Assembly (NCBI GenBank): GCA_965205215.1
Contig: OZ242041.1
Location: 416,001 to 480,000, forward strand
DNA length: 64,000 bases
Reading direction: 5' to 3'
Source of the DNA: Nitrosopumilus sp.
GTDB taxonomy: Archaea > Thermoproteota > Nitrososphaeria > Nitrososphaerales > Nitrosopumilaceae
Shown: piece by piece, positions 1 to 64,000 of the stretch
Position numbering within the stretch: position 1 is the stretch's first letter
Layout of the letters: every line of letters begins with the position of its first letter
Notes under the pieces: model-generated
What the model was told of the DNA's origin: nothing
Databases searched by the model: none
What the model saw: the letters and a program-made list of their open reading frames with translations, nothing else
Translations under genes and position numbers: made by a program

Positions 1-637
1 CGACAATCAGAAAGCCGCCAAAGGCCTTGCGCACCGTCCTGACCATCTCAGGCGACACGCTGGTCTTTGCGCCGGAGCCCGCCTCCAAGTATACAAACCG
101 CATGCCCAGAAACTGTGCGGCCAGTGAGTAGGCCGCCGCTATCTTGGGCTTGTCGTGTGGTATGCCCCGCGCGCCCCCAACAAACCAAGCCGTGGTTCCC
201 TCCCCTATGACCAGGTATGCGGTGGGCAGGGGCTCGAGCCCGAACTTTGCCACCGAGGGGGCCCCCAGTGCCTGGGCCTGCGTCACAAAGTACGGATTCT
301 CCGAGTTTAAGAGCGAGCTGAACAGTATGGCGTCGGCGCTGGGCACGACTCCCGTCACGTTTCCGGGAAACAGGATGACCGGTATCCGCTGCGTGCTCTT
401 TTTAATCTCGCCGGTCACGACGGACAGCTCCATCTGATCCGTCGCGGAGGAGCCGCCCACCAGTATCGCAGAGGCGCCTGCCGACTCGGCCGCGCGGACC
501 AGGCGTGCCGACTCGTCGGTGTCCGACACCTCGGAGTCTATCAAGACAAAGAGCAGCGTCCCCCTGTTCCTCAGCTCCGACTGTAGATAGCCCTCTACCT
601 GGCCCCTGCCTATCTTCTCTTCCGTGTCTGCGGCCAC
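1..637 (-). CDS. Geranylgeranylglyceryl phosphate synthase (3' end outside window)
   Basis: Manual translation from GTG 637: LFVLIDSE..AILVGGSS..PVILFPGNVTGVVPSADAILFSSLLNSENPYFVTQAQALGA, the GGGPS/PcrB signature. Not in ORF track because it runs off the window. Confidence 0.9.
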   Translation of the reverse strand, partial: MAADTEEKIGRGQVEGYLQSELRNRGTLLFVLIDSEVSDTDESARLVRAAESAGASAILVGGSSATDQMELSVVTGEIKKSTQRIPVILFPGNVTGVVPSADAILFSSLLNSENPYFVTQAQALGAPSVAKFGLEPLPTAYLVIGEGTTAWFVGGARGIPHDKPKIAAAYSLAAQFLGMRFVYLEAGSGAKTSVSPEMVRTVRKAFGGFLIV

Positions 638-700
638 GCATTGCGTGGCAGCCCCTTTACTTTAAAGTTTAATTTACGTCGTATACAAGTTTGTATAGCT

Positions 701-1063
701 ATGAGCGAATCCAAAAGACAGATTTTCAACAAAGTTATACAGGAAATGATTGAAAAATCACTGTTTACAGAGAGACAAATTGAAATTATTTTAAACCAGC
801 GGGAACTCCTGGAGGCTAGGTTTCCCATAAGCCGGGGGGCATACTACAGGCAGGTAGGCCAATCGAGGGACAAGCTGGTCGCTCTCTTCTATACGGTGGT
901 CGTTCTAAGGGGGTTGGGGATACTCCTGCCTGACGATGTGGACGTGATGATGGACCTTGCAGAGAGGATTAACGTGATAAATAGTGGTGATATACCGCCT
1001 GAAAGTGCTGAACAGATGATTGACGTGATTGAAAAGTACATACGACAGGCATGCAGTATGTGA
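701..1063 (+). CDS. Hypothetical protein, probable HTH/Tfx-like DNA-binding
   Basis: ATG 701 downstream of an AT-rich TATA-like tract; SLFTERQIEII..ISRGAYYR pattern. Confidence 0.6.
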   Translation: MSESKRQIFNKVIQEMIEKSLFTERQIEIILNQRELLEARFPISRGAYYRQVGQSRDKLVALFYTVVVLRGLGILLPDDVDVMMDLAERINVINSGDIPPESAEQMIDVIEKYIRQACSM

Positions 1064-1183
1064 TGTACAGTGACGAATGGTTTGGTCTTGGCAGTCCAAA
1101 CTGTTGCGGATGGGTGATTTTTTAACATGCGGTGTGAAAAAATACTGACCGAATATGATATATCACAGTACATATGATATACC

Positions 1184-1846
1184 GTGATGGCAGAGGAGGT
1201 TTTTGATCCGTGGGTGGCGATTAGCATTGCGGTTGCATTTTTGGCGGGGCTGCTGGCCCTTTTTGCATACTTTTGGCTGCGCACCGTGGCCAGAGAGTCC
1301 GGTCTTGGGAGCAAGAGTGGCGAGATCACCGGCTCGGAGCGCCTCGAATACTATGAGAGGCAGCTCATAGACCTAAAGATACGCCTAGATGCAGTGGAGA
1401 TGGTGCGTGGGGAGGCTACCAAGGCGGGAGATGGCAGTAGGGACGAGGCCGTATCCAGGCTGGCGGCGGCCCTGAGCGAACTGGTGTCCAAGGAGCCGGC
1501 CGCCACCGCGGCGGCGGCAGAGGAAGAGGGCTCGGTGGCAGAAGAGATGCATGCGGAAGGACGGGAGGAGGATCTCGCGGGCGGCGACGGAGAAACCGTG
1601 CCCAAGACGGAGTTCCGTGCCTATCCTAACCCCGTTGACTACGTATTGCATTTAATCACGAATGATATCATAACATCACGTGATATACAAGTCACGATGG
1701 GGAAGAGCAGGGAGCATACATCACGACTCTTGAAAAAGATGTACGAGGACGGATATCTCCAGCGTGACGAGGACACTAGGCCGTACAGTTACAGCGTAAC
1801 CCAGAAGGGCCTGGAAAGACTTCGACAGGGCGGGGCCGGTGGCTGA
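1184..1846 (+). CDS. Membrane-anchored winged-helix (MarR-like) protein
   Basis: N-terminal TM segment, coiled coil, C-terminal TSRDIQVTMGKSREHTSRLLKKMYEDGYLQR..YSVTQKG. Confidence 0.7.
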   Translation: MMAEEVFDPWVAISIAVAFLAGLLALFAYFWLRTVARESGLGSKSGEITGSERLEYYERQLIDLKIRLDAVEMVRGEATKAGDGSRDEAVSRLAAALSELVSKEPAATAAAAEEEGSVAEEMHAEGREEDLAGGDGETVPKTEFRAYPNPVDYVLHLITNDIITSRDIQVTMGKSREHTSRLLKKMYEDGYLQRDEDTRPYSYSVTQKGLERLRQGGAGG

Positions 1847-2093
1847 TCTTTTCATGTCACCTGCGCCAGGGGGCTCCGTCTTGCACCAGGTCTCGGAGAC
1901 TGCCGCGGGGAGAGCCGGGTGCACTGGGTTCTGGAACCGCCGGGTGCGTCTTGCCCGGGCGCAGCCGGTTGCGCGGCAGGATTGCTTCAGATATTATGTT
2001 TACAATGAATATGGAAATTCATTATTTCTTCTATTATAGAATATTTAGTATAAATTAAGAAAATTATATATTATAATATGTAGTGAAACACCC

Positions 2094-2249
2094 ATGCAGG
2101 AGAACGAGGCGCTGGTAAAGATCACCTCGGCGGGGGCGATATCCATACCAAGGCAGTTTAGAAGATACATGGACATGCAGAAGGGGGAATACGTCAAGAT
2201 AACATATCAGAACAACGAGTTGGTTGTACGCAAGGCAGTCATATCATGA
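2094..2249 (+). CDS. AbrB/MazE/SpoVT-family DNA-binding protein (51 aa)
   Basis: Manual translation MQENEALVKITSAGAISIPRQFRRYMDMQKGEYVKITYQNNELVVRKAVIS; preceded by a very AT-rich promoter region; below ORF-track cutoff. Confidence 0.85.
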   Translation: MQENEALVKITSAGAISIPRQFRRYMDMQKGEYVKITYQNNELVVRKAVIS

Positions 2250-2651
2250 TTAGTGCTGCTGGGCGATCTTGTTGGTCTGATAGGTCCATTCCCTGCCTGT
2301 CCGGACCCTGTCAAGCCTGCCCCTTGCAGAGAACCTTGACAGGTATGTCGATATCACGCTCAGTTTGATCGGCTCGTTGAACTCGTCCTCGTACTTTTCA
2401 AGCACGTCAGTCGACGTGAACTTGCCCAGTGAGAAATACTTGTCTACGGCGTGCCAGATCTTGGCTCCGGTAGAGTCCATGTTGGGTGGTTCTGGGTGGT
2501 TCTGGGTGCCGCTCCCTGCCTCTATGTCCGCCATGTTCATGGCCTCAAAGACCATCCGGATCTTCTCAAGGGTGATGTTGCCCTCCAGTTTGATGTCATA
2601 TTTGGCGCCGTCGGCGTCCTCAACGTCTATCCTGATGCGTTTCTTAACCAA
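2250..2651 (-). CDS. Hypothetical protein with C-terminal winged helix, origin-adjacent
   Basis: FTSTDVLEKYEDEFNEPIKLSVISTYLSRF..GRLDR..GREWTY. Confidence 0.7.
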   Translation of the reverse strand: MVKKRIRIDVEDADGAKYDIKLEGNITLEKIRMVFEAMNMADIEAGSGTQNHPEPPNMDSTGAKIWHAVDKYFSLGKFTSTDVLEKYEDEFNEPIKLSVISTYLSRFSARGRLDRVRTGREWTYQTNKIAQQH

Positions 2652-2789
2652 TGCAAAGCATTGCTCACAATATCAGTATATTAGCATGCGCATGCAGTGT
2701 ATGTTAAGTAACGTGCGTGTTAAGCTGGCACGCCTAGCCCGTGCCTAGCCAGAAGGGCGGATCCTAACATTTTGGGGCCGGGGTGTGGG

Positions 2790-3150
2790 CCGGGATGGGT
2801 CGATTCCATGACTGGAGTGGAAATGAAGGGGTCGATTCCAGTATGTTGACAGTGTTAAGGTGGATCTTGACGCTTGGAGTGGAAATGAAGGGGTCGATTT
2901 CGACCACTTTTGGCAGTACCTTAACAGCATGCTAACAGTTGTGAACGGGCAGGCAGAAACCGCCACTGGACCCCCAGCCAGTTCCACTGCCAGCCGGCAG
3001 ACCCACACACCTTCGTTTCCACTCCACACCTTCTAAAATTTTTCAAAAAAGAGCTTACATACTACATCACACAACACAACACGACACACTACACCGAATC
3101 GTATACGGTATGTTATATGCTGGAGTGGAAATCATGGTGTGTGAGTGGAA
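2790..3150. promoter_or_regulatory. Probable chromosomal replication origin (oriC) with ORB elements
   Basis: TGGAGTGGAAATGAAGGGGTCGATT identical at 2813-2837 and 2875-2899; inverted copy TGGAGTGGAAACGAAGG at 3010-3026; shorter copy at 3121-3137; intergenic, directly upstream of cdc6. Confidence 0.85.
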
Positions 3151-3153
3151 CAT

Positions 3154-4377
3154 ATGGCAAGTGATCCGGTCGACAGCCTCCTTGATGCAGTTGCAGGTGG
3201 CAGATCCATAATCGTGGACAGGGTCGTGCTACATTCCGCGCACATGCCGGATCTGGTGTTGCACAGGGACGAGGAGCAGAAGGCCGTGGCCCAAGTGCTG
3301 ATCCCGATACTAAAGGGTTCGAGGCCCTCCAACCTGCTTGTGTACGGCAAGCCGGGGACGGGCAAGACACTCGTGGTCCGCAAGGTAATATCCCAGATCC
3401 AGACACGTGCGGCAGACTCCGAGTTCCCAATACGCCTCGTCTACTCCAACGCAAAGGATGAGACGACGCTGGGCGGGCTGCTTGTGAGCTTGGGCAAGCA
3501 GCTCGGGATGGACCAGAAGAGGCTGCCCGTCACGGGACTGGCCATAGGGGAGGTATTCAAGCGCATACTTGAAGAGGTGGACGGGAGCGGGCTGAACGTC
3601 GTGTTCGTGATAGACGAGATCGACCACTTGGCGCAGCTTGTGGGCAGGACGGGCAAGGACATCCTGTACCAGCTGACCAGCGCCAACATGAGGCTGGACC
3701 GTGGCACCCTTACCATAGTGGGCATATCAAACAACCTCTCGTTCAAGGAGAACCTTGATCCGCGCGTGATAAGTAGGCTGGCCGACGAGGAGGCAGTCTT
3801 TACCACCTATACCACGGAGCAGATCAAAAAGATACTGGAGGAGAGGGTCGCGGTGGCCTTTGCCCCCGGCACGGTGGAGGAACCGGCGCTGAACCTGTGC
3901 GCGGCCCTGTCGGGCTCGGAGCACGGCGACGCAAGGCGGGCGATAGACCTGTTGCGGATCGCAGGCGAGATTGCCGAGAGGGCGGCAGGCGGCAGCGGCA
4001 CCGACAGCCAGACCGTAACGGTCGAGCACGTAAGGGAGGCCTCAAAGAAGATGGAGGAGGACAAGGAGATGACCGTGCTGCAGTCGTACCCACTCCACGA
4101 GAAACTGCTGATACTCGCGATAATGAGGAGCGAGGCCAGCTCCACCGGCGAGGTCTACTCGCACTACAAGTCCCTGTGCAGGGACGTGGCGGCAGGCCCG
4201 CTCACGCAGCGCCGCGTGACGCAGATGCTGAGCGAGATAGAGCTGTCGGGCATCGTGTCCGGCAGGGTGGCAAGCCGGGGCGTGCACGGCAGGACCAAGA
4301 AGCACAGGCTGACGGTCTCGCCCCAGACCGTGAAAAAGGCGTTTGCCGAGGATCTGGCCCTGCAGGGGCTGCTCTGA
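3154..4377 (+). CDS. cdc6: Orc1/Cdc6 replication initiator
   Basis: Walker A GKPGTGKT, Walker B VIDEID, GDARRAIDLLR, C-terminal wHTH with GVHGRTK. Confidence 0.97.
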   Translation: MASDPVDSLLDAVAGGRSIIVDRVVLHSAHMPDLVLHRDEEQKAVAQVLIPILKGSRPSNLLVYGKPGTGKTLVVRKVISQIQTRAADSEFPIRLVYSNAKDETTLGGLLVSLGKQLGMDQKRLPVTGLAIGEVFKRILEEVDGSGLNVVFVIDEIDHLAQLVGRTGKDILYQLTSANMRLDRGTLTIVGISNNLSFKENLDPRVISRLADEEAVFTTYTTEQIKKILEERVAVAFAPGTVEEPALNLCAALSGSEHGDARRAIDLLRIAGEIAERAAGGSGTDSQTVTVEHVREASKKMEEDKEMTVLQSYPLHEKLLILAIMRSEASSTGEVYSHYKSLCRDVAAGPLTQRRVTQMLSEIELSGIVSGRVASRGVHGRTKKHRLTVSPQTVKKAFAEDLALQGLL

Positions 4378-4381
4378 TCCG

Positions 4382-5809
4382 CTATCCGTTGTAGTTCTGG
4401 CTCTTGAGCTCGTACGTTTTGAGGTTGACCAGTGCGGCAATCCCCGGGTTGGGCACTATGCCGACGCTGGCCTGGAACGGCGTCTGGCGTTGCCAGGCCC
4501 CCGAGTTGACGAGCAGGGTGCCCCTGTACTTGCTGACTGCCCACCTGTGCACGTGCCCCGCGTGGAATATGTCGATGTCGTCCCCTATGACCATCCAGTC
4601 CTCAAGCTCGGGGGCAATTGGTGTCCTCTCCCCGTATATGGGGCTCAGGTGCCGCGCCCTCAGCAGGAGCTCCATTACCGCGATGGGCTCGTCGTAACTG
4701 AGGCCCGGCGTGACCCTGACTATGTCGTCGATCGACTGCCCGTGGAACATCAGGACCCTGACACCGTTGAGCGAGACCACGGCGGGGTTTCCGACCATGG
4801 TTATGTTCTCGCGGCGCCACAGCCCCGGGCAGTACCTTTCTGGTATTGCCGGCTGGGGCAGGGCCCTTCTTCCGGGATCGTGGTTCCCGGGGGAGATTAT
4901 GATCTTGATGCGCTCCGGTATCTCGGCAAGCATCTCCTCGAGGCGCCCCAACTGCTCCTCGACAGTGTCCATCTCCAGCTCCTTATCCTGGTCCTTGTAG
5001 ATTCCCACCCCGTCGACCACGTCGCCACATATCAGGACGAACCGCACGTTCCTTGCGACCGCGTCCGCCTCCGAGAGCCAGCCCACAAACCCCCTGAACT
5101 CCTCCTCCATGAAGTATTTCGAGCCGACGTGAAGGTCGGAGATCAGGGCCGCCCAGGCGCCCGTCTCAGACCTGTTGGGCACGTGGGCCGGGGTGTCGGG
5201 CAGGATGATCTCCTTGGCAAAGACGCCCCTCTTGCCCCTTCCCAGCCTCAGCATTGCCATCTGGTCCCGCATCAGGGAGCCGGCCTCCTTCTGCAGCTCC
5301 TCGTTGTACACGGGTATGGACAGCACTCCCGAGGGATCCTCCAAGAGGATCTCGGCCCTACTGTCCCTGACCTCCCTGTCGTTGATCAGTCCGGCCACGT
5401 AGGCGTCCTCGTCGTCCTTTGCGCCGCCCGATCTCCTGACGGACTCCACGGACTTGACCTTTTTGGACTCGGGCCTGGCTGCGATTATGGACTTTAACTT
5501 TTCATACCTGCTGGCGAAGAGTGCGCCGTACCCGTCGACCCCCTCGGCCGTGGTGGTGTGCCCCGTGGGATCCGACAGCACCCTGAGGTCCGCGTCCACC
5601 TCGGCGTCCACCCTGAGGCCCAGGTGCTCCTCAAGGTCGTCTGCCGTCATCTGGGTCCTAGACTCCCTTTTGGCCGCGTGCACCATTGCCTTGACCACGC
5701 CCTCAAGCGAGTCCGACGGGACGCTCCTTAGGATCTCAAAGGCGCGGGGGCTTATCTGGACGCCCCTGCTCAGCGCGTATCCCAGCGCGTCCTTGCGATC
5801 CCACCCCAT
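4382..5809 (-). CDS. DNA polymerase D small subunit DP1
   Basis: Phosphoesterase motifs ISDLHVGS, GDVVDG, PGNHD, FHG, GHVH and OB fold; start set at MGWDRK. Confidence 0.95.
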   Translation of the reverse strand: MGWDRKDALGYALSRGVQISPRAFEILRSVPSDSLEGVVKAMVHAAKRESRTQMTADDLEEHLGLRVDAEVDADLRVLSDPTGHTTTAEGVDGYGALFASRYEKLKSIIAARPESKKVKSVESVRRSGGAKDDEDAYVAGLINDREVRDSRAEILLEDPSGVLSIPVYNEELQKEAGSLMRDQMAMLRLGRGKRGVFAKEIILPDTPAHVPNRSETGAWAALISDLHVGSKYFMEEEFRGFVGWLSEADAVARNVRFVLICGDVVDGVGIYKDQDKELEMDTVEEQLGRLEEMLAEIPERIKIIISPGNHDPGRRALPQPAIPERYCPGLWRRENITMVGNPAVVSLNGVRVLMFHGQSIDDIVRVTPGLSYDEPIAVMELLLRARHLSPIYGERTPIAPELEDWMVIGDDIDIFHAGHVHRWAVSKYRGTLLVNSGAWQRQTPFQASVGIVPNPGIAALVNLKTYELKSQNYNG

Positions 5810-5926
5810 TGCAGGATAACTGCCGGCGCCGATAATTAATCTGTCCCCGCCGGAGCGGCGCGCCGCTGTGCCGCCGCCTCCGGCCGTTTTGCCAAACAAC
5901 AAATAGAAAGCTCTCCGGGCCGAACC

Positions 5927-6457
5927 ATGGAGGGGTTCCCAACCAGGATTGCGGCGTTCCTTGTCCTGCTTGCCGCCTTTACCGCCGTGTTCGTGCTGGG
6001 CACCACGTCTGACGTCTCCGACGCCGAGGCCGAGATACTGCTGTCCGAGTTCGAGGCATTGGTGGAGGATATAGACGCGTTTGGGATATTTCTGCACAAT
6101 ACCATGATCGCGCTGCTCATGTTTGTTCCGGGCGCCGGGCTGGCGTGGGGGTTCCTGTCCGCCTGGTCCACCGGGCTGGTGTTTGCGGCCTTGGAGACCA
6201 GCATGCCGGAGCTTGAGGGGGTGTCGCCCTTGGCCGTGCTGTTCCTCACCCCGTTCGGGCTGATGGAGATCTGCGCGTACTCGCTGGCAATGTCGAGGAG
6301 CGCACTGATGGCGATTACGATTGTAAGGAGGGCCGCCCTGTCGGAGCACCTCCGCCCGCTGCTCTTGGAGGCGGGCATCGTGGTGGCGCTCCTGCTGGCA
6401 GGCGGCTACGTAGAGTTCTTCATGATAGAGGAGTCTCTGGATGTGGGGTTCCGCTAG
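5927..6457 (+). CDS. SpoIIM-like membrane protein
   Basis: Hydrophobic; IFLHN..PFGLMEI..LLAGGYVE. Confidence 0.7.
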   Translation: MEGFPTRIAAFLVLLAAFTAVFVLGTTSDVSDAEAEILLSEFEALVEDIDAFGIFLHNTMIALLMFVPGAGLAWGFLSAWSTGLVFAALETSMPELEGVSPLAVLFLTPFGLMEICAYSLAMSRSALMAITIVRRAALSEHLRPLLLEAGIVVALLLAGGYVEFFMIEESLDVGFR

Positions 6458-6542
6458 CCGCCGCAGCCGCAGCCGGCCGCACCACTGTAGCAGCAGGCCC
6501 CGTCACGCGTCCCCCTGTACCCCGGGGACGCCCCGCCCGCCC

Positions 6543-7310
6543 TCATCGCTGCTGCCCGGCGCAGCCGTCGTCCCACTGCCACCTGTAGTTCATGTAAGAG
6601 TCCGGCTCTGACTGGTTGAACACCACCACGCACAGGTCGGAGAACTCCCTGCCCTCAAGCTCGCTTACGGTTCCGTCAAACCTGGCCTGCTGCTCGGTGG
6701 TAAGGGACTCAAAGACGCTTACGCGCATGGCGCCTGTGTCAAAGCCGTGCTCTCTGAGGTGCGCCGCCACTTCCGACGGCATGAAGTGCTTGTCCGGCCT
6801 CTTGGGCCAGGGCCGCGGGATGAGAACCACGCTCAGCCCCGACGCCAGCGCTTGGCGCATCTCCTCCTTTTTGCCCTCTATGGGAGACGTCACGTGCATG
6901 GTAATGACCCTTGACTTGTCAAGCGGCACCCCCGCCATGGCGGCCGCCACCTGCACCGAGCTGATTCCGGGTATTATCTGCACGCCGCCAAATATCTCGG
7001 CGAGCCTGTCGACCACCTCCGATTCTGAAAAGCTTGCGTCGCCGGTAAACGGGACCACCACCGTCTTTTCCTCCGCGCCCGCCCTGAGTTCGGCGGCGAC
7101 TGACTGCAGCACCCCCTCCTGGCTTGACATCGTGACCGTGTGGACCGTTTTGCCGGGCCCCAGAAGGTGCCGTATGGTCCTGAGCGTGTATTCGTATCCC
7201 ACCACGATGTCGCACCCCCTGATGATCTCCTCCGCTATGGCGGTCAGGTACCTTGGTGATCCCGGCCCCACGCCCACCGCATAAACGCGTCCCTCTGCCA
7301 CGGCGACCAC
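6543..7310 (-). CDS. cbiE: Precorrin-6Y methyltransferase CbiE subunit
   Basis: VGVGPG, TGDASFS, IPGISSVQVAAA. Confidence 0.8.
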   Translation of the reverse strand: MVAVAEGRVYAVGVGPGSPRYLTAIAEEIIRGCDIVVGYEYTLRTIRHLLGPGKTVHTVTMSSQEGVLQSVAAELRAGAEEKTVVVPFTGDASFSESEVVDRLAEIFGGVQIIPGISSVQVAAAMAGVPLDKSRVITMHVTSPIEGKKEEMRQALASGLSVVLIPRPWPKRPDKHFMPSEVAAHLREHGFDTGAMRVSVFESLTTEQQARFDGTVSELEGREFSDLCVVVFNQSEPDSYMNYRWQWDDGCAGQQR

Positions 7311-7316
7311 ACCCCC

Positions 7317-7811
7317 CTACGTCGCCAGCTGCCGCCGCCTCTTGTTTACAAACTCCACAAACGGCTCCCAGTCTACCTTCATGTACTTGGTGGGCTCCTT
7401 TGCGGGGTACTTGACCCAGTCCTGCGCGACGGAGTACTGGTGCTTCTCCCTTTTGTCGCCAGCGCGGTACTCTAGGTGCAGGACGCTGCCCCACGCCTTC
7501 TCCCCGCTGCTGATCCCCACGACATCCTCGTACGGAACCTCCACGTTCCTGTCGTCGGCCAGGTCGTCGGCCAGGTCATCCTCGCCGTAGCCGTCGTGTC
7601 GGATCATGGTGTTTTTCGACCTGATGAACTTTACAACCTGCCTCTGCGTTATCGCCTTCCACCAGTTCATGCTGGCCCCCGTCTTGTGTACAAATGCAAT
7701 GTGCCTGTCGGTAAGAAAGAGCATCCCCTCCTTGCCCCCCAGCGCGAAGAGCCCCTGCGACTCCCTCCATATCGAGACCAGGTGCGCATGAATCTTCTCG
7801 TCGGGACCCAT
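7317..7811 (-). CDS. Hypothetical protein (PH-like fold possible)
   Basis: GMLFLTDRHIAF; in tandem with cbiE. Confidence 0.65.
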   Translation of the reverse strand: MGPDEKIHAHLVSIWRESQGLFALGGKEGMLFLTDRHIAFVHKTGASMNWWKAITQRQVVKFIRSKNTMIRHDGYGEDDLADDLADDRNVEVPYEDVVGISSGEKAWGSVLHLEYRAGDKREKHQYSVAQDWVKYPAKEPTKYMKVDWEPFVEFVNKRRRQLAT

Positions 7812-7897
7812 GCTTTGGCAGGAACTCTGGCTTTTTATAAATAGAGTGCGGCGCCTGCCGTGGCTTTTGCCGTAGCCGCCGCCAGACAACGGCTTTT

Positions 7898-9607
7898 ATG
7901 GAGGCGGGTGTCGATCCGTTGTTGTACATGAAAAATACTGGAATTTTACGGGCGCCTGTCGCGTGCGCCGCCCTGGCCGCCGTCTGCTGCCTGGCGCTGC
8001 TGCATGCGCCGTTGGCACTGCCTTTTGCAGAGGCCACTGCGGAGGCCTACGCCCAGGTTGCGGAGGCCGACGGCAGGGTGGCGGTACTGGAGACGCAGAT
8101 GGGCACGATCATAATAGAGTTCTTTCCGGCAGCGGCCCCCAACCACGTGTCCAACTTTGTCACCCTGGCAGAGTCCGGCTTTTATGACGGCACGCTGTTT
8201 CACAGGATCATACCCGGGTTTATGATACAGGGCGGGGATCCCAACACGGTCGATGGCGACCCCCGCACTTGGGGGATCGGAGGCCCCCCGCACTCCGTGG
8301 ACGCCGAGTTCAACGACATACCGCACGACCGCGGCATAGTCTCGATGGCAAGGAGCCAGGACCCTAACAGCGCCGGGTCGCAGTTCTTCATAGTCCACCA
8401 GAACTCTAACTTTCTTGATGGGCAGTACACCGTGTTTGGGAGGATTGTAACGGAGCAGAGCTTCGAGACGCTCGACGCCATCGCGGCAGCGGAGACGGGA
8501 GCCCAAGACAGGCCCGTCGACCCCGAGTCCGTGAGAATCCAGAGCATACGCATGGTGGACCGCTCCGCCATCGCGTCGCTGCCCGACGAGCCGGCTCCGG
8601 CGGCGGCGCAGCAGCCGGCGCAGGACCCGCTTGCCCCCGCCGACTCCGGCGAGCAGATCTATGACAGCTCCCGCCTTGGCATCACGTTTGTAGCTCCCGC
8701 CGGCTGGCTCTTGCAGGAGCCGGGGCGTTCGGATCCCGACGTGCCCGACGTCGTTGCGGTGGGGCCGCGGGCCGCCGGGGGAACCCCGCAGATCTACGTG
8801 TTTGTGAACGACGCGGGCCTGTCCACGCTGGAGCAGCTAGTCAGTGACCGAACGGCGGAGATCCGCGAGGTGCTGAGCGCCGAGGACTTTGCGACGTTTG
8901 AGCAGGAGCCGACCGTAGTGGCGGGCCTGCCGGCCCACGCCATGCGGGTGACCGAGACCATAACACTGAACAACGTGACCGCCAAGGTCTCGCTCATTGA
9001 GACCATCGTGTACGGGGACGGGCAGTACTATAGGCTGTCATACGCCAACATCCCCGAAAGGTTTGATGACATGATACCGCATTATCAGAGGATGCTGGAT
9101 ACGTTTGCGGTAAAGGAGGAAGCGCCACCTACTACCGACATGACCGACACAACCCCGGCCGATTCGTCACCACCACCACCACCGCAGGAACAGTCCGACG
9201 CTGCCCCGACCGACCCTGAGGGCGGGGGGTGCCTTATCGCGACTGCGGCGTTTGGCTCCGAACTTGAGCCCCAGATACAGTCCATGCGCGAACTGAGGGA
9301 CGGCACCGTCATGTCCACCAGCTCCGGCGCGGCGTTCATGTCGGGATTCAATGCCGTATACTATTCATTCTCGCCCGCCGTGGCGGACCTCGAGCGCGAA
9401 CATCCCGCGTTTAGGGATGCGGTAAGGGCGTTCATCACGCCCATGATATCCTCGCTCTCCATACTGGACGCGGCGGAGGCGGGCTCGGATCTGGACGTAA
9501 TCGTGTACGGCTCTGCTGTCATCTTGCTCAACGCCGGACTGTACGTCGCGGCGCCCTCCGCGGCGGTCATTGTAACCGTGAGGAGGCTGCGCCGCATGGC
9601 GCCGTAG
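7898..9607 (+). CDS. Secreted cyclophilin-type PPIase with C-terminal CFI-box-CTERM anchor
   Basis: Signal peptide; FHRIIPGFMIQGGDP, SAGSQFFI, YTVFG; GGGCLIATAAFGSEL and C-terminal TM. Confidence 0.9.
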   Translation: MEAGVDPLLYMKNTGILRAPVACAALAAVCCLALLHAPLALPFAEATAEAYAQVAEADGRVAVLETQMGTIIIEFFPAAAPNHVSNFVTLAESGFYDGTLFHRIIPGFMIQGGDPNTVDGDPRTWGIGGPPHSVDAEFNDIPHDRGIVSMARSQDPNSAGSQFFIVHQNSNFLDGQYTVFGRIVTEQSFETLDAIAAAETGAQDRPVDPESVRIQSIRMVDRSAIASLPDEPAPAAAQQPAQDPLAPADSGEQIYDSSRLGITFVAPAGWLLQEPGRSDPDVPDVVAVGPRAAGGTPQIYVFVNDAGLSTLEQLVSDRTAEIREVLSAEDFATFEQEPTVVAGLPAHAMRVTETITLNNVTAKVSLIETIVYGDGQYYRLSYANIPERFDDMIPHYQRMLDTFAVKEEAPPTTDMTDTTPADSSPPPPPQEQSDAAPTDPEGGGCLIATAAFGSELEPQIQSMRELRDGTVMSTSSGAAFMSGFNAVYYSFSPAVADLEREHPAFRDAVRAFITPMISSLSILDAAEAGSDLDVIVYGSAVILLNAGLYVAAPSAAVIVTVRRLRRMAP

Positions 9608-9639
9608 TGCGGCCGCCCCTTGTAACGCGCGCGGCCCCG

Positions 9640-11106
9640 TCACCACATGTCGTCCACCTCGTCCAGCACCCTGTAATCCTTCTCGGCCCCGCGCCTTGCC
9701 AGCTTTAGCCTGGATATGTCCCTGCTAAAGAAGAGGTCGATCACCCAGTCAAGCAGCACCCTGCTCTTCTTCTCCCCCGACGAGATCTTTGATAGGTAGA
9801 CGCCCCTCCATATGAGCCAGGCCCAGAACCCGGACATATTCACGCCAAACACGGACGCGATCGCGGACCTCTTGCCTATGACGGCCATCTGGCCTCTGGG
9901 CTTGAATTCAAATCTCTCCTTTTCGCGGTTTCTTATCAGCGCAACCAGGTTCTTGGCGGCCGTCTTACCCTGAGCCTCTGCCAGCTGCGCGGTGGGCGGG
10001 ACGGGCCTGCCCGTGTCCGGTTCTACGAACAGCGCGCAGTCCCCGACTGCAAAGACCCCCGGAAACTCGGGCACCTCCAGGTAGTCATCCACTATGACCT
10101 TTCCCCTCTGCGTCTTTAGCATGGCTCTCTTGATCATGTCGACGGGCGTGACGCCCGCCGTCCAGATCAGGGTTTTTGACATTATCACCTCATCGTCATC
10201 ATCGCTACCGTTACCGTTCTCCTCCCCCCTGGGCCCTCCGCCACCGTTGCCACCGTTTCCGTCCCCCGCCAGCCTCTTCACCGTTATCTCCTCCCCGTCA
10301 AACGCCCTTACGGCTGACTGCAGCCTGAACTCTATCCCCCTCTCCTCCATCCGTCTCTTTGCAAATGCGGCCAGATCCTTGTTGAACCCGGGAAGTATCT
10401 CCTGCAGCGCCTCTAGTATCACGACCCTTACGTCGTCCTTCCCTACGGAGCGATAATGCTTGTGCGCGTCGTGCAGCAGGTCCATAAGCTCCCCCGCGGT
10501 CTCGATGCCTGCAAAGCCCGCCCCAACCACCACGAAGTTCAGCAGGCGCCTGCGCAGCGCGGGATCCGCCTCGTTCTCGGCCCTCTCAAGCATGTCAATC
10601 ACCCTGTTTCTGAGCTCGGCCGCGTCGTTGAGCGTCTTCATCGTAAAGGCGTTCCTCTCGACGTCGGGCATCCCAAAGAAGTTGGCCTCGCTTCCGAGCG
10701 CCACCACCGCAAAGTCGTAATGCATGGTCAGGCGCCCGGCATCGCCCCCTCCCCACACGGTTATGGTCTTCGCGTACGGGTCTATGCCCCTTACCCTGCC
10801 CTCAAAGAAGCGCGTCCTCTTGCAGATGGTCCGTATGGGCGTAACGATGTGCCTGGTCTCGATCATACCCGACACGACCTGGGGCAGCATGGGCGTAAAG
10901 AGCAGAAAGTTGTCCTCGTTTATCATAACCAGATCGACGTCGGGATCGTCGCCGAGCTCGGATTCTAGCTGGCGCGCGCACGCGACGCCGGCAAAGCCGC
11001 CGCCGGCAATCACTATTCTTTTTCTGGGTTTGGCGGCCCCGCGCCCGTTGTCTCCGATGCTGCCGCCGCTGTCAGACACCAAGCAGCGCCCCGCGTCCGC
11101 GGTCAC
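9640..11106 (-). CDS. Type II NADH dehydrogenase-like FAD oxidoreductase
   Basis: GGGFAG, VVGAGFAGIE, IWTAG, FAVGDCA, PTAQLA. Confidence 0.9.
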   Translation of the reverse strand: MTADAGRCLVSDSGGSIGDNGRGAAKPRKRIVIAGGGFAGVACARQLESELGDDPDVDLVMINEDNFLLFTPMLPQVVSGMIETRHIVTPIRTICKRTRFFEGRVRGIDPYAKTITVWGGGDAGRLTMHYDFAVVALGSEANFFGMPDVERNAFTMKTLNDAAELRNRVIDMLERAENEADPALRRRLLNFVVVGAGFAGIETAGELMDLLHDAHKHYRSVGKDDVRVVILEALQEILPGFNKDLAAFAKRRMEERGIEFRLQSAVRAFDGEEITVKRLAGDGNGGNGGGGPRGEENGNGSDDDDEVIMSKTLIWTAGVTPVDMIKRAMLKTQRGKVIVDDYLEVPEFPGVFAVGDCALFVEPDTGRPVPPTAQLAEAQGKTAAKNLVALIRNREKERFEFKPRGQMAVIGKRSAIASVFGVNMSGFWAWLIWRGVYLSKISSGEKKSRVLLDWVIDLFFSRDISRLKLARRGAEKDYRVLDEVDDMW

Positions 11107-11124
11107 AATATATGCTGTGTGAAT

Positions 11125-11856
11125 CTATATCCTCGCCCGGGACGCGCCGGCGCGCAGGACCTCGTACGCGCGCGCTGCATCCTTCTCCCTCAGTACGACC
11201 GTGATGCCGTCCTGGCCGAAATACGCGTTGACAATCTCTATTCCCGCCGCGTGCAGTATCTCGGCCACATGGGACACAATGTCAGACGGGCCGTCTCGGG
11301 CACGCGCGGCGGAGGGCAGCACGATCCTGATCTTGGCCAAACCCGTACTGAACATCCTCTCCTCCTCCTCGTAGTCTCCACGGCCCCCAGCCGTTGACTC
11401 CTTCCTGAGCATGCCCCTGAACATCTCCCTTACGTCCTCCATATCCTCGGCAAGGAACCTAAACGAGTCCGACAGCCTGAAAAACTCGTAGTTGCCGCCC
11501 ATCTTTGCAAACTTTGCAAGCATCTCTGGCGCCCCACCCAGCCTGTCAAACTCCTCTGCTGAAAACCTGATGTCCATCATCCCGTCAGTCAGCACCACCC
11601 TTGCGTTCTTCAGCACGGACTCTTCCCCCTTGGCTGCGTCCTCCCTGACCGAGAGCCGGTCCGCGTACCTCTTGATGGCCACCACGATCGTGTTCAGGTT
11701 GACGGAGCCGCCGAGCATGCGCTCCACCTCGGGCTGGATCCTCACCGCCAGCGCCGTATAGTTGATCAGGTCCATCCTCATGCAGTCGTATACGGAGCGG
11801 TTTCTTGTTATGATCTCCCTTATGGCGTCCGGAACGGAGACTCCGACTGTCCGCAT
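11125..11856 (-). CDS. ACT-domain protein
   Basis: LINYTALA N-terminus; C-terminal AEILHAAGIEI ACT-like segment. Confidence 0.7.
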   Translation of the reverse strand: MRTVGVSVPDAIREIITRNRSVYDCMRMDLINYTALAVRIQPEVERMLGGSVNLNTIVVAIKRYADRLSVREDAAKGEESVLKNARVVLTDGMMDIRFSAEEFDRLGGAPEMLAKFAKMGGNYEFFRLSDSFRFLAEDMEDVREMFRGMLRKESTAGGRGDYEEEERMFSTGLAKIRIVLPSAARARDGPSDIVSHVAEILHAAGIEIVNAYFGQDGITVVLREKDAARAYEVLRAGASRARI

Positions 11857-11962
11857 GCCATATTACAGCCTGTAAACTATAATAGTCTTTTGTAATATCA
11901 CACCCTAATTAGAATAATATTTATATTATGTAATATACATTACATAAACAGGTGAATATGAC

Positions 11963-12517
11963 ATGTTCTTCGAGAACGAGGCGGACAGGCTCCTGAAGAG
12001 GCTCTTCTCCGATCCATTCTTTGGGATGGGGGGAGGCTCCTGCGAGGGGGGCTCGTGCCGCACAGACCACGAAGAGAGTGCCGACTGGCTCCAGAGCCCA
12101 GGCGTGCGGTCCTATGGCTTTGTAATGACTACAGGGCCGGACGGCCGTCCCGTCGTACGCGAGTACGGAAACGCCGGGATCGTGGGGCGCCGACCCGCCC
12201 ACCTGCCCGGCGCAGGGGGCGCAGTCGAGACTAGGGAGCCCCTGGTGGACACCATAGTCGACGAGAAGGAGAAGGTTGTCAAGATGATAACCGAGATGCC
12301 CGGCGTAGAGAAGCGCGACATCAGGATCGCAGTAGAGGGAAAACACGTGTCAGTCTCCGCGGAAGGCGGGGGCGGCAAGAAGTACCAGGTGCGGATCCCG
12401 CTTGAGCGCAAGGTCAACACCAACTCTGCCAAGGCATCCTACCGCAACGGCATTCTCCAGATCACCTTCGGCTTGGCCGAAGGCGCAAACCGCGGAAAGA
12501 CGGTCAAGGTAGACTGA
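11963..12517 (+). CDS. hsp20: Small heat-shock protein Hsp20
   Basis: GPDGRPVVREYGN, EMPGVEK, ASYRNGILQI. Confidence 0.92.
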   Translation: MFFENEADRLLKRLFSDPFFGMGGGSCEGGSCRTDHEESADWLQSPGVRSYGFVMTTGPDGRPVVREYGNAGIVGRRPAHLPGAGGAVETREPLVDTIVDEKEKVVKMITEMPGVEKRDIRIAVEGKHVSVSAEGGGGKKYQVRIPLERKVNTNSAKASYRNGILQITFGLAEGANRGKTVKVD

Positions 12518-12782
12518 GTCCTCCGCACCCCCCTTCTTTTTCTTTATCTGCTTGGCCGACTCGTATGGTATTGGGCAGCAAACCGACTTTTTACATACTG
12601 CGCCCTGCTCGCATGCTCTCGTCCACGCTGGACGGCAGCATTAAGGTGACAATAGGGGAGGCAAACATGGCCGTTGTTTTTGCGGTACGGCGTCTGGACA
12701 ACTCTGCCGTCACCATAACTGCAAGCGGCGCTTTTTATGGCGGCATCGGCCGTGTCGTCCCCACCCGCCCGTCGTGCCCTGC

Positions 12783-13448
12783 CTAGCAGTACCGCCTGCA
12801 CGCTATCGGCATCTCTAGCTTGTTATACTGCTTTCTTAATTTAGTGCCGACGGTCAATCTCGCCTGATTGAATATTGCCGAGACCTCCGCGTTGGACCGG
12901 CCAAGGCTCAGGTTGGAGCCTGATATCGTGGCTGCATCGAGGATGATGCCGCCCAGGTGGGCCGATGCGTCGTGCAGGCTTCCTTGGCACTCGGGTGCCG
13001 CGTCCTGGGCCAGCTGCATGTGTGCGGTGCGCACCACATACAGCGCAGGCAGCAACATGCGGGGCATCTGGCGCGCCGTGACAGGCGTCACCGTTCTCTG
13101 GCGCGCGCGGATCAGCGCCTCAAGCATGACGGACATCACGTGCTCTTGGCCCATCGACTTGGTGTGCACCTCGTTGCTGGGGTCATACTTGTGGGCCAGC
13201 CTCCTGTTGCGCTCGCGTATGTCGCGCACCTGCCCCCTTATGGACGCAATCGCGGAGTCAAGCGCGTCCGTTGCAAGTTCCAGCCTCGTAAGTATGCCAG
13301 AGGCGGTAATGGCAGCGCTGGCGACAGCGGGGTTCAGCCAGTACAGGTCGCCCATGTCATGTCCCGCGTGCCCCGTGATGGCGCCGCTCGCGGCGCCCCC
13401 GCGTCCCTCCACGTCCGCCTGCAAGTCCGGCGTCAGCATAGCGGCCAT
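12783..13448 (-). CDS. Hypothetical protein, divergent CdvB/Snf7-like
   Basis: Helical ORF; TTATATAA box ~20 nt upstream of ATG 13448; C-terminal half resembles CdvB at 20459. Confidence 0.55.
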   Translation of the reverse strand: MAAMLTPDLQADVEGRGGAASGAITGHAGHDMGDLYWLNPAVASAAITASGILTRLELATDALDSAIASIRGQVRDIRERNRRLAHKYDPSNEVHTKSMGQEHVMSVMLEALIRARQRTVTPVTARQMPRMLLPALYVVRTAHMQLAQDAAPECQGSLHDASAHLGGIILDAATISGSNLSLGRSNAEVSAIFNQARLTVGTKLRKQYNKLEMPIACRRYC

Positions 13449-13837
13449 ACATACCCTTACGCCCTGCGTTATATAAGGAGATATATCCAAATCTGGAGTG
13501 CCTTTTTGCCTGCAAGATCTGGCCCGTGACCTGCAAGGCGGGCCTGCACCCGTACGAACGGCATTGGCGCAAGGAATCGACCTGCAGTTGAAAAGTCGGC
13601 GTTGGTCCATACGGCAACTATTCTAAAGACTGGCAGGCGCCGAGAGTTTTACTGTTCGCGTATGGCCAATGGATGCCTCGCAGGACTTTTTGTAGTACCA
13701 TGCCTGCTTGCCCTAGGCCTTCGCCCCGGTCTCCGCATGCGAGCCCGCGCTCTTGCCAAGGAGCGGTCGTGGTGGGGTACTGGCGGCGCGGCAACCCAAG
13801 ACATGAATATGCTGCCGTCGTACCGGAATCGCCTGCC

Positions 13838-14338
13838 ATGAACGCGGATCCGTATGACATACTTGGAGCCTCGCCGCTGGACCCACCCGAGACGATCAAG
13901 GCCAAGTACCGCAGCTGCATACTGAGGTACCACCCCGACAGGCCCTCTGGCGATATAGAGATGTACAAGATGGTGTTGTGGGCGTACAACAGCATAGCGG
14001 ATCACCACAGCGCGGGGCCGGACATGCCGCGCAAGAGCGGCCACATCAGGAAGCAGTCGGCCAAGTATACGCGCAAGGACCCGTCCAAGAAGGGCAGGGC
14101 CGCCCGCCAGAAGACGCGCCGCCGCAGCAGATCCCAGGGCCGCCCGCCGGCGCGGTGCACCTCGTGCGGCGGGGACGGGTATCACGAGCGCAAGACGGGC
14201 ATGCTGTTCCGCAAGACGCGCAGGTACGCATGCACCTCGTGCGGCGGCACCGGCAAGGTGGATAATGCCGCTGCAGGCCGGGGACGGGGAAGCGGGAATG
14301 GGGACGGGGTGCAGGACGCGCAAAGGCCATCCCCCTAG
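13838..14338 (+). CDS. J-domain protein with CxxCxGxG zinc-finger pair
   Basis: DPYDILG..RYHPD; CTSCGGDG and CTSCGGTG. Confidence 0.75.
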   Translation: MNADPYDILGASPLDPPETIKAKYRSCILRYHPDRPSGDIEMYKMVLWAYNSIADHHSAGPDMPRKSGHIRKQSAKYTRKDPSKKGRAARQKTRRRSRSQGRPPARCTSCGGDGYHERKTGMLFRKTRRYACTSCGGTGKVDNAAAGRGRGSGNGDGVQDAQRPSP

Positions 14339-14372
14339 CCCGGGAGAAGCCGGATGACGGGCGAGGAACGTA

Positions 14373-14564
14373 CTAGCGCCTTATGGAGTCCAGCGTGTGC
14401 CCGCGGTTGGTCACCATCTGGATCACGGCCTCGGTGGTATAGTCTATCCCGTGCTCCTCCTCGAAATGATGCCTCAGTTTTTGAATGGTATCCGCGGTCG
14501 CCTTGGCGTTAAGGGTAAAACTGCACTCAAAGCCATAGTCTGCGCACCTCAGGTTGAGAACCAT
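14373..14564 (-). CDS. Small metal-binding protein (DUF1059-like)
   Basis: LRCADYGFECSF..HFEEEHG. Confidence 0.8.
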   Translation of the reverse strand: MVLNLRCADYGFECSFTLNAKATADTIQKLRHHFEEEHGIDYTTEAVIQMVTNRGHTLDSIRR

Positions 14565-14648
14565 TGTCAGGGCGGAAAATTCAAACCTATAAAATTGTAA
14601 TTAAGGGACGCCGCGCCTTTTATACGGCCTCTGCGCCGCGGTCATGCG

Positions 14649-14978
14649 TTGCTGGATCTAGACAGGAGGGTGTTCGGGCGCATAGTGGCAAGGGAGATCA
14701 TCGGAGCCCGGCCGCCCGCCGTTCCGGACACCAGGGACATGCTTGCCTCCGAGCTTGAGGTGTTGCTGGCGGGACTTGCGGGCGCCGACGCGGAGGAGCT
14801 CCGGCGGCTGCTTGCAGAACAGATGGATGCAGACTCCGCCGTCAACGGCAGGCCTGGCGCCATGGCGCTGGCCCAGGATAAGATACGCCTCTTCAACGAG
14901 TACAGCCGGAGGTATACGGAGGCCATACGCGCAAGGTGCGACGGCGGGGAGCCGGCGCCGGACGGTGCCAACAAGTGA
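14649..14978 (+). CDS. Hypothetical protein
   Basis: TTTTATA box ~25 nt upstream; coding-like composition. Confidence 0.6.
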   Translation: MLDLDRRVFGRIVAREIIGARPPAVPDTRDMLASELEVLLAGLAGADAEELRRLLAEQMDADSAVNGRPGAMALAQDKIRLFNEYSRRYTEAIRARCDGGEPAPDGANK

Positions 14979-14995
14979 CGGCCGCGCCCGGCCTG

Positions 14996-16051
14996 TTACC
15001 CTTTGCGCCCCCCGTCCCCGCCGAACCTTCGCTTTAGCAGGATTGAGATGACCGCGCCCGCGGGGATCCCCGCTATCGTGCCTATGCTCACGTAGGGCGC
15101 GATGAAGATATTTCCCAGCCATATGCCACCCTCGGCGGTAAGCTCCATGAACATCCTGGGCCGCAGCACGGTCGACACGGTCTGCGCGTCGGACTGCTCC
15201 TCCCCCACGTCGTCCACGTACTGGACCGTGATCTCAAACGGCAGCTTGTACTCCGTGGGTACCTCCTCTGCCGGCGTGACTATTCTCGAGGTTATGCTGA
15301 CGGGCACCCCCCTCTCTATCTTTGAGAACGCGTGCAGCGTCTCGCCCCGGAACTCGATGTCCGACGGCGGGATTATCCTGATCCGCGCGTCCCTGAGATC
15401 AATGTCGTTTGATAAAACCTCGACCGTAATTGGGAACTCGGCGTTGCCGAATATCGACTCTGGCATCTGCGTGCGGATGCTGACGCTCGCGTCTCCCTTT
15501 ATCTTGATCGGGACCGCTATGTCGTAAAAGAACGGCGCCTGGGGCTCTTCGTTGTTTGCAACCAGGACGTGAGTGTAACGCAGGTTCAGATAGTGCGTGC
15601 CGGGGCCCGCGTCGTCGGCCGCGGATATGGCGATGCTCTCGCCGTACGAGCCGCCCTCGGCCAGCCGCCCTATGGCCAGGGCGTCCGGGGGGTCGGCGCC
15701 GACTGTCCCGTCGTCGGACAGCGATATCTCAAAGGAGATGTCCTGCTTGTCCTCCCAGCCGTTGTTCTTGACGAGGATGGAGACGGTCCCCTCCCTTCCC
15801 GCGACTAGGCCGTCAGGATATGTTATCTCTATGTTTATTCCGCCCTCCACGGAGTGCGCATCCACGAGGGATCCCACCTCTGCGTGCGCCGCGTGCGGCA
15901 CGGATGCTCCTGCATATGCGACGGCCACTGTCATTACCACGAGTGCCAGCACTGGAGGCGACGGCAATGACGGTGGTGACCGTGGTGGTGGCGGCCGCGG
16001 CGCCCCTTGTGCACCGGCGTTCCCGCACCGCGACGGCAACCGATCCCTCAT
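14996..16051 (-). CDS. Secreted/membrane-anchored Ig-like surface protein
   Basis: Signal-like hydrophobic stretch, acidic beta-rich domains, C-terminal TM followed by KRR. Confidence 0.7.
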   Translation of the reverse strand: MRDRLPSRCGNAGAQGAPRPPPPRSPPSLPSPPVLALVVMTVAVAYAGASVPHAAHAEVGSLVDAHSVEGGINIEITYPDGLVAGREGTVSILVKNNGWEDKQDISFEISLSDDGTVGADPPDALAIGRLAEGGSYGESIAISAADDAGPGTHYLNLRYTHVLVANNEEPQAPFFYDIAVPIKIKGDASVSIRTQMPESIFGNAEFPITVEVLSNDIDLRDARIRIIPPSDIEFRGETLHAFSKIERGVPVSITSRIVTPAEEVPTEYKLPFEITVQYVDDVGEEQSDAQTVSTVLRPRMFMELTAEGGIWLGNIFIAPYVSIGTIAGIPAGAVISILLKRRFGGDGGRKG

Positions 16052-16209
16052 GCCTCCTTATAGGGGCGGTTTGATAATAATACACTGCCTGCAGATCCAC
16101 GCCCGTGGCTGCGGACGCACGGGCGCCTTGGCATGTGCGTGCCTACAGCGCCCGTTGTGCCCCGAATGAGTTCATGATTAATAAAGACCACTTTTTGAGG
16201 TTAATAGCC

Positions 16210-17112
16210 ATGGTAAGTGTATCAAAAGATCTGTGTAACAGGTGCAGGGGCGTCATGGTCACCGACAACGAGTCTGGAGAGATGTTCTGCTCCGCCTGCG
16301 GCTACGTGGTATCTGAAAAGCTGCAGGAGTCGGGACCTGAGTGGCGCTCGTTTGCCCAGGACGAGCACGGCGATCGTGCAAGGGCCGGGGCCCCGACCTC
16401 GCTGACAATGCATGACATGGGGCTTGCGACCATCATCAATCCTCTGAACAAGGATGCCTCCGGGCGCCCGCTTGCCGCGACCATGAAGAGCACCATAGAG
16501 CGGCTCCGTACGTGGGACAGCCGCAGCCAGGTGCACGAGCCGGTTGATCGCAACTTCAGGCAGGCGTTCAGCGAGCTTAACCGCCTAAAGGACAAGATGG
16601 CAATCTCGGATCCCGTGATCGAGAAGGCCGCCTACATATACAGAAAGGCGCTCGACAAGGGGCTTGTACGGGGCCGTTCCATATCGGCCCTGATGGCATC
16701 CGCCCTGTACGCGGCGTGCAGGGAGACCGCCACGCCGCGGAACCTCAAGGACGTGGAGCAGGCCGCCAACATCAAGCGCAAGGACATCGCGAGATGCTAC
16801 CGGCTGCTTGTCAAGGAGCTCGACCTGAGGATGCCCGTCACGGACTCGATCCAGTGCATTGCAAGGATCGCAAGCAGGATTGGGATAGAGGAGAAGACGA
16901 AGAGGTACGCAATAAAGGTCCTCAAAAAGGCGCAGGAGAACGAGGTCTCCGCCGGAAAGGATCCGATGGGGCTTGCGGCCGCGGCGCTGTACCTGTCGTG
17001 CGTCAAGAACGGGGAGGACAAGACCCAGCGCGACATAGCAGAGTCGGCAAACGTGACAGAGGTTACCATACGGAACAGGTACAAGGGGCTCAAGGACTCG
17101 CTCGACCTCTGA
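16210..17112 (+). CDS. tfb: Transcription initiation factor IIB
   Basis: Zn ribbon CNRC..CSACG, GPEWR, LVRGRS, GKDPMGLAAAALY, VTEVTIRNRYK. Confidence 0.97.
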   Translation: MVSVSKDLCNRCRGVMVTDNESGEMFCSACGYVVSEKLQESGPEWRSFAQDEHGDRARAGAPTSLTMHDMGLATIINPLNKDASGRPLAATMKSTIERLRTWDSRSQVHEPVDRNFRQAFSELNRLKDKMAISDPVIEKAAYIYRKALDKGLVRGRSISALMASALYAACRETATPRNLKDVEQAANIKRKDIARCYRLLVKELDLRMPVTDSIQCIARIASRIGIEEKTKRYAIKVLKKAQENEVSAGKDPMGLAAAALYLSCVKNGEDKTQRDIAESANVTEVTIRNRYKGLKDSLDL

Positions 17113-17206
17113 CTCCGTTATCCGAGTTTTTCTTTACCGCCTTGACGCGCGCGGCGCGGCATAGGTGCCGCCGCCCGATCATTATTAAGCCCCGCCTGCG
17201 CCCCGC

Positions 17207-17761
17207 GTGACGTTGAGCGCGACGGAGGAGCTGCGGCGTGACCACATACAGGTGCGCAGGTTCGACAGCATAGTCACAAAGTGCTACACCGCGCTATACG
17301 ACGGCAGGAGCGTCCCGTTCGGCGACGTTGAAAAGATTGCGCGCGTAATGGAGGAGTTTCTTGACGCCGTGCACTACTCCCGGGAGGAGGACTCGTACTT
17401 TCCGTGCGTCGCAAGCTACGACCACCTGAGGCGCGAGATCCACGTGCTGCTGGTAGAGCACGAGTTCTCCAGGCGCGTCGCGGTGCAGCTGCGGCGGTAC
17501 ATGCGGCGCTGGAAAGAGGAGGGGAGCGACCTGAACGCGCGCGAGCCCATCGCCCGGTACATGAGGGCGTACTCAGTATACATATCCGACCACCTCTCAA
17601 AGGAGGAGGACTTTTTTGACAGGGCCGAGGCAGAGATACTCTCAAAGGAGGAAGAGTTCGAGATGTACGAGCAGTTCCGCTCCGTAGTGGCCACGTCCAA
17701 GAAGCTTGACGATCTGATGGGCGACATAGACCATCTCGAGTCGCAGCCCTGGGCGGCCTGA
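17207..17761 (+). CDS. Hemerythrin-like domain protein
   Basis: LRRDH, HYSREE, EHE, HLSKEE. Confidence 0.85.
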   Translation: MTLSATEELRRDHIQVRRFDSIVTKCYTALYDGRSVPFGDVEKIARVMEEFLDAVHYSREEDSYFPCVASYDHLRREIHVLLVEHEFSRRVAVQLRRYMRRWKEEGSDLNAREPIARYMRAYSVYISDHLSKEEDFFDRAEAEILSKEEEFEMYEQFRSVVATSKKLDDLMGDIDHLESQPWAA

Positions 17762-17839
17762 CACCCGCCGCTGTCCCAGCTGCGCGCGGCCCTGCCGGTC
17801 ACGGCAAGCTCTTTAAGGCCGGCCCTGTGCCAGTGCGTC

Positions 17840-18358
17840 ATGGCAAGGCCGTTCGTACTGTGGATGACGGGACTGCCGTGCTCCGGCAAGACCACCATAG
17901 TGAAGGATCTCCAAAGGGACATTCCAAACTTGGCGATGCTCGACGGCGACGAGCTGAGGGAGTGGCTGTCCCCCAAGGACTTTTCAAAGGAGGGGCGCGA
18001 CGAGCACAACAAAAAGGTCGCGCACCTTGCCAAGATGCTGCTAAGGCACGGGGTTCCCAGCGTGGTATCGCTGGTCTCCCCTTACGCGGAGAACAGGGAG
18101 AACGCCCGGAGCATAGTGGACTCTGGCGACCAGTTTGCCGAGTGCTACGTCAAGTGCTCCCTTGCAAAGTGCGAGGAGCGAGACGTCAAGGGCATGTACG
18201 CCAAGGCCCGCAGGGGCGAGATCAAGGGGTTTACGGGGATAGACGACCCGTACGAGGCTCCCGAGAACGCGGATCTCATAGTCGACACGGAGGACGAGCC
18301 GCTGGAGGACAGCGCGCAAAAGGTAAAGTCATTTCTCCGCGGCCGCGGCCTGATCTGA
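17840..18358 (+). CDS. cysC: Adenylyl-sulfate kinase
   Basis: GLPCSGKTT, LDGD, RDVKGMY, FTGIDDPYEAP. Confidence 0.95.
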   Translation: MARPFVLWMTGLPCSGKTTIVKDLQRDIPNLAMLDGDELREWLSPKDFSKEGRDEHNKKVAHLAKMLLRHGVPSVVSLVSPYAENRENARSIVDSGDQFAECYVKCSLAKCEERDVKGMYAKARRGEIKGFTGIDDPYEAPENADLIVDTEDEPLEDSAQKVKSFLRGRGLI

Positions 18359-19204
18359 TGACAGCGCAAACTCGCTGACTATGCGCCCGTGCACGGCGCC
18401 GTTTGTGGCCAAGATACCATGCCTGTGGTGGACGTCCTCGTTGTTGTACGTGAGGTCGCGCCCGCGCACGTCGGTCATCGTTCCACCGGCCTCCGTTATG
18501 ATGCAGTACGACGCGGCCGTGTCCCACTCCTTTATCCTGTCGGTGGTCGTAATGTACGCCTCGGCCTGGCCGGAGCTTATCATCCCGACCTTGAGGGAGC
18601 TTCCTATACTCACAAACTCCTTTACCCCGAGCCCGGCTATGAACCCCCTTTCCTGGTCCGTGAGGTGGTGCCTTGAGCCGACCATCCTGCACTCGGACAG
18701 CGCGGACGTGTCCGTCACCGCGATCCTCCTCCAGCCCTCCGCGTCATGGCAGAACGCGCCCCGGCCTTTCTGCGCGACAAATATGGTGTTGTCGGTGGGC
18801 CGCAGTATGACACCCAGCACGGGCCTCTTTTCTTTTATGAGCGCCACCATTATGGTAAACTCGCCGGTCCTGTCTATAAAGTCGGACGTGCCGTCGAGCG
18901 GGTCCACTATCCACACCGTCTCTGATCCCGTTCTGTCCGCGCGCAGGATCCACCGGTCCGCGTCTTCCTCGGACAGTATCGCGTGCCCCGTCTTTGACAG
19001 CAGCTCTGTCAGTATTCTGTGGCTTGCAAGATCGGCCTCCGTGACAGGCGAGCCGTCCTCCTTCTTCTCGGAGCCGCCGGCGTTCTTGCGGTATATGTCG
19101 AGGACCACGGCGCCCGCACTGGTTACTGCCTCGAGCGCGGCGCCGAGCTCCGGGGCCGCATCTTTTATCGGCGGCGGATCCGGCGCCAGCACAGGCCGGC
19201 TCAT
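18329..19204 (-). CDS. cysQ: 3'(2'),5'-bisphosphate nucleotidase
   Basis: SPVTEAD, LSEE, WIVDPLDGT, EWDTAA; start overlaps the upstream stop (ATGA). Confidence 0.9.
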   Translation of the reverse strand: MSRPVLAPDPPPIKDAAPELGAALEAVTSAGAVVLDIYRKNAGGSEKKEDGSPVTEADLASHRILTELLSKTGHAILSEEDADRWILRADRTGSETVWIVDPLDGTSDFIDRTGEFTIMVALIKEKRPVLGVILRPTDNTIFVAQKGRGAFCHDAEGWRRIAVTDTSALSECRMVGSRHHLTDQERGFIAGLGVKEFVSIGSSLKVGMISSGQAEAYITTTDRIKEWDTAASYCIITEAGGTMTDVRGRDLTYNNEDVHHRHGILATNGAVHGRIVSEFALSSDQAAAAEK

Positions 19205-19407
19205 GTCGTCAGCTCCGGCTTTAGCGTCCAGACCACGCCCAGGACGACGAACGGTATCGACATGACGCCCACGATGCCAAGTATGGTATTGAACTGTGAC
19301 TCGGAGACCTCCGGGTTGTTTACGATCCAGGGCAGCGGCAGGGTTATGATTACCCATATGATTCCCAAGAGTATGATCAGCTTGGCCTTTGCCTTTCTGT
19401 TCATCAT
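19201..19407 (-). CDS. Small two-TM membrane protein
   Basis: MMNRKAKAKLIILLGIIWVIITLPLPW..; translationally coupled to cysQ. Confidence 0.7.
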   Translation of the reverse strand: MMNRKAKAKLIILLGIIWVIITLPLPWIVNNPEVSESQFNTILGIVGVMSIPFVVLGVVWTLKPELTT

Positions 19408-19725
19408 GCGACTTGGCATGGCCCTGCCGTAATAAATGTCGGAGTGCGGGGACCTCGCAGGCCCGGGGCGGCCGTTCCACACCCCTTTCAGGCCGGCCGC
19501 CCAGATCCGTCTTGGCGGGCATCGGAGTTCCGGAATTCGCGCGTGGCGCGCCAAGGGGTGAACGGCCTCATTCAGGTCCCTGCGATCTGTCCCTGTCACT
19601 GCGTCCTCCGTTCCTGCCGGCGTGATGGTATGCCTGCAAAAATGATGCAATTTTTTCTAAAAACAACCCTAAAAAATATGAGATGGTGGAAAAAATGTTA
19701 AATACCCAGATTTACTAGTTAGATT

Positions 19726-19855
19726 GATGCCGATGGATGCAAGTTCTATCGACTGACGGCGCGTAACCCCGCAGAACGAAATGGCCAAGGGACTTGGTTT
19801 CCCGAACGGAGAGGAAATCTCTCATTGTTCTGTAGCAGAGGGGTTGCGCCACCCC
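19726..19855 (+). ncRNA. Candidate structured ncRNA, family not recognised
   Basis: TTAAATA box ~25 nt upstream; nested stems GGCGC..AACCCC/GGGGTT..GCGCC, GCAGAAC/GTTCTGT, GCCAAG/CTTGGT, GAGAG/CTCTC, CGATGGA/TCTATCG. Confidence 0.55.
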
Positions 19856-19860
19856 TTATC

Positions 19861-20400
19861 TTAATTCTCATACAGGTATACGGACACAGAGCCCAGCGTG
19901 TCGCCGTGGGGATCTATCGTAATGGAGACCGTGCCGCCGTCCTGTATGACTATGTGCTTTTGTCCCAAATACTCCCACGTATAGTACTCTCCAAGAAGCG
20001 CCTCGTGCTTGGTTCCCTCCAGCACAAAGTCCTCGCGGTACTCTGGATCACCGCCGCCTTCCAGCGTAATGGAGAGGATCTCGGGACTGCTCCCGTTTGG
20101 CACAAAGTCAAACGCGTACTGGCCTCCGGGCGCCTCAAACGAGTCGGTGTACACGCCGCCCGAGTACATGCCGGGCTCTGCCAACCTGACGTGAAAGACC
20201 TCGCCCCCGCCGTCCCGGGGCGCGCCGATGCCGGGCTCCGTTTCCTCTTCTGGTACGAGCGTCCCCACAATCAGGCCTGCCGCCAGCAGTACCACTATCA
20301 CGACAAGTGCAGTCTTTGCGCGGCTCAAGGCTGCGCGGTATCCGGCGCCCGGAGGTAAAAGCCTGCCGATTGGCCTTGACGAATTCTGCACCGCCGGCAC
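19861..20400 (-). CDS. Membrane-anchored exported hypothetical protein
   Basis: N-terminal TM then acidic beta-rich domain. Confidence 0.7.
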   Translation of the reverse strand: MPAVQNSSRPIGRLLPPGAGYRAALSRAKTALVVIVVLLAAGLIVGTLVPEEETEPGIGAPRDGGGEVFHVRLAEPGMYSGGVYTDSFEAPGGQYAFDFVPNGSSPEILSITLEGGGDPEYREDFVLEGTKHEALLGEYYTWEYLGQKHIVIQDGGTVSITIDPHGDTLGSVSVYLYEN

Positions 20401-20458
20401 GGCCCTGCACCGGCCGTCGTCCGCACGGGGTTAAATACTAACTTTGAGACAGGGGTCA

Positions 20459-21139
20459 ATGGCAAACTTCCAGAAGACCTGGTCGAGGCAGGAGACGCCA
20501 ACCATATCCGAAAGGATAGGGTCCGTCGTCAGGCCGAAGGGCCCGCTCAAGCCCCGCATACGGGACGCGACAAAGATGCTAAAGCCGCAGATCAGGAAAC
20601 TGGACTCTATGCTTGGAAGCTTGCAGAAGCGGGATGCCGCGCTGTTCCAGAGGGTCGTTGACGCCGTACAGAAGAACGATCAGCAGACCAGCAAGATCCT
20701 CGGCAACGAACTGGCCGAGATACGCAAGGTTACAAAGGTGCTGGGTGGGGCCAGGACCGCACTGGAGCGTATCGAGCTGCGCCTTACCACGTGCAGCGAC
20801 CTCGGGGACACGGTAGTCACTATAATGCCGACGGTAGCCCTGATGAAGAACATAAAGTCGTCTCTGGGCAAGGTCATGCCGGGGGCAGAGCAGGAGCTGA
20901 CGCAGATGGCCGAGATGCTCGACGGGTTAATGACGGAGAGCTTTGCGGGAGACGCTGCGTTTGGAACGGACTCGGTGACCAGTGCGGAGACAGACGAGAT
21001 ACTAAAGGAGGCCGCAGCCATAGCGGGGACCTCGACAGGACAGATGTTCCCCTCGGTGCCGACCCAGACGCAGGGTGTGTCCACTGCGGCAGCAGCGTCA
21101 TCGCCTGCAGCAGCTCCCAACCGGCACTTTAACCCGTAG
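20459..21139 (+). CDS. cdvB: CdvB/ESCRT-III (Snf7) cell-division protein
   Basis: GPLKPRI..ELAEIRK..LERIELRLTT..DLGDTVV..MP. Confidence 0.88.
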   Translation: MANFQKTWSRQETPTISERIGSVVRPKGPLKPRIRDATKMLKPQIRKLDSMLGSLQKRDAALFQRVVDAVQKNDQQTSKILGNELAEIRKVTKVLGGARTALERIELRLTTCSDLGDTVVTIMPTVALMKNIKSSLGKVMPGAEQELTQMAEMLDGLMTESFAGDAAFGTDSVTSAETDEILKEAAAIAGTSTGQMFPSVPTQTQGVSTAAAASSPAAAPNRHFNP

Positions 21140-21234
21140 CCGACGAGCGCATACGGGCTACTCTCTCACACACGCACACGGTGGGCCGACGCCGTGCGGC
21201 ACCCATGTTCGGAGTGGCGACGGCTGCCCTGATG

Positions 21235-21741
21235 CTAGTCTGTAAATTCAGAGGCTGCCCCCGCCGAGGCCTCCTTTGTTCCCTTTATCTTCCTGACCCT
21301 GTCGCCCTCTTCTTCTATGACCTGGTCGATTCCGGCAAGCTTGTTTCTGAGGTTGTTGATTATGGCGCCCACCTCGTCGGCCTCCTCCTCGACCTCCCTC
21401 CTCTTGAGGGCCAGCTTTGTGATCCCGGCGCTCTCGTCCTCTATGTACTCGTTGACCTTTTGGAGCTTTTCCTTGAGGTTCTTGATGTCGACTGACTCGT
21501 CCTCTATGTCCTTTTCAAGCAGGGTGCGCTTGTCCTTGAGGTTCTTTATCATGACCCCGACATAGTCGATGGCCTCCTCGAGCCTTGCACGTTTGTCCAT
21601 CAGGTCCCCGATTCCTATGCGCCCGCCCGGGGCAGTCGGCGCCTCTACGACCGTCCCCTCGCTTGGCGGCCCGGCACTGTTCTCTTCTACTGCTGCCATC
21701 TCCACTTCTCCCTTCCCTTCCCTTCTGAATCTATTAAACAT
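21235..21741 (-). CDS. Coiled-coil hypothetical protein
   Basis: Long heptad-rich ORF; start lies 10 nt from the transposon left end. Confidence 0.75.
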   Translation of the reverse strand: MFNRFRREGKGEVEMAAVEENSAGPPSEGTVVEAPTAPGGRIGIGDLMDKRARLEEAIDYVGVMIKNLKDKRTLLEKDIEDESVDIKNLKEKLQKVNEYIEDESAGITKLALKRREVEEEADEVGAIINNLRNKLAGIDQVIEEEGDRVRKIKGTKEASAGAASEFTD

Positions 21742-21751
21742 TACAATCAGC

Positions 21752-21786
21752 GGTTCTAGTGCAAATTCGGGAGCTGGGCACGGCGT
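21752..21786 (+). repeat. Left terminal inverted repeat
   Basis: Reverse complement of 25568-25602 with one mismatch; begins like IS257/ISS1-type GGTTCTGTTGCAAA ends. Confidence 0.93.
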
Positions 21787-21795
21787 GATCTTCTT

Positions 21796-21981
21796 TCAAA
21801 CCTGCCGACCTGCTTCCTGCTTCAAGTATTCCCTGACCCATCGCTCCGCCTCGGCCTTGGGCGGATTGCCCTCCCGCGATATGCAGTATATGGCAAAATC
21901 GGCAAGTTGGTCGCCGTCAAGTCCTAATTTCCTTCCGCGCTCCACGAATGCCCTTACCGTACTCTTTTGACCACGGTTCAT
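21796..21981 (-). CDS. Small hypothetical cargo protein (61 aa)
   Basis: MNRGQKSTVRAFVERGRKLGLDGDQLADFAIYCISREG..; lies between the tRNA-like gene and the left TIR. Confidence 0.5.
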   Translation of the reverse strand: MNRGQKSTVRAFVERGRKLGLDGDQLADFAIYCISREGNPPKAEAERWVREYLKQEAGRQV

Positions 21982-22021
21982 GCAGTGATACAAGGCGGCC
22001 GCTACTTAATCGTATCATGTG

Positions 22022-22108
22022 CGCGGGGGGCGGGACTTGAACCCGCGGTTCACGGGGTGTGAAATGTGTTTCGTAGACACACGCTCTACCAAGCTGAGCG
22101 ACCCCCGC
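22022..22108 (-). tRNA. Non-canonical tRNA-like gene, anticodon ACG, long variable arm, G73
   Basis: GCGGGGG TC GCTC AGCTTGGTA GAGC G TGTGT CTACGAA ACACA TTTCACACCCCGTGAACC GCGGG TTCAAGT CCCGC CCCCCGC G; all four stems perfectly paired; CCA not encoded. Confidence 0.85.
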
Positions 22109-22134
22109 AAAACTTTTTATCACTATGTGGCGTA

Positions 22135-22198
22135 TGAATGATACGGTTGCCGCTGTAGACACGAATACGGGGTGTGGGCGGTATCCGTATCACATTCA
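22135..22198 (+). ncRNA. Candidate hairpin sRNA antisense to the tRNA-like RNA
   Basis: Stem TGATACGGTTGCCGC/GCGGTATCCGTATCA; loop carries GTAGACAC (=22073-22080) and ACGGGGTGTG (=22052-22061); BRE/TATA-like CGCAAAACTTTTTAT at 22106-22120. Confidence 0.6.
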
Positions 22199-23125
22199 AA
22201 CCCGCTGATCGGTGGCAATCAGGTATAGACTGCTGTTCTGAATGATGGTCTTCCACTTGTTGCGGCCCTCGGTGTGTATGCCTGCCGCCTCTGCCGGGGT
22301 CTTGCAGATTGAGTCATGCTTGCGCACGTGGTTATAGTGAACCTTCATGCCGTCAAACACCGGGGTGTGCGGACTCCGCAGGCCCCGAAACGTCTTCTCC
22401 CTATCACGAATAGTACCGTTCAGGCGCTCCATCTTGTTGTTGGACGGGTGGAAGTTGGCCCCGCTTGTCTTGCCGCTTGGGCCTATGCGCTTGCTCCTGA
22501 TTCCGGCATCACACTTGTGGTATGTCTTGTTGCCAAAGATTTTGCGGGCCGCCTTCTGGTACGCGGGCAGCTTGTCGGTGATCAGCACCGTAGGGTTCTT
22601 GCCACCTGCCGCCTTTTTGGTCATGCGAAATATGTTGTCCGCATCGTGCTTGTCCTTTGAATCCGCAAGCTCGCCCGCCAGCCAGTATCTGGTATCATCA
22701 TCCATCGTGGCAAACAGGTAGTGCTTCCTGCCGTCCACCTTGACCCACACCTCGTCCCCGCGATACCACTTGCCCACGTCGGGGGTGAGGCTGTCAGTGT
22801 ACAAAGAGGCAATCTTGGAGTATCGGTCAACCCACCTTCGTATGGTCGAATCATCAACGTCAATGCCGCGTGCCTCGAACAGGTCGGCGACCGCGTAAGA
22901 GCTCATCCCTGAATAGTAGAGATGGATTGCCTCGCTTACGATTGCCGGATCAAACTGCCTGTACCGGAATCCAAAGTTTGCAGTAAACGCCTTGCCGCAC
23001 GCGTTGCATTTGTACCTCTGAACCGAGCCGTTCTTGTTCTTGCGGACGCCGCGCCTCTTGATTTTATCGGAGCGGCAGAACTTGCAGAATGTAATGACAT
23101 CATGGGAGTCAATGTGAGTGCTCAT
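22196..23125 (-). CDS. IS6-family DDE transposase with N-terminal zinc ribbon
   Basis: CKFC..YKCNACGKAF, HTH STIRRWV, GDEVWVKV, LITDK, NNKMERLNGTIRDR; ORF intact. Confidence 0.92.
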   Translation of the reverse strand: MSTHIDSHDVITFCKFCRSDKIKRRGVRKNKNGSVQRYKCNACGKAFTANFGFRYRQFDPAIVSEAIHLYYSGMSSYAVADLFEARGIDVDDSTIRRWVDRYSKIASLYTDSLTPDVGKWYRGDEVWVKVDGRKHYLFATMDDDTRYWLAGELADSKDKHDADNIFRMTKKAAGGKNPTVLITDKLPAYQKAARKIFGNKTYHKCDAGIRSKRIGPSGKTSGANFHPSNNKMERLNGTIRDREKTFRGLRSPHTPVFDGMKVHYNHVRKHDSICKTPAEAAGIHTEGRNKWKTIIQNSSLYLIATDQRV

Positions 23126-23354
23126 ACTGCACGCCTCCCACGAATTATAAGAGAGAAAATGAAGGAGTGCTCAGAGTAACAGGCTCTCGTCATTGGCCCT
23201 GTCCGGCCTTTGACTCCTTTTTTCATCATCGCACTTGACTTCATTATACTACCTATGGATATAACAGAATATAAGTGTTGGGTGTATTGGGTAGTATAAC
23301 TATTAGTGGCAAAAAGTAGTATAATGTTATATAGGGTGTCTGAGATGTTATGGT

Positions 23355-23585
23355 ATGGGATCACGTAATCTGAAGACCATCAAGGGCAAGCCGTATCTTT
23401 ACTATGTCATATCCAAGGATGGAAAAAAGAAGGCGATCTACTGCGGGCTGGCATCAAATCACGAATCCGAGAAAAAGGCGCTTGTGCTGGAGCTTGAGGA
23501 AACATCATCGCGTATAAAGTCACTTGAGCTAAAGGCCGTTGAGATAAAATCCAAGCTGGAGGCCTTGCCGGAGGTGCAATCGTGA
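23355..23585 (+). CDS. Small basic protein with coiled-coil tail, mobile-element type
   Basis: KTIKGKPYLYYV..DGKKKAIYCG beta-hairpin motif; divergent from the transposase across an AT-rich spacer. Confidence 0.7.
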   Translation: MGSRNLKTIKGKPYLYYVISKDGKKKAIYCGLASNHESEKKALVLELEETSSRIKSLELKAVEIKSKLEALPEVQS

Positions 23586-23681
23586 TACCGCCAAGCACAC
23601 CTACCGCCAAGCACACCTACCGCCAAGCACACCTACCGCCAAGCACACCTACCGCCAAGCACACCTACCGCCAAGCACACC
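23586..23681. repeat. Perfect tandem repeat, 6 x 16 bp (TACCGCCAAGCACACC)
   Basis: Six exact copies counted, no spacers. Confidence 0.97.
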
Positions 23682-23789
23682 ATAGTTAGCGGGGGGCGAC
23701 CACCATGTCACATATCCAGCAATAGGGGCGCTATAAGTCCACCGGGGGCGGCCTGACTGCCGCCCAAGCCTAACTGGGCCAACCGTACC

Positions 23790-25013
23790 ATGTGGACTGG
23801 TGACAATCTGGACATTATGCGCGGCATGAACTCCGACTCGGTAGATCTCATTTACTTGGATCCTCCCTTTAACAGCAACAAGACATACGAGGCCCCAGTC
23901 GGCTCGGAAGCGGCGGGCGCGGCCTTCAAGGACACGTGGACATTGAGTGATCTTGACATTGCATGGCACGGCTATCTGGCAGACAAGGAGCCCGCCCTGT
24001 ATTCGACAATAGGTACGGCCCGCAGTACGCACGGCAAGTCTATGATGTCATACCTGATCATGATGGGCGTCCGACTTATTGAAATGCGACGCTTGTTAAA
24101 ATCTACGGGTTCAATCTATCTGCACTGCGATCCGACCGCATCACATTATCTCAAGATAGTTATGGATTCGATATTTGGTCATAAGAATTTTAGGAACGAA
24201 ATAGTGTGGTGTTATACTGGGCCCGGCTCTCCAAAAATGCGTCAATTTAACCGTAAACATGACACCTTGTTTTGGTATGTAAAAGGTGAAACGTGGACTT
24301 TTAACACCGATGCAGTGCGCATCAAACATCATGGAAAGACCAAAGAAAATTTTAAGGATGGATTGCGCGGTTCAGGATTCGTAGAAGGAAAATATGGTTT
24401 AGCAGAAGGCAAAGTACCTGAATCTTGGTGGGTTCAAGAGAAAGGCAACGGCTTTGCCATTGCTGCACGACAAAAACATCAATATGTCGGTTACCCTACC
24501 CAAAAACCACTGGCTCTACTAGAGCGAATAATCAAGGCGTCCAGCAATGAGGGTGACGTGATACTCGACCCCTTCTGCGGGTGCGCAACCGCCTGCGTGG
24601 TCGCGGAGCGCCTAAACAGGCAGTGGGTCGGCATCGACCTGTCATCAATGGCGCTTAAACTTGTCAGAAAGAGAATCAAGGAGAGTATCGGCATGTTCGC
24701 ATACGACATAGCAGAACGCGACGACATTCCCAAACGGACGGATCAGGGCAAGATCCCGAATTACCGCACGCACAAGCACGAGCTGTATGGCAGGCAGGAG
24801 GGCATGTGCGTGTGTGGCCAACATTTTCCGTTCAGGAATTTTACCGTAGACCACATCGTCCCGCAGAGCAAGGGCGGCACGGATCACGCAGACAACCTCC
24901 AACTACTATGCGGTGCCTGCAACAGCCTCAAGGGCAACAGGGAGCAGGCATACCTCATTGCCAAACTCAAGGAGAATGGGATCGATGCACTCATGCCCCC
25001 GATACGGGCCTGA
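23790..25013 (+). CDS. Beta-class N6/N4 DNA methyltransferase fused to C-terminal HNH domain
   Basis: YLDPPFNS, YPTQKP, LDPFCGCAT; VDHIVPQSKGGTDHADNLQLLCGACNSLKG; frame is open back to CTG 23757. Confidence 0.92.
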   Translation: MWTGDNLDIMRGMNSDSVDLIYLDPPFNSNKTYEAPVGSEAAGAAFKDTWTLSDLDIAWHGYLADKEPALYSTIGTARSTHGKSMMSYLIMMGVRLIEMRRLLKSTGSIYLHCDPTASHYLKIVMDSIFGHKNFRNEIVWCYTGPGSPKMRQFNRKHDTLFWYVKGETWTFNTDAVRIKHHGKTKENFKDGLRGSGFVEGKYGLAEGKVPESWWVQEKGNGFAIAARQKHQYVGYPTQKPLALLERIIKASSNEGDVILDPFCGCATACVVAERLNRQWVGIDLSSMALKLVRKRIKESIGMFAYDIAERDDIPKRTDQGKIPNYRTHKHELYGRQEGMCVCGQHFPFRNFTVDHIVPQSKGGTDHADNLQLLCGACNSLKGNREQAYLIAKLKENGIDALMPPIRA

Positions 25014-25055
25014 TTTTTTTGTGCCTATATCACGAATCTGCAATAGTATTCTTTC

Positions 25056-25457
25056 TTGCCCGTTTATATTGCATCTACGCCCACGTATGACGTGATGTTC
25101 GAAAGCAAAATCTCCGACGACTATGACGACAGACCCATCCCGGACAGCGTACCGATAGGCACGTTGGCGTACAGGTGGTGCCAGCATAGTGGCAATAGAG
25201 AGGCCATACACTACTCGTTCAAGCGATGGTCATTTCCGGGGGACTATGACGAGGATGAACTGAACAGGGCCATAGACGAGTCCCTTGCAAAGTATCCGGA
25301 GGCCCTAAGGGCATTCCTCGAACGCAAGAAAGACGTCGAGGATGATGGGAATCTCATGTGCAGCTATCCGGCAGAGGATCCCACGCGCACGGACGATTCA
25401 GATAGCAGTGCCTCGCAACCGAATTCTCAACAGTACCGTCCCTTGAACACTTATTAA
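25056..25457 (+). CDS. Acidic hypothetical cargo protein
   Basis: ORF directly after the MTase-HNH gene; likely start ATG 25095. Confidence 0.5.
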   Translation: MPVYIASTPTYDVMFESKISDDYDDRPIPDSVPIGTLAYRWCQHSGNREAIHYSFKRWSFPGDYDEDELNRAIDESLAKYPEALRAFLERKKDVEDDGNLMCSYPAEDPTRTDDSDSSASQPNSQQYRPLNTY

Positions 25458-25567
25458 CTGACATGCAGGCAAAAGAACGGGGGCGCGATTATCTCTACCC
25501 ATTCTAGAGACGTCGCATTGTCACGGCTTATCGGCCCCCAATTTTCATAATGCGTCTTCATGTTCTG

Positions 25568-25602
25568 ACGCCGTGCCTAGCTCCCGAATTTGCACTAGAA
25601 CC
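25568..25602 (-). repeat. Right terminal inverted repeat
   Basis: Inverted copy of 21752-21786, followed by the duplicated CAATCAGC. Confidence 0.93.
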
Positions 25603-25941
25603 CAATCAGCCCCGGCCGCTTGGCATAAAAAGATAGGCCCCGGCACCGCCCCCGCGCGGGCATCGCGCACCTGCATAACGGTCGGAAACTAGATTGTCCG
25701 GTGCAGTCCAGAACCACCGTCCGGCCCGAGAAAATGCCCGTCCCTCTCATGCCCCTAAAGCATGGCGGTGCACATATTTTCAATTACTGGGTCGTATGGA
25801 CCAAGCCCGGCGCATCTCACGACCCGGGCGTATGTGAAGGGCCGTCTCGGCGTGTGGCGGCGGCCGCAGCAGCAGCGTGTCGGTAGGAGCACGCCGCCGC
25901 CGATCTCAAGATATAAAAAGTGGATTTCCAAGTCGGCAGGC

Positions 25942-27654
25942 ATGGCAATACAGGCGACGTCAAAGGGCAACATGCCCGTCGTACTCCTAAAGGAGGGCGG
26001 CACCGAGACCAAGGGCAGGGACGCGCAAAAGAACAACATTGCAGCGTCAAAGATAATCTCGGAGATAGTGCACTCCAGCCTCGGCCCGCGCGGCATGGAC
26101 AAGATGCTGGTAGACTCGCTTGGAGACGTTACGATAACAAACGACGGGGCGACCATCCTAAAGGAGATCGACGTACAGCACCCGGCGGCCAAGATGCTTG
26201 TAGAGATATCCAAGACCACCGACAACGAGGTAGGCGACGGCACCACCTCCGCGGTCGTTCTTGCCGGCGCCCTGCTTGAGAACGCCGAGTCGCTCTTGGA
26301 TCAGAACGTCCACCCCACGATCATAGTGGACGGATACCGCAGGGCGGGCAAGCAGGCCGAGGAGTTCCTCAGGGAGATTGCCGAGCCGGTCACGCCCGAC
26401 GACAGGGACGTCCTGACGAAGATTGCAAAGACGTCCATGCAGACAAAGCTCGTGCGCAAGGACTCGGATCAGATTGCCGGGATAATAGTGGACGCGGTAC
26501 TCACGGTCTCCGAGAAGAACGGCGACGATTACGACGTCGACATCGATGACATAAAGGTCGAGAAGAAGGCGGGCGGCTCAATAAAGGACTCGTCGATAGT
26601 CCGGGGGATTGTCCTTGACAAGGAGATTGTACACGGCGGAATGCCAAAGGACGTCTCGGACGCGAAGATCGCGCTCCTCAACACGGCGCTCGAGATCAGC
26701 AAGACCGAGACGGACGCCAAGATCAACATATCCGATCCGCAGCAGCTAAAGTCCTTCCTTGACGAGGAGAACAACATGCTCAAGTCGATGGTCGACAAGG
26801 TGACCGGCACCGGGGCCAACGTGGTTTTGTGCCAGAAGGGAATAGACGAGATGGCGCAGCACTATCTGGCAAAGGCCGGGATAATTGCGGTCAGGCGCAT
26901 AAAGGAGAGCGACCTTACAAAGCTCTCGAGGGCCACCGGCGGCAGGGTGGTTACGAACCTTGACGATCTGTCAGCAGACGACCTGGGCGCGGCCTCGCTG
27001 GTGGAGGAGAGGAAGATAGAAGAGGACAAGTGGGTCTTTGTGGAGGGATGCAAGAACCCAAAATCCGTTACACTGCTCCTGCGCGGAGGCTCGCAGAGGG
27101 TCGTCGACGAGGCGGAGCGCTCCGTCCACGACGCGCTGATGGTAGTCAGGGACGTCATACTGAACCCGTCCGTGGTGGCAGGCGGAGGCTCGCCTGAGAC
27201 CTTTGCGGCCACAAAGCTCCGGAGCTGGGCAAAGTCCCTGGAGGGCAGGGAGCAGCTTGCCGCAGAAAAGTTTGCCGACTCCCTCGAGTCGCTTCCGCTT
27301 ACCCTTGCAGAGAACGCCGGGATGGACCCGATAGACACGCTGACGCTCCTGCGCTCAAAGCAGCAGCGCGGCGAGAGCTGGACGGGCATCGACGTGATGG
27401 AGGCGAGGATCGCAAGCATGAAGAACAGCGAGATAATCGAGCCCCTCTCAGTAAAGCTGCAGGTCACGTCGTCGGCGACGGAGGCCGCCTGCATGATTCT
27501 CAGGATTGATGACGTCATCGCCACGCAAAAGTCCGCCGGGGGACCCCCGGGAGGCGGGGAAGGCGGCATGCCCGGAATGGGTGGCATGGGCGGCATGCCC
27601 GGAGGAATGCCCGGAATGGGCGGCGGCATGCCCGACATGGGCGGAATGATGTAG
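25942..27654 (+). CDS. ths: Thermosome (group II chaperonin) subunit
   Basis: LGPRGMDKML, TNDGATIL, GDGTTS, GGM tail. Confidence 0.97.
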   Translation: MAIQATSKGNMPVVLLKEGGTETKGRDAQKNNIAASKIISEIVHSSLGPRGMDKMLVDSLGDVTITNDGATILKEIDVQHPAAKMLVEISKTTDNEVGDGTTSAVVLAGALLENAESLLDQNVHPTIIVDGYRRAGKQAEEFLREIAEPVTPDDRDVLTKIAKTSMQTKLVRKDSDQIAGIIVDAVLTVSEKNGDDYDVDIDDIKVEKKAGGSIKDSSIVRGIVLDKEIVHGGMPKDVSDAKIALLNTALEISKTETDAKINISDPQQLKSFLDEENNMLKSMVDKVTGTGANVVLCQKGIDEMAQHYLAKAGIIAVRRIKESDLTKLSRATGGRVVTNLDDLSADDLGAASLVEERKIEEDKWVFVEGCKNPKSVTLLLRGGSQRVVDEAERSVHDALMVVRDVILNPSVVAGGGSPETFAATKLRSWAKSLEGREQLAAEKFADSLESLPLTLAENAGMDPIDTLTLLRSKQQRGESWTGIDVMEARIASMKNSEIIEPLSVKLQVTSSATEAACMILRIDDVIATQKSAGGPPGGGEGGMPGMGGMGGMPGGMPGMGGGMPDMGGMM

Positions 27655-27713
27655 TAGCGCCGCGGCGCTTGGCGGCTCAAGGTTTATTTGATTAGCCCAA
27701 GACCGGCCTGACG

Positions 27714-28001
27714 ATGGCACTTGAGAAGGGCACCCTCCTGATGGGCGGCTTCAAGTATGTATACATTATAGTCTTCTTCATGTTCCTTGCCGGCTTCTTC
27801 CACCCGCTGATAACCAACACCAGTTTTGACATCGTGGTGATCGGGGTGCTGGTCCTCCTGCTGGGCCTCGCCGGCGGCATACTGCTGTACAGGTCGGCCA
27901 CCGACAGCGGCAGCGGAAAGAGGGGCGCGATTCTCGGGGCCGGCTTTGGCCTGATGGCCGTATCCGCGCTGGCAATCTACTACATGACCGGCAGGGTCTG
28001 A
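27714..28001 (+). CDS. Small three-TM membrane protein
   Basis: Three hydrophobic segments. Confidence 0.7.
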   Translation: MALEKGTLLMGGFKYVYIIVFFMFLAGFFHPLITNTSFDIVVIGVLVLLLGLAGGILLYRSATDSGSGKRGAILGAGFGLMAVSALAIYYMTGRV

Positions 28002-28019
28002 CGGGCGCACGCCGCGCAG

Positions 28020-29480
28020 CTAGACGTCAAAGTACAGGTAAAACTCGTGCGGGTGCGGCCTGATCGATATCTCGCGCTGGTCCCTCCTCTCCAGCTCTAT
28101 CACCTTGTCTATCACGTCGTCCGTGTATATGGACAGCAGGAACTTTCTGTCGCTCTCAAGCTCGTTGAGCGCGTCGCCCAGGCTCTTTGGCAGCACGTCG
28201 ATTCCGCGCTTTGCCCTGTCTGAGCGCGTCATCTTGAATATGTCGTCGTGTATCTGGTCGCCGGGCTCCATCTTCTTCTTGACGCCGTCCATGCCGGCCG
28301 CCGTTATGGCGGCGAACACCAGGTACGGGTTTGAGGACGGGTCGGGCGCCCTGAACTCCAAGCGCTTTAGGTGGGCGTACTGCTTGCCCGTCAGGTGCCT
28401 CGGGACCCTGACTATTGCCGAACGGTTCCCCGAACTCCACGCGATATATGCGGGCGCCTCGTAGCCGGGCACGAGCCTGTGGTACGAGTTCGTGGTGGGG
28501 TTGCAGATGGCGGAGAGCGCCTTTGCGTGCTCTATGACGCCGCCGCAAAAGTAGCGCGCCGTCTGGCTCAGCTCGTCCTCGCTGCCCGAGTCGTAGAACA
28601 TGTTCCGGTCCTTCTTCCAGAGACTGACGTTGACGTGCATTCCGCTGCCCGAGTCCATCGCAATGGGCTTGGGCATCATGGTGGCCACCTTGCCGTACTT
28701 TTGCGCTATGTTCCTGATTACGTACTTGTATGACTGCGCTGCGTCGGCCGCGTTGGTCAGGTGGTCATACCTGATGTCGATCTCGCACTGGCCCGCCGTC
28801 GCGACCTCGTGGTGGTGGTTGTCGCACAGTATCCCGAAGTTGTTCTGCAGTATGTTTACGCACTCGTTCCGGTATGGCGTAAGCGTGTCAGACGGGGTGC
28901 TCGGATAGTACCCCTCTTGGAGCCCCATCGGATACCCGTCGCCCTCCTGGCTCCACGGGGCCTCCTTGGACTCTATGGAGTATGACTGGCCCTTGTATGG
29001 CGTGAGCACGTCCCAGTGCACCTTGTCAAAGACAAAGAACTCTACCTCGGGGCCCCACGTTGAGTAGTCAAAGCCCTGGGACTTGATGTACTCCTCGGCC
29101 TTTTGCGCGATCCCCCTGGGGTCACGCGAGAGCCTGCCGCGGTCGCCCCCCCAGTATACGTCGCACAGCAGGCGCGCCGTCTTGTTCTCCGTCATCCACG
29201 GGATTATGGCAAACGTGTTGGGGTCCGGCTTTAGCAGCAGGTCCGAGTCGTCGATGCTGGTGAACCCTATTATCGACGAGCCGTCGAGCTTTGGCAGGCC
29301 GTCCCTCATCTGCTCCGGCGTGAAGGTGGCGGCCGATATGGTGGTATGGTGGAAGTGCCCGGTCAGTCCCGTAAACTGCAGGTCGATAAACTGGATGTTC
29401 TCGTGCTGTATCCTTGAGAAGACCTCGTCGGGTGAAAACTGAACCTGTATCGCCTTACCGTGACTGACTCTGTATGGCAT
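28020..29480 (-). CDS. glnA: Glutamine synthetase type I
   Basis: DGSSI, GPEVEFF, HHEVATAGQCEI, MPKP..GSGMH, SYHRLVPGYEAP, NRSA, LEFRAPDP. Confidence 0.97.
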   Translation of the reverse strand: MPYRVSHGKAIQVQFSPDEVFSRIQHENIQFIDLQFTGLTGHFHHTTISAATFTPEQMRDGLPKLDGSSIIGFTSIDDSDLLLKPDPNTFAIIPWMTENKTARLLCDVYWGGDRGRLSRDPRGIAQKAEEYIKSQGFDYSTWGPEVEFFVFDKVHWDVLTPYKGQSYSIESKEAPWSQEGDGYPMGLQEGYYPSTPSDTLTPYRNECVNILQNNFGILCDNHHHEVATAGQCEIDIRYDHLTNAADAAQSYKYVIRNIAQKYGKVATMMPKPIAMDSGSGMHVNVSLWKKDRNMFYDSGSEDELSQTARYFCGGVIEHAKALSAICNPTTNSYHRLVPGYEAPAYIAWSSGNRSAIVRVPRHLTGKQYAHLKRLEFRAPDPSSNPYLVFAAITAAGMDGVKKKMEPGDQIHDDIFKMTRSDRAKRGIDVLPKSLGDALNELESDRKFLLSIYTDDVIDKVIELERRDQREISIRPHPHEFYLYFDV

Positions 29481-29544
29481 ATCTCTGCGCTTCAACCAAA
29501 CACAAATAGAACCATCATTTAAGGTTTGGTAAGTAGTAACTGCA

Positions 29545-30177
29545 ATGTCCGGCTCCCCCTCCGACCCCTCCGCCCCCTCCGACCCCGCGCCCTTGGACAT
29601 GGACGCACAGACCCGGCTTGGCAAGCTGTATCACATGGTGCTGCGCGAGGTGGAGGACGAGTCGGCCCTCACCGAGATTGACTCGGGGCTGTACAGGGAG
29701 ATGTCCGAGTTCATAGGAAACCTGTCGCGGCAGGAGTATGCCGGGGTGGAGGACGAGGTCAAGGACCAGGCCATAGCAGTCTCATCCGGGCTGGTCTCCA
29801 TGCTGCTGAGGACGAGACTTGAGAAGGCCTCCAAGCTCAGGGCCGCGTCCGGCGCCGAGGAGGCCTCGCATGTGATGCAACGTCTGCTTGACGAGGAAAA
29901 GTACATCCTGGACTCCGAGGAGGAGCGCGACGAGCGCCGGGAGATCATACTGTCTGCGACCAAGAGCGGCAGGTCCAAGCTCCTCGAGTCGATATCCGAG
30001 AGGCACAAGGCAGACAGGATCGTAGTCCGTTTCCTCAAGGACGCGGAGCAGATGGTGGGGGCGGACATGAGCATGTACGGGCCGTTCAGGGCAGAGGACA
30101 TCGCGACCATTCCGCACGAGAACGCGCAGGCCCTGATATCCGAGAGGTCGGCCGCGCGGGTGCGCTGGGAGGACTAG
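29545..30177 (+). CDS. GINS complex subunit (GINS51-like)
   Basis: Helical A domain plus B domain VRFLKD..VGADM..YGPF..DIATIP.ENA. Confidence 0.8.
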   Translation: MSGSPSDPSAPSDPAPLDMDAQTRLGKLYHMVLREVEDESALTEIDSGLYREMSEFIGNLSRQEYAGVEDEVKDQAIAVSSGLVSMLLRTRLEKASKLRAASGAEEASHVMQRLLDEEKYILDSEEERDERREIILSATKSGRSKLLESISERHKADRIVVRFLKDAEQMVGADMSMYGPFRAEDIATIPHENAQALISERSAARVRWED

Positions 30178-30219
30178 CCGCCACATAGGTAGAAATTACA
30201 AGCGCGCCCAGCGTACTGC

Positions 30220-30504
30220 ATGTCGCACACGGGAGTCGACGTGATAGATTTTCTGTTTTACACGATATATCCGGTGATCGGGCTCCTTGCCATAGAGGGG
30301 CTGGCCAGGCTCGTGCGCGCCCCGAAGTGGTCCAAGCTCTGGGCGCAGGCGGCCCTCTCAATCGGCTTTGGCGTGTACTACTGGTTCGTGCTGCCGGCGC
30401 CCCAGAACTTTCCGATGACCGCGCTCGTCCTGTTTGCGCTAGCCGCGGCCCTCATCTACCAGGGAAAGCGCGCAAGGATATCGCCTGACAAGAGCCCGTA
30501 CTAG
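30220..30504 (+). CDS. Small membrane protein
   Basis: Three hydrophobic segments. Confidence 0.7.
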   Translation: MSHTGVDVIDFLFYTIYPVIGLLAIEGLARLVRAPKWSKLWAQAALSIGFGVYYWFVLPAPQNFPMTALVLFALAAALIYQGKRARISPDKSPY

Positions 30505-30574
30505 TTGTTAGCGGGCCTCTTCGGCGTCTGTTCGCGGTTCCCCGCCCGTTCGTCCGCCATGCCTGCGGCCGCCG

Positions 30575-30796
30575 TCAGAACCGCCCGAATATGCGCCTGA
30601 ACACGCTTGGCTTGCCGCGGCCGCCGTCCCGTATCACGCCCTTCTCCCCGAACCTCCTTGCCCTTATCTGGCTGAGCTTTACGCAGCGGTGCTCCTCGGG
30701 TAGCCTGTGCTCGGCGCAGAACGGATCCTTGCAGTAGTTGCACTGGAACGGCATGTCAGTCAAGTCCCCGCAGTAGGCGCAGTTCTCCGCGTTCAT
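30575..30796 (-). CDS. AN1-type zinc-finger protein
   Basis: CAYC..PFQCNYCKDPFCAEHRLPEEHRC. Confidence 0.9.
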   Translation of the reverse strand: MNAENCAYCGDLTDMPFQCNYCKDPFCAEHRLPEEHRCVKLSQIRARRFGEKGVIRDGGRGKPSVFRRIFGRF

Positions 30797-31000
30797 GACA
30801 CCTGTGTGACGCTGCGGCTGTTAATCAAGTTTTAGTAGCGCGGAGTCGCGGACGCGTCGCGCGCCAATGTTGTTGGCGGCGGTGACGACGACATGTTGCA
30901 ACACGGTGACTAGCGCGGTGACTGCAACACGGTGACTGTAACGGCGCACGACGGCGACACTCCTAAAGATTTTTAGCCGCCCGCGGCCCGCCGGCCCCGT

Positions 31001-31741
31001 ATGATAAAGGACAAGGTCGCCATCGTAACGGGCGCCAGCAGCGGGATCGGGCTTGCCACCGCGCTTGCCCTCTCAAGGGCGGGCGCCAAGGTGGCCATCG
31101 GGGCCCGCCGGACCGACAAGCTGGCCGACCTTGCGGGCGTGATAGAGAAGGGGGGTGGCAGCGTCATGTACCGGAGACTTGACGTGACGCAGCGGTCCGA
31201 GTGCGAGGGGTTTGCCGCGGCCGTCCTTGAAAAATGGGGCTCCATTGACATCCTGGTGAACAACGCGGGGCTGATGCCGCTGAGCTTCTTTCAGAGCCTG
31301 AAGATAGACGAGTGGGACAGGATGGTCGACGTCAACCTCAAGGGCGTGCTGTACTGCACGGCGGCGGTCATATCCCACATGAAGGAGAAAAAGTCCGGGC
31401 ACATAATCAACATCTCGTCCGTGGCCGGCAGGACCGTGTTCCCGTCCGGCAGCGTGTACTGCGCCACCAAGCACGCGGTGACGGCGCTAAGCGAGGGCCT
31501 CAGGCAGGAGTTCAGCACGCGCTCGAACGTACGCGTCACGTGCATCGAGCCGGGCGTGGTGGACACGGAACTGAACTCCACCATAACCGACGAGTCGCTT
31601 GCCGGCTTTGTGAAAAAGGCAAAGGAGATGGAGTCGCTCAGGGCCGAGGACATTGCAGACGCAATAGTCTACGCAGCCGGGGCCCCGCCGCACGCCAACA
31701 TAAACGAGATTCTCATCAGGCCCACCACGCAGGAGCGCTGA
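31001..31741 (+). CDS. SDR-family oxidoreductase
   Basis: TGASSGIG, NNAG, YCATK. Confidence 0.93.
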   Translation: MIKDKVAIVTGASSGIGLATALALSRAGAKVAIGARRTDKLADLAGVIEKGGGSVMYRRLDVTQRSECEGFAAAVLEKWGSIDILVNNAGLMPLSFFQSLKIDEWDRMVDVNLKGVLYCTAAVISHMKEKKSGHIINISSVAGRTVFPSGSVYCATKHAVTALSEGLRQEFSTRSNVRVTCIEPGVVDTELNSTITDESLAGFVKKAKEMESLRAEDIADAIVYAAGAPPHANINEILIRPTTQER

Positions 31742-31854
31742 CAGGGCCCTGTTTTCGAACCCGCACGCCGGCCGGCGTCCGGGCCGCAGGGATGAGCGCA
31801 GTCTTCTACTACGGTACTCCTTCCCCGGCGCCTCGGCGCGCAAGGGGCCGCGCG

Positions 31855-32085
31855 TCACTTCTCTTCGGATTCGGCCTTCTCCCTTGCAAGGTGCTCCAGA
31901 ATGGCCTTTATCTCGACACCGAGTTCGCCGGGGTTTTTTGCCATGTCGAGCTTTTCTGGTATGGACTCCTTTAGGCCCTCGTCCTCCATCTCTATCCTTC
32001 TCTGCTGTACGCAGTCGGTGTGGTCCGAGTCCGTCGCCGATATCCTGTTGCAGATGCGGCAGACCCTCATGTATGTGATCTGCAA
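31855..32085 (-). CDS. Small hypothetical protein
   Basis: CRIC..DHTDC motif then charged helices. Confidence 0.6.
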   Translation of the reverse strand: MQITYMRVCRICNRISATDSDHTDCVQQRRIEMEDEGLKESIPEKLDMAKNPGELGVEIKAILEHLAREKAESEEK

Positions 32086-32124
32086 TACGACGGTTTAATA
32101 ATTTCGTGTTTCGGCCTTTTGCAA

Positions 32125-32201
32125 GGGATCGTCGTCTAGCTTGGTATGATACTAGTCTGGGGGGCTAGTGGTCGCAGGTTCAAATCCTGCCGGTCCCACC
32201 A
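32125..32201 (+). tRNA. tRNA-Pro(GGG)
   Basis: GGGATCG/CGGTCCC acceptor, CTAGT CTGGGGG GCTAG anticodon arm, GCAGG TTCAAAT CCTGC T arm, ACCA encoded. Confidence 0.95.
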
Positions 32202-32319
32202 CTTATCACGGCAGACGCGCGCCCGCGGTGCCGCACGGCCCGTCGGCCCATCGGAATTCCGGGCGGGCGGCGCGCGGCTGCCTGCTACATTTTATAGCCG
32301 CGGCGCGCGCGGCAACAGC

Positions 32320-32982
32320 ATGAGGGTGTTCGTGGCAGTGGAGATTACCGAACCCGGCATAACGGGCGCCATTGAGAACCTGCAGTCAGAGCTGCTGCGG
32401 GCAGAACCCGGGGGCGCAAGGCCTGTCGGCGCCGGCCTGCTCCACATCACGCTTCAGTTCCTTGGGGAGATGCCGGAGGGTGCGGAGAGCCGGGTCATAG
32501 GCGCGCTCGGCTCGATCAAGTTTGACGCCTTTGACGTCAGGATAGGCGGGGTGGGGGCGTTTCCAAACGCCAGATCGCCCAGGGTGGTATGGGTGGGGGC
32601 GTCGCCGTCGCCGCCCATAACGGCGACCTCAGCGGCGCAGGGAGGCGGCCGGCCCGGTGGCACCGTCTCCGGCCGCGGCGACAACGACGGGCCGGCCCCC
32701 GCCGCGGGTGCGGCGCCCAGCTGCCCGAAACTGCAGGATCTGGCGCAGAGGGTGTCAGGAGTGCTGGGCCCCCTGGGATACAAGCCTGACAAGCCGTTCA
32801 GGCCGCACTGCACCATATTCAGGATTAAAAGGAGGGTAGACATTGCCAAAGAGTTGAGGGAGATGGCCGGCAGATCATTTGGGGTGCAGAGGGTGAAAAG
32901 CTTCAAGCTAAAACGGAGCCTGCTGACCCCCCAGGGGCCGGTCTACAGCGACCTTGCGGTGGTGGAGGGTGCCGAGAATTGA
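32320..32982 (+). CDS. thpR: RNA 2',3'-cyclic phosphodiesterase (2H family)
   Basis: MRVFVAV, HITL and PHCTI motifs. Confidence 0.9.
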   Translation: MRVFVAVEITEPGITGAIENLQSELLRAEPGGARPVGAGLLHITLQFLGEMPEGAESRVIGALGSIKFDAFDVRIGGVGAFPNARSPRVVWVGASPSPPITATSAAQGGGRPGGTVSGRGDNDGPAPAAGAAPSCPKLQDLAQRVSGVLGPLGYKPDKPFRPHCTIFRIKRRVDIAKELREMAGRSFGVQRVKSFKLKRSLLTPQGPVYSDLAVVEGAEN

Positions 32983-34397
32983 GCGGGACGGCGGCCGTAA
33001 AAAAGGGGAGAGGGAGAAAGAAGGGAACCGACATCAGGAAGGCCATAGCAGACGCCCGCGACGCGGCCAGGCCCACCGACGCGCAGGCCTCCCGGGCCAA
33101 GAGGCTGGCCGACATGGTACTGGGCCTGGTCTCCGAGGAGGCCGCAAAGCATCCGGAGATACTGGACGTGGAGGTGGGGGGCTCCTACAGGAAGGGCACG
33201 TGGCTTGCCAAGCCCGAGATGGACGTCGACGTCTACCTCAGGTTTGACCGCGGCACGGAACAGGATCGGTTCAAGGACGTTGCAATCGACGTGGGGCGCG
33301 CAGCCCTCAGGGACTTTGCGCCATACCTCAAGTTCTCGGACCATCCCTACGTGGAGGCCAGGCTTCAGAGGGGCGTCCTGGCAAACGTGGTGCCTTGCTA
33401 TGACGTCGACGAGGGCCGGTGGCAGAGCGCGGCGGATCGCTCCAGATTCCACGTACAGTACATGACCAGAAAACTGACCAAGAAGATGAGGGACGACGTC
33501 AGGCTTCTCAAGTCCTTTCTAAAGGCAAACGGGCTGTACGGTGCCCAGGTTGCAACCAACGGGTTTAGCGGGTACGTCGCCGAGGTTCTGGTCTCGCATT
33601 ATGGCAGCTTTGAGGGGGTCGTAAGGGCGTTTGCACGTGACGTGGTCCCCGGCTACGTCATAGGCCGGACGGCAAGGGAGTTTACGGGAATCATATCGAT
33701 AATCGATCCCATTGACGGCAACAGGAACCTGGCGGCCGCGATATCCAGCGCGAACGTGGTGAGGTTCATACTCGCGTGCCGGGCATTTGTAAGGGCGCCC
33801 TCGGCTGACTTTTTTGACGGGCGCCGCGCCAAGAGGTCCGGAAGAAGGGTGGCCCGGAGATACTGGGACAACCTACTGGTGGTGAGGTTCGGGTTCAGGA
33901 AGAGGGCGCCCGACGTGATATGGGGGCAGACGAAAAAGTCCGCCGCAAAGCTTGCAAAAAAGCTGGCACAGGACGGCTTTACCGTGCACAGGCATGGCGC
34001 GCACGTCGAGACCGGGGAGGGGCGGGGATACCTCTTCGTGCTGCTGGGCGCAACTGAGATCCCGCCCGTGTATGTGCAGTACGGCCCCGAGTTCTCCATG
34101 TCAGAGAACTTGGACGCGTACATCGGAAAGAACCTCGGGGACTCGGAGATGATGTGGGTGGACGCCAAGGGAAGGCTGGCGGCGCTCAAAAAGTGGGACG
34201 ACACGAGGGCCGACGCGCACGCAAGGCGCCTCCTGAACCGGGAGAGCGCGGGGGGGAGCGGCGACGCGCTGCTGCCGCCGGGGCGGGAGGGCAGGCCAAA
34301 GGTATGGATTGGAAGCGCCGCGGATCTGGGCGCGGCGGCCAGGGGCGCGGCCGAGGAGCTGATTGCAACCGATGCGGCGATCGTACGTCTCAGTTGA
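32979..34397 (+). CDS. cca: Archaeal CCA-adding enzyme
   Basis: GGSYRKGTWL..DVDVY, HPYV, VVPCY, SAADRS, GFSGY, DPID.NRN. Confidence 0.93.
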   Translation: MSGTAAVKKGRGRKKGTDIRKAIADARDAARPTDAQASRAKRLADMVLGLVSEEAAKHPEILDVEVGGSYRKGTWLAKPEMDVDVYLRFDRGTEQDRFKDVAIDVGRAALRDFAPYLKFSDHPYVEARLQRGVLANVVPCYDVDEGRWQSAADRSRFHVQYMTRKLTKKMRDDVRLLKSFLKANGLYGAQVATNGFSGYVAEVLVSHYGSFEGVVRAFARDVVPGYVIGRTAREFTGIISIIDPIDGNRNLAAAISSANVVRFILACRAFVRAPSADFFDGRRAKRSGRRVARRYWDNLLVVRFGFRKRAPDVIWGQTKKSAAKLAKKLAQDGFTVHRHGAHVETGEGRGYLFVLLGATEIPPVYVQYGPEFSMSENLDAYIGKNLGDSEMMWVDAKGRLAALKKWDDTRADAHARRLLNRESAGGSGDALLPPGREGRPKVWIGSAADLGAAARGAAEELIATDAAIVRLS

Positions 34398-35145
34398 CAG
34401 CGTGTCCGGCGACCCGGACGCGCTGGCAGTCTTCGGGTATCCGCGCGCCACCCCGCGGCAGAAGAAGGCGCGGCTGCGGGAGCTCTCAAAACTTGGAATC
34501 GACTCTGTCTCGTTCTCGGGCCCCACGATCTTGGGCAGGACGCGCGTGCTCGGCAAGGGGTACGTCGGGGTAGTGGTTCTGGGCAGGGATTCGGGCGGCA
34601 GGCGCCTTGCCATAAAGGCGCGGCGGGCGGACTCGCCGAGGCCGCACATGGGGGGCGAGGCGTCCCTGCTTGGCGCGGCCAACGCGGCGGGGGTGGGGCC
34701 CAGGCTGGTCTCCTACAGCCGGAACTTCCTTGTCATGCAGTACGCCGGCGGCAGGAGAATAGGCGACTGGCTTGACGCGCTCCGGGGCGCCGGCACGTCA
34801 GCAAGATTCAGGCGCGCCGCAAGATCGATAATATCCGACTGCCACAAGCTTGACGAGGCCGGGATAGACCACGGCGAGCTCGTCCGCATCTCAAAGCACG
34901 TCATCATCTCAGAGCGGGGCGACAGGCCGGTCATAATAGACTTTGAGAGCGCCAGCACGGCGCGCAGGCCCTCGAACGTCACGTCCATAACCCAGGCCAT
35001 CTTCATCTCCCCGCCCCTGGCAGGAAAGGTCCGGAGAATCTGCAGGGTTCCGCCCAAGGACGAGGTGATAGCAAGCCTCAGGGAGTACAAGCACTCGCGG
35101 GACGGGCGCGCCCTTGCACGGCTGCTTGGAAGGCTGGGCCTGTAA
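34363..35145 (+). CDS. RIO-like Ser/Thr protein kinase
   Basis: LGKGYVGVV, AIK, IDHGEL, IIDFESAS. Confidence 0.85.
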   Translation: MQPMRRSYVSVDSVSGDPDALAVFGYPRATPRQKKARLRELSKLGIDSVSFSGPTILGRTRVLGKGYVGVVVLGRDSGGRRLAIKARRADSPRPHMGGEASLLGAANAAGVGPRLVSYSRNFLVMQYAGGRRIGDWLDALRGAGTSARFRRAARSIISDCHKLDEAGIDHGELVRISKHVIISERGDRPVIIDFESASTARRPSNVTSITQAIFISPPLAGKVRRICRVPPKDEVIASLREYKHSRDGRALARLLGRLGL

Positions 35146-35344
35146 GAAGTGGTGGCGCAGCACGCCTTGGCAGTGGAAACAGCAGCAACACCCATGCTCA
35201 GTACGTTCTAGGACGCGCCCCGACGGGGGCCAATGACGCAAAACAACGGAGGCGGCGGGACGCGCAAGCCGCCGGAAGGGGCACTGCTCCGGCGTGCTGC
35301 ACCAGTAGGTAACTTCATAATGCAAGCGCGGTGAACACCGGCCG

Positions 35345-35956
35345 TTGAACCGGGGGAAGAAGGTGCTCGTCGTGTGCCTGACCGGCATGCCGGGGGCAGG
35401 CAAGTCAACTATTGCGGACGGGCTGCGCGCCCTGTACGGGTACGACACGGTGAACATGGGGGATGCGGTCCGCGAGGAGGCCAAGAGGCGCAACCTTGAG
35501 CCCACCCGGTCGAACCTTGGCAGGATAATGCTGGAGCTACGCGAGAAGAACGGGCCTGGTGCCATAGCCGAGCTCGTGCGCCCACGGATCTCGCAGGCGG
35601 ATTCTGACGTGGTGCTGGTCGACGGGGTGCGCTCAAATGCCGAGATAAGATCGCTCTCAGAGATTGGCACGCTAAAGGTGCTGGCCGTCCATGCCTCTGC
35701 CGGCACGCGGTTTGGATTTCTGCAGGAGAGGGGGAGGCCCGACGATCCGCAGACGCGGGACCACTTTGAGGAGAGGGACACGCGCGAGATGGCGGTGGGG
35801 ATAAGCGACTCCATAGCGCTGTCCGACTACGCCATATCAAACGCGGGCCTGACAAAGGAACAGCTGGTCGGGGAGGCGTACCGTGTCGTAAGCATGTGGC
35901 TGCGCGAGAGCGGCAACGGCGGCAACGGCGACGTGACGCCCGCCGATGCGACGTGA
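35345..35956 (+). CDS. P-loop kinase (UPF0200, dephospho-CoA-kinase-like)
   Basis: TGMPGAGKST, MGDAVR, DGVRS, RGRPDD. Confidence 0.85.
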   Translation: MNRGKKVLVVCLTGMPGAGKSTIADGLRALYGYDTVNMGDAVREEAKRRNLEPTRSNLGRIMLELREKNGPGAIAELVRPRISQADSDVVLVDGVRSNAEIRSLSEIGTLKVLAVHASAGTRFGFLQERGRPDDPQTRDHFEERDTREMAVGISDSIALSDYAISNAGLTKEQLVGEAYRVVSMWLRESGNGGNGDVTPADAT

Positions 35957-36043
35957 CGCCCGCCATTTTGAGCGCGGGATCGGCGCAAGTGATATTTGAC
36001 GGCGGTAGCAGCAGCAGTAGCAGTGGCGGAGGTGGTGTGAACA

Positions 36044-36463
36044 GTGTCCAAAACGTCATATGATGCGGTCATCCCTGCGGCCGTACCCAGGGCCAGGTTC
36101 AGGGCAGCTGCCCCCGTGTACCCGTCTGAGGATCCCGCAAAGGTGGAGGCGGCAGTCAACAACGTCTTTGACGGCGAGACGAGGCGGCAGCGATTCTCAG
36201 TCGTGTCCGACGCGTCGGCCGCATCCTCCCTTGAGCGCGTGCGCGAGGCGATCCGCACGGGGGCGGAATCCAGGAGCGCGTACAGGCGCAACTTGGCAGA
36301 CAACACCAACGGAGGCTCCGCCTGGTTCTACCTCAACAAGCAGGCCGCCTTTGCTGGCCGCGTGGCAATATGCCGCGAGTCCGACGAGTCCCCGCTCGGG
36401 CCGGTCAAGATAACCATCGAGTCCGCGAATCCCCAGGGGATAATCGACTGGCTTCTGGGGTGA
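36044..36463 (+). CDS. DUF54/UPF0201 putative RNA-binding protein
   Basis: PSEDPAKV..LNKQAAFAG..ESPLGP. Confidence 0.85.
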   Translation: MSKTSYDAVIPAAVPRARFRAAAPVYPSEDPAKVEAAVNNVFDGETRRQRFSVVSDASAASSLERVREAIRTGAESRSAYRRNLADNTNGGSAWFYLNKQAAFAGRVAICRESDESPLGPVKITIESANPQGIIDWLLG

Positions 36464-36632
36464 CCTGCACCCCCGCGCGCAAGCCCTCCGCGCCACTTCT
36501 GCGAACTGTCACACCAGCACGGAGCCGCGCGCAGGACGCCGCACTGCAGGACCGTCAGGCCCATGCCCTGCCCGCGCTGGTAAAGAAAATTTATCCAATA
36601 TACCTGATCTTTTTTAGCTGGGCCGTAATATC

Positions 36633-36995
36633 GTGACGCGGCAACCACGCATCATGCTGATAAAGATTGGAATCGTAGCCGGGCTTGTGATTCTGGGAGG
36701 CATGATATTCTACAACGAGCTGGGCACGCTGTTTCCAAGCACGGTCTCCACCGTGCCCGAGTCCCTGGCAGAGGACGTTGAGAAGCTTGGCGGCGAGGCC
36801 ACCGGCTTTGTAGAGGAGAGGATCAACGAGTCGGCAATGCAGATTGAGAGCATGACAGACGAGGCCACAAGCGGCATAGTCGAGAACATCCAGGGCGCCC
36901 AGGAGCGCATCATCGGAGGGGCCTCATCCATAAACCCGATCGAGCCGCTGCAAGAGGTCTTGGCAGGCGTCGACGCGCCGGCCGGGGAGACGTAG
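36633..36995 (+). CDS. Membrane-anchored acidic hypothetical protein
   Basis: N-terminal TM, amphipathic acidic helix. Confidence 0.65.
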   Translation: MTRQPRIMLIKIGIVAGLVILGGMIFYNELGTLFPSTVSTVPESLAEDVEKLGGEATGFVEERINESAMQIESMTDEATSGIVENIQGAQERIIGGASSINPIEPLQEVLAGVDAPAGET

Positions 36996-37036
36996 CGGCG
37001 CCCGCGCCGCGGCTGTCCTGCCGCCCGCCGGGTTGG

Positions 37037-38233
37037 TCACTCCGACGGAGCCTTCCACCACTGCCACCTGCGCATCATGGTCCACTTTACCGCGAGCGCC
37101 GTTATGACCAGGTATATCATTATGCCGACGGGCTCTATCCAGTTGTCATTGTTGCCGTACCCGGCCGCGATTCCCAGCGCGGGCTCCACCACATAAAGGA
37201 ACAGCACGCCCGCCGCGAGGGGCGCCATCGCGACGAAGAATATCATCAGTGTCCACGTGTCCCTGACGGCCTTGGCAAGATCGCGGTACGTGCCGTGCGG
37301 CTTTTTCCACCTGCCGGGGCCGGTCCAGACCTGCATGCCGCTCACGTACCAGTATACCATGCCTTGGAATATCATGGCGCCTATGATGTTCCCCAGCGTG
37401 ACCGGGACCAGGTTGTTGAACCACGCCTCCCCCCACGTATAGTCCGCCCCGGCCCAGATTCCGGCCGAGAGCGCAAAGTGGTTGACGATGCTGTGCTCAA
37501 ACCCTATTGCAAAAAAGATCGAGACCGGTATCCCGATCAAAAGGAGCCGCCCCACGGTATCCTTTGCCCTGAACGCGCCCCACACGCCCATCGCAATCAG
37601 CCAGTTTGCAAATATCCCCCTGTAGAATAGCTGCTCCCATGTCAGATCGTGCACCTTTGTCGTTCCTATGTCCTGGAGCACCTCCATCATTGTAGAGCCT
37701 ATCGGACCGGCCTGCGCCGCCCCTATTACGATCATCCACGCGATCACAAACCCGCCTATCCAGTGTCCGGCGTGCGTTATGGTCCACTCCCAGAGCACCT
37801 CGCGCCAACGCGATCGCTGCGTCATCATGGCCAGGCCGCCGGTCATATAGTCCCCGGTCACAAGGTTTGATCCATAGAGTATCACCAGGCCCAGGGCCGA
37901 GAATCCGAACACCCCGAAGGCCAGAAACTTGCCCAGTCCCACCGACAGGTCCACTGACACGTACGCCATTATCATCCACGCCAGAAACGCCGCAAACGCA
38001 AGGTATACGACGGCCTGCCAGCCCATGAGCAGGCCCTGCGCTGGATTTATCTTCGTCTTGGCGACCCCGAGGCCGCTGAGGGTCCTGATCGTCTCCGGTA
38101 TGTTGAAGATGCCCACCATTATGCGGGGAGGCCCAAAACCGTCTTCCTCCGCATCGGAACCCGCAGGTTCCGCGGCCCCTTTGCCTTCCTCCTCCCCCTT
38201 CCCTTCTGCCGGCCCCGGGACATCGTCTGGCAT
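37037..38233 (-). CDS. Formate/nitrite transporter (FNT) family channel
   Basis: NLVTG, GIFANWL, GFEHSIVN, PVTLGNIIG. Confidence 0.88.
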   Translation of the reverse strand: MPDDVPGPAEGKGEEEGKGAAEPAGSDAEEDGFGPPRIMVGIFNIPETIRTLSGLGVAKTKINPAQGLLMGWQAVVYLAFAAFLAWMIMAYVSVDLSVGLGKFLAFGVFGFSALGLVILYGSNLVTGDYMTGGLAMMTQRSRWREVLWEWTITHAGHWIGGFVIAWMIVIGAAQAGPIGSTMMEVLQDIGTTKVHDLTWEQLFYRGIFANWLIAMGVWGAFRAKDTVGRLLLIGIPVSIFFAIGFEHSIVNHFALSAGIWAGADYTWGEAWFNNLVPVTLGNIIGAMIFQGMVYWYVSGMQVWTGPGRWKKPHGTYRDLAKAVRDTWTLMIFFVAMAPLAAGVLFLYVVEPALGIAAGYGNNDNWIEPVGIMIYLVITALAVKWTMMRRWQWWKAPSE

Positions 38234-38489
38234 AGTCCGCGTGTCACTGCTGCGTTAATAAGGTGTTACAGTCTGGGACTGCACCCTCGGATCACCCTGC
38301 ATAGCGCGGCGGGCCGGCGCCGCCCCCCCTGCGCAGGTGGGTCGCAGTGACAGGATATAGTGTGCGGCGGCCCCGCCGGATGACACCTTTTGCCTGCGGC
38401 AGGCACGCGGGGGGCGACCTGCCTTCGGGGCCAGCCAGAACAACCCTGTTTCATAAATTTTAATATAACACGGGTTTTGCCCCCTAACA

Positions 38490-39197
38490 ATGGGCCGCAG
38501 CATTGGAACGTCGATTCCCGAGATGTTTCGCTCCGTTGATCTAGACGGCACCATAATTGACTGCAACCGCACGTATGCAGAGAGGCTGGGGTACCCCTTG
38601 GAGGAGGTAATCGGCAAGTCGTTTATTGACCACACGCCCGAGAAATACCGCGACGATCTGGTGGCCAACTTTGAGAGATGGAAGGAGACCCACGCGCACT
38701 CGGCCGGGCACATATTCCTCCTGACCAAGTCCGGCGAAGAGTTCGAGGTCATGCTGGCCGCGTCGAGCCTGTATGACGACCACAGGAACCTCATAGGCCG
38801 CAACTCCACGATGAGGGAGATCGCGCACCTCGAGGAGATGAGCAAGATGTACGACGTCTCTTCAAGGGAGGGGTACGAGCACCCGGAGATCCTGCACAGG
38901 TCGGTAAACTACAAAGGCATCATCATAGACTGCAACCAGACGTACGTTGACAGCCTGGGATACACAAAGGAGGAGGTGATAGGCGTCGACCTGCTGGAGC
39001 ACACAGCCCCGCGCTCCCGCGGTAACATAAGCGCCCACATGGAGAACTGGAGGAACGGGATACACGACACGGCAAAGATCTGGATGCTGCGGAAGGACAA
39101 GAGCGAGTTTCTCGTGTCCCTTACCGCCACGGATGAGCGTGACGAGGACGGCGCTCTGGTCGGCAGGACCGTCGCGCTCAGGCCCGTCAAGCAGTGA
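38490..39197 (+). CDS. Stand-alone tandem PAS-domain protein
   Basis: Two repeats of G.IIDCN.TY...LGY..EEVIG; no output domain. Confidence 0.88.
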   Translation: MGRSIGTSIPEMFRSVDLDGTIIDCNRTYAERLGYPLEEVIGKSFIDHTPEKYRDDLVANFERWKETHAHSAGHIFLLTKSGEEFEVMLAASSLYDDHRNLIGRNSTMREIAHLEEMSKMYDVSSREGYEHPEILHRSVNYKGIIIDCNQTYVDSLGYTKEEVIGVDLLEHTAPRSRGNISAHMENWRNGIHDTAKIWMLRKDKSEFLVSLTATDERDEDGALVGRTVALRPVKQ

Positions 39198-39277
39198 TGC
39201 GCCGCAGCCGCCGCCGCTAACAGCAGTAGCAGCAACAACAACGGTCGAGCCCGTGCAGTTTCTACAACGACGCGTCT

Positions 39278-40210
39278 TCACGCGACCCGTATCTCCATGC
39301 GGTCCGCCGCGGCGGTCACGCAGGGATGGATCCTCCGCGCCTCGGCCAGGTGCCCGGCGTCGTCCCTGTATCTGGCAGAAAAGTGCGTCAGGATCAGGTT
39401 CTTGGCGCCGGCAGACTTTGCCAGCGAGGCCGCCTGGGACGCCGTCGAGTGCCTGGTCTCCGCGGCCCTCTGCTGCTCCCCGTCAAGAAAGGTGGCGTCA
39501 AATATGAGATAGTCGCACCCCGCAAAGAACTCTTCGAGCTCCGCGCTTGGCATCGTGTCCCCGGATATGCCTATGACCTTTCCGGGGCGCTCCTCCCCCA
39601 GAACCTGCTCGGGCCTGAACGTCTTGCCGTCCACCACCACCTCGCGCCCTTCTTGGAGCCGCCCCCACAGGCGCCCCCTCGGTATGCCCAGCTTTGCGGC
39701 GTTCTCCTCGATGAATCTTCCGGGTTTGTTCTTCTCGCGGAGCACGTACGAGAACGCCGTTATCGTGTGGCTTGCCCTGCACGCCAGAATCTCATAATCG
39801 CCGCGCCGCCCGCCCCCGCCTCGTCCGTCGCCCCCGTATCCGACCACCGCGCCGGGACTGACCGTTCCGATGGTTATGGGAAAGGTCGGAGCAAAGCCGA
39901 GCATGCGGATGTTTGCGGTTACAAACTCCTCGATGCCGGCGGGCCCGAATATCTCAAGCGGCTCGGTCCTGCGCTGCATGGACATTGTCTGCAGGAGCCC
40001 CAGTATTCCTATGCAGTGGTCGCCGTGAAGGTGCGTGATGAATATCCTCATCCTCTTGTTCCATCCCAGCCCCGTCTTGGCGTACGCGGTCTGGGCGCAC
40101 TCGCCTGCGTCAAACATGATGATCTCGCCGTTCCTCTCTATGCAGGTGCATGAGAGGCCCCTTGACGCGGTGGGCTGTGCGGCAGACGTGCCCAGAAACA
40201 GGATTCTCAT
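39278..40210 (-). CDS. rnz: Ribonuclease Z
   Basis: [31 protein letters not shown]. Confidence 0.95.
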
Positions 40211-40251
40211 ATGCTGGTACCTGGCACGCGTGATGCTTTATGCATACCCAT

Positions 40252-41166
40252 TTACCTCCGCCGCCTTCTCTTCAGGATCCTGACAATCTCGTCTGATACG
40301 TCGACTGACGCGACTCCCCTGCCGGCGGGTATGGTGTTGGCGCAGACTATCTTGCCGACTCCCGCCCTCCTTATCTTGGATTTGGCGCCGTCCGCGAGCA
40401 GGGCGTGCGTGCATGCGGCAAATATGCGCCCGCAGCCCTGCTTTTTTAGAAACTCCGCGGCCTTGACAACGCTTCCCCCGGTGCTTATCATGTCGTCGAT
40501 TATAATGGCGTCCCTGCCTGCCACGGCCCCCGCCTTCTCGGTCTTTATGCTCACGGCCCCCGTCCTCCTGTCCCTTGACTTTTCGAGCACCAGCAGGTCG
40601 CACCCCATCTCCGACGCGAACCGCTCGGCCCTCCTTGCGCCCCCCTTGTCGGGGGACACCGCAATGGGACTCTCCAGCCTGATGCCGTCAAAGTGCCGCG
40701 CCAGCGCGGGTATGGCAGACACGTTGGTCATGCCCCGCGTACCGAGCAGCGCAAGCCCCTTCTCACTGTGTATGTCTACCACCACGATCCTGGCGGCGCC
40801 GGCGCTTCTGAGCATTTTGCCGAGCACCTTTGCTGATATGATCTCGCCCGGAAGGAACTCGGCGTCCTGCCTTGCATATCCAACGTACGGGATCACCGCG
40901 GTTACATCCTTGGTGTCCTCGCTTATCCTTGATATGAGGCAGAGCGCCCTGAACAGGTTGGTGTCCACGGGCGGGTGGAGCGACTGCACTATGACCGCCC
41001 TCTCGTATCCGGCGGTCCTGCCCCCGAGCCTCATCTTGCTCTCCCCGTCGGCAAACACGCGCACCTCCGTGGTGATCAGCCTGGCGCCAATCTTTCCCGC
41101 TATGCTCCTGGCAAGGCCGTCCGAGGAGCCACCCGATAACACGCACGTCCCCTTTCTCTGCGCCAT
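40252..41166 (-). CDS. prs: Ribose-phosphate pyrophosphokinase
   Basis: FADGE, YARQD, SPDKGG, IIDDMISTGGS. Confidence 0.95.
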   Translation of the reverse strand: MAQRKGTCVLSGGSSDGLARSIAGKIGARLITTEVRVFADGESKMRLGGRTAGYERAVIVQSLHPPVDTNLFRALCLISRISEDTKDVTAVIPYVGYARQDAEFLPGEIISAKVLGKMLRSAGAARIVVVDIHSEKGLALLGTRGMTNVSAIPALARHFDGIRLESPIAVSPDKGGARRAERFASEMGCDLLVLEKSRDRRTGAVSIKTEKAGAVAGRDAIIIDDMISTGGSVVKAAEFLKKQGCGRIFAACTHALLADGAKSKIRRAGVGKIVCANTIPAGRGVASVDVSDEIVRILKRRRRR

Positions 41167-41320
41167 GTCGGCCGTATCCTGCACTGCATCTTAAATCTTG
41201 AGAGGGGCGTACGCGCGCGGCCTGCCGGGTGGCGCAGCCTTTCCTACCTTGCATGAAGCCTGTTGGCGCCGCAGCCGCAGCCGCAGCCGCCGCACCGCGG
41301 CATCGGGAGCGGGCGTAAAC

Positions 41321-43066
41321 CTAGTCCTCGCCCTCGCCGCGCCCGTCTGTGCCCGCGCCATACTCGTCGATCACCTTGTCCCTCTCCTTGTCGAGCGCCC
41401 CGATCTCTTCGGCCTCCCTCTTCTCGTCCCCTTGGTATACGGTCCTGATGGGCCACGGTATCCTGATGTCGTACCGCTTGAACTCCTCATACATCATGAT
41501 CCTCATCTCCGTCGTCGTCTTGAACTGCGCGCCGTAGTTGCGCACGTACACCCACAGCGCAAAGTCGAGTGACGAGTCGTTAAAGTTCTGGAACCTGACG
41601 ACCGGCTGCGTCACGTCCACGTGCAGGTCCTTGTCGCAGCCGCAGCTGGGCTTGTTCTGGTCTAGGTACGGGCACCGGTACTGCCTTACGAGGTGCTTGC
41701 CCTTGAGGTCGACTATCTCGCTCATTGCGCGCCTGCCCACCTTTGTAAGGATGGCCTCGACCTGCTTGGGGTCATTTAGGTACGACACCCCGACCTTTAC
41801 GGTTGCAGGCACGAGCTGGTTCTCCTTTGTGTAGTTTATGATCTGGGACTCTACGAGGCTGCTTGTTGGAATGACTGCGACTGACTCGTGGAGCGCGTCC
41901 CTCACGTACGTGACAAGCGGCGTTATCCTGTGCACCAGGCCGTTGTATCCGGACTCCAGCTGTATCCGGTCCCCCTCCTTAAAGACGCTGTCCTTTCTGA
42001 TCCGCAGGTACGCAAAATAGTTCTTCATGGTCTCCTGCAGGGCCAGTCCCAGGCCTATCGAGAAGCCGCCGGTTGCCGTCGCGACCACGAACAGGTCCAC
42101 GCCCCACCACCCAAGCACGCCCAGAATGGTCGCCGCAAAGAGCCCGATGGGCATGAGCTGCTTTATGGACTTTGGCAGCTCGTGCCTCTTCTTGGCCGCG
42201 TATCCGGGGGGGTGCGCGCTCGGGACGACGTGCTCGTATCCGCCAAGCCGCTTCTCCTCCCTCCAGAGGTCGATGGGATATATCTCCGCCACCTTCATGC
42301 CCGGCCTCAGCTTTATGCCGGACTGGTTGTTGCCGCTCGTGCAGTCGGTGTAATACTTTGCGTACTTGGCGCGCTCCGACTTCTTCCACTCCTCGAGCGG
42401 ATTTTTTACCCTCTTTTCATACATGCCTATCGGGTTTCCCTTTGTGGTGCGGAACTGCTCAAGCTGCGCCATGCCCTCCTCCGTGCCCGTCAGCTTGCGG
42501 AACTCCTCGGCATCCATGCCCTCGGGGGCCTCCTTTGGGGGGGTCCACTTGTACAGTTTGTGGAAGAGGTCGCCGTCGTCGTCTGAAAACCCCCTCATCT
42601 CAAACCACGCGTCAAAGTCGCCCTTCTCGTCGATCGTGCGGTCGCGCTTTGTCAGTATTATTGGAATCATCTGGGAGGCTGCATAGCCGACCACGATTAT
42701 GGTGAACGTGTTGAGGATCTTGGCAAACGTCTCGCTTGCGCTGAGCATGCCGTCGGGCGCGGCCGCTTGTCCCCCCGGATCCTCGGTCAGGACGTTGGTC
42801 TGCACGTGCACGTTTATGGCCGCAATCAGGACTATGGCTATGATGGGCAGCATGACGCTGCGCAGGAACTTCGATATGTGCGGCCTCTCGTAGTAGAACC
42901 TCTGCGTGGCCATCCACGAGGAGAACCTCTTGTATATGGCGACAATCCCTATTATCCCGGCCGTCATGATGATGAATGCAATCTGGAGCGCCTCTGAGGT
43001 GGCAAGCAGGTGCGGGACGGTCTCAAACTGCCCCGCCGTAATCTGCGACAGCTCCTCGCCGGCCAT
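41321..43066 (-). CDS. MscS-family mechanosensitive channel with large insertion
   Basis: GLALQETMKNYFA, FKEGDRI, VGVSY, FNDSSLDF, IRIPWP. Confidence 0.88.
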   Translation of the reverse strand: MAGEELSQITAGQFETVPHLLATSEALQIAFIIMTAGIIGIVAIYKRFSSWMATQRFYYERPHISKFLRSVMLPIIAIVLIAAINVHVQTNVLTEDPGGQAAAPDGMLSASETFAKILNTFTIIVVGYAASQMIPIILTKRDRTIDEKGDFDAWFEMRGFSDDDGDLFHKLYKWTPPKEAPEGMDAEEFRKLTGTEEGMAQLEQFRTTKGNPIGMYEKRVKNPLEEWKKSERAKYAKYYTDCTSGNNQSGIKLRPGMKVAEIYPIDLWREEKRLGGYEHVVPSAHPPGYAAKKRHELPKSIKQLMPIGLFAATILGVLGWWGVDLFVVATATGGFSIGLGLALQETMKNYFAYLRIRKDSVFKEGDRIQLESGYNGLVHRITPLVTYVRDALHESVAVIPTSSLVESQIINYTKENQLVPATVKVGVSYLNDPKQVEAILTKVGRRAMSEIVDLKGKHLVRQYRCPYLDQNKPSCGCDKDLHVDVTQPVVRFQNFNDSSLDFALWVYVRNYGAQFKTTTEMRIMMYEEFKRYDIRIPWPIRTVYQGDEKREAEEIGALDKERDKVIDEYGAGTDGRGEGED

Positions 43067-43269
43067 GTCACTTCCTTCCCCGACGCCGCGGCGCTCTTCC
43101 GGTTTCCGTCTCCACACGTGCTGGCATCATGATACTCAGAGGGATCATCTCTCATGCACGTTATATCATTTTGTCCCCTCCCCCGTGCGTCATGCAGCAC
43201 GCGTGCGCCCGCCCCGGCCGTCCGCGCTGCCGCACGATCTAAAGGTTTAACAATAATCCTAACCGAATA

Positions 43270-44682
43270 GTGACACTCATGACGTATCAGGAGACCGTAT
43301 GGGACGACGCGGCCGGCTCCCCGGCGCTCAAGTCATACACGCTGGCCAACTTCAGGAGCCTTCCGCAGATCGAGGCCCTCCCGGAGCAGGCGGTATCGGA
43401 GATGGAGGTGGTGGGCAACGTCCTCCCGTTCAAGGCCAACAACTACGTGGTCGAGCGGCTCATAGACTGGTCCGACATACCAAACGACCCGATCTTCGTG
43501 CTGACCTTCCCCCAGAGGGGGATGCTAAAGCCGGACCACTACGCAAAGATGGAGGCCGCGCTGGAGGGGGGCGCCGGCAAGGAGGAGATCGCGCGGGTGG
43601 CAAACGAGATACGCCTGCAGCTCAACCCGCACCCGGCCGGACAGATGGAGCTCAACGTCCCGGCGCTCCGGGACGGGACAAAGCTGTACGGCATGCAGCA
43701 CAAGTACAAGGAGACCTGCCTCTTCTTTCCAAGCCAGAGCCAGACCTGCCACGCGTACTGCAGCTTTTGCTTTAGGTGGCCGCAGTTCGTCGGGATGGAC
43801 GAGATGAAGTTTGCAATGAAGGAGGGCGAGCAGCTGGTCCAGTACGTGTCGGAGCATCCCGAGATAACCGACATCCTGTTTACCGGCGGCGATCCGATGA
43901 TAATGAAGGCGCGCATATTTGCAAAGTATGCGGACGCCATAATAGAGTCGAGGCTCCCGCACCTCAAGACCGTCAGGATAGGCACAAAGGCGCTCGCGTA
44001 CTGGCCGTACAAGTTCCTGACGGACCCCGACGCGGAGGAGATGCTCGACGTGTTCCGCCGCATAACCGAGAGCGGGCTGCACCTCGCGTTCATGTCACAC
44101 TTTAACCACCTCAACGAGCTCTCGACTGACGCGGTGGCGGCCGCCATCAAGAAGGTCAGGGCCACGGGCGCGCAGATAAGGACGCAGTCGCCGCTGCTTG
44201 CACACATAAACGACGACGCGCAGATGTGGGGGCGCATGTGGACCAAGCAGGTCAGCATGGGCTGCATTCCGTACTACATGTTCGTGGTCAGGGACACGGG
44301 CGCGCAGCACTACTTTGGCGTGCCGCTTGTCAGGGCGTACGAGATATTCAGCAGGGCGTACTCGTCAGTCAGCGGGCTGGCAAGGACGGTCAGGGGCCCC
44401 AGCATGTCGGCCACGCCCGGCAAGGTGCAGGTCTCCGGCGTCGCCACGATAGGCGGCCAAAAGATGCTCGTGCTCAGGTTCCTGCAGGGAAGGAACCCCG
44501 ACTGGGCGCACACACCGTTCTTTGCGAAATATGACGAGGACGCCATATGGCTTGACGACCTCAGGCCGGTGGAGGGCTCTAGGTTCTTCTTTGAGGACGA
44601 GCTTGACGCGATAAAGGCGGCAAAGCAGCAGGCAGGGCATAGCAGTACGCGCCCGGGCCAGGACCCCCCGCAGGAAAACTGA
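43270..44682 (+). CDS. KamA-family radical SAM 2,3-aminomutase
   Basis: GMQHKY, CHAYCSFCFR, FTGGDP, HFNH, PYYMF. Confidence 0.88.
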   Translation: MTLMTYQETVWDDAAGSPALKSYTLANFRSLPQIEALPEQAVSEMEVVGNVLPFKANNYVVERLIDWSDIPNDPIFVLTFPQRGMLKPDHYAKMEAALEGGAGKEEIARVANEIRLQLNPHPAGQMELNVPALRDGTKLYGMQHKYKETCLFFPSQSQTCHAYCSFCFRWPQFVGMDEMKFAMKEGEQLVQYVSEHPEITDILFTGGDPMIMKARIFAKYADAIIESRLPHLKTVRIGTKALAYWPYKFLTDPDAEEMLDVFRRITESGLHLAFMSHFNHLNELSTDAVAAAIKKVRATGAQIRTQSPLLAHINDDAQMWGRMWTKQVSMGCIPYYMFVVRDTGAQHYFGVPLVRAYEIFSRAYSSVSGLARTVRGPSMSATPGKVQVSGVATIGGQKMLVLRFLQGRNPDWAHTPFFAKYDEDAIWLDDLRPVEGSRFFFEDELDAIKAAKQQAGHSSTRPGQDPPQEN

Positions 44683-44870
44683 TCAACTAGCAACGAGGAT
44701 TGGCCACGACCCGGACACCGGTCCCCCGACTAGACGTATGCCAAACCCCGCCCGGGGCGTTCCCGGGCAAGAAGGCCGCAAAAGCGATCAGGAAAGGGCG
44801 GCCCCCGCCGGATGGAGTCGGAGCGACGGTGCGACATAGTCTTTTATAGCATACTTGTCAAAGCGCCGGC

Positions 44871-46046
44871 ATGTCCAGAAATAGCATGGGCCGGAGGCTC
44901 GTGCTATCAAGTTTTGGCGAGGCCAACGGACAACTGATCGGAGCCATGCTTGACGGCTGCCCCGCCGGCATGGAGCTCTCAGAGGCCGACATCCAGCCCA
45001 TGCTTGACCGGCGCAGGCCCGGGCAGAGCATCCTCTATACCCAGCGCAAGGAGGGTGACGTCGTCAGGATAATCTCTGGCACGTACCGCGGGCGCACGAC
45101 GGGCGCGCCAATTGCAATGATCATGGAAAACCAAGACACACCCTCGACCCACTATGAGCTCCTGAGGGCGTACCTTAGGCCCGGACACGCCGATTATACG
45201 GCCATGGTAAAGTACGGCCGCTTCAACGACATCCGGGGCAGCGGCAGGTTCTCTGGCAGGATCACCGCCACGTACGTGATGGCTGGGGCAATTGCACGAA
45301 AGCTTCTCAGGATCTCGCTTGGCGTCGAGACCTGTTCGTACGTCCAGTCGGTGGGCGCGACTACCATGGCGGCGGATACGACGGGGACGTCCGCAGCTGC
45401 GCAGCGTGGTGGTAGTGGATCCGCCGTCGCATATGACGATGCCGCGATATACGGCAACGACCTAAGATGCCCCGATCCCGCCACCGCCGCCGCCATGAGG
45501 GAAACCCTACTGGACACGAAGAGGAGGGCCGACTCGATCGGGGGCGTCGTACAATCCGTGACGACCGGGGTGCCGGTCGGACTGGGCGAGCCCATCTTCG
45601 GCTCCCTCGAGTCCGACATAAGCTCGGCCATGTTCTCGATTCCGTCCGTCAAGGGCGTGGAGTTTGGTTCCGGCTTTGCCGGCTCGGAGCTTTGCGGCTC
45701 GGAGAACAACGACACGTTCGCGCTTGCAGACGACCATGACGGCAGCGGTGGCAGCCCGCGCATAATAACGCGCACGAACAACTCCGGCGGCATTCTGGGA
45801 GGGATATCAAACGGCATGCCCATCACGATGAGGGTCGCCTTCAAGCCGGTCCCCTCCCTGCTGAAGGAACAACCCGCCGTCAACGTAGACACGATGAGCG
45901 AAGCCCCGCTGACCATCAAGGGTCGGTTCGACCAGTGTGCGGTCCCGCGGGCGCCGCCGATAGTCGACGCGCTGGTCTCGCTTGTAATAGCCGACCACGC
46001 GCTTGTATCCGGGCATATGGGGCCGGTGCTCCGCGACGAGAGCTGA
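44871..46046 (+). CDS. aroC: Chorismate synthase homolog, divergent
   Basis: RRRPGQS, TTGAPI, RPGHAD, IPSVKGVEFG, NNSGGILGGISNG, FKP. Confidence 0.85.
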   Translation: MSRNSMGRRLVLSSFGEANGQLIGAMLDGCPAGMELSEADIQPMLDRRRPGQSILYTQRKEGDVVRIISGTYRGRTTGAPIAMIMENQDTPSTHYELLRAYLRPGHADYTAMVKYGRFNDIRGSGRFSGRITATYVMAGAIARKLLRISLGVETCSYVQSVGATTMAADTTGTSAAAQRGGSGSAVAYDDAAIYGNDLRCPDPATAAAMRETLLDTKRRADSIGGVVQSVTTGVPVGLGEPIFGSLESDISSAMFSIPSVKGVEFGSGFAGSELCGSENNDTFALADDHDGSGGSPRIITRTNNSGGILGGISNGMPITMRVAFKPVPSLLKEQPAVNVDTMSEAPLTIKGRFDQCAVPRAPPIVDALVSLVIADHALVSGHMGPVLRDES

Positions 46047-46149
46047 CGATCCGGATGCGCCGCGCCGCGGGGCTGGGGGCAGGGAGCACAACTCTTGGGC
46101 TGGCTGCTGGCGCGCTTGCCATTAAATAACACCCCTGCAACGGTATGTC

Positions 46150-47637
46150 ATGAGCACCGGAAGCGAGGAGATGACGACAGGCAGGGTTCTTGACGTCATC
46201 GAGAGCGAGGGCATCTCCTTTGTCGACTTTTGGTTTGTGGACGTCTTCGGCGAGCTGCACAATGTGGGGATGCCCACCTATGCGATAGACGAGGACAACT
46301 TTGTAAACGGGCTTGAAAAGCTGGACGGAAGCTCCATTGTGGGGTTCAAGACGGTCAACAAGTCCGACATGGTGATGCTGCCTGACCCGTCCACGTTCCG
46401 TATACTTCCCGACGACTATGACATGGGCGCAGGCAGCGGCGGCGGCCACGGCCGCAAGAACGCGCGGATAATATGCGACCTGTACGATGGGAGCACGCAT
46501 CCGGACGCCAGGTACAACCGGGACTCACGCGGAATAGCCGAAAAGGCGGCGGGCAAGCTGTCCGAGCTCGGGTTCACGCACACGAACTGGGGGCCAGAGA
46601 TAGAGTTCTTCATATTCGACGCGATAAACGTGTATCCCTCGCCGTACGCGGCGACCCACTCCGGCGCGGGCTCTGGGTACTCGATCGAGTCCAAGGAGTC
46701 GCCCTGGTCCAAGGGAAACGTCAGTACTGCCATCGAGGTTCGCGAGGGGTACTATCCCTCGCAGCCAAAGGACACTCTTGACGGGTTCCGCAAGGACGTC
46801 TGCGTGGACCTGTACCGCCACTTTGGCATAGAGGTCGAGGCCGAGCACCACGAGGTTGCGACGTCCGGCCAGTGCGAGGTCAACCTCCGGTACGGGCGCA
46901 TGATACAGATGGCCGACAACGTGGTCACGGTGAAGAACCTCGTAAAGGTAAAGGCAAAGCGCAAGAACAGGGTGGCGACGTTCATGCCAAAGCCGATATT
47001 CGGCGACAACGCGTCGGCCATGCACACGCACCAGAGCCTGTGGAACGGCCAGACAAACGAGATGTACGACGAGGACGACCTGGTTGCGCAGATCAGCCAG
47101 GCCGGCAGGTACTACGTGGGGGGCATACTGGATCACGCAGAGGCGCTCTGCGCCATAACAAACCCCACCACGAACTCGTACAAGCGGCTCGTTCCGGGCT
47201 TTGAGGCGCCGGTAAACGTCTGCTGGGGCCTGGGAAACCGCTCTGCGGCCGTGAGGGTGCCCATGTATACCCGGCACCAGGAGAAGAGCAAGAGGATCGA
47301 GTACCGCGTGCCGGACCCGACTGCCAACATCTACCTGCTGGAGGCGGCTCTGCTGCTGGCCGGGCTTGACGGCATCCGGAGAAAGCTTGATCCGGGCGAC
47401 CCCGTCGAGGAGAACGTATACAGGCTCACCCCCGAGAAGAAGCGCGAGTACAACATCAGCTCGCTGCCCGCGTCGCTGAAGGGCGCCCTCGACTCGCTCG
47501 CAAGCGACAGGGAGTTCCTCGTAGACGTGTTTACAAGGGACTTTCTAGAGGTGTACGCAGACCTAAAGTACAGCGAGTACTCGTCGTTTGCACAGACCCC
47601 CACCGCGTGGGAGATCTCCATGTATGCGGACGCCTAG
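46150..47637 (+). CDS. glnA: Second glutamine synthetase type I paralog
   Basis: DGSSI, GPEIEFF, HHEVATSGQCE, SYKRLVPGFEAP, NRSA, IEYRVPDP; NASAMH where the first copy has GSGMH. Confidence 0.93.
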   Translation: MSTGSEEMTTGRVLDVIESEGISFVDFWFVDVFGELHNVGMPTYAIDEDNFVNGLEKLDGSSIVGFKTVNKSDMVMLPDPSTFRILPDDYDMGAGSGGGHGRKNARIICDLYDGSTHPDARYNRDSRGIAEKAAGKLSELGFTHTNWGPEIEFFIFDAINVYPSPYAATHSGAGSGYSIESKESPWSKGNVSTAIEVREGYYPSQPKDTLDGFRKDVCVDLYRHFGIEVEAEHHEVATSGQCEVNLRYGRMIQMADNVVTVKNLVKVKAKRKNRVATFMPKPIFGDNASAMHTHQSLWNGQTNEMYDEDDLVAQISQAGRYYVGGILDHAEALCAITNPTTNSYKRLVPGFEAPVNVCWGLGNRSAAVRVPMYTRHQEKSKRIEYRVPDPTANIYLLEAALLLAGLDGIRRKLDPGDPVEENVYRLTPEKKREYNISSLPASLKGALDSLASDREFLVDVFTRDFLEVYADLKYSEYSSFAQTPTAWEISMYADA

Positions 47638-47738
47638 CCGCTCTTACCACCACCGCGCCGCCGCCGCCGCCGCCGCCGCCGCACTGCGGCGCATCAAACC
47701 ACAAATATGAAACCCGGCTGACCCACTGCAGGTCTGGG

Positions 47739-48929
47739 ATGGTCGAATCAAACTATGACATTCTGGGGGTGCCCGAGGACTCCACGGATAGGGAGATCCG
47801 GGACGCGTTCAGGCAGCTTGCGCTCCGGCTGCACTCTGATCGCGGGGGCGAGAGCAAGCAGTTCATCCGCATCAAGCAGGCGTACGAGGATCTGAAGGCG
47901 GGCAAAAAGTATCCGGACACGGACGACGAGCGCCTGAGAAACTCGAGGGTGTTTGCAGGGGACACGGACGCCGACGTGAAGAGGCGCAACCAGATACTGG
48001 GCCAGCAGATACACAAGGAGATGATGGCCGCCGAGGAGTGGGCGGCCGCCCTGAACCGCGCCAACATGACCGCGTCAAAACTGTTCGGCTCAAAGACGCT
48101 GGGGGAGATCGAGCTTGAGCGCAAGGCAAACGGCGCCCTCTCGATAAAGGGCAACTTTATGGCCGGCAGCCTGACGTATGACGGCCCCATTACGATGAGC
48201 GGCAACGTTACAAGCCCGTCGTGGGCAGAGGAGTACCGCACCCGGATACGGCTCACCCGGGGTGACTTCAAGCTGGTGAACCCGCTTGAGAACAAGTACA
48301 GGATAGAGAACGGGGCCTCCATTACAGTGGAGGACGGCAGCGCCATCGTCGGAAACGTGTTCGGCCGCAAGTACAGGGTGGACGACCAAGAGGGCAGGGT
48401 CGGCGTGTTCCACATGCAAGAATACCGCACCAGGATCTCGGCCCCCCGGGGCAGGATAATCGCCGAGAACGTGGTCAATACGGTCTCGCTGGAGGCCGAC
48501 ACCGTGATGGTGCTCAACGTGGAGGACGACGTGGTGATATCTGCCCGCGAGCTGCTGTTTTACGGCGGCAAGCTTACGTACGATTCGACGATTATACTGA
48601 GGCGCGGCGGCACCATCCGGTTCTTTGAACAGTTCTCGATACAGGGGCTGAGCGGCGATGCCGTGATAAAGCTGGAGGGTTCGGGCAAGGCCATACGCCT
48701 CTTCAACCTCAAGACCAAGCGCATAAGGACGCTTCCCGACGAGCTTGTCCGGGACAAGGAATCGTATGCAAAGGACGCGACCATGGTGGGGGGCGGGTTT
48801 ACCATAACATACGAGATGCTTGAGAGCATATCGGTGGGCCAGAAGCCGTCAAAGAGGAAGGACAAGAGGGAAGAAAAGCCGTCGGGAGGGGGCTGGGCCG
48901 CAAGGTTCGGATTCGGGCAGCGGCAATAG
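47739..48929 (+). CDS. J-domain protein with beta-rich C-terminal region
   Basis: YDILGV..FRQLALRLHSDRGG..F.RIKQAYEDL. Confidence 0.8.
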   Translation: MVESNYDILGVPEDSTDREIRDAFRQLALRLHSDRGGESKQFIRIKQAYEDLKAGKKYPDTDDERLRNSRVFAGDTDADVKRRNQILGQQIHKEMMAAEEWAAALNRANMTASKLFGSKTLGEIELERKANGALSIKGNFMAGSLTYDGPITMSGNVTSPSWAEEYRTRIRLTRGDFKLVNPLENKYRIENGASITVEDGSAIVGNVFGRKYRVDDQEGRVGVFHMQEYRTRISAPRGRIIAENVVNTVSLEADTVMVLNVEDDVVISARELLFYGGKLTYDSTIILRRGGTIRFFEQFSIQGLSGDAVIKLEGSGKAIRLFNLKTKRIRTLPDELVRDKESYAKDATMVGGGFTITYEMLESISVGQKPSKRKDKREEKPSGGGWAARFGFGQRQ

Positions 48930-49005
48930 CCGCCGCCGTGACCACTACGCCCCGGCGCGGCGAACCCGTTCAAAAATAAAATAAGAAAAAAGGTTTGGAA
49001 CCGAC

Positions 49006-49305
49006 TTAGTCAATCAGTTCAGTCCAGCCCTTTACAAAGACCGAGTTCTTGTAGAGTGGCACAGGTTGTCCGACGGTAAAGTCCATCGGCCTCATCCAAA
49101 AGATTGCCTTTGTCGGGCACACGCCAATGCATGCGCCGTCAGAGATGCATCTCTCCGGATAAAAGACAAACGCCTTGCCTCTCTTCCAGCCCTCGACTGG
49201 TTTTACTCTTAGCACATCAGGTCCCAGAGATGTACAGATCTCCACACATAGTGCACAGCCTATGCACATCTGCTCGCTGATGTCAGGAATAATTCCTACT
49301 GGCAT
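49006..49305 (-). CDS. 2[4Fe-4S] ferredoxin
   Basis: CIGCALCVEIC and CISDGACIGVCP. Confidence 0.93.
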   Translation of the reverse strand: MPVGIIPDISEQMCIGCALCVEICTSLGPDVLRVKPVEGWKRGKAFVFYPERCISDGACIGVCPTKAIFWMRPMDFTVGQPVPLYKNSVFVKGWTELID

Positions 49306-49417
49306 TGTGATTCAGAATCTCCATTCATTGTTAATAAGGCTTGCCGTAAAACCATGACCTATAACGGCGTTTGCCGTTTTATAACACCGTTATGAAAGCG
49401 ATCGCATGCCGTTGCTG

Positions 49418-50125
49418 CTACACCTCTACCTTGGCAGGTGGCGCGTCCGTGCCTTCGGGCGGCAGCAGGTAGGTGCTGTCGGCCGCCATGCGCGGAACCT
49501 GCCTTCCCCCGGGGTGTAGCACCCATTCCTCTGCAGTCGCCGCCGCCGGCTGGGCGGCATGCGTCGCCTCTCCGCCGCCGCCCTTGCCGCCGCCGAACCT
49601 GTTTGCCTTCATACTCATCCTTCTCCTTACCCGCACTCCTACTATGACGGCCGAGCCGGCCTGCCCTGCAAGCGACGCGAGGGCCATTATGTGCGTGTTT
49701 GCAGTCATGGCCGAGTCAGCCCCCCCGTACATCTCGTAGATCCCGTTCAGCGAGTCTATTATGACGGTCATCCTGCCGGCGGACGACGCGGATATGGCAG
49801 ATGCAAGATCGCGGTGCCACGTGTCCTGGTCGGGACAGACCAGGGTCGTGCAGTCGCGGATCCTTCCGAGGCCCGCCCTTGCGCACCCCGCGTACAGCAG
49901 GTCCGTGTCCATGTACAGCACGGATCCGGCCGCCGCGCCGGCCGCCGCGCGCAGAAACCGCGTCTTTGCGGCCGCGCCGGTGCAGAGTATGACGCTCAGC
50001 GGGGATCCCTCCCGGCCTGTCAGTCTTCGCGCAAGCAGTTCTGCATGCGAGGGCGCGGACGGCGACGGCTGTCCCTCCTGCCCTGACTCCTTTCCGCCCG
50101 CCCCGCCATGGTTTTTATCCATCAC
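49418..50125 (-). CDS. Hypothetical protein, degenerate RecA-like fold
   Basis: VLYMDTD and VIIDSLNG; no intact Walker A. Confidence 0.55.
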   Translation of the reverse strand: MMDKNHGGAGGKESGQEGQPSPSAPSHAELLARRLTGREGSPLSVILCTGAAAKTRFLRAAAGAAAGSVLYMDTDLLYAGCARAGLGRIRDCTTLVCPDQDTWHRDLASAISASSAGRMTVIIDSLNGIYEMYGGADSAMTANTHIMALASLAGQAGSAVIVGVRVRRRMSMKANRFGGGKGGGGEATHAAQPAAATAEEWVLHPGGRQVPRMAADSTYLLPPEGTDAPPAKVEV

Positions 50126-50151
50126 GTGTGGTAGCTGCTTGAGACATAATA

Positions 50152-51435
50152 ATGAGCTTGGATGATCCCACTGCCCGCCCCGCCAGAGGGGTTAAGAGTG
50201 ACTTTGCAGACGACTTTGCATACACGGGGGACAGGATCTACCTGAACAGCGCGTCCGTCTCTGTGATGCCAGAGCCGAGCATAGACGCCATGAGGGACTT
50301 TCTGATAGAGTACAATTTGGCGGGGCCGGACTCTGCCGTATCCAAAGAGCTCGTAACAAAAAAGATCCAAAACGTCAGGAGCATGATTTCAAAGATAATC
50401 TCGTGCAGCCCGGACGAGGTCGTGCTGACCCAGAGTACCACGGACGGGGTAAACATGGTGGCCAGTGGGCTCGGACTAGGCGCCGACGCGGCCGGGGTGA
50501 TAATTCGGGGCATGGAGCACGAACACCATGCCAACCTGTATCCGTGGCTCCGGCTGGCCGAGAGAGGCGTCCGAATCAGGAGCCTCGGGATAGACCGAGA
50601 CGGGCTCTTTGAGATGGGCCAGCTCGCGTCCCTTCTTGACGGGCACGCCGGACTGGTCGTCTTGAGCCACGCCCTGTACAACACGGGCGCCATCCTGCCG
50701 GTAGAGGAGGCGGGCGACGTCATAAGGGAGCGCGCGGGCGACTGCAGATTCTTCCTTGACGCGGCGCAGACCATCGGCTGCATAGACCCTGCAGACTGCG
50801 ACGTCTCCCGCATAGGCTGCGACTATATGTCGTTTAACGGCTCAAAATGGCTGTGCGGCCCCATGGGCACCGGACTGTTTTACTGCAGCCGGGAGGCAGG
50901 CCGCACCTTGGATCCCATAATGATCGGGGGAGAGTCTGCCACACTGGACGGTCATGATGCTTGCTGCAGCAGTGGTGAAGGCAACAATGACCGCGACAGC
51001 AGCAACGATGGCCGCAGCAACGACACGGCGCCCCGGCGCCTTGCCCTCAAGGACGCGCCAGACAGGTTCCAGGCCGGCTTTAGAAACTATGCCGGAGTGG
51101 CCGGGCTGGAGGCCTCCCTGGAGTATGTGACGGGTGTCGGCCTCGGCCGCATACGCGCGATAAACCGGAACCTGGCGGGCCTGCTGTATGACGAGCTAAG
51201 CCGGATGCCCGGCGTCTCCGTGTATGTGCCAGGCGATCCCGCAAGGCGCACCAGCATCATATCATTTAACATCGACGACACGAGCCCGGAGCAGGTGGTT
51301 GAAAGACTGGCGCGGCAGGGGATAATACTCGCCGTCCGCAAACAGGGAAGCCTCGCGCATGTGCGGGCGTCGCCCCATTTTTTCAATACCGAGGGTGAGA
51401 TGCACGCGTTGCTCGATGCGCTAAAAAGGCTGTAG
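50152..51435 (+). CDS. Class V PLP aminotransferase (cysteine desulfurase-like)
   Basis: IYLNSAS, EHHAN, LDAAQ, SKWLCGP.GTG, RASPHFFN. Confidence 0.9.
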   Translation: MSLDDPTARPARGVKSDFADDFAYTGDRIYLNSASVSVMPEPSIDAMRDFLIEYNLAGPDSAVSKELVTKKIQNVRSMISKIISCSPDEVVLTQSTTDGVNMVASGLGLGADAAGVIIRGMEHEHHANLYPWLRLAERGVRIRSLGIDRDGLFEMGQLASLLDGHAGLVVLSHALYNTGAILPVEEAGDVIRERAGDCRFFLDAAQTIGCIDPADCDVSRIGCDYMSFNGSKWLCGPMGTGLFYCSREAGRTLDPIMIGGESATLDGHDACCSSGEGNNDRDSSNDGRSNDTAPRRLALKDAPDRFQAGFRNYAGVAGLEASLEYVTGVGLGRIRAINRNLAGLLYDELSRMPGVSVYVPGDPARRTSIISFNIDDTSPEQVVERLARQGIILAVRKQGSLAHVRASPHFFNTEGEMHALLDALKRL

Positions 51436-51448
51436 GCCCCGCATGTTG

Positions 51449-51703
51449 CTACTGTCCCTGCCCCTCTATTACCATCATGGTCAGGGTGGACTGGACTTTG
51501 CCTATCTTCCTGATCCTGTCCGTTATTATTCCGCGCAGCTCTTCCGGATCGTCGGCCGTAAGCTTGAGGACTATGTCGTACACCCCATACACCCCCTGTA
51601 TCTCAAACTTGGCGTTCTCCGACGCCAGTATCTGTTTCACCTCGTCGATTATGGATTCGTCGGACCCCAGATCAGAATTGAGCAGGACGTACGCTGTCGG
51701 CAC
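51449..51703 (-). CDS. Stand-alone Lrp/AsnC ligand-binding domain protein
   Basis: AYVLLN..VYGVYDIVLK..IRKI..VQSTLTM. Confidence 0.9.
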   Translation of the reverse strand: MPTAYVLLNSDLGSDESIIDEVKQILASENAKFEIQGVYGVYDIVLKLTADDPEELRGIITDRIRKIGKVQSTLTMMVIEGQGQ

Positions 51704-51912
51704 GCTTGGACTCCGTCCAAAGTGTATTTAACCTTTCATGGATGCCCCCGCATGCTGCCGACACGGCAAGCGTGTACGAGGGGGCTGGCCGGCTGACGTA
51801 AGAGAAAGGACGGACTCATGCGCTCTTCCCTGCCGCCGCCCCGCCCTCCCCCCCGCAGCATGCCGCACCGGCCGACATATGACATATTTACCATGGCCGC
51901 GGCCGTTGCCAC

Positions 51913-52605
51913 ATGCAGGCACCGGGGAGGCCACTGAAGCCGCTTGACCTTACCCTCACCATATCAAAGACGCTCCCGACGTTTCCGGGCTCGCCCAGGC
52001 CGCAGTTCATAGGATGGTCCGCCCTTGACGAGGATGGATACAACCTAGAGCTGCTCCTCGCCAGTACTCATTCCGGGACGCATCTTGACGCCCCGTACCA
52101 CTTTGCAAGGGACGGGCTCAGGGTCGACCAGATCAAGCCCGAGAGGCTTGTCGGGAGGGCCGTTCTGATCAGGACTGCCGGCGCCGCGACCGCCGCGCAG
52201 CGCCGCCGCGCCATCACCAGAGACGATATCAGGGAGTTTGAGGAGTCAAGGGACGGCCGCGCAATACGGCCTGGCACGCCGGTGATATTCTATACCGGTT
52301 GGCAGGAGGGGCACCTCGGCTCCAAGGACTATTTTCTGGCAAACCCCGGAATTGACAGGTCGGCCGCAAGATACCTGGCATCAAAGGGGGTGGGGCTGGT
52401 GGGGATAGACTCTCCCAGCATAGACGTGGGGGGCGATCCTAGATTCCCGGCCCACCGCGTACTGGCAGAGGCCGGGGCCGTAATAGTGGAGAACTTGGCA
52501 AACCTTGGGAAGATACGTTCAAGCGAGTTTGACTTTGTCATACTCCCGCTAAAACTGAGGGGCGCAAGCGGCTCCCCGGTCAGGGCCCTAGCGCTCAGCA
52601 GATGA
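51913..52605 (+). CDS. Cyclase/kynurenine formamidase family
   Basis: HSGTHLDAPYHF, GIDSPSID, IVENL, GSPVRA. Confidence 0.9.
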   Translation: MQAPGRPLKPLDLTLTISKTLPTFPGSPRPQFIGWSALDEDGYNLELLLASTHSGTHLDAPYHFARDGLRVDQIKPERLVGRAVLIRTAGAATAAQRRRAITRDDIREFEESRDGRAIRPGTPVIFYTGWQEGHLGSKDYFLANPGIDRSAARYLASKGVGLVGIDSPSIDVGGDPRFPAHRVLAEAGAVIVENLANLGKIRSSEFDFVILPLKLRGASGSPVRALALSR

Positions 52606-52699
52606 TGCGCGGCGGAGGGGGGGCGGGGCGCGTGCACCGTAGCAGTAGCAGCAGCAGGGCCGGCAAGATAAAAATGAGCCGTCCCCTGCCGTACGCGCG

Positions 52700-53233
52700 A
52701 TGAGCAGGCCGGGAAACATGTGGAGAAAGGTACACGGACGCATCACGAAAAGACCGACCAACTTTTCATGGGTGGTTGACGGCAGGCTTGCAGGCTCGGG
52801 CAGGCCTACAAGCCGGGACGAGCTTGACTGGGCGGTAGGCTCACAGGGCATAAAGTGCATAGTTACAATGACTGAGGACCCGCTGCCTCCGCAATGGATA
52901 GCGTCCTCGGGCACGAGGTACCTGCACGTTCCAACCCCGGACCTTACGGCCCCGGACCATGGGCGCCTGAACGACGCGGCCGACTTTATCGACGCGCAGA
53001 TCAGGGAGGGCCGCCCCGTAATGGTGCACTGCGCGGCAGGGCTGGGCAGGGCGGGGACCGTCCTTGCCTGTTATCTGATTAAATACGGGGACCGTACCGC
53101 CGAGCAGGCCATACGCGAGATCAGGGAGAAGAGGCCTGGCTCCATCCAGTCGGCAGAACAGGAGACCGCGGTGGCCTTTTTTGCAAGGCAGCATGCAGGC
53201 CCCGACGGGCGTGACGACGGGGAGCAACCGTGA
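52700..53233 (+). CDS. Dual-specificity protein phosphatase
   Basis: VHCAAGLGRAGT. Confidence 0.92.
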   Translation: MSRPGNMWRKVHGRITKRPTNFSWVVDGRLAGSGRPTSRDELDWAVGSQGIKCIVTMTEDPLPPQWIASSGTRYLHVPTPDLTAPDHGRLNDAADFIDAQIREGRPVMVHCAAGLGRAGTVLACYLIKYGDRTAEQAIREIREKRPGSIQSAEQETAVAFFARQHAGPDGRDDGEQP

Positions 53234-53284
53234 CCAACTACTGATGCAATCATGCCAGATCTGGCTGCTGCCCGGCGCGGCCGC

Positions 53285-53449
53285 TTAGTCTTCTGCAAAC
53301 TCTGCCACGAGCCCGCCGTCGCCTGCTATGCTGATGTAGAGCGTCTTGCCGTTCTGAAAGACAAGTGTCAGCCTGCCACCACCGTCGCCGTCCTCCGGGT
53401 CAATGACCTTTACCAGCTCCTGCATCTTTATCGGATCAAACTTTTCCAT
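53285..53449 (-). CDS. Small protein (54 aa), paralog of 53465-53617
   Basis: Manual translation MEKFDPIKMQELVKVIDPEDGDGGGRLTLVFQNGKTLYISIAGDGGLVAEFAED. Confidence 0.7.
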   Translation of the reverse strand: MEKFDPIKMQELVKVIDPEDGDGGGRLTLVFQNGKTLYISIAGDGGLVAEFAED

Positions 53450-53464
53450 TGTACAGCCTCCGCG

Positions 53465-53617
53465 TCACTCCGGTATCGAGATCGTGTCTATCTTGCCGTC
53501 CCTTGCCTTTATGAAGAGGAACCTGTTGTCCTTGAAGATGAACGTGATTCCGCCCTCCTTGTCGGGCTCTTCGACCTCTAGCACGGGCTGTCCCAGCAGT
53601 CCGTCGTACTTTGCCAT
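53465..53617 (-). CDS. Small protein (50 aa)
   Basis: Manual translation MAKYDGLLGQPVLEVEEPDKEGGITFIFKDNRFLFIKARDGKIDTISIPE. Confidence 0.75.
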   Translation of the reverse strand: MAKYDGLLGQPVLEVEEPDKEGGITFIFKDNRFLFIKARDGKIDTISIPE

Positions 53618-53648
53618 GCGTCACGCTCCTGCAGAGTTCCTTATATCC

Positions 53649-54194
53649 CTAATTGAGAATCGTAATCTCGATTCCATCCGAGTCGTTCTTTATGCTTCCT
53701 GCCTCGGTATACTGGTGCTTTTGCCACGACGCGTACACCTCGGCGCCTATCCTGTGCGTGCCCCCGCCTCCCAGCTCCGACGGCTTTATGACGAACGTCT
53801 CTGCAAAGTCGAACAGCTCGCCCCGGACCTCCTCCTCCGACAGCCTGATGTACGGCTTGAAGTTCTTTGCCACCTGGACCCATATGCGCTTGTCCTTCAT
53901 GGGGTTGACCAGCTTTGGGTTTCTGGTCCAGAATATGGACGCCTTGCGGTAGGTGTCGACGGGCCTTCCCACCGCCTTCTTTCTAAAGCCGCCTGCCGTG
54001 ACCAGCCTTGCGCCGTACTTGAGCTTGAATGAGACGTCGTTTGCCTCGTAGGCCTTGGTCCAGTCGCCCTCGTTGAAGGCGTTCCTGATCCCTCCCTGTA
54101 TGGAGAACTCTGCCGTTATCTCGACGTTCTCGCCGGGGGAGTATTCGGCCTTGGGCGACGTCAGCGTTACCTCCGAGAACCTGCTCTCTGCCAT
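53649..54194 (-). CDS. Hypothetical protein (Ig-like beta fold possible)
   Basis: Coding-like ORF starting MAESRFSEV. Confidence 0.75.
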   Translation of the reverse strand: MAESRFSEVTLTSPKAEYSPGENVEITAEFSIQGGIRNAFNEGDWTKAYEANDVSFKLKYGARLVTAGGFRKKAVGRPVDTYRKASIFWTRNPKLVNPMKDKRIWVQVAKNFKPYIRLSEEEVRGELFDFAETFVIKPSELGGGGTHRIGAEVYASWQKHQYTEAGSIKNDSDGIEITILN

Positions 54195-54583
54195 CCGACT
54201 GCGGTGTGCGCGTCCCTGCTTTATGTGTGCGTTGCGGGCGCGCATGACACCCACGCTAGGGAATAGTTGACATCCGAGTCAAGATCACTTGATCAGTTCA
54301 GTGGGGCGTGCGTGTAGGATGATGATGACGACCTTTGGCGCCGCATGGACTCAGATCCCCTGAAAGTTCGTGCCTGCCATCCCGCATCCTCAGACTTCGC
54401 GGGCAGAATACGAGTCCGGCCACCGTCACCCCCCCTGCGCAACACGCACGAGTTATGGGATTCCAGCACCCGATAAGACGGATCATAGCAGGCCGGTTCG
54501 TGGGGCGGTGGTGGTGGACTTTGCCATGTGTTCGGCCCCGGCGGCGACGTGAACTTATATACTGTATATTGAAATGATGTACC

Positions 54584-55852
54584 ATGAAACTTTTAGGTGT
54601 CCCAACACCCGTGGTGTGCGCAGTTGTTGCGGCCGCGGCGGTTCTTTCCATCGGCGGTGTGACGGCCGAGGACGGCCTGTTCGTGCACGACACTTCTGCC
54701 CAGACCGTCGGCGGCGAGATCAAGATCGCATTTCTAAGCGACTTTGAGCACAAGGGCGTCTTTGAATATGCCGTGAGTGAGTATAACCGTGAGCAGGCCG
54801 CCATAACCTCGTCAAACTATCAGATCGTAAGCAAGGTGGTCGACGTGCCGCTTGGCAATTCTAGTATCACGACTTACATACAGGACTTGGAGAGAGAGGG
54901 CTTCAAGTACTTTATAGGCCCGCTGGCCAGCTCGTCTGCAGAAGCGGCAAAGGTGTACACTGACTCCACAGACGACCTCGTACTGCTGTCCCCGTCCTCT
55001 ACTGCGGCCTCCCTTGCCATCGAAGACGACAGCCTGTTCAGGCTGGTGCCAAGCGACGACGCGCAGGTTCCAGTAATCGTGGACCGAATACAGAGCCAAG
55101 GCAAGGAGCACGTGGTGCTCATATACAGGAACGACACGTGGGGGGTGGGCCTGCATGACATCATAACCCGCGACTTTGCGGTGGCCGATACGATCCTGCT
55201 CAGTCCCGACGGCTCAAACGCGGCCGCAGTGGCGACGGAGGCGGCGGCACAGGTGGGCGGGCTCGTCTCGTCCCACGGCGCGGACAACGTCGCGGTATTG
55301 CTGCTGTCGTTTGACACGGACACCGTTGCGCTTGTACAACACATTACGTCCGATGCGGCGCTGGCCAGTACGCTTGGCGGCGTGCAGTGGTACGGCGCCG
55401 ATGGCACGGCGGAGCAGAGCGAGCTCGTCGACGATCAGGACGTTGCGGCATTCTTGTCATCAGTCAGCTTTGTCTCATCCAAGTTCGAGGTAGCCCCGAA
55501 TCCCATAAACCTCAGGATTGGCGCACAGGCGTTTGGCGACGACGCGACGTACGGGGACAACCTGTACGACGCGGTCTTCCTGCTAGCCGACACGGTAATC
55601 ATACACGGCGAGGAGCTTGCCACGGACCCCGACTCCACCGTAAGGTCGCTGGTACTTGACGTGGCGGCCGGGCTGCGCGGCCACGACCACCACCACTCCT
55701 CAAGGACCGTCGGCGACGGCGCGCTCGGACCATATGAGCTCAACGCGGCCGGCGACATGTCGTCCCCGCTCACGTTCGAGCAGTTCGGAATATTTGAAAA
55801 CTCCGACGGGTCGTTTGAGTGGCGCATCATAAAGACAACCGTGTGCCGCTGA
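54584..55852 (+). CDS. Orphan LivK-like (PBP type 1) solute-binding protein
   Basis: Signal peptide; IGPLASS, LSPSSTA..LAIEDDSLFRLVPSD, YRNDTWGVGL, YDAV, LNAAGD; CTTATATA box upstream. Confidence 0.85.
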   Translation: MKLLGVPTPVVCAVVAAAAVLSIGGVTAEDGLFVHDTSAQTVGGEIKIAFLSDFEHKGVFEYAVSEYNREQAAITSSNYQIVSKVVDVPLGNSSITTYIQDLEREGFKYFIGPLASSSAEAAKVYTDSTDDLVLLSPSSTAASLAIEDDSLFRLVPSDDAQVPVIVDRIQSQGKEHVVLIYRNDTWGVGLHDIITRDFAVADTILLSPDGSNAAAVATEAAAQVGGLVSSHGADNVAVLLLSFDTDTVALVQHITSDAALASTLGGVQWYGADGTAEQSELVDDQDVAAFLSSVSFVSSKFEVAPNPINLRIGAQAFGDDATYGDNLYDAVFLLADTVIIHGEELATDPDSTVRSLVLDVAAGLRGHDHHHSSRTVGDGALGPYELNAAGDMSSPLTFEQFGIFENSDGSFEWRIIKTTVCR

Positions 55853-55908
55853 CCCTCGGCCTCTGCTGCAGGGTTGATTTATATCCATAACTGGCACGGC
55901 GCAGTCAC

Positions 55909-56187
55909 ATGAAGGCCCATGTGGTAAGCTCGGAGCCCAAGGAGGTCAACCTGTCAATCGCGGAGGCCGATATCGGAATCCTGTACATAATACAGCACGA
56001 GCTTCTCAAGGCGGCCGGAACCAGCTTTGCAGGCGTCATAGTAAAGCATCCGCTCACGAACGAGTGCTGGATGAAGGTCGGCTCGTCCTCGGCGCCGCTG
56101 GCCGAGATCCAAAAGGCGGCCGAGTCCGCGATAAAGACGGCCGCGGGCCTCAAGGATCTCTTCTATTCCACAGTCAAGGTCGAATGA
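55909..56187 (+). CDS. rpoL: RNA polymerase subunit Rpo11/L
   Basis: QHELL..FAGVIVKHPL; directly precedes tfs. Confidence 0.8.
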   Translation: MKAHVVSSEPKEVNLSIAEADIGILYIIQHELLKAAGTSFAGVIVKHPLTNECWMKVGSSSAPLAEIQKAAESAIKTAAGLKDLFYSTVKVE

Positions 56188-56188
56188 G

Positions 56189-56530
56189 TTGAAGTTCTGC
56201 CCCACATGCGAGGTGAAGATGAGGCGCGGCGCGGACGGCCTGATCTGCCCGAAATGCGGGCATGCCAACGCGCAGGGCGGGGAACCAGCGGCTCCGGCCT
56301 CCTCTGCCGCTGCCGCCGACAGCGGCGACGGCGCTCAGGGTGTTGTCGGCCTGAACGTCTTTGATGATTCAGACGAGGACGAGTCGCGCCCCACGATCAA
56401 GATAGAGTGCGAAAAGTGCGGAAACGACGAGGCCGTATGGTGGATGCTGCAGACCCGTAGCGCCGACGAGCCCACCACGCAGTTCTACCGCTGCACGAAA
56501 TGCCAGTACACTTGGCGCGACTATTCGTGA
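56189..56530 (+). CDS. tfs: Transcription factor S
   Basis: KFCPTC..CPKCG; CEKCG..QTRSADEPTTQFYRCTKC. Confidence 0.95.
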   Translation: MKFCPTCEVKMRRGADGLICPKCGHANAQGGEPAAPASSAAAADSGDGAQGVVGLNVFDDSDEDESRPTIKIECEKCGNDEAVWWMLQTRSADEPTTQFYRCTKCQYTWRDYS

Positions 56531-56649
56531 CCGCGCCACGCGATGCGGGGGCGCCAGCCCGGGCAACCCCCGCGCCCCGCCGCCCCTGCCACCGCCGCCG
56601 AGCTCCAGCAGCATGATTTTTAATGAAGCATTACGGCGCCCAAGTCAAC

Positions 56650-57435
56650 TTGACTTTTACTGCAAAGACAAGCGGCTCAGACGACCTCAAGACCATCATA
56701 TCTGCGATATCCACGCTAGTCGAGGAGGCCACCTTTGACGCCACGGCCGAGGGAATCACGTTCCGCGGAATGGATCCGTCCCACGTGGCGCTGATAGACA
56801 TCTCGTGGCCCAACTCTGCCTTTGAAAAGTACGAGTGCGACAGCGACATAAAGTTCGGCGTCCGCATCGACGAGTTCTCCAAGATAATAAAGAGGGCCGA
56901 CAAGAAGGACAGCATCGACATCAGCATCTCCGATGACAACAAGCTGCTAGTTACGGTCGGCCGCAACAAAAAGTACAGGATACGGCTGATAGAGAGCTCT
57001 GCAACCGACACGCCGCTCCCCAAGATACCTTACGACACCAAGATCGTGGTCCCCACCACAAAGTTTGACAAGGTGCTCGGCGACGTGCAGGTGGTCTCCG
57101 AGTACCTGACGATCCGCGTCGCGGGCAACGTAGTGGAATTTTCCGGCAAGGGCGACTCAGGCGAGGTCGCGATAGAACTGGGAGTGTCCGGCTCGCGCGA
57201 CTCCGGAAGCGACGACGCAAACTCCTCGGATAACATAATCGAGGAGGTAGAGACCAAGACGGAGAGCACCGGAACCTACTCGCTGGAGTACCTCAATCCG
57301 GTCATAAAGGCCGTCGGGAGTGCCACGTCCCGCGTGACGTGCGAGTTCTCATCTGCAAAGCCGCTCAGGCTCGAGTGCAAGATTGCAAACATAGGCAGGA
57401 TCCACTTTTACTTGGCCCCGCGGGTCGAGGGTTAA
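56650..57435 (+). CDS. pcn: PCNA sliding clamp
   Basis: MDPSHVALI, YSLEYL, FYLAPRVE. Confidence 0.95.
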   Translation: MTFTAKTSGSDDLKTIISAISTLVEEATFDATAEGITFRGMDPSHVALIDISWPNSAFEKYECDSDIKFGVRIDEFSKIIKRADKKDSIDISISDDNKLLVTVGRNKKYRIRLIESSATDTPLPKIPYDTKIVVPTTKFDKVLGDVQVVSEYLTIRVAGNVVEFSGKGDSGEVAIELGVSGSRDSGSDDANSSDNIIEEVETKTESTGTYSLEYLNPVIKAVGSATSRVTCEFSSAKPLRLECKIANIGRIHFYLAPRVEG

Positions 57436-57467
57436 AGCATTTTAAGGCTGCAACCGGCCGATGTGAC

Positions 57468-58883
57468 ATGCGGGAGCAGCTGCTCGTCCTCAAGTACGAC
57501 GGGGCGTCAATCACGTCTGCAAAAGACATACGCAACATGGCCGCATATGTCGCCGGACTCTCGGGTAACAGCCGGCTTGTCGTGGTGTGCTCTGCGACGG
57601 GCGGCACCACGGACACCCTGCTGAGCATTGCAGACTCGATCAAGAGGGGCGACAAGAGGCCGGCAGAGCGCCTGGCATCCGGCATGATCAGGAGACACAG
57701 GCGCCTGGCAGTCCAAGTGGCGGGGAAGGCGTCTGTCCAGAAGAGGATGCTTGCCGCCATTGATTCGGACTCTGCGGAGCTGATGGCGCTCATCGACGGC
57801 ATGGTGTTGCTCGGCGAGGTGACGCCGGGCATGATGGACTACATGCTGTCGTTCGGGGAGAGGCTGTCAGTCAAGCTGGTTGCGGGGGCCATATCAGACC
57901 GCCGCGGGGTGCGCGCAGTACCGCTTACCGGCAAGGAGGCCGGGATCGTAACCGACTCCGAGTTCGGCCAGGCGAGGCCGCTGATGGACACCACCCGCCT
58001 GCGGGTTGCAAAGACCCTCGGCGCCGCCATGTCCGACGGCGTGATTCCTGTGGTGGGCGGCTTTGTGGGCGCCGACCAGCACGGCCGGTTCACGACGCTT
58101 GGCAGGGGCGGCTCTGACTATACGGCCACCATAATAGGCTCATGCATAGGGGCCGACGAGATCTGGCTCATGGGGGAGGTGGACGGCCTTCTGACCGCCG
58201 ATCCGAGCCTCGTGCGCGATGCGAGGACCCTCAGGCACGTCTCGTACGTGGAGGCAGTCGAGATGGCGCTCTTTGAGGCAAAGCAGATACACCCGCGCAC
58301 GTTTGAGCCAGTCCTGGCGCGGGAGATTCCGATGCGCATACGCAGCTCAAGAAACACCGGGGATCCCGGCACGCTGGTCACCGCCTCGCCGCCGCCCACG
58401 GTCAGGAACACCGTAAAGTGCGTAAGCCGCATCAGGGACAGCGGCCTGGTGGACATACAGGGGGGGAGCATGGTGGGGACGCCCGGCACGGCGGCCCGGA
58501 TATTTGCCACGCTGGCGGAGGCCGGAATCAACGTGATGATGATATCGCAGAACCCGTCGGAGTCGAGCATTACCATAGTGGTCCGGGACTCGGATCTGGA
58601 CAGGGCCGTAAGCTCGCTGGAGCTGAAACTGCTGGGCAAGATAATCAAGAGGCTGGAGGTCACCACCAACATGTCGATCGTGGCGCTCATCGGGTCCGGG
58701 ATGCGCGGCACTGTCGGCGTGGCCTCCAAGGTCTTCGAGTCGATGGGCCGCGCCGGGATCAACGTGGCCATGATAACCCAAGGGTCGTCTGAGCTGAATC
58801 TTGCATTTGTGGTGCGCAACGAGGACGCGGACGGCGCCGTGCGGGCCCTGCACGACATGTTCGGGCTTGGAAGGGCAGGCTGA
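57468..58883 (+). CDS. Aspartate kinase
   Basis: LKYDGASI, SFGERLS, TLGRGGSDYTA, two ACT domains. Confidence 0.93.
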   Translation: MREQLLVLKYDGASITSAKDIRNMAAYVAGLSGNSRLVVVCSATGGTTDTLLSIADSIKRGDKRPAERLASGMIRRHRRLAVQVAGKASVQKRMLAAIDSDSAELMALIDGMVLLGEVTPGMMDYMLSFGERLSVKLVAGAISDRRGVRAVPLTGKEAGIVTDSEFGQARPLMDTTRLRVAKTLGAAMSDGVIPVVGGFVGADQHGRFTTLGRGGSDYTATIIGSCIGADEIWLMGEVDGLLTADPSLVRDARTLRHVSYVEAVEMALFEAKQIHPRTFEPVLAREIPMRIRSSRNTGDPGTLVTASPPPTVRNTVKCVSRIRDSGLVDIQGGSMVGTPGTAARIFATLAEAGINVMMISQNPSESSITIVVRDSDLDRAVSSLELKLLGKIIKRLEVTTNMSIVALIGSGMRGTVGVASKVFESMGRAGINVAMITQGSSELNLAFVVRNEDADGAVRALHDMFGLGRAG

Positions 58884-58891
58884 CCCCCCGG

Positions 58892-60553
58892 ATGCGGCTT
58901 TCCGCCGACGTCCAAAATCATTTATGGGAACATGCATTGGTGCGGGTATTGAGGAGATCCCTGTCCGCTGCCGTGGCCGCGGCCGCCGTAGCCGTCGTCA
59001 TATCCGGCGCGCTGTATGCGGTTCCGATGGGCGCGGTGGATCAGTTTGCAGACGCCAACACGCGCAAAAAGGTGCACTTTACAGAGACCCTCACGTCGTC
59101 GGCCGATCCCGGCATGTCTGACGCGGACCTGGTGTCTGGGCAGCCGCAGCAGCAGCAAGAGGAAAGGCACATCGCGTTCGTCCTGTCGCCCAATCCCGGC
59201 ACCATATACGACGGCTCCATGACCTTTGCGTCGAGCGCGCCGGTGGACGTGATGGTGCTCCACGCGATCACCTCAGAGGACATCCAAGACGCCGCGGACT
59301 ACGGGCTTCCTGTGTGGACTGTGGACGGGCAGACCAGGTACGCGGCCTCCGTCATTGGGACCGGTGCGGGCGCGGCCTCAGTCGAGTTTACCGGGGCGGC
59401 AGTCGCGCTGTACGGGGAGGACCGGTTTGCCGCCACCGTGAGCGTGGACGGCTGGGTGCGCGGCGAGCCCACCCCCGTGATCATGCAGACCATCTCAGTC
59501 GAGACGCCGCCCGGCGATCCGCACCTGCCGCTCTCAAGGACCAGCGTGCCCGCGGTCATACCTATGCACGAGGGCATGTACGAGGGCGACCCGCTGCTGT
59601 ACATCATAACCGACGCGGGGGACGCAGACTACGCGGCGGAGATATCAGAGGCGCAGGGATGGCGCGTGCAGCACTCACCGGTTCTGGCCCTGCCGCCCGA
59701 CTCGCCTGCCGCCCCGCTGCCGGAGTCTGTCCTGCAGCAGGTCTACGTGTTTACAAACGGGATAGAGGGCGACGGGCTGTACGGGTACCAGACCGAGGTC
59801 TTTTCGTCAACGCCTGCCGGGGCGGGGTACAGCGCGCTGAGCGAGGTCATAAAGGTGGCGTGGAAGCCAGGACAGAACGAGATCACGCTTGAGAGCGTCG
59901 ACGACATACTCAGGGAGGAGGAGGCCGGACGCGTATCACTTGGTGATGACGTGGTTATAGTAAACATGCCGCAGGTCAGGTGGCCGGGCGACGGGGGCGG
60001 CAACACTGACGGCAGCAAAGACCAGCGCCACGACCAGGCAGCTGTGCGCGGGGACGCCGACTTTTCGGGCCAGATGCCGTACGGTGGCGGCCAGATAACT
60101 GAGATTGACACGGAGAACATGACCGTGACGTTCGTGGCCCACCGCGGATGGGGCCCCGACGGGCGCACCACGTACCACATTGTGACCGGCGCGACCCCGG
60201 AGCGCCCCGCCGGCATAATAGGGGTCGAGTCCGTACCCGCGTATGCAGGTTTGGTTGACCACGCCGCCGCAGCCGATCTCTACGTCTTTGAGAACGGCGT
60301 CACGGGCTCCGGCTCCCTGGGGTTCCAGGCCCCGATATTTGGCGCCGAACCCGGGTGGCAGAACGGCACCACGTACACGCCCCTGTGGCGGGTGCATACC
60401 GTGGAGTGGAACGATCCGGCCCACGCGACCGTGCTTGAGAACGTGGCCGACATAGAGTCGTTCCGGGACGAGGGGATGCTGACGGCGGGCCTCGCGCGGC
60501 CAACCAACAGCTACTATGTGATCAACGCGCCCCTCGTAGACCCGTTCCAGTAA
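58892..60553 (+). CDS. Exported acidic hypothetical protein with internal repeat
   Basis: Signal/TM segment; duplicated Y.F.NG..G.G..G(Y/F)Q..F...P....Y(S/T).L..V.W..IVN.P motif. Confidence 0.75.
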   Translation: MRLSADVQNHLWEHALVRVLRRSLSAAVAAAAVAVVISGALYAVPMGAVDQFADANTRKKVHFTETLTSSADPGMSDADLVSGQPQQQQEERHIAFVLSPNPGTIYDGSMTFASSAPVDVMVLHAITSEDIQDAADYGLPVWTVDGQTRYAASVIGTGAGAASVEFTGAAVALYGEDRFAATVSVDGWVRGEPTPVIMQTISVETPPGDPHLPLSRTSVPAVIPMHEGMYEGDPLLYIITDAGDADYAAEISEAQGWRVQHSPVLALPPDSPAAPLPESVLQQVYVFTNGIEGDGLYGYQTEVFSSTPAGAGYSALSEVIKVAWKPGQNEITLESVDDILREEEAGRVSLGDDVVIVNMPQVRWPGDGGGNTDGSKDQRHDQAAVRGDADFSGQMPYGGGQITEIDTENMTVTFVAHRGWGPDGRTTYHIVTGATPERPAGIIGVESVPAYAGLVDHAAAADLYVFENGVTGSGSLGFQAPIFGAEPGWQNGTTYTPLWRVHTVEWNDPAHATVLENVADIESFRDEGMLTAGLARPTNSYYVINAPLVDPFQ

Positions 60554-60685
60554 ATTATTGGCGCGGATGCCGCCGGCCGGCCGGCGCCGCAGCCGCCCGC
60601 CCGCGCGGGATCTGCTGAAAAACATCCCCTCGATCCGCGGGGGCGGCCGCTACGGATAAATTGCGACCGGCCCCTGCGTCACTAC

Positions 60686-61477
60686 GTGGCAGGCAAGCTG
60701 TTCATAGTCGGCGTCGGGCCGGGACACCATGACCACATGACGTTTCGCGCAAAGGAGGCCATTGCCCAGAGCGACACCATCGTCGGATACGAGACGTACG
60801 TCAACCTGGTCAAGGACCTCATCGACGGCAAGACCGTATACCGGTACGCCATGACGCAGGAGGTCGAGCGGGCCCAGCAGTGCATCGACCTTGCAAGGTC
60901 CGGCAAGACCGTGTCGCTCGTGTCAAGCGGCGACCCCGGAATATACGGGATGGCGGGCCTCATATACGAGACGCTTGCCGAGTCGGGCTGGAACCCCTCC
61001 GCCAAGGACGGGGCGGCCGACCCCGAGGTGGAGATTGTCCCGGGTATATCCGCGCTGAACTCCTGCGCGTCGATAGTGGGCTCGCCCCTCATGACGGACT
61101 TTGCCGTGGTCAGCATGTCGGACCTGCTGGTCCCGTGGGAGATCATAGTAAAGCGGGTGGAGGCCGCGGCCGCGGGCGACTTTGTCCTTGTGATATATAA
61201 TCCGGCAAGCAAGCGGCGCATACACCAGCTGCAGGACACGCGTGAGATACTGCTGCGGCACCGCAAGCCGGAGACGCCCGTCGCCATAATAAAGGGCGCG
61301 TTCAGGGACTCTGAGACGGTGGTGCTGACGGATCTCCAGAGCCTTCCGGACCACTCCGACAAGCTTGGCATGATAAGCACGGTCATAGTGGGGAACTCTT
61401 CTACGTACACGTACGGCGACCTGATGATAAACCCCCGCGGCTATACGTCAAAGTACAGGCTCGGCGCGGCGTCGTGA
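60686..61477 (+). CDS. cobJ: Precorrin-3B C17-methyltransferase
   Basis: VGVGPG, VSSGDPGIYGMA, SMSDLLVPW, YNP, MINPRGY. Confidence 0.93.
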   Translation: MAGKLFIVGVGPGHHDHMTFRAKEAIAQSDTIVGYETYVNLVKDLIDGKTVYRYAMTQEVERAQQCIDLARSGKTVSLVSSGDPGIYGMAGLIYETLAESGWNPSAKDGAADPEVEIVPGISALNSCASIVGSPLMTDFAVVSMSDLLVPWEIIVKRVEAAAAGDFVLVIYNPASKRRIHQLQDTREILLRHRKPETPVAIIKGAFRDSETVVLTDLQSLPDHSDKLGMISTVIVGNSSTYTYGDLMINPRGYTSKYRLGAAS

Positions 61478-61542
61478 GCGACTCGAGCATTGGCGCACAG
61501 GCCGCGGCAGACAGGCAGCAGCCCCGTAATCCGCGCCGCGCG

Positions 61543-62613
61543 TCACTGGGAACTGCCTCTGATGGCCTCTGCCGTCTCGTCTGACAGTGTAAGCCTGTCC
61601 CTTATTGGGGCCACGATTTTTGCAAGCTCGCCGCCTATGGCGCGCTTCAGGTCGGCCGGGTGCAGGCTGCGGGAGCCAAACGCCGACTCTAGCGACTCGT
61701 AGCTGTCGTACGAGACGTTTCCGCCGAATTTTTCCGGACGCTCAACCGTAACGACCCTGCCCGCGTCATGGAACACGATGCTCTTTGCGATTGCCAGCAC
61801 CGGATTGTTCTCTATATCGCCCTCCTCGCACCACGCCTTTTTGATCTTTTTTTGTATCTGCTCGTCCGTATCGTGCATGAAGACGCTGGAGTCGGGATCC
61901 GACTTGCTCATCTTGGCGCCCGCCTGCGGTCCGCCTGCGGCGACGCCGCCGCCGCCGCTGGTGGGCCTTGAGAGTCCCGGCAGCAGCCCGTGGTGGACGG
62001 CGACGGGAACCTTCCATCCCATCTTTGGAAATATCTCCCTTACCAGCATGTGTATCCTGCGCTGGTCCATCCCCGCATGCGCGATGTCCACGTCAAGGGA
62101 GTGTATGTCGACTGCCTGCATGGGCGGGTATAGGAGCCTTGCCAGGCCCATGTTCTTCTCGTCCTCTGAGCGCCCCATTATGGTAAGGGCCCTCTTGGTG
62201 CGCTCAAGGGACATGTGCTTTGTGAACGTGACCAGCTCCTGCCAGTACCCTGGCTTTTCGTTGTACAGGTCGGTTCCGAGCCTTATCTCGGCGTCGGGGC
62301 AGACCAGCCTGAACGCGTCCCGGTAGTATCTGGTAACCCTTGATACGGCGTCCCAACTTCCTCCCAGTTTGTCGTTTATTACGGTGTGCCAGTCGGCCAG
62401 AAACACGGTGCATCTGACGCCGGCCCTCGCAAAGTCGTTTATCTTGTAGCCGACGCTCAGGAGGCTCCCCAAGTGCAGAAACCCTGAGATCTCCAGGCCT
62501 ATGTAGTGCCTCGGCGCGTCGTTCGTCTCGAGTATGGTCCTCAGGTCGTCCTCCGTTACGATCTCCTGGGTGGGCGGCGCGGCAATCAGCCTTATTCTAT
62601 CCTCAACATCCAA
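61543..62613 (-). CDS. tyrS: Tyrosine-tRNA ligase (archaeal)
   Basis: YIGLEISGFLHLGS, YPPMQAVD, GMDQR, KMSKS. Confidence 0.95.
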   Translation of the reverse strand: MDVEDRIRLIAAPPTQEIVTEDDLRTILETNDAPRHYIGLEISGFLHLGSLLSVGYKINDFARAGVRCTVFLADWHTVINDKLGGSWDAVSRVTRYYRDAFRLVCPDAEIRLGTDLYNEKPGYWQELVTFTKHMSLERTKRALTIMGRSEDEKNMGLARLLYPPMQAVDIHSLDVDIAHAGMDQRRIHMLVREIFPKMGWKVPVAVHHGLLPGLSRPTSGGGGVAAGGPQAGAKMSKSDPDSSVFMHDTDEQIQKKIKKAWCEEGDIENNPVLAIAKSIVFHDAGRVVTVERPEKFGGNVSYDSYESLESAFGSRSLHPADLKRAIGGELAKIVAPIRDRLTLSDETAEAIRGSSQ

Positions 62614-62776
62614 CCAAGTTTGGTTGACGGCGGTAAACGTATAAAGCTACGCGCGGGATCGGCCCCGGCGTGGCCAGTCACGGCCGCCATCTTGCTCGCC
62701 CTTCGCGCGCGTCAGGCGCCCCCGATTGTGGCGCGGCCGCAACAACAGCTTCCCTGCGGGCGCGCCGCCGTGCGCG

Positions 62777-63337
62777 CTAGTCGAGCTCCTTTCTTGGTCT
62801 TGTGCTCAGGTACAGGGCGTGCGCGCTTATGATGAACCCTGCAAGGAATATCTTTGTCGCAAAGACCAGGTTCCAGGGCCTGTCCGGATCCGGATAGGCC
62901 ACCGACAGGCGGTCTATGTCGGGGACCACGCCGTCCGCCACCCCGGCCGCTATCTGGGCGTTGAGGACGGTAAAGTTGTACAGGACCTCGTACAGCGTGA
63001 TGATGGCAAACCCGACTAGCATAAGCTGCAGCAGGGCCATCCTGGTTCCTGTGATCTTGTCCCCCGCTGTCTTCTTCCACCCTATCCTGGAGACGCAGTA
63101 CCAGCCCACCACGGCGGAGAAGAACAGCCACGTGGAGACCCTCGCAAAGTTCTCAAACGGAATGGTGGTGTTGTGTACGACCTCCCCCATGACGTAGGTG
63201 CCGTTCTCGAGCCACTCGATGGTGGTTGCGTACGCCCCGTATGCGGCCCCCGTCGCCATGACAGCCGCGCACAGGTAAAAGACGTACAGGTACACCCTGT
63301 ATGCCGCGTCAGTCTCCTGCAAGTGGCCAGACTCCAT
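62777..63337 (-). CDS. Four-TM membrane protein
   Basis: Hydrophobic segments; start MESGHL. Confidence 0.7.
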   Translation of the reverse strand: MESGHLQETDAAYRVYLYVFYLCAAVMATGAAYGAYATTIEWLENGTYVMGEVVHNTTIPFENFARVSTWLFFSAVVGWYCVSRIGWKKTAGDKITGTRMALLQLMLVGFAIITLYEVLYNFTVLNAQIAAGVADGVVPDIDRLSVAYPDPDRPWNLVFATKIFLAGFIISAHALYLSTRPRKELD

Positions 63338-63387
63338 ACGGCGCGTCTGGATCTTGAAATATAAGAATTCTTGCCGCCCGGCCAGTC

Positions 63388-64000
63388 TCAATTCACGGGA
63401 ACCGGCTCAATGCGTTTCCCCACGGGCAGGGCAAAGTAGAAATTACTTCCCTCCCCCTCCGTGCTCTCTACGTTTATCTTGCCGCCCAGGCTCTCCACCA
63501 TTCCCTTGCAGATTGACAGGCCAAGTCCGGTTCCGCCGTGCTTCCTGCTGTGTGACGTGTCGGCCTGATAGAACTTTGCGAACAGCTGCTTCTGCTTCTC
63601 CGGCGGTATGCCGATCCCGTTGTCCTTCACTGAGAAGACAACGTCGGAGTCCTTCCGCTCCGCGGCTATCGTAATTCTGCCGGTATCCTTTGGCACAAAG
63701 TCAATCGCATTGTATACCAGGTTCGTGATCACCTGCTTGACCCTGTCAATGTCGCTGACCATCATGATCTCTTCTTTGCCTGCTACCGTACACTGTATCG
63801 TGACTCCCTTCTCCTGCGCCGTGAGCTGGAAGGACTTTTCTATGACGGCCATCAGGCTGTTTACCGACATCTCCTTGAGGGCGAACTTCATCTTTCCCAG
63901 TTCCAGCTTGTGCGCGTCGAGCAGGTCCCCTATCAGCTTCTTGAGCGTAGTGGCATTCGACAGGATGGTGTTCAGTGCCTCCATCTGCTTCTCATTCATC
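63388..64000 (-). CDS. Sensor histidine kinase, HATPase_c domain (5' end outside window)
   Basis: QVITNLVYNAIDF, DNGIGI, FYQAD, GGTGLGLSI. Confidence 0.92.
   Translation of the reverse strand, partial: MNEKQMEALNTILSNATTLKKLIGDLLDAHKLELGKMKFALKEMSVNSLMAVIEKSFQLTAQEKGVTIQCTVAGKEEIMMVSDIDRVKQVITNLVYNAIDFVPKDTGRITIAAERKDSDVVFSVKDNGIGIPPEKQKQLFAKFYQADTSHSRKHGGTGLGLSICKGMVESLGGKINVESTEGEGSNFYFALPVGKRIEPVPVN

Follow-up and report, generated by a model that had tools for sequence, protein, structure and literature searches.

A serine-type tRNA gene with an arginine anticodon, and an adjoining hairpin whose loop could pair with it, on a transposon of an ammonia-oxidising archaeon

Why would a mobile element carry a tRNA gene and, directly beside it, a hairpin whose loop repeats two pieces of that gene? 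The question is raised by a window of 64,000 nucleotides (the whole stretch of DNA analysed here) from a Nitrosopumilus genome, in which an earlier note had singled out such a pair as a candidate all-RNA toxin–antitoxin module. The answer that we favour, tentatively and as one possibility among several, is that a plus-strand antisense RNA pairs with the tRNA carried as cargo and also runs antisense into the transposase gene.

Both features are transposon-borne, as the note had held: they lie within a 3.85-kb, cargo-bearing, IS6-like transposon (21752–25602). Its 35-bp terminal inverted repeats (left, 21752–21786, plus strand; right, 25568–25602, minus strand; 97% identity) are enclosed by two identical copies of the target-site duplication CAATCAGC, read from the sequence at 21744–21751 and 25603–25610 (unstranded). 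A duplication of 8 bp, as present here together with the inverted ends, is typical of IS6. The DDE transposase (22196–23125, minus strand), which has an N-terminal zinc finger, matched PF13610 (E 1.7e-11; score 44.9, cut-off 27) and reached 106.5 bits against the IS6-family model NF033587 of NCBIfam, under its 125-bit cut-off. A related end sequence adjoins related transposase genes in L021 and L038. On the same strand, ORF61 (61 aa, 21796–21981, from the open-reading-frame list) is either cargo or an operon partner of the transposase; it had no homologue besides itself among 5.8 billion proteins, no Pfam or NCBIfam match and no usable atlas match, and metagenome contigs gave only a spurious bacterial locus. 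The plus strand carries the apparently leaderless ORF76 (76 aa, 23355–23585; 5′ end predicted at 23348–23360 from promoter-like sites at 23314 and 23321), six tandem copies of the 16-nt unit TACCGCCAAGCACACC found by repeat search (23586–23681), and, as cargo, an N6/N4 DNA methyltransferase fused to an HNH nuclease domain (23790–25013; PF01555, E 1.6e-46; PF01844, E 1.2e-13). A related copy of the transposon was recovered from run X4, which covers the transposase and, on a single 559-nt contig (record 6), the ORF61 region too (the contigs of runs X3 and X5 hold transposase parts only). On that contig, the ORF61-like region (~94% identity) begins 74 nt after the transposase end, and the tRNA and the hairpin are both missing, a joint absence that speaks for antisense control of the one by the other but not for the note's fuller interpretation.

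The minus-strand gene that had been described as tRNA-like is a class II (serine-type) tRNA with anticodon ACG according to both ARAGORN (22021–22108) and Rfam (RF00005 at 22022–22108; 56.3 bits, gathering score 29). Its acceptor stem has 7 bp and its T stem 5 bp, all universal tRNA positions are intact, and it combines a G30–C40 pair with the discriminator G73 (A73 in host tRNA-Leu genes) and an 18-nt variable region with a 5-bp stem (UUCAC/GUGAA). The layout of this region equals that of the variable arms of host tRNA-Ser and of a class II tRNA(GAA) family of the genus, which argues for a true variable arm, and we set aside an archaeal tRNA intron; no bulge–helix–bulge motif was seen in the tRNA on inspection by eye. 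Identity is 67% to host tRNA-Ser(GCU) and 63–71% to the GAA family but 51% to host tRNA-Arg(GCG), so that the long-armed body is not the class I body of an arginine tRNA, whereas the anticodon is an arginine anticodon (CGU codons) and not a serine one. The variable arm, G73 and G30–C40 are given as serine determinants acting independently of the anticodon in section 26 of PMC9976931. Because SerRS ignores the anticodon and the body is of the serine type, SerRS should charge the transposon tRNA, making it a potential Arg-to-Ser missense tRNA.

Harm from such a molecule is plausible by analogy with allo-tRNAs and with engineered tRNA-Ser variants, in line with the note's supposition. In the sections of Mukai et al. 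2017 (PMC5389517) considered here, allo-tRNAs, which have serine identity and sense anticodons, caused growth arrest and death of E. coli on induction; this supports antisense control as well as an addiction role. Allo-tRNAs (from Acidobacteria and other bacteria) resemble the transposon tRNA in being natural, long-armed and serine-type (for the transposon tRNA, serine identity is predicted from sequence features) with a foreign anticodon; however, they are bacterial and have 8/4 or 9/3 acceptor/T stems, whereas the transposon tRNA is archaeal, has the 7/5 arrangement and A34, and adjoins a complementary hairpin. Nematode nev-tRNAs are likewise class II tRNAs with anticodons for neither leucine nor serine, but are eukaryotic and chromosomal, and the abstract of PMC3333845 describes no antisense partner. 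The element's own genes do not appear to be recoded (CGT as serine), a reading that we rejected because the CGT codons mostly align with arginine or lysine in relatives: transposase codon 240 with R in five of five, methylase codon 151 with R or K in seven of seven, and methylase codon 155 with R in three of seven and variable residues in the rest.

The GAA family, of which at least 13 of the 151 genus genomes have a member, shares with the transposon tRNA the D-arm layout, G73 and the long variable arm, and in the GAA tRNA of genome G350 the 24-nt context of the anticodon arm is that of the transposon tRNA except for the anticodon. It differs in its acceptor stem (GUCAGGG), its conserved GAA anticodon and its own sense promoter, and its genes neither lie on the present transposon nor have a cognate hairpin (0 of 15 loci). 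Words of the anticodon loop that occur near GAA-family genes are scattered, AT-rich and outside comparable hairpins, and were discarded as candidate partners.

Next to the transposon tRNA gene, inverted-repeat search and folding recovered the hairpin on the plus strand (22139–22192), with a stem of 15 positions (arms 22139–22153 and 22178–22192, 87% complementary) and a 24-nt loop (22154–22177); the plus-strand fold extends outwards to ~22135–22198. The stem contains 13 Watson–Crick pairs, one T.T mismatch and G22149.T22182, which is paired only on the plus strand, leaving the minus strand with two mismatches. Folding energies were −28.0 kcal/mol (z −3.6) for the plus strand and −20.9 kcal/mol (z −2.8) for the minus strand, an advantage of 7 kcal/mol that fits a plus-strand RNA and the strand preference suggested before. 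A search for further copies, which the note had asked for, returned none in the genome itself, 41 relatives, 151 genus genomes, 201 family genomes, a species-representative collection or viral contigs. The only match in the species-representative collection was a lone one in a Paenibacillus contig, taken as chance. A further search of viral contigs brought up ordinary phage tRNA arrays. Confinement to a single locus counts against antisense control and equally against an addiction role.

Known RNA classes did not account for the hairpin. Rfam yielded nothing besides the tRNA in 21800–22400 up to E 10. Archaeal box C/D guide RNAs have the consensus boxes RUGAUGA (C) and CUGA (D), neither of which is suitably placed here. 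An IS110 bridge RNA was rejected since the transposase is of the DDE IS6/IS240 type and both loop blocks correspond to a single strand of the tRNA gene; H/ACA RNA, a T-box-like RNA and an integrase att-site remnant do not fit in order, strand or neighbouring genes. The order of the blocks likewise speaks against a tandem copy of the tRNA that has decayed, of the kind in the G350 array.

The loop blocks are direct repeats of the tRNA gene. Block A′, GTAGACAC (22155–22162, plus strand), is an 8-mer identical to 22073–22080, which in the tRNA is the anticodon-arm block GUGUCUAC (minus strand, tRNA positions 28–35); block B′, ACGGGGTGTG (22167–22176, plus strand), is a 10-mer identical to 22052–22061, the variable-arm block CACACCCCGU (minus strand). 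Their order is swapped in the loop. In a plus-strand RNA, block A′ complements the 5′ strand of the anticodon stem together with anticodon-loop positions 32–36 (anticodon 34–36), and block B′ complements the variable loop and part of its stem. The four flanking differences are transitions, all of them G.U-compatible for a plus-strand RNA only, which gives runs of 10 bp (2 G.U) and 13 bp (3 G.U) when G.U is allowed. Similarity then ends abruptly, with none extending around the blocks; taken with the one-sided G.U compatibility, this is more easily reconciled with selection for pairing than with decay of a longer duplicate. The repeats, their permuted order and their complementarity thus reproduce what the earlier note had read. 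Blocks and hairpin are real and unlikely to be chance.

A coincidence beside an unrelated hairpin we accordingly regard as very improbable, even though pieces of the pattern are common. Eight-mers shared by a tRNA and its 150-nt flank occur in about 20 of 84 flanks, G.U-allowed runs of 9–13 bp are near chance level in 300-nt flanks (95th percentile 11, maximum 13 in 200 shuffles), further 7-mers in the region are no more than chance would give, 10- to 12-mers of the loop recur elsewhere in the genome, windows with 18 of 24 positions covered number about 20 in 2.1 Mb (mostly through G-runs), and 64 kb had been scanned for oddities. The joint occurrence of a 10-mer and an 8-mer from one 24-nt loop in the nearest gene (88 nt) is nevertheless rare, with an analytic estimate of about 1e-4 to 1e-3 that allows for composition and choice. 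Two such blocks within 60 nt were present in the ±500-nt flanks at 0 of 15 related class II tRNA loci, so that none has a cognate element, which also weakens the case for antisense control. Across 84 host tRNA-call flanks, the 10 + 8 match was confined to the transposon locus (1/84); the three other flanks with a match of at least 10 were one false tRNA in a repeat and two tRNA-Ile flanks.

Non-functional local duplication is a serious rival, to which we give only somewhat less probability than to antisense control. The hairpin would then be an ordinary structure that either closes the transposase message (3′ end) or opens an antisense RNA against the transposase (5′ end). Template switching or patch repair, acting locally, would have carried the blocks into its loop from the tRNA gene, which is 100 bp off, and the blocks would exert no control over the tRNA. 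The hairpin abuts the transposase stop codon (22196–22198), a plus-strand RNA would cover the 3′ part of the transposase gene in antisense up to T-runs at 22540 or 22614, the perfection of the blocks suggests recent copying, and the hairpin is confined to one locus. A third copy of CACACCCCG (22362–22370), within the transposase gene, shows that the word recurs locally without any hairpin. Yet, in a hairpin with a clean stem of 15 positions, two separate patches would have had to account for 18 of 24 loop positions, with all four flanking differences G.U-compatible, which is much coincidence, and neither the swapped order, which one duplication is not expected to give, nor the abrupt end of similarity is in keeping with simple copying.

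A promoter-like site points to the plus strand, as the note had also proposed. Scored with a matrix built from 44 host tRNA promoters (host median 11.8 bits), the BRE/TATA-like site AAAACTTTTTAT (22109–22120, plus strand) reached 13.9 bits, which places it in the top 4e-5 of genome positions and makes it the best site in 21600–25800, 4.2 kb. It lies against the 5′ end of the tRNA gene and points away from it into the hairpin; the predicted 5′ end of the RNA is near 22143–22148, spaced as in 40 of the 44 host tRNA promoters. Applied to ORF76, this matrix places the leaderless start correctly. Part of the match (TTTTTAT), however, is the reverse of an A-rich leader also present at the related tRNAs, and the site could therefore be partly a by-product of that leader.

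The same matrix found no promoter at the proper distance from the tRNA, whose own expression is therefore doubtful, and neither the tRNA nor ORF61 has one of 8 bits or more; in addition, a U4 tract directly precedes the tRNA. The tRNA may thus be barely expressed, which speaks against antisense control and, the putative toxin being the tRNA, against addiction. The missing promoters suit a minus-strand reading that we consider improbable, in which the hairpin lies within one transposase–hairpin–tRNA–ORF61 transcript, the tRNA serves as a processing signal whose RNase P and RNase Z cuts split two messages, and the hairpin protects the new 3′ end while its same-sense loop copies modulate precursor folding or act as a decoy. 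The operon-like spacing in the run X4 contig and the fact that the hairpin folds on the minus strand too are consistent with it. But same-sense blocks are unable to pair with the blocks that they copy, the stem is weaker on that strand, the strong promoter points the opposite way, and the U4 tract lies before the tRNA.

The possibility that the repeated words are DNA sites is also remote. GGTGTG/CACACC words recur in the tRNA gene, the loop, the transposase gene and the six tandem repeats, where they could bind a transposon-encoded protein: the transposon contains 11 copies of CACACC where 1.25 are expected, and CACACCCC is found three times within 320 bp against 52 times genome-wide. Six of the 11 CACACC copies, though, come from the one tandem array; the likeness between tandem unit and hairpin falls short of significance (p about 0.09) and was set aside; the third copy lies within a coding stretch in which relatives carry similar words; and the GTAGACAC block and the hairpin would be left unexplained.

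Control of the transposon tRNA by a small RNA from the adjoining hairpin could thus follow from the complementarity of the loop. In the antisense reading that we favour, the tRNA, if made and charged with serine, would insert serine at arginine codons. The host-type promoter would fire in the opposite direction and give a plus-strand transcript that starts in a stable hairpin. In trans, this RNA would pair with the tRNA or its precursor, beginning loop to loop, and would keep it from folding, processing, charging or use; in cis, it would be antisense to the 3′ part of the transposase gene. The analysis shows the sequences and their complementarity, the strand bias of the stem, the promoter-like site with its spacing, the serine-type body and the borders of the transposon; we infer all four of the steps on which this reading depends: production of either RNA, their pairing in the cell, serylation of the tRNA and its harm. 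Computed energies favour the pairing, with about −18 kcal/mol for both blocks together, opening costs included. On the other side, the loop taken as a single duplex is predicted to bind other host tRNAs almost as well (−23.4 versus −22.0 kcal/mol), a folded and modified tRNA is a poor antisense target, and a minus-strand read-through transcript, perfectly complementary to the plus-strand RNA, would compete. No RNA run was found among the public runs. RNAcofold returned no interaction between loop and tRNA; loop–loop pairing is beyond its model.

A stronger claim appears rather doubtful to us: that a missense tRNA travels on the element with a small RNA dedicated to holding it in check by pairing with its anticodon arm and its synthetase-recognition arm, and that the two form either an all-RNA addiction module or a device for switching mistranslation on and off. 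An addiction role is pure inference and, taken singly, has little probability. The tRNA would be a stable toxin and the plus-strand hairpin RNA a labile antitoxin, so that a cell that lost the transposon would die or be slowed. All points in favour of antisense control apply here too, and PMC5389517, as far as we draw on it, places allo-tRNA genes near toxin–antitoxin loci, one of them overlapping a transposon-related open reading frame (the word ‘antisense’ does not occur in its main text). However, CGU is rare in the host (3.8 per 1,000 codons), which also has a normal tRNA-Arg(GCG) to compete for it, related transposon copies do without the tRNA–hairpin pair, and recurrence at other loci, by which an RNA–RNA toxin–antitoxin pair would be recognized, was seen neither in the hairpin searches nor at the 15 related tRNA loci.

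The statement that no system of this kind had been described needs amending. RNA–RNA toxin–antitoxin pairs exist and occur in archaea (CreTA, type VIII; the parts of PMC8501985 and PMC9458426 used here), which gives the proposed system a precedent as a pair made up entirely of RNA, although its mechanism would not be the same. In CreTA, transcription of the toxin is repressed by a crRNA-like guide, the antitoxin, which depends on Cascade for this (same sources), whereas the transposon has no CRISPR repeat and no Cas gene, and the CreTA toxin sequesters a tRNA (‘tRNA-sequestering CreT toxins’ in the title of PMC8501985) whereas here the toxin would itself be a tRNA.

A further comparison is with antisense RNAs of insertion sequences and plasmids. 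IS10 RNA-OUT and CopA/CopT begin pairing through hairpin loops and are known to act on the overlapping message only. The transposon hairpin would share with them a promoter inside the element or at its end, a small RNA, a loop presenting the pairing bases and an antisense overlap with the transposase gene; the difference is that the two blocks of the present loop, in exchanged order, correspond to another gene beside it.

If the pairing is true, the hairpin would yield the first known example of a small RNA devoted to the silencing of a single tRNA, and the tRNA would be the first to act as the harmful partner in a mobile element’s system of maintenance or regulation. The tRNA deserves notice even apart from the hairpin, as it is transposon-borne, joins a serine body to an arginine anticodon and has an anticodon starting with A; ANN anticodons are nearly absent across 167 archaeal genomes, according to the portion of PMC6000648 relied on here. 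Together with the GAA family, it suggests that ammonia oxidisers from the sea and from sponges harbour a set of unusual class II tRNAs still to be explored, a set that bears on the natural origin of genetic-code deviations and mistranslation.

The host of the transposon is an ammonia-oxidizing archaeon, given that its genome (G000; a single 2.1-Mb contig, C1, with approximately 60% G+C, of which the window covers G000:C1:416001–480000) encodes archaeal AmoA (389 bits) and that a thermosome gene and a Snf7-like gene neighbour the locus. The inverted repeats (21752–21786 and 25568–25602; 34/35 identical) and a copy of CAATCAGC abutting each end on the outer side define a 3851-bp element that duplicated 8 bp of its target, bearing out the transposon proposed in the earlier note. 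From left to right it contains ORF61(−), the tRNA(−), the hairpin, an IS6/IS240-like DDE transposase(−), ORF76(+), six tandem repeats, a methyltransferase–HNH fusion(+) and ORF133(+) (ORF61 and ORF76 are small ORFs of 61 and 76 aa). Transposase and ORF76 are separated by an AT-rich divergent region (23220–23340) with several short inverted repeats, including GGTAGTATAA/TTATACTACC, and, on either strand, several sequences resembling promoters. The repeat array (23586–23681; six exact copies of the 16-nt unit TACCGCCAAGCACACC) starts directly after the ORF76 stop and ends ~100 nt before the gene for the fusion protein (23790–25013, +), a transposon-cargo N6/N4 DNA methyltransferase with a C-terminal HNH nuclease domain whose family relatives are often adjoined by related transposases (for example, in the relative G079). 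The resemblance between TACCGCCAAGCACACC and the 3′ part of the hairpin was not significant. Related transposase sequence is present in public sequencing runs, a sponge metagenome among them, and short 3′-end remnants of related transposases in the host (G000:C1:973195–973323, 652738–652870 and 916595–916641; related terminal repeats lie beside the first two) resemble decayed or miniature members of that IS group. Relatives differ in what separates the transposase stop from the left end: the interval spans only ~20 nt in G079 (locus L021), is filled by a different small ORF in G276 (L038) and, in a contig from public run X4, an ORF61-like region (~94% identity) is followed by 74 other letters replacing 21982–22234. 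The tRNA and hairpin are thus cargo, present or absent jointly.

Both ARAGORN and Rfam call the tRNA (22021/22022–22108, −), which is 88 nt long with an 18-nt variable region containing a 5-bp stem, discriminator G, a G30–C40 pair and all universal positions intact (U8, A14, G18G19, U33 and the GUUCAAGU T-loop region). Identity is 67% to host tRNA-Ser(GCU), 58–63% to the host's remaining tRNAs for Ser and Leu, and 51% to its tRNA-Arg(GCG); among 40 relatives, the closest tRNAs (~70% identity) were tRNA-Ser(GCU) in 11/11 loci scanned. Given these serine-type features and closest identities, the gene looks like a serine acceptor reading CGU, which the host uses rarely (3.8 per 1000 codons). The host's own tRNA-Arg set comprises GCG, UCG, CCG and UCU, and ANN anticodons are reported to be nearly absent across 167 archaeal genomes (PMC6000648). 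A role as recoder of its carrier was ruled out by alignment, as the transposon's own CGT codons match Arg or Lys in relatives. Elsewhere in the host, ARAGORN calls of 89–97 nt as Pro(AGG), Ile(GAU), Val(CAC) and Leu(CAA) (G000:C1:721812–721903, 1241890–1241978, 1259788–1259878 and 1130113–1130209, respectively) are probably misread tRNAs with introns at unusual positions, and calls at 514706, 700905, 1208693 and 1434760 look false. The tRNA-Ile genes at 1241890 and 1897618 share direct repeats (15 and 11 nt) with their own flanks, which may represent attachment sites copied by integrated elements.

A pattern search (anticodon arm first, acceptor and D-arm second) recovered a class II tRNA(GAA) family from 13 or more of the 151 genomes searched in the genus. 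Its members share the acceptor stem GUCAGGG, G73 and a long V-arm, and combine a body of the serine type with a conserved GAA anticodon, that of phenylalanine. Anticodon stems covary around a constant YUGAAAA loop, and family members are, on this comparative evidence, maintained as RNAs. Relative G350 (L059/L111, G350:C1:406300–408300) carries four tandem units of ~292 nt, some degenerate; relatives G009 and G342 each carry two copies, 25–37 kb apart and inverted, and ~800 nt downstream of one G009 copy lies an ORF (L064:2354–3097) that weakly matches tyrosine recombinases (E 7e-4, short of the Pfam cut-off). Loci holding the family include L049–L060 and L103–L109. In a 24-nt anticodon-arm pattern, the tRNA of the window and a G350 copy have all 21/21 specified bases in common, the three anticodon positions alone differing. 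No two-block cognate element was found within 500 nt of related tRNAs (0/15 loci).

The hairpin lies 31 bases upstream of the tRNA 5′ end (arms 22139–22153 and 22178–22192, with 24 nt between), and its loop is as the earlier note had described, with two blocks in permuted order. The word GTAGACAC is identical, on the same DNA strand, to 22073–22080 of the tRNA gene (anticodon arm, positions 28–35), and ACGGGGTGTG to 22052–22061 (in the variable arm, the 5-nt loop flanked by the final 3 bases of the 5′ stem strand and the initial 2 of the 3′ strand); compared with the gene, the two blocks have exchanged places. A decayed tRNA duplicate was rejected, as similarity stops abruptly at the block edges, the blocks stand in exchanged order, and together they occupy 18/24 loop positions of a clean stem. 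Chance is a very improbable source of the match, and DNA-level sites are an equally improbable explanation. CACACCCCG recurs within the transposase ORF at 22362–22370 (minus-strand sense), which brings the count to three within 320 bp (tRNA, loop and transposase ORF), against 52 genome-wide for the 8-mer CACACCCC. This recurrence shows that other local causes can produce such words, and it lends some weight to a serious rival, a recent, non-functional templated copying of tRNA words into the loop, which we regard as possible but rather unlikely. The stem contains one T.T mismatch and one G.T pair usable on the plus strand only, and folding energies (−28.0 kcal/mol on plus, −20.9 on minus) agree with the plus-strand preference claimed earlier; a minus-strand processing or decoy role for the hairpin seems improbable.

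As plus-strand RNA, the loop could form 10 bp with tRNA positions 27–36 and 12–13 bp with the variable arm, reproducing the extended pairings first suggested. Duplex energies are −13.4 (anticodon arm) and −21.0 kcal/mol (variable arm) and opening costs ~9 and ~7 kcal/mol, giving for both blocks together a net of ~−18 kcal/mol that leaves out tertiary structure, modifications and closed-loop geometry. As a single duplex, other host tRNAs were computed to be bound nearly as well, and modelled specificity for the tRNA of the window is a matter of the two-site match only. A 12-nt promoter matrix was learned upstream of 44 host tRNA genes (excluding the tRNA of the window and six questionable calls), 40 of which have the motif 34–39 nt ahead of the mature 5′ end. 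The BRE/TATA-like box noted earlier, AAAACTTTTTAT (22109–22120, +), scores 13.9 bits (host median, 11.8), within the top 4e-5 of genome positions and best between 21600 and 25800; its predicted 5′ end (~22143–22148, +) falls within the hairpin 5′ arm. This score calls for caution, in that the T-rich half of the box is the reverse of the A-rich leader directly before the tRNA, which is common to the GAA family. The same matrix predicts a start for ORF76 that coincides with its ATG. Past the hairpin, T-runs first occur on the plus strand at 22540 and 22614, and a plus-strand RNA would cover, in antisense, the 3′-terminal third of the transposase gene. For the minus-strand tRNA, the matrix found nothing better than a misplaced site at −18 (8.0 bits) and another at −41 (4.1 bits); a U4 tract lies directly ahead of its 5′ end. 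GAA-family tRNAs carry sense promoters with normal spacing.

Known serine-type tRNAs whose anticodons are foreign include bacterial allo-tRNAs, toxic when induced and located near toxin–antitoxin loci and a transposon-related ORF (PMC5389517), and nematode nev-tRNAs (PMC3333845); RNA–RNA toxin–antitoxin pairs are already known as CreTA (PMC8501985 and PMC9458426). A limited literature search returned no precedent for a DDE transposon carrying an archaeal class II tRNA of 7/5 arrangement whose arginine anticodon is of the ANN type, or for a small RNA with a hairpin loop matching two arms of a neighbouring tRNA. An addiction module proper, in which the hairpin would be the antitoxin to a harmful tRNA, is doubtful: it adds further conjectural steps beyond antisense regulation, and the candidate toxin tRNA is without an evident promoter of its own. 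The promoter, strand bias and block flanks fit an antisense model, and we tentatively propose, from a single locus and sequence alone, that the hairpin RNA may act as an antisense regulator of the transposon-borne tRNA.

Follow-up and report, generated by a model that had tools for sequence, protein, structure and literature searches.

In the genome of an ammonia-oxidising archaeon (AmoA, TFIIB and thermosome are present), there is one tRNA gene with anticodon ACG and a long variable arm, which is a structurally intact orphan tRNA carried by mobile DNA. It lies on the minus strand at 22022–22108 of the window, the 64,000-nt stretch of DNA analysed here, and encodes an 87-nt tRNA in which all 26 stem pairs are Watson–Crick. 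Judging from its sequence, the tRNA could be a mobile, serine-type, missense-capable orphan, an archaeal 7/5 counterpart of the bacterial allo-tRNAs that is possibly checked by a hairpin RNA. This is the reading that we favour, but we hold it tentatively, at somewhat less than even probability.

The ACG tRNA gene and its transposon

Standard finders label this long-arm gene tRNA-Arg, which is a warning for annotation. In particular, ARAGORN calls tRNA-Arg(acg) at 22021–22108 on the minus strand, while Rfam RF00005 matches 22022–22108 at 56.3 bits (gathering score 29; E = 1.8e-09 in the 64-kb window), a score that ranks 24th among the 41 genome-wide tRNA matches. The tRNA is composed of a 7-bp acceptor stem, a 4-bp D stem with a 9-nt loop, a 5-bp anticodon stem and a 5-bp T arm. 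The 7-nt anticodon loop includes U33, the anticodon A34-C35-G36 (window 22074–22072) and A37, and in the 18-nt variable region (22047–22064) a 5-bp stem closed by a 5-nt loop is preceded by 1 nt and followed by 2 nt. The discriminator is G73 (22022), position 20 is U, and CCA is not encoded. The usual bases for tertiary contacts are present: U8, A14, G18 and G19, those of the T loop, and the pair formed by G15 and C48.

A preliminary description of this DNA had listed a perfect cloverleaf, the ACG loop, a 5-bp variable stem, a 4-bp D stem, G73 and U20, and the drawn cloverleaf and the alignment bear out each of these. It overlooked the strand, the transposon, the paralogues and the hairpin upstream. 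Two contrasts that it drew do not stand: the 4-bp D stem was set apart as class-I-type, but in host Ser tRNAs, too, the D stem has 4 bp and the D loop 9 nt, and the acceptor was called Leu-like, but it is equally near the tRNA-Ser(GCU) of relatives and Leu. The term 'chimeric' is likewise loose, although the tRNA to which it was applied is real. Specifically, the body without the anticodon and variable arms shares 42 of 52 positions with each of elongator Met, Phe and Ser(GCU); it is thus no nearer Ser than elongator Met or Phe, and similarity of the body gives Ser no preference.

An IS6-type transposon of 3.85 kb, bounded by 35-bp inverted ends and an 8-bp target duplication, carries the gene as cargo. 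The features of the element and its borders, with the evidence for each, are the following.

21744–21751, no strand: left 8-bp target-site duplication, CAATCAGC; identical 8 bp at 25603–25610, empty site in run X3
21752–21786, no strand: left 35-bp terminal inverted repeat; 34 of 35 positions identical to 25568–25602 on the opposite strand
21796–21993, minus strand: 65-aa ORF without an NCBIfam match, downstream of the tRNA within the transposon; ORF list, partly covered by the X5 copy
22022–22108, minus strand: tRNA with a 7/5 cloverleaf; ARAGORN, Rfam RF00005 and covariation with three related orphan tRNAs
22109–22121, plus strand: A/T-rich box abutting the 5′ end of the tRNA; sequence reading
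22135–22198, no strand: hairpin upstream of the tRNA, without an Rfam family match; self-copy search and folding
22196–23125, minus strand: IS6/IS240-type DDE transposase, 309 aa; PF13610, 44.9 bits against a cut-off of 27
23355–23585, plus strand: 76-aa ORF without an NCBIfam match; ORF list
23570–23697, no strand: 16-nt unit repeated in tandem about 7 times; repeat search
23790–25013, plus strand: DNA N6/N4 methyltransferase fused with an HNH nuclease domain, 407 aa; PF01555, 159.5 bits, and PF01844, 51.4 bits
25056–25457, plus strand: 133-aa ORF without an NCBIfam match; ORF list
25568–25602, no strand: right 35-bp terminal inverted repeat; match to the left end
25603–25610, no strand: right 8-bp target-site duplication; same as the left copy

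The insertion is recent. In run X3, from another population, a contig goes from 21751 straight into the sequence of window 25611–25640, giving the empty insertion site, and the G+C content of the transposon is 52% versus 60.3% for the genome. A related copy of the element in run X5 covers 21757–21981 and then joins 22235 via 74 other letters, indicating that this copy is without the tRNA and the hairpin. Synteny in relatives shows a conserved Snf7-like/coiled-coil gene pair and no conservation beyond it, and no transposon boundary was drawn by this route.

With its IS6/IS240-type DDE transposase, terminal inverted repeats and 8-bp target duplication, the element resembles passenger-carrying members of the IS6 family; the transposase scores 106.5 bits against the NCBIfam IS6 model, under the cut-off of 125. 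Unlike usual IS6 elements, it is 3.85 kb long and carries five further features as cargo, including the tRNA gene. Thaumarchaeal IS-like transposons typically have one or two genes, as described in parts of PMC6563490.

Identity marks and decoding

The ACG tRNA carries two marks of the serine type, its long variable arm plus G73, together with an anticodon that is not a serine anticodon. The base of the arm (1 nt, stem, 2 nt) has the geometry of host Ser tRNAs and differs from that of Leu tRNAs, so the Ser-like marks proposed earlier, G73 and the long arm, stand with this geometry added. As to leucine, the discriminator is G73 rather than A73, and in host Leu tRNAs the D stem has 3 bp and the arm lacks a 5′ spacer but has one of 4 nt on its 3′ side. 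The best full-length matches found by blastn in 40 relatives are tRNA-Ser(GCU) genes with 69–71% identity, these calls resting on the four full-length loci fetched (L004, L005, L007 and L009), all Ser(GCU).

The likeness to canonical archaeal tRNA-Ser extends to the 7/5 fold, G73, U8, C9, the 4-bp D stem, the 9-nt D loop and the 1-nt and 2-nt arm spacers. The differences are the anticodon (ACG, against NGA or GCU), the D-stem sequence, which is of the Thr/Phe/Met type, and the arm, which with its 5-bp stem and 5-nt loop exceeds in length that of host Ser tRNAs, built of a 4-bp stem and a tetraloop.

For recognition, SerRS uses G73 and the long arm and takes no account of the anticodon, according to parts of PMC7609411. 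The host has one SerRS gene, which is ordinary and retains the N-terminal arm-binding domain. Because SerRS reads the arm and the discriminator rather than the anticodon, and because the host enzyme has the arm-binding domain, SerRS would most likely charge the ACG tRNA with serine.

The host set of Arg tRNAs is complete (GCG, CCG, UCG, UCU and CCU), and the ACG gene is not a host arginine tRNA but lies outside the host decoding set. All five host Arg tRNAs have an A20-containing D loop, a 5-nt class I variable loop and an unusual T loop, and the ACG tRNA is without all three; the earlier observation that the A20 of tRNA-Arg is missing is therefore correct, with A20 in 5/5 host Arg tRNAs and U20 here. 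ArgRS depends mainly on C35 and G36. Both bases are present in the ACG tRNA, and host Arg(GCG) and Arg(UCU) likewise have G73 at the discriminator position; given these three bases, the ACG tRNA may be charged with arginine, or with both amino acids.

The tRNA could accordingly be read as an Arg-accepting accessory, charged by ArgRS via C35 and G36 even though its arm is long and A20 is missing, and serving as an extra Watson–Crick reader of CGU on the transposon, in the way that phages and plasmids carry tRNAs fitting their own codon usage. We consider this unlikely. The anticodon and A37 suit it, as do the shared G73 and the lower G+C content of the transposon, in whose ORFs CGT accounts for 7 of 70 Arg codons versus about 6% genome-wide. 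However, that excess is small, amounting to 7 codons in total, CGU is already read by host Arg(GCG), and the D loop, variable loop and T loop distinctive of host Arg tRNAs are missing. Furthermore, the paralogue and the relatives described below put unrelated anticodons (GAU with G37, and UAA) on the same type of body, which argues against a codon-supply role.

The ACG gene is the sole credible A34 tRNA gene in the genome, and archaea are stated to have no A34 tRNA genes in parts of PMC11066159. Two further ARAGORN calls were rejected as A34 genes: 'agg' at genome position 721812 reads as the initiator tRNA interrupted by an intron in the D loop, and 'atg' is missing from the 41 Rfam tRNA matches. 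A TadA-like deaminase was not found in a search of the host genome, in which the only gene with the CDA (cytidine/adenosine-deaminase) fold scores 103 bits for ComEB versus 19 bits for TadA and looks like a dCMP deaminase. These results agree with the preliminary description, which had singled out A34 as anomalous in archaea without the deaminase. The tRNA shares its anticodon and its kind of anticodon loop (U33, A37 and A38) with bacterial tRNA-Arg(ACG), but the bacterial tRNA is of class I, has A20 and is deaminated by TadA to ICG, whereas the ACG tRNA has a long arm and U20, in a genome with no TadA-like gene. The best partner of unmodified A34 would be CGU, a rare Arg codon, and a serylated ACG tRNA would thus cause low-level Arg-to-Ser missense.

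Related orphan tRNAs and the upstream hairpin

The same genome contains a second orphan long-arm tRNA, a paralogue with anticodon GAU, located in a defence island with TIR, helicase, SWIM, methylase and ResIII genes as neighbours; a search for inverted ends around it gave none that were convincing. Similar orphan long-arm tRNAs are present in two related genomes, G387 (GAU) and G295 (UAA). The G387 gene lies at a distance of 1.5 kb from a transposase that shares 39% identity with the window transposase, while the G295 gene adjoins an IS66 element, and a degenerate UAA copy is also present in G295. In both GAU genes position 37 is G, an unusual base in a reader of an A-starting codon. When the four orphan tRNAs are aligned, pairing holds in 83 of 84 stem cells, and both partners differ in 11 of 21 pairs, a level reached by none of 500 shuffles. 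Part of this covariation could be inherited from different parental tRNAs.

Pattern surveys indicate how the family is distributed. A long arm with A or U at position 35 matches 110 of 401 genomes of the order, but reading the matches leaves only five true long-arm rows (G000, G387, G295 twice, and a poor one in G160), nearly all the others being Asn or Lys genes in which an intron follows position 37. Among 301 genomes of the family, C35 with a non-U36 base is matched in one, the window's own, and G35 with a non-A36 base in none. By blastn, no ACG orthologue was found in 40 relatives. A class-II ACG pattern had no match in genome_contigs, viral_contigs or metagenome_contigs, and a pattern for the hairpin–tRNA cassette had none in metagenome_contigs or genome_contigs, both patterns requiring particular D-loop and T-loop letters, so that diverged relatives would escape them. 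A viral scan returned 114 stretches; the 80 that were fetched are tRNAs of phages and giant viruses, carrying long arms or introns, and not one is related to the ACG gene.

The hairpin upstream of the ACG gene contains copies, in the same sense as the tRNA, of the variable arm (10 nt, 22167–22176) and of the 5′ strand of the anticodon stem with loop bases 32–35 (8 nt, 22155–22162). Three of the four orphan tRNA genes have such a hairpin 50–100 nt upstream, each with same-sense copies of its own variable arm and anticodon-stem 5′ strand, while at the fourth, in G387, no upstream copy was found. The upstream self-copies are 15 and 10 nt long, against at most 9 nt at the remaining 42 tRNAs of the genome. 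The offsets of the copies are the same in both paralogues (−70/−68 and −54), and G295 has the same layout. Because the hairpin repeats the variable arm and the anticodon-stem strand of the tRNA, and because these change in step between paralogues, the hairpin is probably a regulator of the adjacent tRNA, and it suggests, in a specific form open to experiment, how such a tRNA might be restrained by a cell or an element.

If transcribed from the opposite strand, the hairpin would be an antisense RNA with loops matching the anticodon loop and the variable loop of the tRNA. The opposite-strand fold is the better one in two of the three hairpins. In duplex energy against 37 host tRNAs, the cognate tRNA ranks third for the putative ACG antisense RNA and first for that of the GAU locus, but the method admits long, loose duplexes and these ranks are thus uninformative. 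The copied segments are in swapped order relative to the tRNA, an arrangement that precludes a single continuous antisense duplex and leaves room for separate loop–loop contacts only. The hairpin was also considered as the IS end of the transposase and rejected, as no inverted repeat ties it to the far side of the transposase gene.

The A/T-rich box at 22109–22121 is a putative promoter element, resembling on the plus strand an archaeal BRE and TATA box directed away from the tRNA. A related A4-G/C-T motif occurs upstream of the other three orphan tRNAs and of no ordinary tRNA among those listed. The ordinary tRNA genes of the genome have a TATA box at −35 to −25, and upstream of the ACG tRNA there is no clear one.

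The same region bears on a second alternative, that this is a tRNA-shaped RNA unused by the ribosome, acting either as a decoy or bait for tRNA-cleaving or tRNA-modifying enzymes or as a structural or processing element of an approximately 180-nt hairpin-plus-tRNA cassette that moves between mobile elements. Several features are consistent with the hairpin and the tRNA acting as one unit: the ACG and GAU loci are similar only over about −95 to +90, the related X5 copy is without exactly this stretch, and a 7-nt direct repeat flanks it (22192–22186 and 22017–22011), although that repeat could be chance. Every locus lies in a defence island or a mobile element, the G37 of both GAU genes is odd for readers of an A-starting codon, and many bacterial allo-tRNA(UAU) genes were judged unused for translation in parts of PMC5389517. 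Nevertheless, all features required for translation are intact in the ACG tRNA: the acceptor–T branch is 7/5, U33 is present, position 37 is a purine, and neither the T loop nor the tertiary pairs are disrupted. No tRNA-targeting nuclease was recognised beside the ACG gene. The decoy role suggested in the preliminary description found no specific support. We regard this alternative, too, as unlikely.

Comparison with allo-tRNAs and remaining explanations

Missense-capable tRNAs that occur in nature are on record for bacteria and yeasts. In a limited literature survey, we found neither an archaeal missense-capable tRNA nor a tRNA on an archaeal IS element, although the supplementary tables of PMC5389517 and PMC6563490 may list cases. 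A close precedent is that of the bacterial allo-tRNAs, which the preliminary description had put forward together with the 7/5 difference; it fits, including the link to transposons (parts of PMC5389517). Like the ACG tRNA, allo-tRNAs combine seryl-type marks (long arm and G73) with non-serine anticodons, arginine ones included (parts of PMC5389517 and PMC7609411), and are accessory genes near transposable elements, being found near toxin–antitoxin genes as well (parts of PMC5389517). Unlike the ACG tRNA, they have an 8/4 or 9/3 acceptor/T branch of 12 bp and occur in bacteria, namely Clostridia, Proteobacteria and Acidobacteria (parts of PMC5389517). A34 and a hairpin copying its own arms further distinguish the ACG gene from allo-tRNAs. 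Active allo-tRNAs cause missense and are toxic when over-expressed, while some groups are thought to be unused in translation (parts of PMC5389517 and PMC7609411).

Since such an RNA would be harmful if abundant and the gene sits among mobile and defence genes, the serine-type orphan tRNA would likely take part in genetic conflict, as an addiction or toxin-like module or by interfering with tRNA-targeting enzymes, and not in routine translation. If it is expressed and serylated, deliberate or selfish mistranslation by mobile tRNAs would reach archaea, with no need of an 8/4 or 9/3 fold.

An extended version, which we offer as quite improbable, makes the approximately 180-nt hairpin and tRNA an RNA-only addiction or defence cassette. 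The Ser-charged tRNA would be the poison, acting by mistranslation, and the divergent hairpin RNA the antidote, its apical and internal loops pairing with the variable loop (the handle for SerRS) and the anticodon loop. Such a cassette would hop between the transposons and defence islands of ammonia-oxidising archaea, its anticodon and its mask changing together.

It is very unlikely that the gene is a functionless hitch-hiker, that is, a duplicated tRNA gene with an anticodon change and an expanded arm that is now decaying. It is a singleton found in one species, its promoter context is weak, and the degenerate UAA copy in G295 indicates that such genes do decay. However, the 26 stem pairs contain no mismatch although the gene shares no more than about 71% identity with any other tRNA, the changes within the family are compensatory, and the upstream copies co-vary with the tRNA.

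Finally, it is hardly credible that the extra arm is a small intron whose splicing gives an ordinary class I tRNA, the condition named beforehand as fatal to the reading of the gene as a possible missense tRNA: the genome does have non-canonical introns, such as the 16-nt intron with a good bulge-helix-bulge in the variable loop of tRNA-Val(CAC), but neither a scan nor direct reading gives a bulge-helix-bulge motif at the arm, which is a plain 5-bp hairpin around which a 4-bp central helix with two 3-nt bulges cannot form. The scan covered the tRNA with 15-nt flanks and had limited sensitivity: of 7 known intron-bearing genes it recovered 3, namely Val(CAC), Tyr and elongator Met, and failed to detect Leu(CAA), initiator Met, Ser(GGA) and Gln(CUG). 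Removal of the six best-ranked bulge-helix-bulge-like candidates yields no product that ARAGORN calls a tRNA, and, spliced or not, the anticodon stays ACG.

An intact long-arm tRNA gene in an ammonia-oxidising archaeon

The flagged gene, tRNA(ACG), lies on the minus strand, where ARAGORN calls a tRNA-Arg(acg) at 22021–22108 and the Rfam tRNA model gives an end-to-end match at 22022–22108 (56.3 bits, with a gathering threshold of 29; E = 1.8e-09 in the window). The variable region exceeds the model by ~14 nucleotides, the sole irregularity, and the match ranks 24th among the 41 Rfam tRNA matches of the whole genome. Specifically, a 7-bp acceptor stem is followed by U8 and C9; a 4-bp D stem carries a 9-nt loop with G18, G19 and U20, with G26 next; a 5-bp anticodon stem carries a 7-nt loop with U33, A34-C35-G36 and A37; the 18-nt variable region comprises 1 nt, a 5-bp stem with a 5-nt loop, and 2 nt; and the 5-bp T stem has a standard T loop. 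The discriminator is G, all 26 stem pairs are Watson-Crick, and the gene does not encode CCA. tRNA(ACG) is a real, intact long-arm tRNA; ARAGORN, Rfam, the drawn cloverleaf and the sequence confirm the ACG cloverleaf with a long variable arm and G73 claimed in the preliminary description.

The host is an ammonia-oxidising archaeon, since TFIIB, a thermosome subunit and a Snf7-like protein are encoded around tRNA(ACG) and its genome (G000; 2.10 Mb, one contig, 60.3% G+C) encodes an archaeal AmoA (389 bits). The remaining tRNA set is ordinary for an archaeon, with G, C or U as wobble bases and complete arginine (n = 5: GCG, CCG, UCG, UCU, CCU) and serine (n = 4) tRNAs. Two other ARAGORN calls were rejected: an 'agg' call at genome position 721812 is no ANN tRNA and reads as an initiator tRNA with a D-loop insertion (G000:C1:721813–721902), mis-called as tRNA-Pro(agg), and an 'atg' call in intron mode is absent among the Rfam tRNA matches. 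Non-canonical introns occur in several host tRNA genes; tRNA-Leu(CAA) (G000:C1:1130114–1130209) has ~11 extra nucleotides in the 3′ strand of its anticodon stem.

On the claim that archaea lack both A34 tRNAs and the A34 deaminase, PMC11066159 describes archaea without A34 tRNA genes. The host genome has a single cytidine/adenosine-deaminase-fold gene, for which the dCMP-deaminase model ComEB gives 103 bits and TadA 19 bits. Because this lone gene fits ComEB, not TadA, conversion of A34 to inosine is not expected.

Identity marks of tRNA(ACG)

The variable arm of tRNA(ACG) is set as in the host serine tRNAs, with one unpaired nucleotide before its stem and two after; G73 and the size of the D arm agree likewise. 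The host leucine tRNAs differ, with zero unpaired nucleotides before the arm stem and four after. No orthologue was found among 40 relatives, in which the best full-length matches are 69–71% identical, and all four that were fetched (L004, L005, L007, L009) are tRNA-Ser(GCU). Outside the anticodon and variable arms, 42 of 52 positions match in each of elongator Met, Phe and Ser(GCU) tRNAs; the body is equally near all three, and 'serine-type' therefore refers to architecture and identity marks, not to clear descent. The host genome encodes one SerRS, in which the N-terminal arm domain is present, and SerRS, as described in PMC7609411, recognises its tRNA by the long arm and G73, irrespective of the anticodon. 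On these marks, tRNA(ACG) would be charged with serine; with an unmodified A34, it would read CGU codons, which are rare in the host (4.0 per 1000 codons vs 21.5 for CGC).

Alternatively, C35 and G36 could direct arginine charging. Three features recur in all five host arginine tRNAs: an additional A (A20) in the D loop, a variable loop of 5 nt and an unusual T loop; tRNA(ACG) shows none of these three marks and is not among the host arginine tRNAs.

The extra arm could also be an intron, of the kind seen in tRNA-Val(CAC) (G000:C1:1259788–1259878), where a bulge-helix-bulge scan finds a 16-nt variable-loop intron with a good motif whose removal restores a 75-nt tRNA. The main argument is that the arm of tRNA(ACG) is a plain 5-bp hairpin without bulges, and it is therefore no recognisable intron. 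None of the six best-ranked bulge-helix-bulge candidates in the gene leaves a tRNA (supporting evidence only, as the scan recovered 3/7 known intron-bearing genes), and on inspection of the sequence a 4-bp central helix linking the anticodon-stem 3′ strand to the 3′ side of the arm cannot be drawn. Splicing of the arm to give an arginine-charged product, which the preliminary description had set against its own reading, finds no support.

The closest known kind is the bacterial allo-tRNA. According to PMC5389517, allo-tRNAs combine serine identity with non-serine anticodons, their genes neighbour toxin-antitoxin and transposon genes, and their induction is lethal. They are defined by an 8/4 or 9/3 geometry and a bacterial host, neither of which applies to tRNA(ACG); its 7-bp acceptor and 5-bp T stems bear out the 7/5 fold claimed to set it apart. 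tRNA(ACG) may thus be called allo-tRNA-like in its predicted working, yet it is no allo-tRNA, and it may likewise be harmful when abundant. Among the titles and listings returned by literature searches, no description of an archaeal A34, long-arm or IS-borne tRNA was found.

The transposon carrying tRNA(ACG)

A recently inserted IS6-type transposon carries tRNA(ACG) as cargo, as follows from inverted ends, a target-site duplication and empty sites.

21752–21786 and 25568–25602 (inverted): 35-nt terminal inverted repeats, 34/35 bases identical
21744–21751 and 25603–25610: 8-bp target-site duplication, on the outer flanks of both 35-nt ends
23570–23697: iteron-like 16-nt tandem unit, ~7 copies, between the 76-aa ORF and the methylase-HNH gene

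Between the ends lie, in order, a 65-aa ORF, tRNA(ACG), a hairpin (22135–22198), an IS6/IS240-type transposase (above the Pfam cut-off, below the NCBIfam IS6 cut-off), a 76-aa ORF, the 16-nt repeat, a DNA methylase-HNH fusion and a 133-aa ORF; the segment has 52% G+C. Empty sites are present in two other public sequencing runs: one contig of X3 matches as far as 21751, and its next 30 letters are those of 25611–25640; X8 shows the same junction, with one mismatch over 22 letters.

A third run, X5, contains a related element (one contig, ~92% identical, depth 2.8) in which 21981 is joined to 22235 by 74 other letters, without the 253 nt holding tRNA(ACG) and the hairpin. In related transposase copies in X3, similarity ends at the stop codon. 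The ~180-nt hairpin and tRNA unit looks like an addition to the transposon. A 7-nt direct repeat surrounds it (22192–22186 and 22017–22011, 175 nt start to start), weak evidence alone, which might be the target duplication of a mini-cassette or else chance. Three more partial or diverged transposase copies occur in the host genome (G000:C1:973195–973323, 652738–652870 and 916595–916641), none of the three with a tRNA downstream.

Less probable readings are that tRNA(ACG) serves outside translation, as a decoy or as an element of the cassette, or that it is a decaying hitch-hiker; its intact cloverleaf stands against both.

Orphan long-arm tRNAs and their hairpins

Long-arm orphan tRNAs that lie in mobile or defence settings form a small group, to which tRNA(ACG) belongs. 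Besides a paralogue in the host, pattern surveys, which covered only tRNAs with certain letters in the D loop and T loop, yielded three further genes in related genomes (G387, G295, G160), the G160 match being a poor candidate.

G000:C1:1241893–1241977, minus strand: GAU paralogue, Ser-like body, G73
L066 (G387:C45) 657–743: GAU tRNA of a same-genus genome, long-arm 7/5, G73, G37
L064 (G295:C1) 6086–6169: UAA (Leu anticodon) tRNA from another genus of the family, Ser-like, G73

The host GAU paralogue, whose nearest bodies are three serine tRNAs and whose anticodon loop has C33, GAU and G37, shares its island with TIR (CAP12-type), SF1 helicase, SWIM, DNA methylase and ResIII genes. The G387 tRNA, like tRNA(ACG), has a variable region of 18 nt and lies 1.5 kb from an IS240-type transposase 39% identical to that of the window. 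At a distance of 300 nt, the G295 tRNA neighbours an IS66 element whose 23-bp ends are perfect, and a decayed second UAA copy (L063, G295:C1, ~5267–5350) lies near a SocA/Panacea antitoxin-domain gene. In the four intact tRNAs, pairing is kept in 83/84 stem cells and 11 of the 21 pairs show changes in both partners, which none of 500 shuffles reaches; this covariation may be partly inherited from different parent tRNAs. Many phage contigs (L070, L075, L083, L088, L091 and others) carry Trp(CCA), Gly(UCC) or Lys(UUU) tRNAs with a 15–20-nt extra arm, which are unrelated to tRNA(ACG).

tRNA(ACG) is tied to a hairpin mirroring its arms. Upstream of the ACG and GAU genes of the host, on the same strand, lie same-sense copies of each tRNA's own sequence, the two longest such self-matches among 44 host tRNA genes (≤9 nt in the others). 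The first copy (ACG: 10 nt at −68; GAU: 15 nt at −70) spans the variable arm and, before it, the last bases of the anticodon-stem 3′ strand. A second copy, which begins at −54 in both genes (8 nt for ACG, 7 nt for GAU), reproduces the 5′ strand of the anticodon stem and the bases that open its loop. Apart from this, homology between the two upstream regions is weak, with similarity confined to about −95 to +90, and the copies therefore changed together with the tRNA. The G295 gene has the same layout (15 nt at −98, 7 nt at −73); no upstream self-copy was found at the G387 gene. Both ACG copies lie inside the hairpin, which matches no Rfam family; the GAU paralogue has an upstream hairpin of its own, in which its 15-nt and 7-nt copies lie. 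The copied segments stand in swapped order relative to the tRNA, which rules out a decayed tandem tRNA copy and a simple collinear antisense.

Some observations, though not decisive, suggest that the opposite strand could be the RNA strand of the hairpin. It folds better at two of three loci (−28.8 vs −21.3 and −17.5 vs −9.9 kcal/mol; the third is equal), and in G295 seven U follow the opposite-strand hairpin. The A/T-rich box adjoining the 5′ end of tRNA(ACG) reads like a putative BRE and TATA facing away from the tRNA; a related motif stands before each of the four orphan genes and before no ordinary tRNA gene compared. On the opposite strand, an unpaired internal loop is complementary to tRNA loop bases 32–35, and the apical loop to the variable loop; the hairpin may control tRNA(ACG).
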